From: Octopus vulgaris
Taxonomy: Eukaryota
Direction: 5' to 3'
DNA length: 64,000 bases
NCBI GenBank assembly: GCA_951406725.2
Contig: OX597820.1
Location: 6,510,001 to 6,574,000, forward strand
Shown: positions 1 to 64,000 of the stretch, one piece after another
Layout of the letters: the number at the start of each line of letters is the position of its first letter
Position numbering within the stretch: position 1 is the first letter of the stretch
Notes under the pieces: model-generated
Databases searched by the model: none
What the model was told of the DNA's origin: nothing
What the model saw: the letters and a program-made list of their open reading frames with translations, nothing else
Program-made: the position numbers and the translations under genes

Positions 1-713
1 GAAGATTTGATTTGGTTTTTCTCAAACGAATAAAACTTCGAAAAAGATCAAAAAGTTAACATAAGAAACGACAGATGGTCATGTGCAGACCCTTCCTAAG
101 TTCCAAGTGTTATGTATACACAATTTCCTGAAACTGTCATGGTTTATGGGTTGCCAGCAATGAAGGACATATTTTACTTCCTTCTTGTCATAAGGCCTTA
201 GAGTTAAGTGTATTCCCTACATTGAGGTCCGGGAAATAATTATTAAGCCTTGGATAGAGAATGTATGTAATGGAAGGCCATATGTTTCAGTAAGACTCTG
301 CACTATCACACATGGCTCTTGTAACACAGGAATGGATGGCTGAAAATTTTCATGATCACATAATCCTTAACATTTGGCCTCCTAATTCCCCAGATCTCAA
401 TCTATTGGACTATTACATGCGGAGAGTTGTTCAGAGAGAGGTCAATGAACAGGACCATAACACCAAAGATTCTATGAAAGCTGCCATTGTCAGAGTAATG
501 CCCAAAATTAACCAGGACCACTTGATTGAAGCATGTAGATGAGTTAGATCTCGTATAGAAGCAGTTGTTGAAGCTGAAGGTGGCTTTATTGAATTACATT
601 ATAGAAAAGAAGGTTTATTTTTTTATATTTATAGTTTTTTTTGATAAATGAAATCATGTATTATCTGTTGTTTTATAAACAAAAATCTGTCCTCAAATAT
701 CTTACGCACCCTG
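1..713 (+). mobile_element. Tc1/mariner-superfamily DNA transposon, DD37D (maT-type), degenerate transposase C-terminal half plus probable 3' TIR
   Basis: Reads WFFSNE* (FSDE-like), FQ*DSALSH...WPPNSPDLNLLDYY. Asp codons at 294 and 408 are separated by 37 residues. Stops and frameshifts present. Ends ...cttacgcaccctg (713), a typical CAGGGTG-type TIR terminus. Confidence 0.85.
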
Positions 714-730
714 AAAATTATATATATATA

Positions 731-1003
731 TCACGTGATCACGTGACCGACCAGACCATCAGATGTTGTTACACATCGCTGGTGACAATGGCTGGTCACA
801 ATGCGTTCGCATTGTTTTAGCCTTCGAATGACGGCCCCCCCCCCCGCTGGCTAAGCGAGCAGGCCAACAGAAGAAAGAGTGGGAGAAAGAGTGAGTGGTG
901 AAAGATTACAGCAGGGATCACCACCCCCTGCCGGAGCGTCGTGGAGCTTTTAAGGTGTTTTCGCTCAATAAACACACACACTAACCACTAGGCCATTGCG
1001 CCT

Positions 1004-1005
<2 letters not shown>
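731..1005 (-). mobile_element. tRNA-derived SINE, family A (B-box region deleted)
   Basis: Minus strand starts ggaggcgcaatggcctagtggttag (A box). Body is near-identical to the copy at 25468-25765. Confidence 0.9.
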
Positions 1006-1076
<71 letters not shown>

Positions 1077-1088
1077 TATATATATATA

Positions 1089-1309
1089 GGTAAAAACGGT
1101 AAGATAACAAGAGAATGAACGAGACATCAATATTATGTAAATAGAGGAATTTATCTGTAAATATAATATGTGACAATTATTTGGTAGCCAAGGATAAAAC
1201 TCTGAGTTTCGGATGCCGAGGTAGAAATCAACACCACCATCTCCTCAGTTATCCGGCCATCGGAAAAACGCTATCTATAGCTACCGAATAATTGTCACAT
1301 ATTATATTT

Positions 1310-1312
<3 letters not shown>
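1089..1312 (-). mobile_element. Short non-autonomous PLE-like repeat with internal inverted repeat, flanked by (TA)n
   Basis: 33-bp inverted arms at 1156-1188 and 1280-1312 enclose an HHR. A related copy lies at 12301-12445. Confidence 0.65.
1192..1254 (-). ncRNA. Type I hammerhead ribozyme
   Basis: Minus strand: ggataa CTGAGGA gatg...catcc GAA ACTCAGAGT T ttatcc. Stem I is 6 bp, the core is intact, stem III is actc/gagt and the site is GUU. Confidence 0.8.
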
Positions 1313-1357
<45 letters not shown>

Positions 1358-1838
1358 GCATTTAGGCATATTATTATGTATGTATGCATGTACTTATGTA
1401 TATGTGCATGTATGTATGTATGTATGTATGTATGTATGTATGTACGCATGTATGTATGCATCTATGTGTGTATGAGTGCATATATGTGTGTCGGTGAGTG
1501 CACCTGTTTATTAGTGTTTTCCATACAATTCACTTTTAGCATCAAGGTAACCAGTGCCAGTCTTACTTGATATTAAATTGCTCGTGTTCCACTTGTAACA
1601 CTTTAATGCGTGAATTCCTGTGTCTTTACATCGATGTGAGTTTGCGTGCGCATGTGCCTGTGAGTGTGATTGTTTGTCGTTGTGTGGACCACATATGTTC
1701 TTATATGATGTAATATATTAGATTTTCTTCATATTCGAGACATTTTTAGTATTCGTTTGTATTTGTATGGAACGGTGGCCGTATGTGTTTGTAATAATAC
1801 AGAAAACAGTGTAAAGGTAGCCAGGTATATGCAGTCTA

Positions 1839-2025
<187 letters not shown>

Positions 2026-3290
2026 GTGTATGTTTAGCTATCAATAATAAATGCGATCTGACGATATTTCTGAGATTCGTTCAACCGAAAAGCAACTATT
2101 TCTTACTCTACGGGCTATCAATTAGTTGACCAATTCATTTATACACACCTACGTGCGCGCGCACACACAGACACAGACATACACAAAACTCACATACTCA
2201 GGCACATAGACATACAAATACACACACAAACCATCGAACGTTATACTGTTGAAGCGTAGCTAAACCGTTTTCCCACTTTGTTTTCAGTGCCTGAGGCTGA
2301 CAGATTAGAGATTGCTATTAGAGTCGTCGTTTTCTATCAAAATACCGAGTACACTTACAGAGCAACCAGTGGCGGTTTCGAATCAACACCCAGCCTATTG
2401 TTATTGCTGTTTAACCCTCATCTTCTTCTAATCTGGGATTAATATGGAGAAAACCCGTGGAAAGAAGATCACCGGATTTTTGTTTCATCAGAAACGTTTT
2501 TATTTACTTTCTTAAGCGCAAGTGTTTTATGAGGGCGACATGGCTACTATTTCGAAGATAAAGGTAGATGATCTCTCTGAACCGCAGATTAGGATCAAGT
2601 GATTAATATTTGTGAGTACATCTTCAACAGTATATAACACGTAGAATGTAAGAGGACAACCATATTTAGTGATAGAGAAGTTAAGCATATAGTTAGTTGA
2701 CCCTGGCTACTAGCTGTATATTCATCCATTCCTAGTGGTCAGAAGGTAAAAGCTGTGCTATACAGGGTGCTACTCATTCAGAGAATGTAGGTACATTCAA
2801 CGAAGTTCTTCATGTTAACCTTACCCAACTTTCAGAAATCTGAACGTAGCAGGATACATCCTTCTCCATATTAATCTTCAACGTCAAGTCTTCATAGAAG
2901 TCTAGGAGAAACAATAACAACACATCGCTTTAACTCTTCGAGATAGCAACCGCTTCGAAACAATATCTTAGCTTAAGAAGAAAGGAAGGACTGAAGCAGT
3001 ATTGTGGTCCTGGATAAACTACACCTGGGCGAAAGATAATTTGATCACACTTGAAAGAACATTGTCAACAGTGTTCTGGATCACAAGTGACCGTGGATTA
3101 CAGGATGTGTGTGTGTGTGTTTCATTGTTTCGATGGGTGTGGCTCGTGTTCGTGTCTGGGCACACACATGAACACATATGTATATATAATATATATATAC
3201 ATACACACATATATACAGACACGCATACATACATAAAAGCACATGTGTTGTTGGCGATTTCTATTCCTTCTTTGAACTTTTTCCTTTCTC

Positions 3291-3325
3291 CTTTCCGACG
3301 AAGAGCTATGCTCGAGACGTCAAAG
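3291..3325 (+). ncRNA. Degenerate minimal hammerhead motif
   Basis: cttt CCGACGA agagc tat gctc GAGAC GTC aaag. Stems are intact but there are two core substitutions. Confidence 0.55.
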
Positions 3326-3498
3326 TAATACATTCATTGTGCACGTCCTCTTGGTGTCTCTTAATTTTATTCGTTTATTTGAATTGGCGATATATATATA
3401 TATATAGGGAGAGTTTACGAAAAAAACCCCAAAAAACGAAGACAGGAAGTGTACAAAGCAAACAAATGTATTAGTATAACGCCCAGGAATAGAAAAGT

Positions 3499-3534
3499 CT
3501 TTTACGTTTCGAGCCAACGCTCTTCTACAGAAAG
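3499..3534 (-). ncRNA. Minimal hammerhead motif with A6U core variant
   Basis: Minus strand: cttt CTGTAGA agagc gttg gctc GAAAC GTA aaag. Confidence 0.6.
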
Positions 3535-4419
3535 GGACACAGAAAAAAACAAGGAGAGAAACAAGGAGATAAAAAGGAGAGAAAAAAGGAGAGAGAAAAA
3601 GGAGAGAGAAAAACGGGGAGAAAAAATGTGCGTAGTGGCTAACGATCTATCATGGCGACGGATATATATAAATATATATATATATATTGCCCGATTACAT
3701 ATATGAAATATGGTCTATATATATTGGTTATATATCCAACATTAATGTTAATTCCTCAATAAATACAGAAACGCCATTAACGGCTGCAACAGAAATGTAG
3801 TGAACATGACGAAATTGAACATTCTTCTTTCTCTATTTTCTTTCTTTCTCTCTCTCTTCCTTTATTCTCTCTTTATCTCTTAAGCTCGCCCCTCTCTCAT
3901 CAGTCTATCAGCCGGGAGAATTACGAAGAAAATGGTGGACATGTTAGCCATACTTCAAGCGCTGTCAGATTTACTTCCTGTTGTTTTATCAACTATAACC
4001 AAACTATGTTTTCAGTCGTGTTTCCGGTGTGGTGAGCCAGCATATTTTTTCCATATTTATTGCAACTACCACATATTTATCAGAAAATCTTTTGTTTATC
4101 TATTACTCGTTTCCATTGCTGAATTAAGCAAATTGTCACATTTTTCCCTCTTTAATTCTCTATTATATGCAGTTGTATTTTCACCTATCATGTATTGATT
4201 CTCTTTCTGCTCTCTCTCTCTCTTTCCTTCCCTCGCCTTGTCTATAATCTGATATATTTTGTTTGCGCATACTTAAGCGTAAAATTATAACAGCATCTTT
4301 AAGGCATTCATTCGACTAAATTAGTTTATATTGTGATGCTAAGGCATGTTTCATTAGCCTCATTCTGCTTAAACATATCATCGACGTCACAGCTAAAGAA
4401 GCCTAATTTTGTCATCGTT

Positions 4420-4790
4420 GATGTAATATTTAGTAAAAGTGCATGTTATAAGCGACATGTCTTGAAAACAACTACAGTTTTCTATTCAGTTATTATTAAA
4501 ACATCATTCAGCAAAAGAGCGTGGTATAAGCGACATATTTAGAAAACAACGATAATTATCTACTAAGTGGTATTTGGTGCATCTCTTAGTGATAGTTCAT
4601 GATATAAGTGACGTATATGGAAGACAACATTATTCACCCACTTAACTGTGATTCACGCATCGTTTTATGAAAATGCATGATATAGGCGACATATCTAGAA
4701 CACAATTTTTATCGTCTGCTCAAGTGCTGTTGATGTAGTGTTCACTAAAATCCATGACAGAAGTGACATAAAATCTATTGTCTTTGATAT
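4420..4790 (+). repeat. Degenerate ~78-bp tandem repeat (about 5 units)
   Basis: tataagcgacat-like anchors at ~4447, 4526, 4603, 4681 and 4760. An inverted unit lies near 5600. Confidence 0.65.
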
Positions 4791-4803
4791 ATTGTTCGCT
4801 GAT

Positions 4804-4839
<36 letters not shown>

Positions 4840-4840
<1 letters not shown>

Positions 4841-5185
4841 GACTCCAAATTTGCCATCAAGATGTAGGACAAGATACTGCGATAGCCTGGGCTTCAGAGG
4901 TCCACAGCTCTTCAATATCCTCCCGAAGGACCCGAGAGACCTGCATGGAGTGGATGCAGATGTCTTTAAAATAAAGCTGGACCTCTTCCTGTCAGGTGTC
5001 CCAGATGAACCAACTTCAAGGCAGGAGATGCAGATGAAGGCAGCTGCATCAAACTCTCACATGCACCAAATGTCAATTGCTAAAAAGCATTCGTGAAGTA
5101 AAATCATGTAGCAACACCGAATGGCGGTGCTCCAGCATGGCCACAGCTCGTGAACTGAAACTAGATGAAATGAAATGAAATGAAA
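4840..5185 (+). mobile_element. CR1-like LINE 3' end
   Basis: ORF SRCRTRYCDSLGFRGPQLFNILPKD..LHGVD is homologous to 33100-33250. The 3' tail ggcggtgctccagcatggcc..ctgaaac is followed by (tgaaa)n. Confidence 0.85.
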
Positions 5186-6911
5186 ATATATTAGTTCTTT
5201 TTTATGAATGTCCAGTATCTATAAGCGGCATTTGTACCAGATAAGAAAACTTGCAACTTATTTAGTGGTGGCTGAGGTATCATTTATCGAAAGATATAAA
5301 TGACATATAATGAACTCAAATCGTTGATTTATACAATATTTTGCGCAAGTTTTTCATGTAAGAAATACGTAAACTAATAAATATCATTCATATATTTATT
5401 GGTTCTTAATACAGTGTTTCTCACTCACATGACCTTACACAAAATATATTTCCTATCAAAAGTAAATTGATGACAATATACGCCAGATATCTCACGAAAT
5501 GTTGCGTTCTTAACGTCCACGTAATTGTAGACTTATAGAGTTTGACAAAATGAAACAGTAATAACCACTAAGTGGATGACTATGTTTGTTAAGCGGAGGA
5601 TATGTCGCTTATATCATGAACATATTTTGTAAACACGTGTAGTCACGGTTAAATTATTGTATACTTTCATCGATTATGTACCTCGTGGCTTCTCATCGGA
5701 GTACAATAACCATTGGAATTTACAACACCATTTACCTTTAATGCGCAAGCAAATAATTCAAAAATTCGTTCTAAGATTCTCAGTTGTAGTCTCCCTTGTT
5801 TGAAGAATTATTCACGATAACAACATAAGTCGATGGGATCATCCTCATAAATCCGAGAACAATGAAATGTAAATTTGAATTTAGCAGGAATTGAACTCAG
5901 ATCATAAGGCAAGCGAATTATTTAGCGCCAGAGATTTTCTGCAACACACCAATCATTCTACTGTTTCTCCGTTATAAACGTTCTCTTCCAATAATTGGTT
6001 AAAATTAATGATTAACTTTCACAATTGCTACACAAACAAGGAGATTCCGTCTACGTTGAAACATCATAATAATATTGTTGTTCATTATTATGCAAATTTC
6101 CCAATTCACTCGTTGCTTATTGGACATCTTCTTCACGGGACATATGTCTGCCAGAAACGAGATGCGCATGTTAAGTTGAGGATTTAGTATTTAACATTTG
6201 TGTGAGATGTATATTGTAGTTTATAGCCATATGCTTTCTGCATACACTTGAAGTTTTCAATGTTTATGGCTAACATTACATGGCAATTAGCAAGCATTGA
6301 GTCTAGGGGAAGTGACTTATAGAACTAGACACGTTGATAGACTGATGGAGTTGACTAATTGTTTGGTAAACATGGAGCAAACCGAGTGTCTCGTTATTGG
6401 GGAATTAAATGTTTATAAAGTGATACAGGGCCACATAATTGTATTGGTGAGTGCAAGCATACATATATATATATATATTTATAACAGCACATAGTGTGTA
6501 TATATATGTGTGTTTGTGCGTGTGTTTGTGTGTATGTTTGTGTGTATATATATATATATATGCATAGACATGAGTGTACATAGACATATGCGTGTATATA
6601 CATATGTGGAGTTAATTACCTACATATCTATCTCTAAACATACGCATACAAGCAACCAAACATTGAAAACACATACATTTATACACATACACGGAGAAGT
6701 CTTCAAATCAGTCAACAAATATGTGTATACGTGTACACAATCCCACCCCCACGTTTGACTGTGGAATAGATGTTTGTATGTATGTGTGTATATAAATATA
6801 TATATATATGTATATATGTACGTATACATATATATGTATATATGTACGTGTATATATATATATATATATTTAAATGCATACATATACAAATATATGCTCG
6901 TATGTATGTGA

Positions 6912-6947
<36 letters not shown>

Positions 6948-7680
6948 GTGTATATATATTTTTAAATGCATACATATACAAATATATGCACATATATACG
7001 TTTGCATGTGTGTGTGTTTATGTATGTCCAGAGTTAGTATGACTTAAAAACATACATTTATGGAATTGATTCTTTTTACAAATCTATTGAAATAAATTAA
7101 AGAAGAGAAGTCTGCTCTTGAGAAAGCAAACCCTAACAATAAGAATGCACACAACAACAAGAACAAGAAGATATGGAGGAGTGTAGGCACAATACGTAGT
7201 TTATCATACATAATGTGTGTCTTCTTCACTTCGGTTCATAGATTTAGGAATAATTCCCGTTAATGAGTCGCTTCAGCTTTTACTTCTGTTCACCCCATTC
7301 ATAGCTTCAAGATGGGATAGTGACGAGTTGTTCAGATGAAAATAGCGTCAGTGAATTTTATATAAGGTTGTTTAAGAGGTTTAGAGAGAGGCGAATTAAG
7401 GAAAGAGAGTGGAGAAACAGAGGTGGTAGCCGTTTGAGTGTTGCAATAGAGAGTGTGGTATAGAGAAATATAGGAGAGATATTGGGGAAGAGAAGAGAAA
7501 TGCGGAAATAGAAAGTTTGGAGAGAGAGGTGTAGAGCTAGAGAGAGAAATAAAGATGGAGATAGAGAGACATAGAGGAAAAGGCCGAAACTGATAGAGAG
7601 TCGGAGAGAAAATATATGTATATATATGTATATACCCTGTGTGTGTGTGTGTGCATCTTTTTCTTGGTATGCGTGTGAGA

Positions 7681-7745
<65 letters not shown>

Positions 7746-9809
7746 TCTTTCTCTATATGTACACACACATGTATGTATAGAGATAGATAGATAGATAGAT
7801 TGATAGATAGATAGATAGAAGAAGAAGAAGAATTGTACATATATGTACATTCTTCACCATATTTCGCTTGGCCTCCTATATTGCAAGCTGGGCTGTTGTA
7901 CCTGTCTCCTAGTATTTTAGTTTTCTGAAATACAACAACTGATATTTAACCTCAACACAAATAAAAAAAAAAAACTAGACACACATTTATCCAAACCTTA
8001 CTGCAAGCCACACGCCAGGATAGTGATCAGCTCAGACTTTCCCGCCTTTGCTGACTCCCTCCTTCACTTGCTCTCTCTCTCTCTCTCTTCCTTTGTTACC
8101 CTTTCCGTCTATTTTTTTCTTTGCTTTCTCTACCTCTCTCCCACCTTCCATAATTTCTTTCTTGTTGTGCCTTCTACTCGTGGCTGGCCAATGACTGACA
8201 ACCAAACATTATTTCATGAAATGTTGCAAAACCCCGTCAAGTATATGTGCATTCATATACATATAGCCACACATGTATGCATTTTGACATGCATGTATAC
8301 ATTCATGCATTGGTTTGGAGGTATGTATATGTAGATATATTAGAAATCTGGAATTGAAATTAACGGATTACAAGAGAAAACAAGTACAGAATTAACTAAT
8401 TAATTGTTGTCTATTCGTTAGGAAGTTCTTAAAATCTGTTATCATTTGCAATCATGTATAACACTATTTCATTCATTAAAAAAAATCTCCAGCATCGTAT
8501 AACCCGTGACTTATTTACTGAACTGAGCCATTTCATTAAAGATAGAAATAATACATTCTGGAGGCCAATTATGAAATTTCCTTCTTATTTTTTTTTTAAA
8601 TTGCTCATAGAAAGTTAATAGTTTCGGAATTGAGAGAATCGAGAGAAAGTTATTAATATTTGCATACAGAATATTAACGGTTGGTGAGGATTCTACGTCC
8701 TAAAAATGTCTTATACTAGTCACACATATCCCTTGTATAGCATATTCTATTTCTATAAGAAAAGAATCGATACAAAATTACGGTATGTGTATTACAATCA
8801 GGTTTGTGTCTAAAACTAACGAGAATGATCAGTTATTTTACAAGTGGTTGTCTAATGTGACACCGGAAGCATGGAATAAAAACGATAAAAAGATAAAAAG
8901 ATAAAAAGATAACATGCGTTCGAAAAAGTAAACGTGGCTTTAGAACACAACTCGGTGTATCGTGACAACTAATGCACTCTCTATGATGTCACGTAATTGT
9001 AAGATTCATTGTAAATAGCTTCACCTGATAAGCACCATTTAGCGCCAATTTAGTGGCGTAAAAAATTGTTTAAAAATAAAAAAGCAAATTAATATTCTAA
9101 GTTATAGATCTGACGAATTTATCTTGTTCAATATAGAAAATAAAACTGTGAAAAATATTTTAAATATTGTGTAACAATGAGTCTGAAAATTATCTTTGTG
9201 ACAATTACGTGTTAAATAAACACACGACTTTGATAAGAGCATTTCAAAATGTTGGCAAATAAATAAAAATAACAGTAATAAAAATGAAGTAATCACTAGT
9301 TATATATGGTAGATTTGGCAGACGTTACATTTTACTATTAAATCATTTGTGTGAGTTGTTGTTTTTGTTGTTATCGTCGCCACCATCGTAAATGTCGTCT
9401 GCTACACGAATTAATAGAAAGAATATCTGATGAGCAAACTTGAACAACAATGAAAATTCTCATTCGCTCACATGGCATTCTACATTCACGATTGACTTCT
9501 CATTAGAATCATAAAGATTTCATTAAGCTTGCCGAGCAAAAGTTTTATTTCGTAATTATTTTGAGGTTGGATTTAGTTAAGATGGGTACGAAACCTGCAT
9601 TTTAACTCCAAGGTTTCGAGTTCGATGTTTCTACGCTCCACATTGAACAAATATTCTCACTACTTAATCTGGGTCAACCTAAATAATTATCAGTAAAATT
9701 GCAATTAGAGAAAAGATGGAGAGATTGAACCAGATTTGGGCTGCTCCTTGATTCATTGTTCGGTGTAGCCTTCCACCCGAGCCATCGTTGCCTTCAAGAG
9801 AATCCAGCA

Positions 9810-10216
9810 CTTTACTCTTTTACTTGTTTCAGTCATTTGACTGCGGCCATGCTGGAACACCGCCTTTAGTCGAGAAAATCGACCCCGGAACTTATTCTTT
9901 GTAAGCCCAGTACTTATTTTATCGGTCTCTTTTGCCGAACCGCTAAGTGACGGGGACGTAAACACACCAGCATCGGTTGTCAGGCAATGCTAGGGGGACA
10001 AACACAGACACACAAACACACACACACACTTATATATATATAAACATATATACGACTGGCTTCTTTCAGTTTCCGTCTACCAAATCCACTCACAAGGCAT
10101 TGGTCGGCCCGGGGCTATAGCAGAAGACACTTGCCCAAGATGCCACGCAGTGGGACTGAACCCGGAACCATGTGGTTGGTTAGCAAGCTACTTACCACAC
10201 AGCCACTCCTGCGCCT
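9810..10216 (-). mobile_element. tRNA-derived SINE, family B (CORE-like cttgggcaagt segment, LINE-derived tail)
   Basis: Minus head gcgcaggagtggctgtgtggtaag...gggttcagtccc. Internal (TA)/(TG) run. Homologous to 44178-44640 and 35952-36480. Confidence 0.9.
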
Positions 10217-10712
10217 ATATACTTTGTATACTTTCAGGTGAAATCTTCGGTTTAATAACAGCTTCCCCTATTCAAACCGCCAATCTTGGAGATCGTAAAA
10301 TAGGATACGAGCCTCATTAATTTTCTCCTGTGTTTAAACGGTGATGATAAAAGTAGACCATAAAAATATTACATAATATTTAGACAGTCTCCATTTTATT
10401 ATTTTTAAAGCCAATATTTGAGGGATGAGGTTTCATTTAGGCCGCAGATCGAACGGCCCTTTGGGTCTACAATGTTGTTGTTATACTTCATAGGTTACAT
10501 TTTATCAGCCCCAATGACTGCAAGGGTCAGTGGTTATATTTATTTATAAAGTAACCTACGGGGGGTTAATACTGGTTAATTATCACGGATGGAATCATCT
10601 CTGATATCAATTTATTAACGCCAATCAATCAAGTGAGTGTATTGATCTCCTAAGAGCTAAACCTTATTCGAATACACTTACACAAAATCACAAATACACA
10701 CTCGTGCATACA

Positions 10713-10744
<32 letters not shown>

Positions 10745-11168
10745 TATGCAGAAACACACTGAAATACACACACACATAAAAACGCGCAATGATAAACGCA
10801 CAACACACATAGACAAGCGTGGTATGATAATATAAAGTGAATGGCATTGAGTGGAATTATAAATCGCCACTGGAATGCAAGGCTTTCTTGTTTAGACACA
10901 ATGAACCTAGGACTATATAATCTAATGTATCCTTCCTCTTACAGAAGCTTTGGTTGCTATTTCAAGCAGGCTGATTTGGCACGTACATCCTCTTTATCCT
11001 GCGTGATAAAGAGTTATATAGTGTAGTTGGTGTTATTGTTTTGGCGAAAAGTAGCGGATTATAGCAATTGGGGCGAAATATAGATGCAAAGCATACATAC
11101 ACACATACACACACAGCATATATACATGTATGCATATACGTATATGCGCATATATTCATGAATTGATT

Positions 11169-11242
<74 letters not shown>

Positions 11243-11354
11243 GACACACACATACACACACATATGTGTGTGTGTGTGTGGGCGTGTGTGTGTACAAGGA
11301 TGTTTGTGTATTCATAAATACAAATCTATAAGTGTTACAGGCATATACTGAAAG

Positions 11355-11401
<47 letters not shown>

Positions 11402-12228
11402 GAGAGAGAGAGGCATGCAGAGAGTTTGACAGACAGATAAATAGACAGAACGAAAGAAAGAAAGAAAGAAAAAAGAAAGATAGACAGATTCGTAGACAGA
11501 TAGATAGAACGGAAGAAAGAAAAGAGGAAGATAGAAAGAAAACAGAAATATAGACAGATACGTAGATAGTTAGATAGCTAGATAGATAGATGTTAACATT
11601 TTATTCGGTCAGTATTACATAGGTAACTAGAAATAGGCGTGTTGCGATCGATCAGCAAATCGGGGTCTAAGTGGTTATGTATGTCATAGCTAATGTATTT
11701 AGTACAGGGAACAGCAGAAAAAAAGCTAACGAGAGAGACAGAAGGTGAAGCATAGATATAAGGATACAGACATAGATGAGTGATTGTTTACATATATAAT
11801 AGCTCATTAGAGAGCTAATTAGAAATACAGGTGTAATTAAAATATATGCACCAGAAAAGGAAAATAAAGAAGTCAGTGTTAAGATGCACTTCTCAATAAT
11901 TCCACATTATTTTCTTCCACTTGTGGTGAGTGATTAGACCTAGCAGTTTCTTTTGAAATTATAACAAATACATCCTGGTATTTTTTTTTACCATTTCAGA
12001 GAGAACAAATAACTTTCATTCGCTTTTAGTATATTTCTTAACGAATTTGTATTTTCGTTGCATCTCTAAGACTGACTCAGTACAGAACAACGGTCACTGG
12101 CCCGTTTCCTTTTAACACCTCGGCTTCTGCCATTTTCAATACTGATTTACATGCGACATGGGTCTCTTGAATTCACAACCACATTCAATTCTTCTGATAT
12201 ACTTCTCTCTCGCTTTTTCTCTCTCACC

Positions 12229-12300
<72 letters not shown>

Positions 12301-12303
<3 letters not shown>

Positions 12304-12441
12304 ATAGTAATAGTATGGCAACAAAAGAATGAATGAGACCTCGATATTATGTAAATAGAGGAATTTATCTGACAAGCTGCCGGTGCAGATTTCCGCCCCG
12401 ACATCCGAAACCCGGATCTTTATTATGGTGACCGAATAATT

Positions 12442-12445
<4 letters not shown>
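12301..12445 (+). mobile_element. Rearranged copy of the 1089-1312 repeat with a partial HHR
   Basis: Shares tattatgtaaatagaggaatttatctg and gatttc..catccgaaac with the 1.1-1.3 kb element. (TA)n on both sides. Confidence 0.6.
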
Positions 12446-12485
<40 letters not shown>

Positions 12486-12727
12486 GATGTGGGTACAGGA
12501 CGTCACCAACAGTAAACCATATGAAATACGAAAACAAATGAGTCCAATACGGAAACAACGACAGAAGCAAATAGAAAACAGGACAAATAACATAAAGAAC
12601 GACCTTTCATCAGTTGCCGGCTGTCTGTCTACTCCTAATTTCGAGCATTAAACGACAATATAGGTATTCGAAGACATTTGCTCCCATAAGTACCAAAATA
12701 AAATTTGGGATTTATGGAGGGTCAAAA

Positions 12728-12779
<52 letters not shown>

Positions 12780-13155
12780 ATACCAACACATATCTACAAA
12801 TATACACATATAATATCATTATATGTACCTACATATAAAAATACTGTATATTATAAACACACAAATACACATACACACACACAAACACACATATACATAT
12901 ATGTTTAAAAATTGGTATATATATATATATATCTGTTCGATTATTTTGATGAATAAACCTGAAAAAAAATTTGCATAAACATTATATATATATATATAAT
13001 ATTACATATTATATATATATTATATATTATGTATATATACATTTTATTATATATACAATATAATATACTAATGCATATACATAATATATAACACACACAC
13101 ACACATATATATTTTATTATATATACAATATAACATACTAATGCATATACATAAT

Positions 13156-13225
<70 letters not shown>

Positions 13226-15425
13226 CATTTGTGTGTGTTCTCGAATATTTGGACAAGAAAGCTGAAAATAATTCGCATGAATATAAACATATTTTAATTG
13301 AATGGTAAGAGAACTTACTTTCAAAAACTTGTACAACATTCTTCGTCCGCTGAAGAAATTTCATGCAGGTAAATTTTGGTATCCTGCAAATAAAGACAGA
13401 AAATATATGCTTGAAAAATATTCGTTATTTTATACCAATATTTAGCTTACTCCTTATCTCCCTTCTGAGAGTACGTTGGCTGTTACTACTCCTGAGTAAA
13501 TATTTGTATCTCTAACAAAATTTAATATGATTTCTAGCAAGTTATTCTATTTCTGTGTATGCGTGTGCGCATGTATGTGCATGAATATGGCTGTGTATGT
13601 GAGCACGTGCACGTGCGTGTGTCACGAGATTTAACTCTTCTCATGATGTGACCAATGGTAAATATTAAAGCACGTAGACCCAATGTATGCTACTCTCTCT
13701 CTCTTCCTCTTTCGGTCTCTATATGTTTATTTGTTTCTATATGTTTCTCTGTCTTTCTCTCTCTGTATATGCGTGTGCATCTGTGAGAGCGCGCGCGCGT
13801 GCGTGTGCGTGTGTGTGTGTGTGTGTTTACATGTGTGTCTAGATTTACACGTTTTCATCTAGAATTCATCTACCAAAATGGATACTCTCTATTTGAATTC
13901 ATCCACCAAAATGGATACTCTCTATTTGTTCCGTCTTAATGTTTTTCATGCATTGATTCAGTAAGCTGCTCATGTGATAATACATCCAACGTACGAAGCC
14001 GAAGTCTCATCAAAAACGGTTATTCCAAACAATTGATTAGTGAAGTTACATAGGCATGTATAAATGGCCTTTCGATGAAAGGTCTTAAAACCATGAATCA
14101 TTCTTTCTGAAATGCAACGAGAAAAGGGCCATCGCAACTTTGGCAAACTCCTTCTGGAAAAATGACAGACTACATCTACTACAACAATAAACTGAGAGTC
14201 TTCGAAAAACAAATCCATACATAAATGTATAATGGAAACAAAAGATTTTATAGCAGGAAAGTGCATGCCTAAGTTAAGACAAAACTCGCATTTTCTCGAA
14301 CCATGTATCTATGGATTTGCCCGAACGAATTCCACAAAGAATTTTGCTCTACGTTGAAATGGCTTCACCGGCTGCACCACTTATTAATAAAGATGTTTGT
14401 TTAGTTCTGGTTCTGTTTTGATCTCGGTGTGTTTTGAATTCGGACATAAAAGATCGTAAGAGAATACTGCAGGGCATGCACCGCCACTTTCTACCTGTAA
14501 CAATAATGATTGGTACTAGCTTTGATGAAGATAATAATCAGAATTAATTTTGAAGCTATCAATACCAGAACTTTGTATCTTTTTATTTTTGGTTTAATGA
14601 TAATGATTAAAGGTAAAACATAACAAAATGGTTTAGAAAGGTAAAAAAAAAACAAAAAAGAAAATGTGTTGCTGAATCTTTTGAAATTATATTATTTGTT
14701 GATAATTGAATTAGTAATGGAGCTCACATCTAAAAATGGCATTTCTTATGGCAAAGAATCCTTACATTATACAGAACCAAACTCAGCCTGAAAACAATAG
14801 CAACTATTCTTTTAAGTGTTATGGCGTGTTATATGAGCGAGCACTAGACACAGCACACATTCATTCACGCACACACACACACACAAAAATGTTCCCCCAA
14901 ACTAAACACCCATACACACACACATGCAAACACATGAACACAAACCCACATATAGACACACACACATTCAGACACGCCTACCCATGCACATACATATGAA
15001 ACGCTCCTTCACTCACCCACGGAACTGAGTATTATTCACGGTACGCACTCAGGAATAAAAACAAAGTCGTGATGCTATTTCATGATGTTGTTTTTGTTGT
15101 TGTTTTTGTAACGGTGCATTGATGGAAGACATAATGCTGTCCACATCTAATTTATGACAAATATTAATTGAATTTCGGGAGGAAAAACACCGAAGACTGT
15201 TACAGCTCTCACCGTTTTATTAGATAATCAAATATATATATTAGTCGACTATCGCTTTATATGTTTTGTTTTGCTGCAAAAAATTTCCATCCTCTCTTAC
15301 AATCACTATCATTACAATCACAATCACAATTATTATTATTATTATCAGTATTATTATTATCGAAATTGTTGTGCTTGGTATGGAGGATGCTAGGAGACGA
15401 CTTCGTATGTCGAAAAACTAACAAT

Positions 15426-15477
<52 letters not shown>

Positions 15478-16399
15478 TAATAATAATACAGTTTACTCAT
15501 CTTCGGTGTATCTAACTAAATAACATGTTATTGTTGCTTTTGTTGGTGTTCTTATTATTATTGACTGGTGACCTGTCTAGACGTGTTTTTCATGCCACAC
15601 TTCGTCGTTCTGGATTTCACCAAATTTAAACTGCGTAAAGGCATAGTTTATTGAATGAATTTTTATACAAGTATTACAGAATTCTTTTTGAAATCTGCTC
15701 AAACAGTGCAAGTCGAAAAAGAGAAGTCTATCTTTATCGAAATTTTATCGTCTTCGTTGGCTGCCGACCTCTGTGCAGATGACAAGGATGAGGACACTCT
15801 ACTCCACAAAAGCAAACCTATTGAAGGAAAAGTAATTCCAGCACAATTTCAATATACCCCACTACAAAACACACAAAAAAAAAAATAGCCATGAAGATTC
15901 TTTTGCTGTTAAAACCTTTGGAAAAGTAGCGAATATTTTCCGTGGATGGTATCAGTGATTGCTGTTGTGATCGTTCTTTGCAAATATAACGTGAAAGACA
16001 ACATATCAGTAAAAGGAAAATATTATGTAATACCAATCAGTGTGGTTTTAATGCGAACCAATGACACAAACTAGAGAAGGAAGCAAAATTACTCTGTAGC
16101 GTGAAATACGCTCGGTCGGAAAGGGTAGATTATATGGAACTATATGCATTATATAAACCTGAGTACGAGATGAGGAAATAAGCTAAGTTAGTGTATCACA
16201 CGTGTTGCCGTGGAAAACATAGGGTACTAAGAAACACGAGGGTTATCCCGATACACTTCAGAGACGTTGTCAAGCGTTGCTTCATTGCGACATGTGTGGC
16301 ACAATGTGTTAGTGTTGAGTGCCGATTTGATATTTTGTTATATGTACTGTGTGGAGATACAATGGCTCTAAAACTCCCTATGACAACCATACGCGATTA

Positions 16400-18130
16400 A
16401 GCAATTTAATATCTGTTATTTGTCCATGAGAAACGCTTCAACGAGAAATACTTTACGGCTGGTCTTCCATCACAGAAAGCCCAACGGTTGCGCAGATGGA
16501 TGTAAATATTATCCAAGAAGATTTTTCTAAAAGAGGTTCAGAATCGGGTGAGGGACATCGGACAGCAATCAAAGTCGTAGACACCCAGTATGATTATCCA
16601 AATATTCTTGGATATGCCTTCGGGTGTATGCCTAACTCACCTGTTTCGTTTTTGTTGTTTGCTATAGCTAACCATTATTTCCATTGTATGCAATCCTCAA
16701 TTCTGTCCTATATATACGTGTTTTCTTTCATCGTTATAATTAAGCAGCCACAAAAATGGGGTTGAGTGTTTCTTCGCTATTTGAATATATTCTGCACCTC
16801 CATATTGTATGCTACACTAGTTTCTTTTGTAATTTCTAGCGTTATTTTAATGTTCCGTCTGTTGCGTATTTGTTCATATGTACATGCAATGAGAATTGTG
16901 TTATTTCGTTTGTGTTTGGTACGTTTCGTGCACCTGTAGGTACGGGGCTTAGCGTCGGGACGTGATTATTAGTGTATGTCTTGTGTGGGTTGTGTTAGAC
17001 GTCTGTTCTGGAAAATGGGAGAATGTGTAAAGTATGAGATATGTGAGTTGTTAGGCTACAATGCATCGATTGTATTAATTATATTTGAGCATGTGTTGTC
17101 TCATGTTATTTTAGGTGGTAATTATGTATGGTAAACGTAGGGTATATGTAGGGTATGTAAGATGCATATAACAGTATATAACGGTTGCTGATGATTCAAT
17201 AGTGTATGTGTTTTATTGCTTTTATTGGGTAGCAATTATATGGGGTACCTGTGTGCAGAGCGTCTACTGTCCCAGTTGCGATATTGAACAGAAAATGTAT
17301 TGCGAAAGATGTCAGTTACAAATCTATGTTTCGGATTGTTGTAAGACCTGATATGGCTGGTATTTCCTTTCGCGTGCTAAATACTTCTACCATAATTGGT
17401 ATAATTTTCTTATTTCCGTGTCCGAAATCTCATTTGTGTCAATTCATCTTCATTCCCTCTGGTTAATATTTTGGTCAGAACAATTTGAATGTATTAAAAA
17501 ATTCGATGCAAATCTTGATGCCTATATCAGGTCGGTTATCATTGAACTCTGTTTCAGCCTGGTAAGATCGACTCATCCAACTGGTGATTCTAATCCTCAT
17601 CATCATTATTATTATCTCAGTAGTTATTATTGTCATTAGGATGGTTGCTTTTATTATTAATATCAGGGCCATTTTTACGGTTTTATTTTTTTTTTTGCTA
17701 GATTATTGCTTCATTAAACATTGTCCTTGGTTATAACTTCCCTCCGAAGCAGACTAAAGTTAAATTAATATAATTTCACAACTATTTCATTAAATTTAAT
17801 GAAATTTCACTCTGATTTTCACATACGTCTAGGCTGTTTGTGCCATAACATTTACCAGTTTTAACTGATACACCAGTTTGTAACTGTATATATGGCACAT
17901 ATATGTAAGTATAAAGTATATGGATAGCGAAGAAAGAATAGCAAATTCTTTTGAACATCCCATCGCAGAATCCGAGCGGATAATGAGGATTAAAACTGAT
18001 TAAATGAATGTATTTTGTGAAGGATACCAATCAAAGATGGCGACTACACTACATCTTCCTGCTTTTTGATACGCGTCACGAACGCGTTGGTATATTGAAT
18101 TGTAGAATGATTGATAGCACAATAGATTTT
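16400..18130 (-). pseudogene. Highly decayed Penelope-like RT ORF
   Basis: Minus-strand peptides in the expected order: SFFAIHILYTYI (cf. SFDVxSLYTNI), CFGGKL* (cf. FxFxGxxY), EIP..VTDIFRNTFSVQYRNWDS (cf. TDIYRKPTxTxQYLxxDS) and LRIAY. Many stops and frameshifts. Confidence 0.5.
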
Positions 18131-18144
18131 GGGTAATAGCAATC

Positions 18145-18178
18145 ATATATATATATGCATATATATATATGTACATAT

Positions 18179-18209
<31 letters not shown>

Positions 18210-18270
18210 CGAATGTATATGTACACATACAAACATATATATATAAATATATATATGTACACATACAAAC

Positions 18271-18311
<41 letters not shown>

Positions 18312-18725
18312 AATATACGTATATATATATATATATATACATATATGTGGGTGTGTATATCTGTATGTATGTATAAATATATGCATGCACTCACACACAA
18401 ATACTATGTATATATATATAAATATACACATATATATACGTATATATACATACACATATATATACATACATATATATGCATACACATATATATACATACA
18501 TATATATACATACACATATATATACATACATATATATACATACACATATATATACATACACATATATATATACATACATACATATATATACATACACATA
18601 TATATACATACATACATATATATACACATATATACATATACATACATATACATATATATACATATATATGCACATATATATATATATACACATATATATA
18701 TATATATATGTATATATTATATACA
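18145..18725. repeat. Compound (TA)/(TACA) microsatellite
   Basis: Direct reading. It is the source of many spurious YI-rich ORFs. Confidence 0.95.
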
Positions 18726-20354
18726 TTCAATCATAGCAGTATATGGAGAGAGGTAGTAAGTAGCAGAATGAGATAAAAGGTGAGAATAAGAGAGGATAGA
18801 GAATAAATGTGTCGCTTTTTCTAAAACTGTTCTCTTGACGCCTCATCCTTTTGGTTCCTTACACCAAAATAACATGTTCAACCTAAATGCAATATATTTG
18901 TCCCCACCACTAGTATTCCGATTCATTCTAGCATGTAAGCTTCCATTCCTCCGGTTAATTCCTTGAGGTATAAATATTCCCAGTTTGACGGTTCAGTGAA
19001 TCTGATATTCTTTGCGTAATGCAATCACTGTTATATTGAAGAACTTGTAGAGAAATCTGCGAATATTTGACGAAAGTATTGATATTCTGGTGTATATCGG
19101 ATGATATAAAAAAGATGAAAAAAAAAAAAAATAAACGAAAATACCAAACATTGGACGATTTCATAATTCTTTGAAAAATAGGAAATACGGCTGGGTATCG
19201 GAAAGGAAGAATAAGTGCAAATCGATATTGTGACAGTGGGCGTTTCCAGTAAGAGATATGTCCTGCATGTCTAGTTAAGACGTCGTAAATTATCGAGCGT
19301 CATTAACAATGTGGGAAATATCATAACTCGAGCGATAGATAATAACACTCTTAAGATAAATATGTTTGTAGAAAGACAAAGAGATGAGGTCTGTTTAGTT
19401 ATCTCAACGATAATTTTAGCAAAGGAAATATAAATGGAAAAATATCAGCCCATACCTGGAACGTCATGCCCTCCACACACCGCTCCTTATTTTCTTTTTA
19501 AGAATCAAAAGACAAAAGTAGAACCGTTAAAGAGGTCACGGATGGTTAATGTCCAAATACTTGCACGCACACAGACAAGCAGTCACTCGAGTCTACACGC
19601 TCAGTCACACACACGCACGCACAGACACATACACACAAACTCATCCTTACCTTCTCTTGTAAGCAACCATATCTACATACACACATACAAGCATACATAC
19701 ACAGAAACATGAGACTAATCCTGAGACAGACTCAAGGCAGACATCGAAGTGAGAGGGCATGTTATTGATGAGGTTAAGAATAGCGACGAAAGGGTTTTAA
19801 CAAACAAAAACCGATTGATTATAATCAACGTAGAGCAACACATCAAACAAACGATCGATTAATTAGCTGGTTAGATATTTAACCAATTCCTATTATTAGT
19901 GACGTAATCACTCTCCCCAGACACAACAAAGCAAAATAAAGGAAAAAACAAACTATTTAAGAATTTGTTGTAATTGTCAACGCAAAACCCGTCGAAAATT
20001 ACTGGTATTCTGCATTAACATATCCAAGTCCAACTCGGTGGTGATCCGGACCCTAACACAGCTAGCAGTTCAAATCTGCTTGTTCATCTCTACACTCTAT
20101 ATGCTATATGCAATGGGTTATCAGACAAAAAAGCGGGTGGTTCCCCTCATATTTAATTCCGTTTGAGTGTTACTTGAACTGACACACAAAATATTTTTAT
20201 CGTGGTGCAGTGTTTATTTATTCATTTCTTGCTCTGTTCTTCCTCTGTAATTTTGTGTATCGTTTTTGAAATTTGAATAAGTACCAAAAAAAAAATGAAA
20301 GTATCGATCTAACAACCCACTACAGCATATGTGGGCAGCAAACAGCTAAGCATC

Positions 20355-20528
20355 GGTTTCAAATTTTGGCTCAAGGCCAGGAATTTCGGGACAGGGGCTT
20401 GGCGATTACATCGATCCCACTGACCAACAGGTAACAGGTAGTTACTTTATTGACCCCCGAAAGGGTGAAATGCAAAGTGGAATTTGGAATTTGAACTCAG
20501 AAAGTAAAAAACCAGACGAAGTGCCGCC
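20355..20528 (-). mobile_element. Diverged family C SINE fragment
   Basis: gattacatcgatccc...gacccccgaaagggtgaaa...gaatttgaactcagaa matches 37620-37720. Confidence 0.65.
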
Positions 20529-20884
20529 ATGGAATGGGGAGTAAATATCGGTAATTAGCGAATCTAAGGGAGGCACTTAGATGCAACTCTCATCATAGGA
20601 TACAATGTACTCCAGTCGCACCCACAGGGTCCATGTCGTAAGTACGGGGAAATGAAATCGAAAGCATTCCGAGTGACAACGCTGAGGCTCATACTTTGCA
20701 GAAAATGTCAGAGTAATAAAGGACTAGGAAGTACTTTGGAGGAGAATTAGCTGCTATTTCTTTGTCCATCGAGTGTAGAGAGGACGTAGTTTATCTGTTG
20801 GCCTATATACACCCATTCACATGCACATATATACATAAATATCTATAGGTATATACACGCATATATATACACACACACGTACGT

Positions 20885-21077
20885 GTGTACCGTTGGCGAT
20901 TTTTTCCCTCCGTCTTCCCTTCCTTGGATCTTTCCTTTTCCTATGTTTCTGATGAAGCGATCCGCTCGAAACGTTAAATCCTCCTTCTTTCTTTTCTTTC
21001 CTGAGCGTCCAATAACGCTACTTGTTCTATGTCCTCGCGTTGTTGTGTTTTCTCTGTGTTTTCATGTTTGGATTAAC

Positions 21078-21080
<3 letters not shown>
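20885..21080 (+). mobile_element. Short HHR-bearing repeat (PLE-terminal-like)
   Basis: Contains the HHR at 20945. Its 3' part matches 57315-57410 (reverse) and resembles 3245-3350 and 59690-59790. Confidence 0.6.
20945..20979 (+). ncRNA. Minimal hammerhead ribozyme
   Basis: gttt CTGATGA agcg atc cgct c GAAAC GTT aaat, with palindromic AACGTT at stem III. Confidence 0.65.
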
Positions 21081-21109
<29 letters not shown>

Positions 21110-21141
21110 CATACATACATACAAATACATACATACATACA

Positions 21142-21173
<32 letters not shown>

Positions 21174-21991
21174 AAGATTAGATATTTATATATTTATTAT
21201 ATGACACAATAGCATTTGATTTGAGGAATATTTAGCTACAATGTTTTGCAAGTCGAGCGAATACGGAGATTGTTTCGCGCATTTAGTATATATGACAGAG
21301 AAATACATTTCAAGAATATTTAACTATTATTTTTAGTGAATCGAGCTAATACGATTTTCATCGGCCTCCATAAGTGCCATAAACCTCTTGTGTTATTCAC
21401 CAATTTTAGTATTTTGTAGGGAAAAATCTGTGTATTTAACATAAACATATTGCACTCATATTTACCGAAGTTATTCTGTTCCTGTAATTATTCTCCAGAT
21501 AGTTGCTAAGTATTCATCCTTCCAGCAAATTGTATTTATTTAATACAGTTGGTTGCACTGCACTGTATTAGCATTCCTACACACACACAAGCGCGCGCAC
21601 ATACATACATGGACGGAAACACGAACGCATACGAACACAAACACACACACACACACACATACAAATACGCACACAAACAAGTAATTCATTCATGACAACT
21701 ACAGAAAAATGGAACCCAAAAGGAAACCACAAAAACATGACAAAATGATATTGGAAAATGAAACGGAGCCGACGTGGATGAGAAGCCGCCACTCTGATGG
21801 TTATCTATGGAGCACGGGTACAATATAAATAACAGTTCTCGCCTGAAGATTGCAGTGTGCATGTATGTATGTATGTATGCCTGTGTATGCATACATGTTT
21901 GTTTATATGTTTATATATATATATATATATATATAATAGAAATATTAAAATTACTAAGTCTCTCTAAAGGAGATTACGGCAGCGTTACTGG

Positions 21992-22382
21992 AAATTAATA
22001 GTTATCGCCATACTTATATGGCAGTCTTATAAATATAAGACTAAAGCTGTCGCTGATTAGCTCCAAGAGGCCACCGCCTCAAGCTAGCTATTTGACACAC
22101 AACCTGCGTCCATTATAAACCTTCGAACAGGGACAGTCAGTAGCGACACCTGCTGGGTCTCACTACGCTGCATTGATAAAGGGCAAATACCCTGAAACAT
22201 GTCTGCAGCTGTCTGACTGGCAGGATGAAGCGGCTGACCTCCCCTCTTCGAAGGTTTATAATGGACGCAGGTTGTGTGTCAAATAGCTAGCTTGAGGCGG
22301 TGGCCTCTTGGAGCTAATCGGCGACAGCTTTAGTCTTATATTTATAAGACTGCCATATACGAATGGCGATAACTATTAATTT
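21992..22382. repeat. 136-bp inverted repeat with 119-nt spacer containing an HHR
   Basis: Arms 21992-22127 and 22247-22382 are nearly perfect reverse complements. Confidence 0.95.
22167..22209 (+). ncRNA. Type I hammerhead ribozyme with U3-A8 core
   Basis: gctgca TTGATAA aggg caaata ccct GAAAC AT GTC tgcagc. Stem I 6 bp, stem II 4 bp, palindromic ACATGT, GUC site. Confidence 0.8.
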
Positions 22383-22664
22383 ATATATATATATACTTAA
22401 GTATATATGCCTGTCTCTCGCTAGTGTTACAAACAAGAGTGCTTATACGCACCAAAATCCTTATAAGAAGTTATCTGGTGTTAATTATCGCAGTATTTTG
22501 TGTTCTAACACAATATCTACTTTTATGTGTGGATACATTATTACCTAAATAAATAAATGTATATATGGTGGTGCTATTAAGTTAGACATGGTCTGGGCCA
22601 ATAATGGTCGAAACCTATCAAAGTATCAAAGTATCAAAGTATATATATATATATATATATATAT

Positions 22665-22901
22665 ATCTTATAATTAAGGGCTAAAGAAGGTTATTCTAAA
22701 GCCAATACACTGATTTATCCACTTATAATCCACTTGTTACAGGAAAATTGAACTGAGAGCGGGCAACTAACCTTGAAATTTAAATTTTCTAAAGGTTAGT
22801 TGCCCGCTTTCAGTTCAATTTTCCTGTAACAAGTGGATTATAAGTGGATAAATCAGTGTATTGGCTTTAGAATAACCTTCTTTAGCCCTTAATTATAAGA
22901 T
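22665..22901. repeat. Near-perfect 110-bp-arm palindrome (foldback)
   Basis: Arms 22665-22774 and 22792-22901 with one mismatch and a 17-nt loop. Confidence 0.95.
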
Positions 22902-23002
22902 GTTTATACTTCAACCGTAAAGGTTTTTTCTAATATACTGCCACGCTTTTTGATGGAATCCTTTTCTGTAGAGAAAGGGACTTCATCCTATATTGTTAGT
23001 AG

Positions 23003-23066
<64 letters not shown>

Positions 23067-23084
23067 TGAATTCAATTATCATTG

Positions 23085-24992
23085 TATCTCTAAGAAAGGA
23101 GGCGCTAGCCATCGATTACATCAACATTGAGGAAACAGATGTACCAGCGTCCATACATGAAATGAACTCATGCTCCGCAACTGGCCCTGGTGGATTCCCA
23201 GCTATTCTTCTGAAGTCATGTAAGCAGGCTTTAGCGAAACCACTTCAGATTCTTTTCCTAAATTTCCTTGCAACAGGTAAACTTTCTAAAAAGATAAAAG
23301 AAGGCATGATATGCCCTATTCACAAAGGTGGAATCAGAGCAGAGGCCAAAAACTACAGGCCAATCTCTCTGACTTCACATATCATTAAAGTCATGGAACA
23401 CATCATCAGAAAAAAAGTTGATAATGTTCCTAGAAGAAAATGACCAACTGAACAATACGCAGCGTGGCTTCCGTCCAGGAAGAAGCTACCTCACGCAGCT
23501 CCTAGAGCACCTTGACTGGGTTTTGAAACATCTGCTTTTGAAACAGCAGCTTCACCTATCAGATATCATCGTTAGATACCTGACCTTGCAAAGAGATTTG
23601 GTATGGTAAATCATGGCATGATATGTCATAAGACAGAGACCATTGCTGGTAAACTGGAAGAGTGGCTTCATGATTCCCTTAAAGAGAGAAATCAGGCAAT
23701 TGCAGCCAATGTTAGCCTTTCTGACTAAACTCAAATCCTTAGTGGCGTCCCTCAAGAAACTGTTCTGGGGTCATTATTGTTCATAATGGCTCGTGTAGAC
23801 ATACCCACGGTAACTCGGACAGCCACTGTCACTAGCTATGCCAATAATACAAAATTATCACTGGCAGTAAAATATGAAAACGACGACGTAATCTTACAGA
23901 TTTCGATATACAGATGGACCGGAATAAACAACATGCAGTTTAATGTGGGAAAAGGCGGCGAGCTGGCAGAAACGTTAGCACACCGGGCGAAATGCGGAGC
24001 CGTATTTCGTCTGCCGTTACGTTCTGAGTTCAAATACCGCCTTTCATCCTTTCGGGGTCGATAAATTAAGTACCAGTTACGCACTGCGTTCGATGTACTC
24101 GACTTGATCTCTTTGTCTGTCCTTGTTTGTCCCCTCTATGTTTAGCCCCTTGTGGGTAATAAAGAAATAAATATGGGAACATTTCAAGCACCACTATCAA
24201 CTCGCGAATGCACTACAATCTGCATATACAGGACCCAAAGGCACTATAGTATACAGGACCCAAAGGCACAAGCAGTGAAAGACTTGGGGGATCAGAATGT
24301 GCAATGACGCATCATCTTATATGCACATTACCATGAAGGCAGCAAAAAGCATAGAACTGGTAGAATGCTTACTGAGGTCCTTCAAGACAAGAGACGAAGA
24401 AATAAACTGTGGAGAACCTTTGTTCTCAGCCGCCTAGACTACTATTTCCAGTTATGGTCATCACATAGTGTCAAACTAACAGCGCAGTTCGAAGCATTTC
24501 AACGCCATTACACTAAACGTTTGAAACAGAGCAGCTGATGAGCTACAAATATAGGCTGAGAAATCTGCAACTTTACTCCCTGGACCGAAGGCAAGAGATA
24601 AGCAATAATCTGCGAATGGAAAACTCTAGGTCTAGTACCTAATTTCGCCATTGCCTGTTATACAAATGCCAGAACTGGCCATTGTATTTTACCAAAAGTA
24701 CCATCCACTCCATCTAAATTCAGGACTAAGTACTGCAATTGTCTAGGGATCAAATGCCCAGTTCTTCAATGCCCCTGCCACAAAAAATTAAGAAATCTGC
24801 ATAAGGTGGAACAAGATGTCTGGAAAAAGGAACTAGACGTACTCTTCTCCACAACACCAGGTAAACCAACAGCTGGGACAAAGGCACATACAGGTGTGGG
24901 GGTGTGAAACACATCAGACTGAGGAGATCAGAAAGACAACGGTAATGCACCAGGAGGACTGCAGCCGCGTGGCTGAAACGAGTAAAAGAGTA
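23085..24992 (+). mobile_element. 5'-truncated, decayed CR1-like LINE (RT ORF2 and 3' tail)
   Basis: Motifs GPGGFPAILLK, NYRPISLTSHIIKVME, QRGFRPGRSYLTQLL, SGVPQETVLG, YANNTK and FNVGK. Frameshifted. Tail cagccgcgtggctgaaac. Confidence 0.9.
23952..24169 (+). mobile_element. tRNA-derived SINE, family C, nested in the LINE
   Basis: Head ggcggcgagctggcagaaacgttag...gagttcaaat. Probable TSD aatgtgggaa (23942) / aatatgggaa (24170). Confidence 0.88.
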
Positions 24993-25113
24993 CTATATAT
25001 ATATTTGAAAAAGGAGATGTGGAATACGAGTTGTGATATATAAAAAGAGGAAATGAAGAAAATGCTGACAAAATAATTTAAGTAAGGGAGAGTGTATTTA
25101 ATTAGGTGAAAGT

Positions 25114-25153
25114 TCTTTTTACCGGTTGCGCATTTGTAATGCTTATCAAAAGA
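25114..25153 (-). ncRNA. Degenerate minimal hammerhead with U3-A8 core
   Basis: Minus strand: tctt TTGATAA gcatt aca aatgc GCAAC CG GTA aaaaga. A13C substitution, palindromic ACCGGT. Confidence 0.6.
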
Positions 25154-25200
25154 TATTTTTTAAAGAGAGATAGAGTTCCTTTCTGATAGATTTTTTTCTC

Positions 25201-25246
<46 letters not shown>

Positions 25247-25412
25247 TACTGATTGCTTTGTGTTTTGGCTCTGGCGGTTCATGAGTCATAAAGAGTCAGC
25301 TGGCAGAAAAGATGGTTCTTTTCTGCAGGTCGACAATGCGAGTTTCAATTCCAGTCACTCTTAGTATTTTGACTAGCATTTTGGTGATGTGCCATCGCAC
25401 CAATTGCCATTG

Positions 25413-25467
<55 letters not shown>

Positions 25468-25470
<3 letters not shown>

Positions 25471-25765
25471 GTGATCCTGTGACCGACCAGACCATCAGAT
25501 GTTTTACACATCGCTGGTCACAATGCGTTCGCATTGTTTTAGCCTTCGAATGACGCCACCCCGCTGGCTAAACGAGCAGGCCAACAGAAGAGTGAGAGAA
25601 AGAGTGGTGAAAGAGTACAGCAGGGATCACCACCCCCTGCCGGAGCATCGTGGAGCTTTTAGGTGTTTTCGCTCAATAAACACTCACAACGCCCAGTCTG
25701 GGAATCGAAACCGCGATCCTACGACCGCGAGTCCGCTGCTCTAACCACTAGGCCATTGCGCCTCC
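25468..25765 (-). mobile_element. tRNA-derived SINE, family A, full length
   Basis: A box tggcctagtgg and B box ggtttcgattccc on the minus strand. Homologous to 731-1005 and to the head of 61988. Confidence 0.92.
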
Positions 25766-25772
25766 ACATATA

Positions 25773-26625
25773 TCACTTATGATAAAAGGCAGATTTTCTC
25801 TGCCTCCCAAACCGTTCGTTTTTTATACAATTCTACAATATAGAATTTCTTCAATTGGAATTTACCTATCATTTTTACAAGTAGATTCCATCGGGTCGTG
25901 GCATGTAAAGTTTTTTCAATTTCACCCCCAATTAAGCAAAAATTCGAGAAAAGTAAATATTTTACGATTCCCCTCTTTCATTTCAAGTGCTTCACTCCTA
26001 CCATTACCACTACACTTTCTCCTCCTTTCTCTTTGCAAGTGTGCTACAATTAAAGTGAAAGGATTTATATAAAATGGATGAGCAATTAATACTGGTCATC
26101 CTTTTTGCTAGAAGAAGATCCGCTGTTGTCTTATATGCTACACCACTGGTTTTCATTTCATATTAATCAAATTAATATTCAATTTTTCACCCTTATTATG
26201 TGTGTGTGTATTAGCAATTCGTATAAAATTGCATCAATGACTTGAACTTGAATAAGTGGTTTCACATAAATGGGGATACATTAAAAAGGTTTGTTGTTAT
26301 TATTATTACTGTTTGACTATTGTAATCACGTTTGTTGGTTCCTCGTCAGGGAAACGTTGTTGTGTTGCATTTGTTAAATAATTGTAAATCGTAACCCTCC
26401 TCCTTTCGGAGAAGGGGCTTTGGTTATTGTTTTCAAATTGAATTGTGTCCCTGTTTGGGGAAATTGACAATATTTTCACCGTCTTTACGGAAGCATTTTT
26501 GTTAAAATGCCTTCGATAGAAGAAAGTCCAAAAATGAATTTCGCTGCAGCCGTACACTTCTATACAAGAGTGGGGACAATATCCAATTGATCGAAATTGC
26601 AAGAGACGGGCCTACAATTCCAGTC
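25773..26625 (+). mobile_element. Possible non-autonomous Helitron-like segment
   Basis: Starts a|tc after an AT context and ends gcaagagacgggcc..ccag|t, resembling a decayed hairpin and CTAG end. It lies next to the Helitron helicase fragment. Support is weak. Confidence 0.3.
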
Positions 26626-26835
26626 TGTTATATATTTTGAGTATTTTTATCACTAGCGATATCAAGATATAACTTTCTATTTTGTATTTTATGTGTAGAT
26701 GTATATATATATATATAGATGTGCATGTAATATGTACACATATATATATATACACATATATACATGCATAATATATCTACCCATACACACACGTACACAC
26801 ACACATACATAGGGGCAGGTGTGGCTGTGTGGTAA

Positions 26836-28111
26836 AAAACTACGTTCGAAGATACTGTACTTGATATGGGCGGTAGTGCCTTGCCGGTCTATGGCCTACC
26901 TTCAACAAACCGGGAAGGCACAAACACTCTGTCTTCACATTTGCTGCGTGAGACATGTTTTAATGTTGACGAGCTTGCCGAGTACATAGCCGACAATGAG
27001 CCAAAGCTCCCTCCAGAACAGAAGATATTTTTCCTGAACGCTCCTGGGGGCACTGGGAAAACTTTTCTCAACAAATTAATATTGGCTGAGATTAGGCGAA
27101 CACAAGGCATTGCCCTAGCTGTGGCATCATCTGGAATTGCGGCTACTTTGTTGCCAGGCGGCAGGACAGCTCACTCCACTTTCAAGCTTCCGCTTGACTT
27201 AGCGAAGACTGAAACACCAACTTGCAACATCAGTAACAGCTCCGATCAGGCAGAAGTCTTCAGATGATGCAAGCTTATCGTTTGGGATGAATGCACGATG
27301 GCCCACAGAGGTGCTCTTGAGGCACTAGATAGATCTCTGAGAGACATCAAACACTCTTCAGCTCCCATGGGAGGCATAACACTTCTTCTTTCAGGGGACT
27401 TCCGACAAACACTTCCCGTTATTCCCAAAGGGACTAGAACTGATGCAGTAAGTGCGTGTCTTAAGTCATCCACATTGTGGCCACTGGTGAAGACTCTCAA
27501 ACTTCACACCAACATGCGTGCTCATATGCGACGTAATATCACATCAGCAGCATTTTCTCACACCCTCCTTGCACTTGGCGAAGGCAAAATACCAGGGGAT
27601 GAAAATGGTAATATTGCCATCGATTCCATTTGTACCATTGTTAAAACGCCTTCTGACCTCAGAGATGCAGTGTTCCCAGATCTACAAGCTAATTATCCTA
27701 ATATGGATTGGATTGGCCAAAGGGCTATTCTGGCCCCGAGGAATAAAACTGTTCACCATATTAATGATGAAATGCTAAAACTCATTCCTGGAGATGTCTA
27801 TGTATATAAGTCTATCGATACAACTCCTGATCCAGAGGACGTCATCAACTATCCAATAGAGGTACTCAATTCCTTTGAGCCCCCCGGACTACCACCACAC
27901 ATTCTCAAACTTAAAGTTGGTGCCCCTATAATGCTCATTAGAAATTTGGTTCCCCCAAAACAATGCAATGGCACACGTTTGATCGTTAAGTCCTTATCTC
28001 CCACCGTAAACTTATATCAATATTTGCCTGAATAATCATCATAATTCAGTGCAATCATTAACAGTACTTTCAAGCAATTCAGCCCCGAGCATCGCCGGGC
28101 AATTCTGCTAG
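26836..28111 (+). mobile_element. Helitron fragment: PIF1-family helicase remnant plus 3' terminus
   Basis: Helicase motifs followed by hairpin gccccgagcatcgccgggc (28082-28100) and CTAG|T at 28108-28112. Confidence 0.9.
26866..28035 (+). pseudogene. Helitron RepHel PIF1-like SF1 helicase domain, disrupted
   Basis: APGGTGKT, AVASSGIAATLLPGGRTAHS, WDECTM, GDFRQTLPV, LKVGAPIMLIRNL and CNGTRL. One in-frame TGA at 27265 separates the two listed ORFs. Truncated before the final helicase motifs. Confidence 0.92.
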
Positions 28112-28179
28112 TATATATATATATATATATATATATATTAATTGATAGGGAAGACACAGCGTACTGTGAGCTTTATTTA

Positions 28180-28286
28180 GTACGACGATCGTTTCGGCTT
28201 TCAACTGCACTGCTACCTGGTGAGTGAAGAACGATATAATGGAATCGAATACAATCCACATTGCAGAAGAAACCTCATCAGGTTAC
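28180..28286 (-). ncRNA. Type I hammerhead with long stem-loop II
   Basis: Minus strand: gtaac CTGATGA ggttt...aagcc GAAAC GATC GTC gtac. Palindromic ACGATCGT; stem I imperfect. Confidence 0.65.
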
Positions 28287-28317
28287 ATAATAATACGCTA
28301 AATGTAGCGTATTATAT

Positions 28318-28421
28318 CAGGTGATGAGTCTTCTTCTGTATTGTGAAGTACATTCGGTTCCATTGTATCGTTCCCCACCCACTAGGTAGGAATGCAGATG
28401 TGAGTCGAAAAGATTGTCCTG
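28318..28421 (+). ncRNA. Degenerate hammerhead (inverted partner of 28180-28286)
   Basis: cag GTGATGA gtctt...gagtc GAAA agatt GTC ctg, with C3G and stem III damage. Confidence 0.45.
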
Positions 28422-29879
28422 CTAAATAAAGTTTACAGTACACTCTGCCTTCCCTATCACTTATTTAAAATATAATAGACGTGTCCTTATTACACCTCGA
28501 AGTAGGAATCCTTCTCGACTAATTCTCGGATTTCGAAATCTGTATACCAATTAATGCAAGAATCCTAAAAAAAAAAGATTCCTAAGATTTCACTGGACAT
28601 TTTGTCACTAAAACACGATAACACTACTACTAACTAAACTAGCGTCAAACTGCTTATTATTATACCTACTACTACTACTGCTGCTGCTGCTGATGATGAT
28701 ATAGTGGTGGTAATACTGGTTTTGCTGCTGTTGTTGGTGGTGATGTTGAAGAATTCGGCGGTGATGATGAGGATGATTATGATGATCATGATGATAAAAC
28801 AAATAGAAAAGAAGAAGAAGAAGAAGACTTAAAGAGGACAAAAATGATGAGACAAGATGAGAGAAAAAAAGCAAAGCAAAGAAATGACAAAGTATTAAAA
28901 AACCGCAAAAATCAGAAGAATTTGACGAAAGAAGATGAAGAGGTTGTAATATCGTTTTGTGAATGTCATTTTATTCCATTCAACGCATTCTTCGTCTAAA
29001 TTTCCGTAAAGTCTGCTAATACTATTGATGTATTTCAAATCGCAATAATAATAATAATAATAAAGTAGAGATTAAATTGAAAATGGGAATTAGATGGAAA
29101 ATAATGAAAAAAAAAATAGAGACAATTTCAAGAAACTAAGAAGAAATTTAAACACGAAATTTGTTGAATTGAAAAACACCAGAGCAATAGAGGAATTAGG
29201 GGAAACATTTCTCAATTCCACTTTATGACCCATTCTACGTAATTATCCATTCTTCAAATTCCAATATTTGTTGATATTTCTTCAAAAAAAATCTCTTTCT
29301 CTTTTATAAACTTTCATCTCTCTAATGATAAAAAAAAGACAACCAAAAAATTCGCACTCAATTTTATTGCTTTTGTTTCTAATTTTCGGATATTTTCTTC
29401 ATATCTTTCTCATCAAGTTTTCTTTAAAATTATATTTCGATTTCTTTGTATTTTTTTTTTTTGTATTTTATATTTCGTATTCTTGGTAGAACAGTTTTTT
29501 TTTCTCTCTCAATTGAGATATTATTTAAACATTTTGGTTTATGTTTGCTCCGTTAAACACTGAAAATGGCCTCTTCATTTTCGCCTATTGTTTCTCCGTT
29601 AATCTCTTTGAGAGATCGGTCGCTTTATTGGCAAGCACAACAACAAACACACTGGCCAGCGAATGTATATACATACATGCATATATTCATACATACAAAC
29701 ATACACACAGGCACATACAGATGTGCATATATGCATACATACATACATACATACATACATACACGGAAACGAACATAAAGGCACGAATAAATAAACTCAG
29801 TCATGTGCTTATGTATATATATATATCTTTTGGTGATTATATGTGCGTGTAAGTGCTGTCTATGTAGGTATTGCACTAT

Positions 29880-29902
29880 GTATATAAATATATATATGCA
29901 TC

Positions 29903-29973
<71 letters not shown>

Positions 29974-30357
29974 CTAAGTATATATACATATATATATGTA
30001 TATACACATATATATATATATGTATATATATATGTATCTAAGTATATATACATATATATATATATATATACATATATGTAAATATACATACATATGTATA
30101 TATATACATATATGTAAATATACATACATATGTATATATATACATACATAGATATATATATATACATATATATGTATATATATACATACATACATATATA
30201 TATACATATATATGTATATATATACATACATACATATATATATACATATATATGTATATATATACATACATACATATATATATACATATATATGTATATA
30301 TATATACATATATATACATATATATGTACATATATACATACATATATATACATATAT

Positions 30358-30388
<31 letters not shown>

Positions 30389-30425
30389 TATATGTACATA
30401 TATACATACATATATATACATATAT

Positions 30426-30456
<31 letters not shown>

Positions 30457-30469
30457 TATATGTATATAT

Positions 30470-30564
<95 letters not shown>

Positions 30565-30880
30565 TATATACATACATACATATATATATACATATATATA
30601 TATATACATACATACATACATATATATATATACATATATATATATACATACATACATATATATGTATACATATACATACATACATATGTATATATATACA
30701 TACATACATTTGTATATATATACATACATATATACATATGTATATATATATACATACATATATATGTATATATATACATACATATATATGTATATATATA
30801 CATAAATACATATATATGTATATATATGCATACCTTCATACTACATGCATACCTATGTGTGTGTGTGTGTGTGTATATAC
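29880..30880. repeat. ~1-kb compound (TA)/(TACA) microsatellite
   Basis: Direct reading. It explains the 430-aa YI ORF. Confidence 0.95.
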
Positions 30881-31589
30881 GTGCAACCACCCCGCACCCA
30901 AAAATATTTCTATACATTCATTTGTGTCTATACATTCGTGTATACGACTATATATATGTATAAGTATTCTTGTATAGACTAATATACCTACGAACAATGA
31001 TGTATTTGCGTGTAGGCGATGCATGGATGGGTTGGTGGTTGTATGGTATTGAGAGTTTAAACGAGATTTTCACAGATCCTTCAGGAACTGGGGTGGGGGA
31101 GCTTGTCTACGAGATTCTATAGAATTCGCCAATTAAATTCCAATATCGGAGACTCGTTGCATTTAAATCACTACGTAACGAAATTTAATTCAATCCTTAT
31201 GTAATTATCATTCCGTCCATTACTGTAACTTATATACGTAACGTGGACGTATATAAGTCTGAAAAATAAATAAATACATATCTATCTATCTAGCTAGCTA
31301 TGTATTTGTCAATCTGTCTTTGTCTCTGTTGCTCTATCCATCTGTTTGTTTGCCTGTCCATCTACCTACATACCTATCTATCTATCTATGTAATATACCC
31401 CTCGATCTATATTTCTGTCGCTCTATCAAATGTATAGAAGGAGTAATAATCCAAGATGTGGCTACGTGAGACACATCTACATGTTTTAGCAATCAAATGT
31501 ATGCATTTTGGTGTTTTATTCTAAAGGAATTATACGCAGCATTTGAAAATTCTGCTAAATTCTATTTGCAAAGTAATTACATACCGAAA

Positions 31590-32362
31590 TAAAAGACTGG
31601 AAATTTGGTATATCCTAAAAGTGGCGAGAAGTCTTTTCTGGAGAGAGTACTATTGGAAATTGAGAAATGTCTGCATCAGTCTCATGAAAAGGAGAGAGCA
31701 AATAAAGAAGCTTGGGTTATAGAAAATATCAAGTCAAACCCTGAAGCTTTCTTTAAGTTTGCCAAAGAAACAGCCTCAATACGCCACATGATAGGACTCC
31801 AAGTCCAGAAGATGGTTTCCTTACAGGAAACCCTATATGGATAAGTGAAATACTGAACGTGCAGATCATTACACCGCTGGGACACGGACAGGCGAACGAA
31901 CCAGCAGAATTATTTACCATTTTACCTGTAATCGAAGAGGCAAAAATTGAGTACATGAACATTGAAGGTGTAACACTCGCCATAGATGAAGTCGACACAA
32001 ACTCAGCTGCTGGCCCCGATAGATATCCAATGATCCTTCTCAAATCATGCAAGCGAGCCCTTGCAAAACCATTGCAGCTTCTTTTTCAGAGCTCCCTTGG
32101 AAGCGGTAAGCTCCCAGACAGACTGAAGGAAGGGATAATATGCCCTTTCTATAATGGAGGAATCAGAGCAGACGCTAAAAATTATAGGTGGAAAACTTGA
32201 AAGAGTGGCTGCATGACTTTCTAAAAGAAAGACGTCAGGCAGTGGTGCCAGTGAAGCCACCTCTACGGAAGCACAAATAGCAAGTGGAGTTCCACTATCT
32301 TGGGGCCACTGCTATTGACAGTGGTCCTCTCAGACAAGCTCTCAGCTGCTCAGATAGCCACA

Positions 32363-32402
<40 letters not shown>

Positions 32403-33390
32403 CGATGGGCTTCTTTCAGTTTCCGTCTACATAATCCACTCACAAGGCTTTGATCGACCCTATGCAGATGGCACAAAAGCCTCTCAGACAATACAAAATC
32501 CTGGAAATCTGCACGTCTACAACGGTCGTTGGATGCAATACAGAGGTGGACTAAGTACAACAAATCGCAGTTTAATGCAGGAAAATTCCAGACCCTCCGC
32601 TACCAGCACACAAAGCTAAACGACATGCAGACAGGATACACAGGCCCAGGAGAAACTGAAATCCTCGAATCAAAATCAGTGCATGACCTGGGCATTGACA
32701 TGAGCAATGATTCATCTTTCCAATTACATATTGCCAATTTGGTAATAAAATGCAGACGGCTGGCTCCTCTGAAATTTCAAAACGAGTGAAAAGGAGATAT
32801 TAATGATCCTTTGGAGAACATATTTCCTCAGCCGCTTGGACCACTGCTCCCAGCTATGGTCATCACACAATATAAAATTGACGGTGGAAATCGAAGCAAT
32901 CCAATGAAGCTACACTAAGAAAATCGTCTCGATGCAACATGGTAAAGACTTAAAGACTTAAAACTCTGCTCGTTGGAACGACGGCGGGAGAGATATGCAG
33001 TGATATACATCTGGAAAATCCTACAAGGCCATGTACCAAACTTTGGCATTGAAAGTTATTCAAACTGCAGAACGGGGCGCCACTGCCTAGTGCCAAGAAT
33101 CCCAGCATCGCCATCAAAATACAGAACCAGATACTGCAACAGCTTGGACTTCAAGGTCTTACAGCTCTTCAATATCCTTCCAAAATGCTTGAGAGACCTG
33201 CGTGGTGTGGATGTGTCTGTAAAACAACACTGTCAAGTGTTCCAGATGAGCAGGAAACACAGATGAGGGTAGCGGCAGCAAACTCCCTTATTGACCAAAT
33301 GCCACATATCAGAGGAGGTTTCAAATAATGGTGTATCTCATTCAACAGTGGTGCTCCAGTATGACCGCAGCTTTGCAGCTGAAACATTAA
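31590..33390 (+). mobile_element. Decayed CR1-like LINE, internally deleted and interrupted
   Basis: IKSNPEAFFKFAK, AAGPDRYPMILLK, YADGTK, FNAGKFQ and LERRRERYAVIYIWKIL. A microsatellite and family B SINE piece sit at ~32362-32460. Tail cagctttgcagctgaaac. Confidence 0.9.
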
Positions 33391-33439
33391 AAAAATTTTA
33401 AAGATTTATCGATTTTACATATATATATGTGTATACATA

Positions 33440-33720
33440 CAGGCGCGTGGCCTACTGGTTATGGCATTCGGCTCACCAATGTAAGGTTGGGAATTCAATT
33501 TCCGGCGACGCGTTGTGTTCTTGAGCAAGACACTTTATTTCACGTTGCTCCAGTCCATGCAGCTGGCAAAAATCATTAGTACCTGTATTTCAAAGGGCCA
33601 GCCTTGTCACACTCTGTGTCAGGCTGATTTGCTTGAGGACTACCTTAAGGGTGCATGTGTCTGTGGAGTGCTCAGCCACTTCCCAATCAGTCATTTCACT
33701 CTCGGGACATCAGCCCTTTT
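33440..33720 (+). mobile_element. Diverged tRNA-SINE sharing its body with 62180-62320
   Basis: Head ggcgcgtggcctactggtta; body gtacctgtatttcaaagggcc...gtgtctgtggagtgctcagccact. Confidence 0.8.
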
Positions 33721-34369
33721 CCTTTCCTCGCGATAGCCAGCTCTATTTAAAACATCAGACCCTCTCTACAAAAAGGCAGAGACCCACCACTCTTTTCTAA
33801 ATCTCGATTTTATATTCGTGAAATTTTTTCATCCTCATGTAACAAGTTTCAATCTTAGCATTCTCTCAACGTTTTGTGGAACTGTTGGAGTGTTAAACAG
33901 TGTAGAAAACTCCGTCAGCATATCAGAGTCAGTTTCTCTTTCCATGACTGCTTTCTCTGCAAGTAAGTGAGAAGACTGATGTTAGAAAACCTTGCTCAAT
34001 ATCACATCACTTTATCAACTCAGCGGCTACAATTTCTCGTTGGTTTGACCAGCACAAATATCATATTCGGTATGTACAACATCTGTAAACACTGACTTCA
34101 CCACACTAAAACATGGCCGTCAGCTATTTTCGTTGGAATACTTCAAACAACATTGTCTGGCAATGAAGTATAATAACAATGTTTGTTAGGCATCAACACA
34201 CTGGAATTTAGAGAAGATATTCCTTGGACCGTTTGTCTAAAATATCAAGTGTTTACATGGAAACCCAGTATTAATCAAGATGCTACGTGACTTCATTCAA
34301 TTCGCAGTAAATAGACTTTTCTAAACACCATTGTTCATTGTTGCGTTAACTCCATACATTTATGTGTGC

Positions 34370-34392
34370 GTATATATATATATATACATACG

Positions 34393-34432
<40 letters not shown>

Positions 34433-34906
34433 CATGTATACATATATATATATATATATATTATATATATACATGTATACATATATATATATATATATAC
34501 ATGTATACATATATATATATACATGTATACATATATATATATATACATGTATACATATATATATATATACATGTATACATATATATATACATACATGTAT
34601 ACATATATATATATGTATATATGTATACATATGTATATATATTTATATATATACATGTATACATATATATATGTATACATGTATACATATGTATATATAT
34701 ATTTATATATATACATGTATACATATATATATATTTATATATATATACATGTATACATAAATATATATGTATACATATATATATATGTATACATATGTAT
34801 ATTTATGTATGTATATATATATATATGTATGTATACATATGTATATTTATGTATGTATATATGTATATATATATATGTAGATATATGTACTCATATATAT
34901 TTATAA

Positions 34907-34954
<48 letters not shown>

Positions 34955-34955
34955 G
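34370..34955. repeat. Compound (TA)n/(TACATG) microsatellite
   Basis: Direct reading. Confidence 0.95.
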
Positions 34956-35062
34956 TATGTGTGTATGCCTCAATGTATGTACGTATGAATATATGCGTGT
35001 GTGTACATGTGAGTGAATACCAGTGAATAAATGTATGTATAGCTGTCACTAGACATGCATGC

Positions 35063-35103
<41 letters not shown>

Positions 35104-35951
35104 ACTCCCGATGTATACGTTATGTATACATACACTCACAAGCACACACACACACACACACACACATGCTCATATATATTTACAGGTGTGTGCAAGGATA
35201 TATACATGCTTACGCATATACATATCTACATGTATACACACACACATGTACAGAATCGCGCGTGCGCACACGTACGTACCCATATGTATGTACATCAGGT
35301 CAGGTTTTCTAGTTTACTTTTCTAAAATCTAACCGAAGTCAAATTTACTAAGAATTTAACGACATATTAAAACGAACGAATATATTTTAATTCAACACGC
35401 GCATAACTTAATTAAGTCAATTTATCATAAGTAAAAGAAAGCATTTTAATTATTTTGGTCGTTGCGCCTACAAGACGGACCAAGGGATCATACAGTTTCC
35501 CAGTCGTATAAAAGGCTAGGGATACAGATGTCGTTTAAATTACGTTTAGAATATGGCAACAGGTCCTTACGAGAAAAATAAGAGGAAGAAAGTGATTCTG
35601 TGTCTGCCCTTCCGGTAATATTTTCTGAATCTATCATCTATGTAAAATTGATCGGTTACTAACCTAGAAACAAGGTCTTTTCATTGGGATCCAGACTCCA
35701 TCAGCTTGGTAACCATACATCTGCATGAATATGGTTTTGAGATTTCGCACCAGACCAGCAATTCCAATGGAGGGGTTAAGCCGAAAGCATCGACCTCCAG
35801 TGCTCAAATGGGATATATTTTATCAACACCGAAAAAATAAAAGCTACTTCGAACTCGATTGTAAAGTGCCGGAGTAAACACCGCTAATCACTTTGTCCGA
35901 CGGGTTATGGATTGTGCCAGCACGCTCCCTTATACATGTAATTATGTATTA

Positions 35952-36229
35952 TTTTATTCCTTTATTTGTTTCAGTCATTTGACAGCGGCCATGCTGGAGC
36001 ACCACCTTGAAGGATTTACTGGGGTAGAAAACATCTACCCCAGGACTTATATTTTAAACCCAGAACTTATTCTATCGGTCTCTTTTGCCGGACCGTTAAT
36101 TTACGGAGATGTAGACACAACACCAGTTGTCAGATAGTGATGGGAGTGTACACAGACACAGTCTCAAAGACATACCTACACACACACACACGCCTGACAC
36201 ACACACACACACACATCCACATGTATATT

Positions 36230-36297
<68 letters not shown>

Positions 36298-36480
36298 CAT
36301 ATACACGATAGGCTTCTTTCAGTTTCCGTCTACCAAATCAAGTCACAAGGTTTTCCGTCTACCAAATCAACTCACAATGCTATAATAGAATATACTTGCC
36401 CAAGATGCCACGCACTGGGACCGAATCCGGAACCATGTGTTTGGGAAGCAAGCTTCTTACCACACGACCATGCTCGGCCA
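35952..36480 (-). mobile_element. Family B SINE, diverged
   Basis: Matches 9810-10216 throughout (tttcagtcatttgac..gcggccatgctggagcacc; ttgcccaagatgccacgca). Confidence 0.85.
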
Positions 36481-37550
36481 TGTATGTATATATGTATGCT
36501 GGATGCATGAATGTACTTATATGTGTGTGCATGGTGCTATGCATATATTCATGAAAGCATACGGGCATCAACGAATGCATGTATGTGTATGTATTTTCTC
36601 GATTTATGCTTGCGAATTTGTCACCAAATGGCAAATAATCAGTCTCTCGCCTAGAAACAAATCTACGTCATTAGAATTTCCAAAGTTAGTCTTCTGTTTA
36701 CTTTGGAATATATTTTAAGATTTCTTTCTTTGCAGAATTCAAAATGTAGACTCTAACAAGGGTGAGGACAGCTCAAGGAGTTTGAGTCAACCTGGATTGA
36801 TTGATGCATGCACGTATACTTGTGTACGTGTGTACGTGTGTACGTGCAGATAAAGTTGCCCGCTAGGGGGTGCGTGTCTCAACGGAATACAAGTTTGTGT
36901 TTCATCACTATTTATCTGCAAAAGTTGAAACTATATTTAATTGAGTGTCAATATGTCTTCGCTAGAACACTCAAATCGAGAAGCCCTACAATATTTTACA
37001 AATCCTCTGTTTCGCTGATCGCTGAAGAATACGAATTAGTCTGTTCTGTTTCATTTTAGAGAACCAAAGCATGGCTACAGTTTCATGCAGATCTCTTGTT
37101 GTGTAACCCAATGCACCTACAATAACATAAAGAAATGAAAATTGAAAATCTAAACCCTTGGCATAATATCTGTAGGCTTCTCATCATTTTTCCATAGATG
37201 AGCATTTATCCAATTTTTGATGAGATATTCACATCCACTGAGCATCTGATCTCTAAAACGGTGCACAACTCCTGCTTCTTCACCCCAACCCATCTTTCTT
37301 AGCTGGCATTTTGTACTTTTACTGGGTTGCTGCTTTTATTAAAATGTTCCACCTTTCTTTAAATTTAGTAGTGTCGTGGTGCCTCAGAACATTGCATTGT
37401 AAACCCTCTTGCAGACAATGCCATATCTCTGCAGTGAACAGATCGTGAACTGCGTATGGAAGCATGAATATATGGATGTGTGTGCGTATGAAAGCATGCA
37501 TTTATAGATGTATGTTTATATGCATGTCTATCCGTTTGCATTTAAGTGCT

Positions 37551-37770
37551 TATTTCTTTACTGCACAGAAGGGGCTACACACAAAGGGGACAAACTAGGA
37601 CAGACAAACGGATTAAGTCGATTATATTGACCCCAGTGCGTAACTGGTACTTATTTAATCGACCCTGAAAGGATGAAAGGCAAAGTCAACCTCGGTGGGA
37701 TTTGAACTCAGAACGTAACGGCAGACGAAATGCCGCTAGACATTTCGCCCGGCGTGCTAACGTTTCTGCC
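37551..37770 (-). mobile_element. Family C SINE
   Basis: Reverse-complement match to 23952-24169. Confidence 0.88.
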
Positions 37771-39087
37771 TTACATAACTGTGGACATAACTTCATGTCC
37801 ACATCTACACATCTGGATGTGCATGTGCCCAGGTAGACATGGCTGCACACATAATTGCCATTCAATAAATAGGTCTAATTAAATCCAAATCTCCTTGACT
37901 GCCTTACACAGAGCTTTTGATAGCTTTTAGGTGTTACCTTTTGATTATGACGTGTTATAGATGTATGTTATCCATGAATGAGAGAAGATCGGGATGGTCA
38001 TGGTAGGAAATATGGTTGACTAAATAGCAAAAGCAACATCACACGATCTGGTTTTACGTTGGTTTTTCGTATTTCAGTCGTGTAGTTCATTGGCCAAACC
38101 ATCGCTAGTTTTCTATGATTCAAGAAATGTAATTATCATTTTACAATTAGTACAATTCGAGATTTAAACGAGATTCTAGAAGTTCACTGTTACTGTGTAG
38201 TAATGTGGTCTACATGTTAAAAAAAACAAGAAAGTATTTGTGCTTAAGTTTATTTGCAATTGCCGGGACCGTGTTTTGTTTGCATGTACATAATCTTGGG
38301 AGAGAGTCTTCTACAACAGCTCCTATTCGGCAAAGCTTAACATAAAATGAATTCATGCTTGTTTCATACCCAACAAAGGTAGGCACTCCATCGCCTATTT
38401 TAACCGATAGCCTATTGGCTGTTTTTATCCGCACTGACTGTGTTTCAAGAATTCAGACCGAAACCATACACCGTAGGAAGCAAGGTATATATCTCACTTT
38501 CTCCAAGAATTTTGGATGAACCAAACAATAACCATAAAAGCTGTACCCACCCACGCCCTAAGATATAAAAAAAAAAGCCGTGATTTAAATAAATGGATTT
38601 TAGCAGAGACTTTACTAAACAACACACCGTATTCTTGAAAACTATACTGATAACATTTTATACTAGAATTTTATCATTTACTCTTTACTTCTCGCCGAAA
38701 AGAAAAATTGCAGAAAGAAATAAAATCTACATGGTGAAGATTTTGATTCATAGCAGAATTCAGATAAATTTATTGTCGATAAATAACATATTTCTAACAT
38801 TATTGCGACCAGCTGAGTATTTTATTAAACCCAACTAACAGAGACATTCAGCTGTTCACAATTTTCTTCCGAGGTTTTCTTCTTCCTCGTCTTTTCTGTA
38901 TTTTTCTCCATTTTGGCAGCACCAATATAAATAACGATTTGACATCATAATTCCACATCGATCATTTCTAATGGAGATGCAAATATGTAGTGTTTCATTG
39001 GAATAAGTTTATGTTGGCGGTATATGTCTTGTTTATCATTGCGCTGACACACATACATTCATTCCGTGAATTCTCCCTATATATATA

Positions 39088-39134
<47 letters not shown>

Positions 39135-39242
39135 TAAACACGTATATATACAAATATAACATACCATACATACATGTGTATGCATGTATATATATATATA
39201 TATAAAAACACATATATACAAATATAATATATCATACATACA

Positions 39243-39283
<41 letters not shown>

Positions 39284-39317
39284 ACGTATATATACAAATA
39301 TAATATACCATACATAC

Positions 39318-39364
<47 letters not shown>

Positions 39365-39508
39365 AGTAGTTGAATGAATTATCTTATCAAGGGTAATTCG
39401 GTTAACCGATACCTGGGTAGCAAATTCACGTCAGAAAAACACGGTTGAAGCTACATGCCTAGGGCAGAGATCACGTGCTTTCGTGTGGGAATTTGTGTGT
39501 TTTTTATT

Positions 39509-39546
<38 letters not shown>

Positions 39547-39574
39547 AACACGTATATATACAAATATAATATAC

Positions 39575-39613
<39 letters not shown>

Positions 39614-40046
39614 ATAATACTATATACATATTCGAGGAGATGAGGAGTAGAGAAAGTAGATGTATGGAGTTATGGCGATTGACACAGGTGAAAATGCGTG
39701 AATGTGGAGATGATGAAGAGACGTGTTTTTCGGTGTCGCGTGACTGATGCGTAATCATTGGCCTCGATATCTATGACTTAGCCTTGTGGGTGTTCGTTAA
39801 AGAAACCTTTCGGGGCGGAGCACGGAGAAAGTAGGGTGAGACAGAAAATAGGAGAGAACTGAATGAGGAAGATGATAAAGGAGGAGGAGGACAAAGAAGA
39901 AGAAGAAGAAGAAGAAGAAGAGAGAATGAAGACATTGATGACAAGGATAGTGATAAGACCGACAAAAGATAGAAATGTTATTGAGAAAACGGTCTAAATA
40001 CAAAATTCTGTTAAAAATATATTCTATCTATGAGTGTGTGTGTATA

Positions 40047-40087
<41 letters not shown>

Positions 40088-40567
40088 ATGTATATACACA
40101 TATACATACGTGTATATGTGTGTGGAGGGGACAGTGATCAAAATGGATGATATTCGTTGCACATATAATATATTGCCAAATATTCCAAGGTTAAGTATAT
40201 ACAAGCAGTCTAACAATACAGTAACTAGTGTATGTGTGTGTGTATATATATATATATATATGTATGCATGTTTGTGTGTGTGTATATATATGTATATGTG
40301 TGCGTGTCAGTGTGTGTGCGCATCTGTACCTGCGTCTGCGAGTATGTGTATATATATATATATACACACAAATACATACATACATACACACGTACAAAAA
40401 CGAATGTCTCACCTCTTTCTGGCTTTATATATGTATAAAATAATAATAATAATAATAATAATGAGCATAGTGATAAGAATATCTAAATGGCAAATATACA
40501 GCAAAATCCGACATTTGATATTGCTTCGCTATATCCTCATCTATTTTCAAAAACATTATCCGGTGAA

Positions 40568-40611
<44 letters not shown>

Positions 40612-40640
40612 CTACAGGCATACATAATGTAGACGTGTAT

Positions 40641-40688
<48 letters not shown>

Positions 40689-41659
40689 TGAATTTTTTAT
40701 GTTAGTTTTACTATTTTTTTTTCTAATTCTTTGTTTCGAAGGTTTTTCTTCCACAATTTCCACCTCCCTAACTTCTGTCTATACGAACGTCAATTAATCC
40801 TCATGCTATTGTAATCCAATGGGAAATTTCTTCCCAATGGCAACTGTCCAAGACATTGGAAGCATTGTCCGTTTTTACAACATTATTAGCTTGTCACTAG
40901 ACTTTGACAACGCTATTCTAGAGATTTCAATAGAAAATTATTCAGGAATGACCAGCTAACTCCTCAGTTTTCCATCTACAGGAAAACAAGCAAGCTTTCT
41001 CGCCGTATTAAAAACCGTATCCTATAATCGATCTATCATTTTTACAATTAACTGCTTAAGAAAATACAATGATAATAATAATAATAATAATAATAATGAT
41101 AATAGTTTTTTTTTTCTTTATTCGCCGCAAGGACTCGAAGCAAGGAACTTTTAATGGGGGTTAAAATGTAAACTAGGAGTGCGTAATAAAAAACACCTTT
41201 ATAAATTTAGAAAATGACGTTTCGCAACATAAGGTAAACGTATAAAGTATTTGGAAGATGCGTGCACACATACACATATATATATATAAATTTATCTCCA
41301 CACGTGCGTATACATCTACCAACTTGTATATATTTGCGAACATGACCCTATATATAGATACATATTCGTTGACTTTTGCATACACACTTCACTGCTTTGG
41401 AATAAATAAAAATCATCATAAAATATGCAATAATTACAATTTAAGTAAAAGTGAAAGCCATATAACGACGGATCCTCAGGTGCGATTTCCAGAACAATAT
41501 GGTACCAGCTCGAAAGGTAATATGGCAACGCAGACAAGCAACTCGTTCAATAAATAAACGGACATTCAACTCTTCCAATAAAGAAACGGAAATCTACCGG
41601 AGTACTTTGTGTCCGAAGCTTTAACAATTTTACCAGCTCGACGCCTTAATAATCTGTTC

Positions 41660-41860
41660 TTCGCTAGGCACAAGACCTGAAATTTGGCGGAAGAGGATGA
41701 TCGATAACATCGACTCCAGTACTCAGTTAGTACCTTGTTTTGTTCGACCCCGAAAGGATGAGAGGCAAAGTCGACTGCTGCGGAATTTGAGTTCAGCAGA
41801 TGAAGAAGCAAGAAATAAGGCCAAGCATTCCGCCCGGCGTGCTTACGATGCCGCCAGCGT
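41660..41860 (-). mobile_element. Diverged family C SINE
   Basis: cgaccccgaaaggatga..gcaaagtcgac..ggaatttga..gcattccgcccggcgtgct. Confidence 0.7.
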
Positions 41861-42477
41861 GTCGCTTTTGCCGCATTTTGCCGCTCCTTGTCACCGTAAT
41901 AACATATTTACTTTCTTTGCTATGATCTCCGTTTAGTCAGAGAAAGATGCAGTTTCTAAAGCAAGAAGGGACGAGCACATTCATTGGAAAGGGGTGCTAC
42001 AGAATCTTTAGTAAAACCGACACATTAATTTGCAAGCAATACAGAAATAAATACATAAAAAATGAAAATGAATTGACATAAATGAAAGCTAAGAAAGGTA
42101 GTCCACCTTACGAGGGTGAAAAAGAACCATCCAGGTTGTTTTAAAGTTGGTCATGAAATTCCTGGCTTTGGAATCTGTAACTTCCGATATAACTGGAAGT
42201 ATTATATGTCGTTAGGGTAGACTGCTACCAGTGTCTGCCATTTAGGTCTTGCACAAAATCAAATTTTCTCTTTTCAAATGCTGCAGATGAAACATTAAAG
42301 CTTTCAACGTTAAGGAATATGAACTTCATGCTGTATCAGAACGCATTCGCTTCCGCTTTACGCGTTTGGCTCATCTTAAGTCTGGACTAGCTTTTCGTTT
42401 CCTGTGTCTTCTTTTTATATTTGAATTATCCAAAGAGCTCATCATTTTCCCGACCACCTTCCGCTCATCACCGCATA

Positions 42478-43280
42478 ACATAATTCCTCATCTCTTAAAT
42501 ATAGAACTGTATTAATTGAGACATCAAAACATTGTCCTCTGTAACATTTTGATTTCGGGAACCTGACCTTATCGTTATTTTCTCATCCATCCTTTAAAGA
42601 GCAAGTATCTGATTTATATAATTATCTAATTATAGAAATATCTGATTTATAGAATCATAGTACTATTAGATCAACCCACTTCGACTTACTGGTATTTAAT
42701 TTTTGGCACTGAGTATCAGACATATTCTCTGTTATTTTCTGAGTTGCGATCAGTGATTCTCTGACAGTAGAGGCTTCTGGGATGTCCTGCCCAGTTTAAC
42801 ACTCTTCATCGCATGACTGCTTTCTTTAATTCGCTGCTTTTCATCCCTTCTGGACTCATCACGTGGTTCTTTTGGTCACTCACAGTAATTCAATTGCATC
42901 CTCTACGACATCCTTCAAATAGCTTTTCTCCTTATAACTAAAATGCAGCACATAAGCAGTGGCGGGGGAGGGTGTGTGGATCAGGAAATATATTTCTTGA
43001 ATTATTCCCTAAGACACCCAATGAAGGCTGGAGAGTATATCAGCCGAAACGTTGAGTTAACAACAAACAAGATGAGGACAAATATTCGTCAAATGTAAAT
43101 AAAGTACATAATTCCTCATCTCTTAAATATAGAACTGTATTAATTGAGACATCAAACATTGTCCTCTGTAACATTTTGATTTCGGGAACCTGACCTTATC
43201 GTTATTCTCTCATCCATCCTTTAAAGAGCAAGTATCTGATTTATATAATTATCTAATTATAGAAATATCTGATTTATAGA
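42478..43280 (+). repeat. 175-bp near-identical direct repeat (42478-42653 and 43106-43280)
   Basis: The two copies differ by one indel and one substitution on visual alignment. Confidence 0.92.
43013..43058 (+). ncRNA. Degenerate minimal hammerhead of the 62.7-63.2 kb family
   Basis: gacac CCAATGA a ggctg...cagcc GAAAC GTT gagtt, with the core mutated. Confidence 0.55.
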
Positions 43281-43762
43281 TTCTTAATTTCATACTACTT
43301 CAAACAAATCAGATTTTTAAAAAACTGAGTATACCTGACCCACGTCATTTTACACATAAGAGGAAGACAAGCAATACCATTTGGAAATCGCTACTAAGTT
43401 CCAATTGGAAAGGAGAGGTCTATTCATTAAAGGATCAATGTAAATTAACGATAATTTATGCTTGAAAATGATGGTGAAATTAACCGACTATTAATTATAA
43501 CGACAATCAGTAACTTGGTACGGAAGACCGAAACAGTATTTTAAATAACAGACACAATGACAATGGTTAAATTATTCAAATTCATGGTCCAAACTTTAGG
43601 AAATACACATGTTGCTAAGATAAAAGAAAGTAGGCGCTGGACACCTTTTATGTGGAACAGCTCCAATAACAAAATCTTTTCAAAACTCTGGGCGTATCCA
43701 GGGCTTGAATGTTGGTACGCTGTTATGTGGGGAAAAACACACAACCATATATTTAATAAATG

Positions 43763-43813
<51 letters not shown>

Positions 43814-44177
43814 TTCATTTAGACTCGCTACCTAATTGATTTGGTAACTTTCATTTCAAATTTCAGCACAAGGCTATCAAGCTCTGGGAAGCAGGTCAGC
43901 CAATTAAATCGACTCCAGCATTCAACTGGTACTTATTTTATCGCCTCCAAAAGGGTGAAAGGCAAAGTCGGGCGAAATGCCACTAAACATTTTGCACGGC
44001 ATACTAACGGTTCTGCTACCTCGCCACCTTAATGAATAGTAATGAACCTAATAATGGTGGTGATGATGATGATTATGATGACCTAAATATAGAAATGCAA
44101 CCTAACGGATATAGCAGTAGTAGTAATATCCGTGTTGCTACAATGGCTATGTATAGTAAAATGATTATTCACAATTA

Positions 44178-44341
44178 TAGGCGCAGGAGTGTCTGTGTGG
44201 TAAGTAGTTTGCTTATCAACCACATGGTTCCGGGTTCAGTCTCACTGCGTGGCACCTTGGGCAAGTGTCTTCTACTATAGCTTCGAGCCGAACAAAGCCT
44301 TGTGAGTGGATTTGGTAGACGGAAATTGAAAGAAGCCCGTC

Positions 44342-44421
<80 letters not shown>

Positions 44422-44640
44422 ATGTGTGTGTGTGTGTGTGTCTGTGTTTGTCCTCCCCAACATTGCTTGACAACCGATGGTGGTGTGTTTACGTCCCCGT
44501 AACTTAGCAGTTCGGCAAAAGAGACCGATAGGATAAGTGCTAGGCTTAGAAAGAAAAGTCCTGGGGTCGATTTGCTCGACGAAAGGCGGTGCTCCAGCAT
44601 GGCCGCAGTCAAATGACTGAAACACGTAAAACAGTAAAGG
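44178..44640 (+). mobile_element. Family B SINE, full length
   Basis: tRNA-like head, ccttgggcaagt segment, internal (TA)/(TG) run and tail ggcggtgctccagcatggccgcagtcaaatgactgaaac. Confidence 0.92.
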
Positions 44641-45541
44641 GTAACTATTATACTAAAGATCACAAATCTCGATTGGAAATGAGCCTTCTTGAAAACTGCA
44701 CAACCTTGTAACAGGATTTTCTACATCGACTCCGACAGAACATATTTGAATAAGCAACGGCGTAATAAAGCCGCTCCAGGCAGGCCCAGTCAAACGATCT
44801 TAATTATTTTAAGAAAAAACAACCACTTTCTACTCCTATGAATTTCTTTCTTAAACTACAATATGAAAATACGACGGACCATTCTCATTCTGACAAATCT
44901 CCAAGTATAATACGGTAGGAATATCCTTCAAGACATAAGAGGGATTCCCAGCGTACTAATTACCGACCTATCGTTACCATATTACGACATTACTTTATTA
45001 GAAACAACATATATTGCTTAATTAACTCTAGTAATTGTAATAAGGCTGAGCACATTCATTAAAATTCGTTATTGTTAAAATTAAAGCTCTTTTTATTCCG
45101 TTGTGGAATAATATTATTCATAACTTTGTGGTGGATACGTGACTCCCGTATCTGTCATAAAGTGGTTTTATGGCTATCAGTAATATAATCTCATAAAAAA
45201 ATCTCATTAGATATAGTAAAACTCTATCCTTCTCTAACGAAAAAATATTCTCCAAAAATTGTTATATTTTAATGTTTTGTGCTTCATCAATGAATCTAGC
45301 ATCAGGATTATTACGCCTGCAAGGAAATCTCTTTTATACTTTAGCAGGTCATTTAGGGGTCAAATGAACGTTGACGAACTTTTGATGGCACCATGTGTAG
45401 TAATTAGGGGACATAATTATGTTAAATATTTTTTGAAGGTGGTTTATTACGATACGAGGGATTAAAAAGTGATCGAAATATGAACGGTTATTGATTAAAT
45501 GGATTTAGTAAAAGACATCATAATTAGACGTAAGGATTACG

Positions 45542-45544
<3 letters not shown>

Positions 45545-45633
<89 letters not shown>
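45545..45633. repeat. (AAT)n microsatellite
   Basis: Direct reading. Similar arrays at 43765-43813 and 52550-52631. Confidence 0.95.
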
Positions 45634-45634
<1 letters not shown>

Positions 45635-45899
45635 CTGTGTGTGGTTAATTGTCGGAATATCTTTTTAACTCGTAGAAATTCCGAACAAACCTACCACAAA
45701 TTAAAAAGAAACCTTTCATGTAACAACATAATTCGTGTATCTTGTATATAGCATTAGTCAACACGCATTCCATTTACCTTCTGACGAGGCCTTTGTGAAG
45801 GGTACAACACAAGATAAAGAATTGATAATGTCGGTCTGACGACAAACTTGATTGCATAAAAGATAAATATTATAATTAAATATCTAAAAGGAGAACAAT

Positions 45900-46800
45900 T
45901 AATCTGCGATGATTTAATCCACAGCCACTAGATTGAGAAACGTGTCTTTTATGGTTACAGATATTGAACTTTATAAGTTTGCATTTGTGGAGCACAAAAC
46001 CTCTTAAATTCAGCAATTCTTGTGCCGTTGACTATTCAATCTCTGTTATAGTTTCCCACCGAAATAATATAATTCCCACTAGTTCCTGAACCTGTAATAA
46101 CCCAGCAATTCGTCTTTTTAATAGTAATGACCTTTGAAGGTCTGTCATTGTAAAAACATCTCGCTCGATGATAACACTGCTCTTAAATCCAACATTTAGC
46201 TTACATTAAATTCCTTTAAAACAAAATATAATCAACACTGACAAGTATTTGCGTTACAAAATATTCTCATCTTTTTTAATAAAACGTCTCCACTATAGCT
46301 ATACCTTCAAAAATTATGAATACTTTTATCGAAATCTCTTTGGTCCTTAATACATACACAGTTTATGGTTTTTAAAATTCACTTACCAAACATTAGTTTT
46401 TCTATAATGATATTAATTTTCGGTTCATTGTATGCAATCCTCATTGTCTCCGTGTTCAACTGTAAAGCTGATAGCAATGGTTTCAATAAAAAGTTTGAAT
46501 TTTTCAATTCGGGCTAACTTTACGCGAAATTATGATTGGAGAATCTTATATTTTATCTTATATTACCCACAAGGCAATTAATGTTAAATATAATGGAAAA
46601 TATTTTCTGGTAGGAATTTTTTCCTGGAAAATATTACTTTTCTCACTTTTTAAACTTTTCGCATTTGAGTCAACTACCATGTGCTGTCCGTTATCGGCAA
46701 GAAAAACGCTATTTATATTCGAGTTAATTATTGTATATCTTACCTTTTATATCATTATTATATCTTCATTTAGTAATTTGTTTTTCTCGCATTGATAGCA
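45900..46800 (-). pseudogene. Possible decayed PLE linker/GIY-YIG region
   Basis: 18-nt identity cattgtatgcaatcctca (46426-46443 = 16682-16699) encoding MRIAY/LRIAY. Downstream ELLNLRG..HKCK resembles a PLE C-terminus. Confidence 0.35.
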
Positions 46801-47262
46801 TTACTGTGTGTTTTTAGCAAAGTTACTTCCAAAAATAAACATTTATATTAAAATAACAGTAAATGTGCAAGAGAGGTTGCACGAAAAAATCCATGTATAC
46901 TCACAATTTTAAATTTTGATGTTCTAAAATTGGTAAGAAAATACCCGGAGTAACGTTTCTGAAGTTTGAATCATACATATAAATTTTGTTTGTATGTATG
47001 TATTATGTATGTATGTATGTATGTATGTGTACATGTATGTGTGTGTGACTGTGTATGCGTGTATGTGTACATATGTATGTTTTATATATATATGTATATA
47101 TATATATATATGTCTTATATACATATATGTATATATACGTAAACATATGTATATATACATAAATATATATATATACATAAATATATATATATATATACAT
47201 AAATATATATATATATACATAAATATAGGTATATATACATAAATATATGTATATATACATAA

Positions 47263-47391
<129 letters not shown>

Positions 47392-48680
47392 GAAAAAGGA
47401 AGCAGCCAGAATTTTGGACCATCATTTATTAGCGCTTTCGTTCGGTTTTCGAACTCAAGACAAAATCAAAATTGTAAAAACAGATTTCATTTTTCATTTA
47501 TATGAATAGGATGCTTTGTTGGGGGTGGGGTGAGAATATTGTTTTGTTTTTTTGTTTTGAAAAAAAGGGGGGAGAGCGAGAGAAAGAAAAGCAAAGAGGC
47601 GGCGAATAGACAGAAATGATCATATATATATATATATATATATATATAGGGATTTTGACAACTATTGTTCTTATAGAACTTACATATACCTGAGAAAGAA
47701 TACTAGAACCATTTTACCACTGATTAGGAAAGATATCTAATGTAGCTACTTGGCAAAGTAATTCGTGAAAAGATCCCTATTGAATTATCTTATCCAAGCA
47801 AGCAAGAGAAAGAAAAATAGATCCTACAAAAGGAGAAAAGATACTAAAAAAAAAACAACATTTAAGCAGGCCCTGCTTTATCATATAATCTATATTGTAC
47901 AGAGTAGCTTCCAGCTAAATATACGTGAAAAATTCATTTATGAGCTTTGATTAAATGTACTCGGAGAATAGATTGAATTAGAAACAGTACCAGAATACTT
48001 TTTAAAATGCTGACTTTATTTTCCTAATTTCTGAATATTGTACTAATATTTAATGTTTCTTCATGCATAACATAGAATTACACAGAATATGGAACTTGGC
48101 TATTCAAATGTAAAGGAATATACATTTTCATAGGGGCGCTTTTTTAATTTTTCAGTGATAGCCGCACCCTTCTCCATTTTCTTATTTCTTTCATTCTATT
48201 TCCTAAAATTGACATTTTTGAAAGGTCACCAGGCCTTGTGAGAAAATGTGTTTTGTCACAATTATGTCGACAGGTATATAACAGAAAGAAAAAAGAAACG
48301 AGAAAGAAAAAAGAAATATGCTTGGAAATGAAATTTTTATGAATTGACCGCATCAAAATGGAACAGAAAGTTTTTTCTCTCTCTATCTATGCTTTCTCAC
48401 CCTTTTTATTATTTTTTCTCCTCTTTCTTGGCTGTCCTAAAACCTCCCTCTCTCTCTCTCTATCCATTTCCCTCTCTTTACTTCTCTCTCTCTCTCCTCT
48501 TTTTAAAAATAAGCAGAAACAATATTCTCCTCTTCTGAACAAAGCAAAAACTCATCCGATTCATATAAAAGAACAACGAAATGTTCCGTATTTAACATTT
48601 TGATTTTGTCTTGGCGAGTTCGAAAACCGAACTCAAGCGCTAATAAAGGATTATCCAGAATTCTGACTGCCCCCTTTTTC
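47392..48680. mobile_element. Foldback/MITE-like element with long diverged terminal inverted repeats
   Basis: 47392-47474 is the reverse complement of 48596-48680 (ttattagcgct..gttcggttttcgaactc..aagacaaaatcaaaa). Similarity continues to ~47560/48500. Confidence 0.8.
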
Positions 48681-48993
48681 CCATTATTCAATATCTGTAC
48701 CCCACTTCAAACATTATGTTTTGCAAACAACTTGCACATGCAAGTGCAACTAGTGGTGACCTCCGCATACAAGAAGACAACAAGTGTATGAGGTCATCCG
48801 CGGAAAAAGCGCACCGTTTCAGGGCCTACCTCTCGACAGCATGAATACACACCACCCAACCTACAACTGATATGAGGCCCCGCTTGCTAGATCAGCTGCT
48901 TATTAAATAAAGCTCAATATTCTTCTAGCCATCGCTCAGCGTCTCTTTTTAACCAAATGCAGTCGATAGATATATGGAGGGATCGATAGATAG

Positions 48994-49039
<46 letters not shown>

Positions 49040-49103
49040 ATATAAGTGTGTATACACACACATACACATGTACATACGTATGAAGGGAGATATGGCGGGT
49101 TTA

Positions 49104-49166
49104 TAGGGTTACCGGAGGTTTCAAATCCATAAAGCGCTTGCATTTACAGCGTTTCTTCAGACCCTA
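49104..49166 (-). ncRNA. Type I hammerhead in the 3' region of a PLE
   Basis: Minus strand: tagggt CTGAAGA aa...tt GAA ACC tcc GGT A acccta. Core and stems I and III intact; stem II weak. Confidence 0.65.
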
Positions 49167-49317
49167 AAATCCGTTGGCCTATGGTGTCTCCCTAGCAAAT
49201 TGCCTCTCTAGAATACAGAGGAGGAAGAGACCTAGTTACTGTTTGTCAACAACAGGAGATTGTCTCCCTGTGGCCTCTATCCGTGATTAACTCTGTTGGT
49301 TTGTGGGGTTCATGATG

Positions 49318-49512
49318 TTAGCAGGAATTCCTGAAATGCAAGCAGGGTCCGAAATCTGCGGAGTTAAGGATGTTCTCCGAGTCAAGCGAGTCGTTTAATA
49401 TCCTCATCTGTTTAGCTAAGCATAGCTTACAACATTTGATCCCGTTGATGTAGGAGACTGAATTTTCTAGGATCTTCCATGACATTACATGTGGAATTCC
49501 TTCGTCTTTCAG
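49318..49512 (-). pseudogene. C-terminus of a Penelope-like GIY-YIG endonuclease
   Basis: LKDEGIPHVMSWKILENSVSYINGIKCCKLCLAKQMRIL...ILNS..CLHFRNSC*, matching the WxI..Y..CxLC..LN..CxH pattern. Confidence 0.8.
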
Positions 49513-49839
49513 CCGGATTTGTTCGACTGAAGGCGGTGCTCCAGCATAGCCGGGGTCAAATGAATGAAATACATAAAAGAATAGTGTTAAACTAATCCAT
49601 CTGTTTGTCGTTTACACATCCGGCATTCTCTTTTGTTTTGTCTGTTAATACCAACTCTCTCTATATATATATCAAACCCAAGCAGTTTATTCGTTTATTT
49701 GCAATGTATTTTTACCCTGTTTTCTCTCATAGCCACTCCTTATTCTGTGGACTTAGTCCTCGGCAAACGTTTAGGAGTAGGAGTTCAAATCATATCTATT
49801 CATATCTAATTTGAGAACCCCACCTCTCTCTCTTTTATA

Positions 49840-50636
49840 TAAAACTTAGAACTTACATAAAACTTAGATATGTTTCGACCAGAGATTGGTCCAGGCCATG
49901 TCTAACTTAATAGCACCACCTGATAGGATTATTCGAATCCTGTTTAAGTCAAGTTTTGTTCAAGTAGTGAGTTCTTGTTGGGTGAGTTGTACCCAGTTTT
50001 GTTCAAGTAGTGAGTTCTTGTTGGGTGAGTTGTATCCAATTATGGGTGGCTTATCTGGTATTCTTTGAAGGAATCTATCCAGACTCTGTTTGAAGTTGAT
50101 GGGATCCTTTTCCTCTTTGATCTCCCCAGGGACAATGTTAAATAGGGCAGGGCCTGTTGAGGAAAAGAAATTATGTTGCAGTGTACGTGTATGTTGTGAT
50201 CTTGAATTTGGCAGGGGACGTAGTGGTCCAAGTCTTGGATGAACCTTGAAGCTAATGTTTAGGTCGTTTGGGCAAAGTTGGCGGTATATTTTCCACATCG
50301 TACAAATGATGTACCGCTCACGGCGACGCTGGAGGGAGTAAAGTTTCAAGGCTTTAAGGCGATCCCAATAATCGAGAGCAGCCATGCTTTCAATTTGTTT
50401 AGTGAGAGCCCTCTGGGGTGACTCAATTCTGGAGATGTTTTGTCTTGTGTGAGGAAACCACAGTGGGCAGCAGTATTCAAGGTGTGGCCGTACAAAGGAG
50501 GAAAAAAGTGGTATGATGACACCTTGTTCTCTGGACCGGAAAGTTCTTAAGATCCAGGAACTCATCCTACGAGCTATATCGACCTTCTTGTTGATGTGTG
50601 CACTCCAACTGAGATCGTCATCAACAATTACACCCA
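49840..50636 (-). mobile_element. CR1-like LINE 3' portion (second family)
   Basis: Open frame GVIVDDDLSWSAHI..VRPHLEYCCPLW..LYSLQRRRERY..GPALFN. A ~41-bp tandem duplication lies near 49952-50034. Confidence 0.92.
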
Positions 50637-50728
50637 TATATATATATATAAGCATGCACCACCGCACACCATATACATGCACACGTATAGAAGCATATTT
50701 ACACAAATACACGCATCCATTTGAATAT

Positions 50729-50771
<43 letters not shown>

Positions 50772-51295
50772 TGTCCATATCTACGCATGGGCGAGTGTGG
50801 CTGCCTGCATGTGAGCGAGTGCGATAACCTTAGTATTTTCTCGAGAAGAAATAGCTCAAGGAGGCCTGGATTAGATGCCAATCGGATGTCGTTCCACTTA
50901 CCTTGCTAAATGACTTATCAAAGGAACAACTTCACAAAACTTATTCGTTATGCAGAAAAAGACAAAAATATAGAAAATCTCACCGAAGATCTTCTTTAAA
51001 GAATTTTTTTTTAATGAACTATTCTTTCGACATTCGAATATGCGGTTCTGTTTGAAGAGATTTGTTTGCGTGTATATATATGTATGTATATGTATATATC
51101 TGAACCCAAACATATATACGCACATGCAAAGGCACACCCATATTCTCGTATATTTATATATATATATATATATAACGTTTGCAAATATATTATATGTATA
51201 TACGTATGGGATTGTATTATATACATATATATATATGTGTCTGTGTGTATCTTTATATACATAGGTATATCTCCTTAAATTTCATACATATATAA

Positions 51296-51326
<31 letters not shown>

Positions 51327-51688
51327 GACGAAGACATAGATATGTATACACATGGAAGTATATAAACAAATGCGTGTATATGTGTGTGTATATAGGTACA
51401 CACGCACATACACACGCGCATGCACACACATATATATTATACGTGTGCAGTCATATTTAGCACATCCGAACTCAAACCTTTGCAGAACTCTGTACGTGGT
51501 TCTTAATGTCGGTTTTGCTGTTGTAAAAGACAAAAAGCGAAACACAATAAGACGAAGCAGATCATATCATGTGTGAAATACAAAGCTAAGAGAAGCTGTG
51601 TTCAGTAGTGATACATTCTCACATCGTTATATAGCTGGTGTGTGTGTGCATATGTGAGGGAGAGAGGAGGTAGCGGAGAGTGAGATTA

Positions 51689-51719
<31 letters not shown>

Positions 51720-52209
51720 CTAAAAGGGAGAGTGAATATCAGATAAAAATACAGACACAATATACAGACATATATATCATATATATATATATATATATAT
51801 ATGCATATATGTATATATATATATTTGCATATATATATATATGTATATATATATATTTGCATATGTATGTATATATATATATATATATATACACATATGC
51901 AAGTAATAGCGTATACACATATATGCAAACGTGTGAATATACATACATAGATATATATAAAGATGTACATACGCACTGACCCACATGTACAAACATGAAT
52001 ATATATATGCATTTATATACATATATGTACATACATACTTACACATACATACCTACGTACATATATATATATATGTTTGTGTATATATATGTATACATAT
52101 ATATATATACATATACATATATACAAAACGGCCTAGAGTTACATCTGCATATTTGACGATTAACACCCGACTGCTGGAAAATGTAAAACCCCTCGGGGTG
52201 ATATGTATG

Positions 52210-52297
<88 letters not shown>

Positions 52298-52375
52298 CAT
52301 ACACATATATATATATATATGAAAAAATCAAGACAAACAATAACAGTGGTGATGATGAAGATAACGATGATGATG

Positions 52376-52414
<39 letters not shown>

Positions 52415-52548
52415 TTTCAATCATAAGTACTTGAAAGAAACGAACACCATCGCAAACTCCCAATAGACATTTTTGCAAACACCTCAAGAAACAAGGTGGT
52501 GCACCTGTTGGTGCCTAACTATCATAACATTGTTCAATAACAAATAAA

Positions 52549-52632
<84 letters not shown>

Positions 52633-52987
52633 TATTTCCTAAAGACAATGGTTTTTATATATTTTCTTTCAACATTCAGATAATGCTAGCGTCTCTAAAA
52701 TTGTAATCTACAGTTTCTATCTCAACATGTTCACATGCCTTCGTGCGCAGTAACATTTTCTAGAACATACACGACAAGAGAGCGAAGATATGTCAAATAT
52801 TATGGATGCACCTGCTTGCATGCTTGCATCTGCTCACACATACCACCAAATACATGCAGTTTTTTTTCGTGCATTCTACCTTGCATACAACAAACACGAG
52901 CAATGTTATTATGGCAGATAGTTTATAATAGCTACAAGGTTAGAAATGCATACGCATTTTCAATGATTGTATATGTATATGTTTGCA

Positions 52988-53083
<96 letters not shown>

Positions 53084-53157
53084 TATATATACATATATGC
53101 ATGTGTGTGTTTCTGTACATGTATGTATATGAAATATTTATATGTATGTACGTATTC

Positions 53158-53192
<35 letters not shown>

Positions 53193-53212
53193 TATATATA
53201 AATATACATATG

Positions 53213-53259
<47 letters not shown>

Positions 53260-54802
53260 TCACATATATGTGTGTGTTTGTATGTATGTTTATGTGTTTA
53301 TATATATTTATATACATACATATGCATATATATATATATATATATATATGTATAATATGTATAAATATTTACATGTGTGTATATATATATGTATAAATGA
53401 TATATTTGAAATTACACAAAGTAAACTGAACTACTCAATACATTCATTTGCTGAAATATAAGTGAAACATTACAGATGAAATTTAGCCACATAGGTTTCC
53501 TGTTCCCTTTATGCCATAAAAGCCCTTAGAGGCAAACTGTCATATATTCCTTAAAATGAATGGGATCCTTATGGTTCCGTAAATTTAACATCTTATTGGT
53601 TGTCTTCCTGCCGAGTGGGAATATTTTAGATAATATATATATATATATATATATCAGCCCATCCTTCAATCTACCCGCCCATCTTCCCTCACTCCATCCA
53701 TCTATCATTGCATCACTCTATCGATCCTACTATTCATGTAGCCATTTATTCATCCCTCTATCTATTTATCCATCAATCCATTCATCCGTCCGTTTTTCCA
53801 TCCGTCATCAATGTTACGGCCATCAACGTAACGGACATCCGAAGAGTTTCAAACGAACTTATCAGAAACTATCGAAGTAGGTGATATATCTATTTTACAG
53901 GTCGATAATAAGTTTACGAAGGCTCCGGTGGAAGAGGCAATGTGTCTAATTGAATGCGATGCTCTATGATGTCAGGATTCTTTGAATGCGTCTGTTCCTC
54001 ATTTTGACATATAGGAAACAACATTTATCCATTGTCAGGGTTGTCTATGTGAATCTCCACAATTACTTCTGCGAGGAAATGTAAACCGTTATCCGCTATG
54101 ACGGATCTAACAATCCAGCCCTTTTTTCTTCAAATACTAACAGTTATGAGAACCTCAGTTGGTCGAGCAATCAGCTGCAGCCTTAAAGCCATATTTAAAT
54201 ACGAAACACTGAAATTCGGAAACAAATATGATAACTTTGAAGATATGTTACGATGATTCAGTTTTCTTTTTCTTCATGTCTTTTGCCTAAATTGTCGGCG
54301 ATGTTTAACTCTTCTCTTTCATACACAACACAGGGTTGTGTTTGTTTCTGTAGCCAGTTAATAAAGTCAGTGAATATTCGGTTACATTTTTTTTCCCAGT
54401 TTGCTTCTTACAGAATTATCTCCTTCAAATACTAATATACTTATGTCTCACTGTATTTTGCTATACTAATGTTGTCATCTAATGATTTCTCGATAGATCT
54501 CCAAGGTGTTGGAAATTAGGTTATGTGAATTAAACCACGCAGCATATTACATTCGCGATTATATAAAAGTTACAATTGACTCCAGAATGGAAAATGGGGA
54601 CACGACCGTAACTATAACGGACAATGAATTATAGACAGATAGCTAAACTATCAACGGAACGACCGAATCGTGAAAACTCCACTCAAATTACAGAAAAAGT
54701 GTGATGAACACTTTAACGATTAGAGAAAATTCAGCAATAATAGAAATAGTTAAATACAAGATCTTAATGAAAGAAATATTAGAAAAACTATGGCGTTTTA
54801 TT

Positions 54803-55237
54803 AATATTTCTTTATTGCCCACAAGGGGCTAAACATAGAGGGGACAAACAAGGACAGCCAAAAGGATTAAGTCCGTTACATCGACCCCAGTGCGTAACTG
54901 GTACTTAATTTATACGACCCCGAAAGGTTGAAAGGCAAAGTCAACCTCGGCGGAATTTGAACTCAGAACGTAACGGCAGACGAAATACCTATTTCTTTAC
55001 TACCCACAAGGGGCTAAACATAGAGGGGACAAACAAGGACAGACAAAGGGATTAAGTCGATTATATCGACCCCAGTGCGTAACTGGTATTTAATTTATCG
55101 ACCCCGAAAGGATGAAAGGCAAAGTCGACCTCGACGGAATTTGAACTCACAACGTAACGCAGACGTTGTGAGTTCAAATTTCGTTGTGAGCTCAGTTTTT
55201 CGCCCGGCGTGCTAACAGTTCTGCCAGCTCGCCACCT
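54803..55237 (-). mobile_element. Family C SINE with tandemly duplicated 3' body
   Basis: Units at ~54805-54988 and ~54990-55165; head ggtggcgagctggcagaa at 55220-55237. Confidence 0.9.
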
Positions 55238-57276
55238 TATAGCGTTTTATTAATAATGATGCATGTAATGTGCCACTTGTAATGAAGAATGAATGTGTCA
55301 CTATTAATGTGGCGTGACTCACAAATAATGAGGCATGTGTCACTGATATTAAAGTAAGTGGCACAATGAGGGAAGTGTGACAAATGATGAGGTGTGTATC
55401 AAAAGTAAAGATGTGTGTGCCACTCGTAGGGAAGATTGTGTCAATACTAATGTTTGAGATTATGAGGTATTCCACGAATATGTCAATATCATTTCAGCTC
55501 GTAAACTTCATCTTCAGCATGTTGACCCCTGTGTACACACAAAAAGAAATTATCAGGGTGTATAGGGGAGTCAAGACATTTTGCTAATATTATAGACATT
55601 CAATAAGATCAACTTCTCCCAATATATCGTAACATATTTAAGAATAGTTTAACGATGGAAAAGAATAAAACTGTCATAGATAAGACCTGATGTAATAATT
55701 TTGATGGTGATATTACGAATATATTTACTAATTTTTCGTAGAAACTAACAAATATTTAATTTAACGGAAAAATAGAGAGAGCAGGTGGATCATCCGACAG
55801 TCCTATCTCTTACACAGCTTTGGTGAGACGAGTGTCCGAAGAAATATATCAACTACATCGAACATTGATTTAGAATATAAGATATAAAGATCACCAGTTA
55901 TGAAATAAGCCTGAAATCTGGGAGACAGAGCAGAAAGTATTAGCGAAAGTTTCTGGGAAAAACTGGAACAGCTACAACTAAATAGAACCTTCGTCTCAGC
56001 CATATCTAAACAAAACCAGATAAGCACCTTGGTTCAGTTGAAAGGCTAGGTTCGGTGTCTGAAAACTGTTTTATGGGGCAAAAACGCAAATACAGGAAAC
56101 CGAACCATATGGTATAGGTGAGGAGAGAACACTTACTCAAACGGAGGCGGGAAACATATGCACTTAACAAGTACATATATTTTCCCTTGTTCAGTTAGTT
56201 TTTCACGCATTGGCATGTCACTATATGCGTACATACTTAGATACATACACACGTACAAACATACTTAGGTACATACATGCATTCATACAAATGTACATAC
56301 TTATATGCACATACATATATAGATGTAAATTTATAAATATATATATGTATATATATATATAAATGTATATATATCATATATAATTGCATGTATGCATAAA
56401 TATATACGTGGATACATATACACATATACATACGACCATATATGCACTTATACACGCACACATATGTAGATTTATATACCTATATATGCTGCCGCGCGCG
56501 CGCGTGCGTGTGTGTGTGTGTGTATCTCCGTTAATGTGCTTAGATGTGTAAGTGTAATTTTTCGTCATGCAAACGCTTTTCTTTTCATCACAACGGTTAA
56601 ATCCATCAACTTAGCAAGAACCTAATAGCCTTAGAGAATAAGCAGATATTTCAAAGGTACTTTGAGACAATTTATAAAAAACACTTGAGAATTAAAATAA
56701 TAAAACAGAATAACCAAAGTGTCGGGAAGTAGAAGAAGAGTGGAATTGATTTCGAGCGCGACTAAAGAACGAAACGTTGGAAGATCAAACGGAAATAATC
56801 GAGGTGGCCGACAGGTTCAAAATTCTCCAGAAGATCAAATAGTTTGTTTATACATTAAATTGACATGCTTAAAGTTGAAAATAACTACGAAAATAAGCAA
56901 ATAAGAGAGAAAACAACAAACACAAAGAAAATAAGAAAGAGAAGGAAGTTGTGTCTCGTGGTTTAAAAAAAAAATTTCATAATTGTATCTAATTTTCAGC
57001 AGGTTTTGTGAAATTGGGTTAAGGACCAGGTTTGAGAAATATGACGAAAGGTTTTTACGTTCCATTATACAACGTAACAATACCAAATAAAATATTGAAT
57101 AGTTTTGTGAGTCTGTAAATAATGTGAGATTCATTTGTGATATGCTTGCTTTAAATCTGGCTTCATTCGATATCAGCAAAGCAATTGTTAAGCCGTAAGA
57201 GTTATGTCCCTTGACCTTTATACTAATAACTCTGATCAAGTTAGACATAAATATGAACACACGCACGGATACACAA

Positions 57277-57316
<40 letters not shown>

Positions 57317-57436
57317 TAGTGAATCCAAACAAAGAAGAACAAACTAGAAAAACAATAATGTGAGGACGTGGTACAAGTATTGTATTATCAGATGCTCAGG
57401 AAAGGAGCATTTATATATATATAATATATATAATTC

Positions 57437-57660
57437 TTCTAACGGTTTTTTTAAAAAAACACTCATTATCGCTTTGTTTACCATGTAGGCAGTCATCGAA
57501 ATTTTTGTTTGTCTTGTTGTCGAGAGAGGCTCCCTTTCTTTCCTGATGAGAAGATTGCATAATGCACCCTTTATTCCTTTGGAATGAAAAAATGTCTTCG
57601 AAACTTATGTCGAGAGTAAAGGAATTTTAACATCTTCGTTCGACTCCATTCTTTCATTTA
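57437..57660 (+). mobile_element. HHR-bearing short repeat, copy 1
   Basis: Collinear with 58122-58355 (aaacactcattatcgct...ttctttcattta). Confidence 0.8.
57538..57616 (+). ncRNA. Type I hammerhead ribozyme
   Basis: ctttc CTGATGA gaagat...gtcttc GAAAC ttat GTC gagag. Canonical core; predicted cleavage after 57611. Confidence 0.85.
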
Positions 57661-58121
57661 TATATATATATATATACATACACGTGCGTGTGTGTGTGTA
57701 ACCCATTTTCACTTCGAATTTTGCGGTAAACTGGCGTTGCTACCAAAGTTGGTAGAGAAACATTTGTAACTGATCGTTAAAGATATGTTAAAGAATTTCG
57801 TTGTCTTCTCATTTGGATAGCACTTTACTCTTCACTAATCCCGTACAACGGTTTCACACTAGGGAGTCCAAGAAGAATTTCGGTATTAGTCTGGAATTCG
57901 ACAGGATTGATAGCCCAGAACTCGGGTTGAGTGCTTCAATGGAAACACGGTTTCTTTATACCCTACCAAAACCTTATACATCCCACAATCATGCACACAC
58001 ATACACACACATAGACACGAATGCAGTTATATACATACACACACATAGGCACTCAATCTCATTAGCAATAGCAAACAACCTTCTAGAATCTTCTACATTC
58101 AACCATTTTTGACGTCACTGC

Positions 58122-58349
58122 TTATAACGGAATATTTTAAATAAACACTCATTATCGCTATGGACTCCGAGTGGGCAGTCATCTAAGAGTTTTTGTTCAT
58201 CTTGATGCTGACATAAGTTCCTTGTCTCTCCTGATGAGAAGGCAGCCTAATGCACCCCTTATTCCTTCGAAATTAGGAATATGCAGCCTTTGAAACATAT
58301 GTCGAGAATAAAGGAATATTGTTAAATCGTCGTTCAACTCAATTCTTTC

Positions 58350-58355
<6 letters not shown>
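58122..58355 (+). mobile_element. HHR-bearing short repeat, copy 2
   Basis: Collinear with 57437-57660 and followed by (TA)n. Confidence 0.8.
58227..58307 (+). ncRNA. Type I hammerhead ribozyme
   Basis: tctc CTGATGA gaaggc...gccttt GAAAC atat GTC gaga. Palindromic ACATATGT; predicted cleavage after 58303. Confidence 0.87.
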
Positions 58356-58381
<26 letters not shown>

Positions 58382-59117
58382 GCAATTTCCTACACAGCTG
58401 TAAGACAACGTTAAAGTAGCTGTATCTAAGTTATCCCAAATCAATTAGCTTCCCTGCGTACATAGAATTTCAATTAGTTTTGTGAAATAGGTAAAAATTT
58501 TCCTTAAACACATATCGCCAACTTTTGCAGAAACATTATCTATATTACTGGAGATAAAAATCACTGAACGCCTCGTGAGGCGCTTTGCGATTTTGTAGAT
58601 AATTGTTGGTGAGGAACAATTATCTATCTTTTTATTATTTAATTGAGAATCATGATGCATCAGGATAAACTATTTATGGTACATTTTTTATTGTGACGCT
58701 CCTTTCAAATTCCTCTCTCACATTTAGCGAACAAGCAGCGATCGATCGGCAAGAAATATTCATGTCGCTCATCTGGAAGTCAATGTTAAGATATAAAGCA
58801 TGACCTCATTACAGGAAGAATCGCAGCGTTTCTGACCTTTTGTTTGACCCCATGACCGTTTTAGAGGGAAAAGAGCAATAAATAATGACTCACTCTTCAC
58901 TGGTTTAGCAAATAGTGTGTCTATATATAAGTTTGAGACCTGCAGTTTTGATATTTGTACGTACAGTATTTGTATACATGTACATGTGTGTGTGTGTGAC
59001 TAAATACACACGCACACATACGTACGAACGCCCGTATATAATATGTGTGTGCATGTATATATATATAAAAGAGAAAGTACTATAACAATAATATGTGTGT
59101 GTGTAGTTGCATGTATG

Positions 59118-59148
<31 letters not shown>

Positions 59149-59306
59149 ATATATATATGTATGTGGCTAACCCCTAAGGGTGGATGCTACTGTAGCTTGT
59201 AGCCCCGGGAGAACATCTCCTGCTGACTATTGACACACTTTCTGTGACCTATCGGTATTTGCACATTGTCGTGCAGTTACTGTTATACCTCGTTCAGAGA
59301 CTTACT

Positions 59307-59642
<336 letters not shown>

Positions 59643-60228
59643 GTGTGTGTATAGTCTATTCAAATACACAAACAATTCAAATACAATAACGAAAAAACGT
59701 GAGGTTGTGTACAAGAAATGTGTCGGCTTGACGCTCGGAGAAAGGAGAAAAGGAAAAGTCCAAAGATGGAGAGGAAGCGGCACCCGTGTAGTTACATTGC
59801 TGAAGTGACCGGAAGTGTATATATATATATATATATATATCAAAATAAGCAACATGTATATCCGAGGTTTGTTGCTTATTTTCATTGTAATCACCCATGG
59901 ATTTACATGGATAATACCATACAAAATTCTGGTGCCTTTGACTTAAGTACCATATTAATCTGAATCTAAATTTTGCTGAACTTATATATATTGGCGATTG
60001 AAGTAACAGTTTCGACTTATTTCTTATAAAACTTCGAAGTCACTCTCATGTTTTTCCTAGTAAATGTTTAATAAATATCTGCTCTAACAAAATAGGTCAG
60101 TAATCTTTCAGTTTAATGTAAAACTGTTTTATATACAACTTGACATAGAAACAAACAGTTAACATATATGTATAGGTGTGTGCGTGCGTGTATATATACG
60201 TATATATATTCACACCCATACATATATG

Positions 60229-60297
<69 letters not shown>

Positions 60298-61544
60298 ATA
60301 GGGATAAACCAGCAGGAAGTATGAAAATGTATGTAAATGTGTAGCAGCAGCAGCGGCATCAGAAGCAGCAGCTACTTTCATATGTAAATTGATGTAAACC
60401 TCGTTTGAACGGAACAATTTCAAAGTCAATAACAAACGTAACTGATGTGAACAGCAGTAAGTCATTCTGGTAAATAAAACGATTCCAACAAGTACAGCCC
60501 TACTTCACTGTGGACAGCTTGTTTTCTTTCTAAACGATTACTCGATAAATGAATAACAGAGAAACAATTCTTAAGATTGTGGCTAATGGCTGATATATTA
60601 AACATTTCTTGAGTGGAATGTCTGTCAATTATTTTGTTCTTTCTCTGCGATTGCTGGCCAAAACACTACTGAATTAGATACAGCAAATACAAACCTACTG
60701 ACCATACCGCATTGTAATTATTGCAGAAACGCTGACACCGAGAAGTAGATCAATGTTTCCTCATTAAAAGGATTATTGCTGACTTTACAGAGGTTTGACG
60801 GGAAATTTTCCAAAAGGAACTTCAGTTTAGAATTGTCTGCAAGTGACTGCAATTTTGATTTGATTATGCAAAATGGTGTTTAAGTGTGCAACGAAGCAAA
60901 AATAGTATATCATCAACAGCGACGTCTATAATTGCAAACTGTTCAGAAAAATAGCGGATAATGTGAAGCTATTGACAAATTGAATGCCATCTTGTCAGCT
61001 TCTATTACATATTATTCGAGTGCACAGCAGTAATTTGTTAAACATTGGATGAATTTAGAAGATGGAATAATGAAGAATCGAGAAGTCGCAATAGAAATCG
61101 CCAAAATAAAGCGAAACATAAATAAATGAATTCACAGAAGCTTTCAACTAATACACACACGTATGCATACATCAAAAACATATATACACATACACAGGCA
61201 TGCATTTGTACATACATACACACACGTACATTAGTTTGTGCGGAAAGTTATGAACTAAAAACGAGGTGTAAATATTGGTAAGAATTAAGAAAATTTATGG
61301 TAAATTATCAAATTTTAAAACTATCAAAAATTATTTGAAGCCATTACTTTAATTATTATTGTAGGAATTTCAAAGCTGTTGTTGTTCTTGTTAATTATGT
61401 TATTCTTGCTATGCTGCTGTTAATAATTTTGTTGGTGTTTCGAAACAGAGAAATAAATCTAGTGCCGTTGGGGGAAAATAATTTTGGTGTACTTAAAGAA
61501 CAAACGAGAAATACTTCTAAGAACAATAAAGTAAAACAGTAAAT

Positions 61545-61670
61545 GTATTTATCTCTACAGTAATACAATAGTTGTAATTTATTTCTACAGTAATATGATA
61601 ATTGTAATTCATTTCTACAGTAATATGATAATTAAAATTTAGTTCTACAGTAATATGATAGTTAGAATTT
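61545..61670. repeat. 30-bp minisatellite, about 4 units
   Basis: tctacagtaata recurs at 61554, 61584, 61614 and 61644. Confidence 0.85.
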
Positions 61671-61987
61671 CTGTGACAGCATTATATGTCGGCAAAATTT
61701 TGAAGGAATTGTTCAAAAGAAATCAGAGGCTTACATAAATATATGGTGATGGAGTAAAATTCGTCATCATCGCTGAAGGCGTGGGTGTGTTGTTAAGTTT
61801 ACTTAATAACGGAGGTCTGCTGCTTGAACCTGCGGATTATTGAACTCAGACTCGTGTCATCTAACATGACTTCCGACAGACAAAGCCTTTCGGGCAAAAT
61901 TTGGTAGATTCAAAACGTGTGGAAGTTATAGAACCGATCGTCTTATATACATACTCATTCATATTGTGTTTACACAGAAACCGTAGC

Positions 61988-62322
61988 GGAGGCGCAATGG
62001 CCCAGTGGTTAGGGCAGCGGACTCGCGGTCATAGGATCGCGGTTTCGATTCCCAGACCGGGCGTTGTGAGTGTTTATTGAGCGAAAACACCTAAAAGCTC
62101 CACGGGGCCCTGGCAGGGGATGGTGGTGATCCCTGCTGTACTCTTTCACCACAACTTTCTCTCACTCTTACTTCCTGTGTCTGTTGTACCTGTATTTCAA
62201 AGGGCCTGCCTTGTCACTCTCTGTGTCACGCTGAATATACCCGAGAACTACGTTAATGGTACACGTGTCTGTGGAGTGCTCAGCCACTTACACGTTGATT
62301 TCACGATCAGGCTGTTCCGTTG
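61988..62322 (+). mobile_element. tRNA-derived SINE with family A head and an alternative 3' body
   Basis: A box tggcccagtgg and B box ggtttcgattccc. The body after ~62180 matches the 33440 copy rather than the 25468 copy. Confidence 0.9.
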
Positions 62323-62452
62323 ATAATTTAGTAACTTCTATGCTGAAGTAGAGACAACATGTTCTTTGTCTATCTCCTTAACTTCTTGGAGATTTTAGGT
62401 ATAATTATACTAATGTGTCCATCTGTTAAATTTAATTAAATTCTATGTCTTT

Positions 62453-62541
62453 GTGCAGCTGAAGATTGCTCTACATTTTAAATTGATGTAATGATTGCAT
62501 TGTTCAATTAAAAAGAGTTGCATGAAACGATCGTACTGCAC
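62453..62541 (+). ncRNA. Type I hammerhead ribozyme
   Basis: gtgcag CTGAAGA ttgc...gcat GAAAC GATC GTA ctgcac. Stem I 6 bp, palindromic ACGATCGT; the first stem II pair is U-U. Confidence 0.8.
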
Positions 62542-62741
62542 TAACTCTGGATATCCTTGTTGCTTATTTTGATATATATATATATATATATATTGGTAAT
62601 TAGAAAGGGATTTCTCTAGAACGTTAACCGGTTTGCTCACAGGTATTAAAAATAGGTTTAGAATATAAATCTAGTAATAATTCCCATAAAATAAGAATTG
62701 AGAGATGCATTCCGTTGGATAATTTTGAATATATTACGTTT

Positions 62742-63051
62742 AACAGTTCTATATCTAAGAATTGAGGAATTGTGTTCATTATTTACATTTGACGGGTATT
62801 TGTGCTTATCTTGTTTGTTGTTAACACAGCGTTTCGGCTGATAAACCCTCCAGCCTTCATCATTAACTAAACGAATGACTTGAATTAGAAGGAAATGTAT
62901 ACGTTATTCACATTTGACGTATATTTATCCTCATCTTGTTTCTTTTTAACAACGTTTAGGCTGATATACCCTCCCGCCTTCATCAGGTGTCTTGGGGAAA
63001 TTTCGAACCTGGATTCTCATTCCTAAGGTATTTTTCGATGATATTATTATC

Positions 63052-63082
<31 letters not shown>

Positions 63083-63230
63083 TCACTGCTTGGAACTGAA
63101 CTCGGATTCTTGGGATTAATAGCCCGCGCTCTTAACCACTATGCCATATGCCAGTGGGCAACCGAAAAGTTGTGTTAACAACAAACAAAATGAGGACAAA
63201 CATTCGTCAAATGTAAATAATGTAAATAAG
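62742..63230 (-). mobile_element. tRNA-headed SINE-like element carrying two tandem hammerhead units and an inverted terminal fragment
   Basis: Minus strand: A box tggcatagtgg (63136-63146), B-like gttcagttcc (63092-63101), (AAT)n, then HHR units at 62948-62991 and 62823-62862. A plus-strand partial copy lies at 63162-63229. Confidence 0.75.
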
Positions 63231-63597
63231 TTACCTTTAATCATTTAGGTTTCCTGGAGTATATATTATCAATAATAATGATACGTATTATTACGAAGTT
63301 GAATAGCATTACTTTTATTTCCTTTTTATATACATCCAGTTTTACATAGACCTACACATGTTTCAAATGTACCGATTAGGGACCGTTGAATTTGCAGCCC
63401 TTCTATGATACCGATGCAGCTTCTTCACGGTCTTCACTTCAATATCCTTCGATTTAACTGTTTAAGGTTTTTCGGTTATCCGCTCTGCGTTGTACGATGT
63501 GGAGTTGTTCGTTAATTCATACTTGGACTATCTTCAGTTCAAGTTTTGATATGATGATCACTTATAGCCCATTATTTCAAAACATTCTGTTCTTTAA

Positions 63598-64000
63598 ATA
63601 TTTATTACGCATTTATACCGAGCAAAGGTGAATATTCTCATGTACAAATGTCTTCCATCTTTAAATGTAAACTTTGGTAAACTTCTTCTGTATATAGGTC
63701 ACATTTCTGAGAGTGCAACTGCACCAATTTTCAAGAAGAGACTAGCTAATCACTTAAGTTCATTTCGAGATAAAAATAAACGATTCCAAACAAGTGTGCG
63801 TAAACTAATGTGGTCCATTGAAGACAGAAACAAAGACAGTACAATCAATTCGGAATTAATTAGTGCTGCAAAACCACACAGAGTTGGAACTAATAAATGT
63901 GACCTGTCTTTAAAAGAATTTTACTTAATGTTTACATCTAAGGGCAATATAAGGAATTCTAAACAGAAACAAGCTTTAAGATGCTTGCACATGAGAAAAT
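63598..64000 (+). pseudogene. Penelope-like GIY-YIG endonuclease domain (frame open to the window edge)
   Basis: NILMYKC..LLYIG..FKKRLANHLSSFRDKNKRFQTSVRKLMWSIED..AKPHRVGTNKCDLSLKE..NSK..CLHMRK. Stops immediately upstream. Confidence 0.85.

Follow-up and report, generated by a model that had tools for sequence, protein, structure and literature searches.

In a 64,000-nt window of Octopus vulgaris DNA (the whole stretch analysed here), we identify a type I hammerhead motif at 22167..22209 on the plus strand, whose core, read directly from the sequence, is UUGAUAA. The reading we favour, and hold to be probable, is that this is a type I hammerhead in which U3-A8 is common across an abundant family, that the family is likely a Penelope-type terminal repeat, and that its RNA is predicted to cut in dimers. 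It adds one more case to what is known, the U3-A8 swap in nature having been reported already in 2011, with several natural examples of the covariation (PMC3088659), and in 2014, when a U3-A8 descriptor returned ~1,300 matches in Schistosoma Penelope-like elements (Cervera and de la Pena 2014; PMC4209133). The novelty implied for U3-A8 in an earlier note on this DNA is removed by the natural cases in those two papers. What the element would add is a large family, found in nature, that combines a swapped 3-8 pair with a canonical scaffold bearing tertiary-contact letters.

The features of the locus are listed below with their strand and basis.

21975..21991, minus strand: tail of 17 nt, present on the left arm and not on the right (family sequence beyond the right arm's stop)
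21992..22127, minus strand: left arm, which repeats the element's 3' part in inverted orientation and lacks the ribozyme (133/136 match to the right arm)
22118..22166, plus strand: imperfect rod, 5' strand, extending stem I (fold prediction; contigs through about 22121-22256)
22167-22172 / 22204-22209, plus strand: hammerhead stem I, 6 Watson-Crick pairs (sequence)
22173-22179, plus strand: core U3 U4 G5 A6 U7 A8 A9 (sequence)
22180-22183 / 22190-22193, plus strand: stem II, 4 bp, with loop CAAAUA (sequence)
22194-22197, plus strand: GAAA (sequence)
22197-22202, plus strand: helix III, the 6-nt palindrome ACAUGU (sequence)
22201-22203, plus strand: GUC site (sequence)
22210..22256, plus strand: imperfect rod, 3' strand (fold prediction); U22210 is the predicted partner of loop 2's last A, by analogy with PMC2632901
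22247..22382, plus strand: right arm, the family's natural 3' continuation of the ribozyme (contigs in run X1 over 22190-22307 and in run X2 over 22184-22297)
22382..22395, no strand: (TA)7 run in which the right arm ends, the likely insertion target (sequence)

Sequence and predicted fold of the hammerhead

Stems I and II, the UUGAUAA core and the GUC site, all described in the earlier note, are confirmed. A descriptor comprising the core, a stem II of at least 4 bp and a stem I of at least 5 bp, applied to both strands, finds one U3-A8 motif in the window, on the plus strand, and none in 300 block shuffles by two-letter tokens; with any Y3/R8 core allowed, the same descriptor matches once in 300 block shuffles. 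The motif carries the letters of a type I hammerhead, namely a Watson-Crick 3-8 pair (here U3-A8), U4 G5 A6, A9, G12 A13 A14, A15.1-U16.1 and H17, and its RNA is predicted to be cut after C22203. Two features were absent from the earlier description: helix III is palindromic, and pair 10.1-11.1 is A-U instead of the usual G-C, a second departure from the common core.

Whether the arms are included or not, fold prediction assigns stems I and II pair probabilities of 0.84-1.0. For a monomer to close helix III would cost a predicted 5.7 kcal/mol, and the predicted energy of the intermolecular duplex is -4.6 kcal/mol. These model energies fit the dimer model (PMC4209133; PMC6765202).

No hammerhead family is returned by Rfam at E ≤10 on 22100-22280, and for the whole window the Rfam matches listed (150 of 316) are all to microRNA models on microsatellites or fold-backs, every one below its gathering score. 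The claim that standard searches miss this family therefore holds for Rfam. Two pattern matches elsewhere are rejected as chance: one in a metagenome contig (L001) lies inside a gene, presumably pyrF, and has no stem I, and one in a prokaryote genome (L002) lies inside a gene that we take to encode a Nudix hydrolase. Searches by CUGANGA only or by Rfam would miss part of the animal hammerheads, as was pointed out in 2014.

U3-A8 across the repeat family

Part of the stretch is contained in 20 of 24 listed public runs, from four coded organisms. Four of the 24 (three coded organisms) were aligned to 22120-22420 at 80% likeness with a 5% variant threshold, yielding 2288, 2200, 1723 and 153 aligned contigs (~6,400 in total). 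One of them, run X10, may consist of RNA reads. The four runs contain at most 38% of the stretch's words, with no listed piece spanning the stretch, and therefore perhaps represent DNA of relatives rather than the window's own genome.

Among 40 of the 41 variant rows listed, none falls at 22173 (U3) or 22178 (A8). The neighbouring positions 22170, 22177 and 22180 do have variant rows, so the region of 22173 and 22178 is covered by contigs. The per-run T>C and A>G tallies, made by hand, are wholly explained by those 40 rows, so the 41st cannot be a return to C3 or G8; that row is T>A in runs X6 and X10 and could fall in the core. Among relatives within 80% likeness, C3 and G8 each lie below 5% in all four runs, relatives below that likeness being invisible to the alignment together with any route from C3-G8 among them. 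U3-A8 is therefore a state of the family and not the decay of a single copy, and the comparison of paralogues proposed in the earlier note returns U3/A8 as the family consensus.

Summed depth at the core in run X1 is ~350,000, compared with 40-230 in any one of the eight longest contigs, which suggests hundreds to thousands of family copies, though depth is no copy number. Judged from the contig sequences, the U3-A8 core is the usual state of an abundant repeat family.

A loose end behind 22319 is common to all four runs, which suggests a second subfamily whose 3' part differs.

Variation within the motif

Variant rows occupy 0 of 12 core sites and 10 of 31 other sites in 22167-22209, with 40 of 41 rows listed (Fisher p 0.023, indicative only, as the sites are not independent). 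Position 7 shows T>C at 8-12%, two loop II letters vary at 27-36%, and position 10.1 shows A>G at 6-11%, with G-U pairing in stem II preserved. The terminal pair of stem I is often lost, C22209A (30-65%) outnumbering G22167T (5-32%). At the centre of helix III, A>G is accompanied by T>C at matched shares (14.1/14.0, 2.1/2.0, 12.5/12.0 and 20.6/19.4% in the four runs), and A>T by T>A likewise (5.0/4.9, 8.0/8.3, 9.9/9.9 and 10.0/11.0%). Both double changes, AT to GC and AT to TA, preserve the palindrome; their linkage is read from matched depth and not from single contigs.

These shares support the view that variation in the family matches the pattern of a maintained hammerhead, and the avoidance of the core, together with a palindrome kept in two ways, points to selection acting after the swap became fixed. 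The proposal that the double change is compensatory rather than decay gains support at the family level, from the shared U3/A8 and from this variation pattern. The paired changes in helix III also constitute natural support for the dimer model.

Hammerhead scaffold and proposed loop contacts

A 6-bp helix I, a 4-bp helix II and a short palindromic helix III are canonical features of Schistosoma-type metazoan hammerheads, and all are present here; PMC4209133 assigns 6-bp/4-bp helices to canonical metazoan type I hammerheads, unlike its minimal ones. Loop 2, CAAAUA, is identical to that of the Schistosoma crystal hammerhead, whose contact brings together loop 2, through its 3' A, and loop 1, through its 5' U and an extrahelical pyrimidine (PMC2632901). 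The matching letters in the stretch are A22189 (the last A of loop 2), U22210 and C22166; A22189 and U22210 are without a variant row among 40 of the 41 listed, and 22166 varies only C>T. Internal loop 1, with UAC 22164-22166 as its predicted 5' side, is predicted to be 1 by 3, smaller than the 4 by 4 loop of Schistosoma. By analogy, we infer that contacts between loop 2 (A22189) and internal loop 1 (U22210 and the pyrimidine at 22166) would form and offset the weaker U3-A8 core. Perreault et al. 2011 report the same covariation and propose that tertiary contacts offset variant hammerhead cores; the available text of that paper describes no high-copy animal repeat family (PMC3088659).

Two known groups share different parts of this architecture. 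The hammerheads of Cercyon Penelope-like elements in Schistosoma mansoni have the same U3-A8 core, a palindromic helix III and a dimer model, and are ~1,300 mostly single copies, with one example of identical UUGAUAA letters (PMC4209133). Typically, their helix I is short and their helix II often long, with an extra base behind A9 and a G10.1-C11.1 pair, whereas the stretch's hammerhead has 6-bp/4-bp helices, a long stem I extension and Schistosoma-type loop letters. It thus departs from the 2014 minimal-hammerhead consensus in its A10.1-U11.1 pair and in having no extra base after A9, and shares with it the palindromic helix III, 6 nt long and preserved by the two double changes; on the energy model, it would work like the minimal type in needing a dimer. 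The Schistosoma crystal type and the non-LTR retrozymes share with it the 6-bp helix I, the 4-bp helix II, the CAAAUA loop 2, UAC at the 5' side of internal loop 1 and a short palindromic helix III (PMC2632901; PMC7229834; 10.64898/2026.07.22.740005). Compared with these, as described in the text available from the same sources, the stretch has U3-A8 instead of C3-G8, a loop 1 predicted to be 1 by 3 instead of 4 by 4, and no tandem arrangement in view.

We did not find U3-A8 on a canonical loop-contact scaffold in the literature searched, and supplements and papers beyond it may already list one. Among the papers listed for hammerheads in octopus, none is relevant, and a paper on Octopus vulgaris repeats mentions Penelope-like elements but never uses the words hammerhead or ribozyme in its main text (PMC13282606).

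Inverted arms and the inner rod

The two arms delimit an element of 391 bp, and a repeat search lengthens them to 149 nt at 95%. The reverse complement of the left-hand tail equals, by eye, the first 17 letters of a loose end behind 22382 in run X2, this evidence being one loose-end row (7 contigs, median length 15, agreement 0.68). The start of the rod's 5' strand and the end of the left arm share 22118-22127. Letters private to this copy, at 22161 and 22246, break rod pairs that are kept by 92-100% of the family, and the family letter G at 22161 restores its pair. The arms share a letter at 13 of 16 family-variable sites, including the minority letter A22359 (T in 84-98%), and loose ends before 22121 and 22132 reveal other upstream sequence in some relatives.

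On this comparison, the inner imperfect rod 22118-22256 (~140 nt) is a family trait, and the near-perfect outer arms were probably produced when this copy inserted. The long viroid-like rod drawn in the earlier note accordingly stands for its inner part, which belongs to the family, and probably not for the outer arms.

Runs X1 and X2 (two coded organisms) hold the same small fold-back joint inside the ribozyme, at 22175-22215; its inserted letters contain the U3-A8 core once more when read on the opposite strand.

Origin of the element

In Penelope-like insertions, the repeat has an inverted 5'-truncated copy next to it, one end bears a tail and the targets are microsatellites (PMC8557442), and the locus displays each of these: an inverted 5'-truncated copy, a one-sided tail (from one loose-end row) and a (TA)n/AT-rich target. 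The hammerhead lies ~200 nt from the 3' end, as described for such insertions (PMC8557442; PMC11167929). The stretch differs from them in containing no gene and in a traceable tail of 17 nt against the 30-40 bp described. No reverse transcriptase or GIY-YIG gene is found linked to this copy, the nearby frames being short, and the one nearby frame scanned (21685-21825) has no Pfam match. Against a Penelope origin, helices of these sizes are closer to those of canonical retrozyme-type hammerheads than to those of the minimal Penelope ones.

With a Penelope-type terminal repeat as the best explanation, the following course may be proposed. U3-A8 would stand in for the C3-G8 pair, and two copies would pair through the palindromic helix III before the RNA is cut after C22203. 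The perfect outer arms would have arisen once, at insertion, when a Penelope-type enzyme began at two start sites close together, extended the two nicked strands of the target and so left a tail on one arm; a purified Penelope-type protein does cut and extend both target strands, two nearby start sites bounding the tail (PMC11167929). The two cDNAs may have joined through the rod's own 10-nt complementary base (22118-22127 / 22247-22256). This copy would be a solo, gene-less dead end that cuts poorly unless paired with a second copy. In that protein system, hammerhead cleavage needed the protein and was not needed for insertion in vitro (PMC11167929). A bolder version, in which a fully active U3-A8, A10.1-U11.1 family still under selection is rescued by Schistosoma-type loop contacts, the conserved 140-nt rod routinely seeds fold-back insertions, and many copies, as long hairpins tipped by a ribozyme, are transcribed and spread as a unit, we put forward only tentatively and think unlikely. 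The origin of inverted repeats in Penelope insertions has been called open (PMC8557442), and if the rod seeds the inversion, their formation would have a simple explanation that can be tested.

The nearest rival, which we give a modest chance, takes the element for a lone non-LTR retrozyme monomer. Retrozymes of this type are tandem repeats of ~300 nt that carry no gene and whose RNA is cut into monomers and circularised. Because they have been proposed to derive from Penelope terminal repeats, this rival differs from a Penelope-type terminal repeat only in family organisation. The canonical 6-bp/4-bp helices and Schistosoma-type loops agree with it, as do a family unit of at least 280 nt, within the 150-450 bp range, and the commonness of solo monomers (10.64898/2026.07.22.740005). 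Yet there is no tandem array at the locus and no second family copy within the 64-kb window, no head-to-tail joint of the whole unit is listed for the contigs, themselves too short to span one, and an inverted copy with a one-sided tail is a signature of Penelope insertion (PMC8557442). Less probable still is a passive spread, in which a U3-A8 core with little or no activity became fixed in a single master copy and was multiplied by hitchhiking, the family having no further need of the ribozyme. Shared descent alone would yield a common core, A10.1-U11.1 is a second departure, and hammerhead mutants still insert in vitro (PMC11167929), but the variants avoid the core and preserve the helix III palindrome in two separate ways, and PMC3088659, citing its ref. 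32, describes in vitro activity of U3-A8 ribozymes.

The geometry of the element brings in two further readings. At 391 bp with long near-perfect arms, it resembles a miniature inverted-repeat DNA transposon that captured a hammerhead between true terminal repeats of 136 bp, and an arm depth of ~0.6-2.8 times the core depth would allow two arms per copy, copies being not countable from depth. We consider this highly improbable, given the uneven arm ends with a 17-nt tail on one side, the other sequence that some relatives have just upstream of 22121, and two ends at which no target duplication is seen by eye. A viroid-type reading would make the locus the DNA trace of a rod-like RNA that has the ribozyme at its tip and replicates at the RNA level. 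The 411-nt strand indeed folds as a single rod (-299 kcal/mol, z -32), but only because a DNA inverted repeat gives such a fold trivially. The descriptor finds a single motif in the window, on the plus strand, rather than motifs in both polarities; the family is abundant genomic DNA, present in DNA-type runs; and two patterns give 0 matches in viral contigs. We reject the viroid reading on these grounds and leave it a negligible chance. A Penelope-type terminal repeat remains the reading that we prefer.

Surroundings in the window

The window is AT-rich, microsatellite-rich and animal-like, with LINE-like and PIF1-helicase remnants. Three sets of broken frames (23006-24907, 31757-33266 and about 49960-50730) are, we assume, remnants of LINE reverse transcriptases; the five frames scanned have no Pfam match, and 49963-50730 has no PDB match either. 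Just before a microsatellite, a lone CUGAAGA at 21843-21849 is possibly a truncated hammerhead, with no GAAA or stems after it. A fold-back at 22658-22908, 275 bp from the element, starts at (TA)n and has 117-nt arms (114/117 match) around a 17-nt spacer; the descriptor finds no hammerhead in it.

A second, older head-to-head inverted repeat (76%) occupies 28128-28474. Its minus arm is hammerhead-like, with a standard C3-G8 core at 28281-28275, GAAA at 28195, a weak stem I, a stem II whose 5-bp base encloses a long insert and an 8-nt palindromic helix III, followed by AATAAA and (TA)n; the predicted fold does not favour the hammerhead. A decayed copy makes up the plus arm. From its sequence layout, this repeat looks like another Penelope-type inverted insertion. 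Coordinates 26836-28035 contain a PIF1-like helicase remnant in two frames (Pfam PF05970, PF21530), likely derived from a Helitron.

Follow-up and report, generated by a model that had tools for sequence, protein, structure and literature searches.

Two hammerhead motifs on the same strand of Octopus vulgaris DNA, with predicted cuts 692 nt apart, are best explained as two old insertions that occurred independently, each being a 5'-truncated pseudo-LTR fragment from the end of an element of a high-copy Penelope-like family with a preference for (TA)n microsatellites, a reading to which we attach a probability of roughly three in four. Both lie in the window, i.e. the whole 64-kb stretch of contig OX597820.1 that was analysed, to which all positions refer. 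A previous sequence-only reading had left equal room for two independent insertions and for an LTR-type retrozyme releasing a 692-nt circle. The former is favoured by the different 5' ends of the two copies, the (TA)n run that each of them possesses, the abundance of the repeat and the existence of spacer relatives that lack it. The latter loses most of its appeal, the hammerheads being type I, PBS and PPT missing, the spacer not travelling with the repeats and the circle folding like shuffled sequences.

The scenario that we favour runs as follows. Tandem transcripts of the parent element would allow the ribozyme to act as a dimer, held together by pairing of its palindromic helix III strands, and selection on the parent lineages would have maintained the core and produced a compensated pair in stem II. 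Each copy would have been generated by target-primed reverse transcription that started near the 3' end and stopped early, after which both would have decayed neutrally. The 692-nt spacing would be a by-product of copy number and common target preference, and read-through transcription could in principle lead to a weak double cleavage, albeit an accidental one. If 10,000 copies in 2.5 Gb are assumed, chance alone should place about 14 pairs of copies on the same strand and no more than 700 nt apart (2-139 over nine settings).

Two type I hammerhead motifs and their folds

A strict hammerhead descriptor found two matches in the 64-kb window and none in any of 100 dinucleotide shuffles, and a relaxed minimal descriptor applied to the window recovered the same two motifs and no others. 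A looser pass additionally proposed another fold for copy 2 as well as a weak motif at 49160 with a 2-bp stem II, both of which were dropped. Rfam reported no hammerhead at its gathering score over the window, nor at E <= 10 over 56500-59300. Pattern scans for the motif gave no match in metagenome, viral and prokaryote genome contigs. Both motifs are on the forward strand and display the C3-A9, G12-A15, U16 and H17 core, three helices and an open stem I, which makes them type I. The CTGATGA boxes are found at 57543-57549 (motif 1) and 58231-58237 (motif 2), and GAAA at 57600 and 58292, followed by GTC with predicted cuts after 57611 and 58303, respectively. The two copies thus do keep a complete core and GUC site despite their divergence, as had been claimed.

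Descriptor, folding and alignment define motif 1 (57532..57625, +) and motif 2 (58217..58317, +). In the former, stem I (57538-57542/57612-57616, with a distal extension), stem II (57550-57555/57594-57599) and helix III (57603-57610, ACTTATGT) are all on the forward strand, as are their counterparts in the latter: stem I (58227-58230/58304-58307, distal part 58217-58223/58311-58317), stem II (58238-58243/58286-58291) and helix III (58295-58302, ACATATGT). Proximal stem I is thus 5 bp long in copy 1 and 4 bp in copy 2, and is lengthened distally in both by an AAGGAAT stretch that pairs with the 5' strand. Stem II consists of 6 bp that begin immediately after A9, without an extra unpaired base before G10.1, and it is closed by a loop II of 38 nt (copy 1) or 42 nt (copy 2) that holds an internal hairpin. 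The first pair of stem II is G10.1-U11.1 in copy 2, and G10.1-C11.1 in copy 1 and the family majority. Helix III is only 2-3 bp long in both copies; together with its loop it makes up a palindrome that is perfect (ACATATGT) in copy 2 and the family majority, and that is interrupted at 57605 in copy 1. The earlier label of 'canonical' hammerheads is overstated in view of helix III, the size of loop II and the G10.1-U11.1 pair. The cores had been read correctly, but the short palindrome of helix III, a hint of Penelope hammerheads of the dimer type, had been missed.

These features can be compared with published type I hammerheads of metazoan Penelope pseudo-LTRs (Cervera and de la Pena 2014, PMC4209133; PMC6765202). 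Common traits are a proximal helix I of 4-5 bp, a helix II of 6 bp, a palindromic helix III of 2-3 bp that suits a dimer, the G10.1-C11.1 pair seen in copy 1 and the family majority, and an occurrence in large numbers, mostly as dispersed single copies of which the majority have no ORF. However, the extra base between A9 and G10.1 that is described for minimal Penelope hammerheads (PMC4209133) is missing here, loop II (38-42 nt) is unusually long and more structured than in the published minimal forms, and stem I has a distal extension. Repeat-type and Penelope hammerheads are reported to need a second copy in order to fold as a dimer, and to cleave poorly in vitro (PMC4209133, PMC6765202).

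Folding predictions for the octopus motifs give +1.8 and +2.4 kcal/mol for helix III as a monomer hairpin, -7.0 for the copy 2 homodimer and -3.0 for the heterodimer. Between the copies, predicted helices amount to -3.0 kcal/mol for helix III and to -16.2 and -5.2 for stem I. Copy 1 is predicted to misfold, with a probability of at most 0.38 for the first stem I pair over six contexts (below 0.1 in five of them); the corresponding value for copy 2 is 0.31-0.40. The cut-site sequence of copy 1, and of that copy only, is preceded by an exact 9-mer duplicate at 57518-57526 (+), upstream of the core, and it is this duplicate that captures the core in the predicted folds. A type III reading of copy 1 by way of the same duplicate was discarded, since by inspection it offers a stem III of only 2 bp and is missing from copy 2.

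A pseudoknot involving loop II had also been proposed, and the complementarity is as stated: ATTCCTT (57573 and 58261) can pair with AAGGAAT (57619 and 58311) in a 7-bp helix predicted at -5.6 kcal/mol. However, the 7-mers are identical in the two copies and hence show no covariation, and in predicted folds both arms are already occupied. In local folds, ATTCCTT is engaged inside loop II itself with a probability of 0.95-0.97 (five bases, copy 1) or 0.98-0.99 (six bases, copy 2), and AAGGAAT is bound to the 5' strand of stem I (0.88-0.92 for four bases of copy 1 and 0.74-0.97 for copy 2). To gain -5.6 kcal/mol, the pseudoknot would have to open the hairpin in loop II, worth -5.1 and -6.8 in the two copies, as well as the distal part of stem I, for which subtraction gives about -7 and -10. 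A complement of at least 7 nt arose by chance in 360 of 5000 composition shuffles. Although the folding programs used do not model pseudoknots directly, the energies predicted in this way disfavour the pseudoknot, which would be outcompeted by local pairings. Pseudoknots between stem I and stem II are common in other hammerheads (about 40% of representatives; PMC3088659), where they are a known means of keeping the two stems together (Perreault et al. 2011, PMC3088659). The octopus motifs likewise have a loop that is complementary to a strand next to the other stem, but they differ from those hammerheads in the stronger predicted local partners of both arms and in the lack of covariation. The words TTCCTT and AGGAAT are both present in loop II as well as in distal stem I. 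The family hammerhead might consequently swap partners between the two and act as a switchable pseudoknot that cleaves efficiently, so that chance same-strand neighbours would yield accidental circular RNAs from unrelated spacers, but we regard this as very unlikely.

Divergence and ends of the two copies

Copies 1 and 2 are identical in 177 of 233 aligned columns (76%; K2P 0.24), or in 77.6% of 254 columns according to blastn. Identity is 74% in the 5' arm, 7/7 in the first core box and 11/12 in the stretch from GAAA to GTC, and the probability of finding all thirteen core bases unchanged given a background of 74% is about 0.02. The covariation previously claimed for stem II is real for one of its six pairs, A57554-U57595 in copy 1 versus G58242-C58287 in copy 2, which is the sole two-sided change; three of the others are invariant and the remaining two have one-sided changes that result in wobbles. 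Since both forms of the compensated pair are present in other family members (among contig loose ends and majority letters), sequence comparison suggests that the two copies likely derive from different parent lineages. Each of them also has a ribozyme change of its own. At T57605 of copy 1, contigs from the public runs described below read A (9825 of 10192 depth units in run X1 and all units in X7, X9 and X12), and at T58291 of copy 2 they read C (465245 of 478978 in X1). The majority letters restore the palindrome at the former position and the G10.1-C11.1 pair at the latter, so that each copy bears a private loss. Conservation of the core would, in keeping with these patterns, reflect selection on the parent elements, the copies having since decayed in place.

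A frame opens at an ATG inside the ribozyme core and extends to the (TA)n end (57546-57658, +), with one stop in copy 1, and its counterpart in copy 2 (58234-58353, +) uses the same words but is broken by two frameshifts. An overlap between hammerhead and ORF start is known from the anole Poseidon element, where cleavage depends on protein and insertion in vitro does not require the ribozyme (PMC11167929). By analogy, the frame seen here could be the start of a parent ORF, which we mention as a lead only.

Copy 1 (57436..57658, +, about 225 nt), as delimited by blastn, alignment and a deep contig pile-up, and copy 2 (58077..58353, +, about 280 nt), as delimited by contig loose ends and by pieces starting at 58077, are the only copies of the family in the window. 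They have a common 3' end but different 5' ends, that of copy 2 (about 58077) being 44 nt further upstream than that of copy 1 (about 57436). Copy 1 is followed immediately by a (TA)n/(CA)/(GT)n microsatellite (57659..57699), at the place that a PBS would have in an LTR element, and copy 2 ends on its own (TA)n (58354..58381), the first (TA)4 being 48 and 54 nt past the respective cuts. In a window so rich in microsatellites, these (TA)n insertion sites are not diagnostic alone. With regard to target-site duplications, both outer ends of the unit formed by copies 1 and 2 are within TA-rich runs, and with regard to an optional tail of 30-40 bp, the copies stop at the same place, a comparison of two copies only. 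The spacer consists in bulk of a fragment of an unrelated lower-copy repeat (57705..57978, identified by its depth and by relatives elsewhere) and further contains a CA/TA-rich microsatellite (57984..58047). Copy 2 starts at about 58077, inside what had been assigned to the spacer.

A single partial-tandem insertion or a local duplication, with a spacer that arose afterwards through microsatellite expansion and the arrival of another repeat, would account for the shared strand, the 692-nt period and the presence of only two family copies in 64 kb, and partial tandems are indeed typical of Penelope-like elements (10.1101/2021.04.23.441226). We consider this decidedly unlikely, in view of a compensated change on both sides of a stem II pair, each form of which has other representatives in the family, of a K2P of 0.24 and of the (TA)n end that each copy has to itself. 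As for independent Penelope-like end pieces, 5' truncation, hammerheads in pseudo-LTRs and a bias towards microsatellites and (TA)n are all typical of such elements according to the same source.

Further observations were made in the immediate surroundings. On the reverse strand next to copy 1 (57318..57404) is a tail fragment of a different minimal-hammerhead family (76% identity to 20996-21078, E 1.6e-8), which has raised depth and which makes the site a nest of such insertions. The single-copy flank contains a possible short exon (57001-57075, +), recognized by eye from an AG-rich acceptor before it, a GT after it and one open frame. Pfam provided no support for this exon; if it were real, the repeats would be intronic and in sense orientation. 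In the 5' extension of copy 2, a TGACGTCA box is followed by a TATA-like word (58110-58128, +), and there is no other such box in the window. Together they are a possible internal promoter.

These two words would fit a stand-alone SINE-like unit, or solo non-LTR-retrozyme unit, that has its own promoter and hammerhead and exploits Penelope or LINE enzymes in trans, the two copies still being independent. High abundance, short size and the lack of an attached ORF are in line with such a unit, and solo retrozyme monomers from Penelope pseudo-LTRs have been described in vertebrates (10.64898/2026.07.22.740005). However, the 5' ends of the two copies differ and other members run upstream of 58077, no head-to-tail joint is among those listed and no tRNA gene was called within the window, which is why we deem this explanation unlikely, if not without merit.

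Animal non-LTR retrozymes in general are head-to-tail units of 150-450 bp for which an origin from Penelope pseudo-LTRs has been proposed (PMC7229834). The octopus repeats share with them type I hammerheads, low GC, a non-coding nature, the lack of PBS and PPT and the proposed Penelope origin (Cervera and de la Pena 2020, PMC7229834; 10.64898/2026.07.22.740005). Those retrozymes, however, are in tandem and are expressed as circles, whereas here about 420-460 nt of unrelated DNA separate two diverged copies that each end on (TA)n. Of nine frog dimers tested, eight showed no cleavage (Li et al. 2026, 10.64898/2026.07.22.740005).

Repeat and spacer in public sequence runs

Contigs from four of 24 listed public runs (X1, X7, X9 and X12; 7119 contigs) were placed on 56900-58900 at 80% likeness. 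X1, X7 and X9 are DNA-like, and X12 is only guessed to be RNA. The depth of the unique flanks is flat in the DNA-like runs (42-51 in X1, 39-47 in X7 and 7-8 in X9). Summed contig depth, which is not a copy number and conveys an order of magnitude only, exceeds that of the unique flanks by 6,500- to 14,900-fold in the peak hammerhead bins of these three runs and by 32- to 78-fold in the spacer bins, the ratio of repeat to spacer being about 190 in each run. The hammerhead repeat is thus present in great abundance, well above that of the spacer. Over homologous bins, depth climbs from 5' to 3' (311k, 551k and 733k in X1), as predicted by 5' truncation, although greater divergence among subfamilies upstream could produce the same gradient. 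At 58077, all four runs have loose ends (5-9 contigs each), the upstream continuation of which has no counterpart in the window. X12 covers 16 of 30 bins, all of them on repeats and none on unique flanks, which speaks neither for nor against expression.

Whether the spacer accompanies the repeats at other loci, a check that the sequence-only reading had proposed, can be judged from the same contigs, of which 32 of 7203 pieces are listed. Among these, spacer-like pieces (about 80-85% identical) were found in contigs of 1179 and 4329 nt in X1 and of 363, 438 and 516 nt in X9, the remainder of which is not on the repeats; among the matches listed, these spacer relatives continue into other DNA. 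Neither the 14 joints nor the six short-insert joints listed connect 57705-57978 to a hammerhead copy, although contigs break at microsatellites and rare loci that combine spacer and repeats may have escaped. Together with the abundance gap of about 190-fold, these relatives without repeats speak against a spacer that travels with them. Several spacer pieces start at 57705 or stop near 57975, which argues for a separate repeat of about 275 nt. This medium-copy repeat (57705-57978) has relatives that diverge mid-way (about 57808-57871), and none of its six frames has a match in Pfam.

The idea that the 920-nt unit is one LTR-like retrozyme, which self-cleaves twice into a 692-nt circle, is retrotransposed whole and owes faster cleavage to the pseudoknot, is largely refuted by the spacer relatives without repeats, and we hold it to be highly improbable. 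Its geometry and size are like those in Jatropha, where 697-776 nt separate the cuts (PMC4918200), both cores are intact and the helices predicted between the copies would allow a double hammerhead to form. Plant LTR retrozymes, which also consist of two hammerhead-containing direct repeats about 700 nt apart with a non-coding middle (Cervera et al. 2016, PMC4918200), have LTRs of 300-400 bp, a PBS, a PPT and 4-bp duplications, and their internal region travels with the LTRs, which is not seen here. Moreover, LTR retrozymes carry type III hammerheads (PMC4918200, PMC7229834), whereas those of the octopus are type I. The 25 nt that follow copy 1 contain no TGG that could belong to a PBS. Ahead of copy 2, whichever candidate start is taken, the longest purine run over 30 nt is 2-3 nt, far from a PPT, and the two copies are not co-terminal. 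The spacer is pieced together from microsatellites and an unrelated repeat, the latter about 190-fold scarcer than the hammerhead repeat. According to folding predictions, copy 1 would misfold, and the 692-nt circle reaches -145.3 kcal/mol compared with -136.6 +/- 6.6 for shuffles (z -1.33; 3 of 40 as good).

Joints between copies were sought in the 7119 contigs. No head-to-tail joint from the 3' end of a copy to a 5' start is among those listed. A joint from 58303 to 57612 is likewise absent from those listed, but this is uninformative as a check for a circle because ordinary family members resemble copy 2 upstream and copy 1 downstream. Switches from copy 2 to copy 1 (58290 to 57606 and 58296 to 57608) do occur in X7, a DNA-like run. 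When the orthologous place was considered in organisms B and C, contigs on the flanks were seen to end at the repeats.

Neighbouring elements and significance of the family

No reverse transcriptase or GIY-YIG domain is attached to the independent end pieces that we propose, as none of 18 read-through frames over the spacer and both flanks (and none of 21 in all) matched Pfam. The nearest candidate is a decayed GIY-YIG-type endonuclease domain (63598-63999, +) that lies 5.2 kb from the hammerhead pair, runs past the end of the window and has no Pfam match of its own. It matches 506 proteins at E <= 0.001, three of 20 that were scanned having a weak GIY-YIG below the curated cut-off, and the longer of six relatives listed combine an RT-like YRDD motif, a cysteine linker and a C-terminal YIG domain. 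As this order of domains is of the Penelope type (10.1101/2021.04.23.441226), such elements occur in this genome, which does not imply a link to the hammerhead family. A search for homologues of the remnant among longer proteins yielded none in 112 candidates.

Two other families resembling minimal hammerheads were noticed. The second family is represented by a motif at 20949-21080 (+) with an intact first core box, GAAACGT and a stem II that looks decayed; its tail ends at (TACA)n and recurs (20996-21078) at 57318-57404 (-). The third family (62750-63230 and 43005-43131) has a motif at 62986 (-) with one core change, and shows partial tandem copies, an inverted piece (63159-63230) and a further copy at 43005-43131, an arrangement like that of inverted-plus-tandem Penelope insertions.

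The remainder of the window is rich in microsatellites, with about 26-44% GC per 2 kb, and contains remnants of reverse transcriptase and Pif1 helicase, in line with a repeat-rich genome of animal type, and its repeats resemble those of octopus genomes. Among 34 ORFs compared with Pfam, only the Pif1 helicase remnant (26836-28035, +; E 1e-31), which is probably Helitron-derived, passed the curated cut-off. LINE-like reverse transcriptase remnants were recognized by eye at 23006-23443 (+), 31757-32200 (+) and 49960-50730 (-), with a sub-threshold RVT_1 match for the first only. A pair of 185-nt SINE-like direct repeats with 93% identity (54805-55159) and a 30-nt minisatellite in three copies (61547-61666) were also found, the output of a generic repeat finder being dominated by microsatellites. 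A sigma-70 scan gave four matches versus 4.2 expected by chance, for a bacterial motif that is irrelevant to an animal host.

The hammerhead family is not described in the literature on hammerheads with Penelope, octopus or cephalopods, as represented by main texts and few subscription papers, although it may already be annotated in supplements or repeat libraries. The giant squid genome has 235 Rfam hammerhead hits (PMC6962438), and an octopus repeat annotation lists Penelope-like families, with ribozymes unmentioned in its main text (PMC13282606).

In the ordinary case, therefore, this would be another family of Penelope hammerheads of the dimer type, with a longer and more structured loop II, in an arrangement known from many animals. 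It nevertheless adds a predicted ribozyme family that is unannotated, invisible to Rfam and very abundant in the lineage of its host, and it illustrates that two hammerheads falling by chance on the same strand, with about 700 nt between them, can pass for an LTR retrozyme. Should the strand-swapping pseudoknot or the accidental circles turn out to be true, neighbouring Penelope end pieces would represent a route by which new retrozymes emerge.
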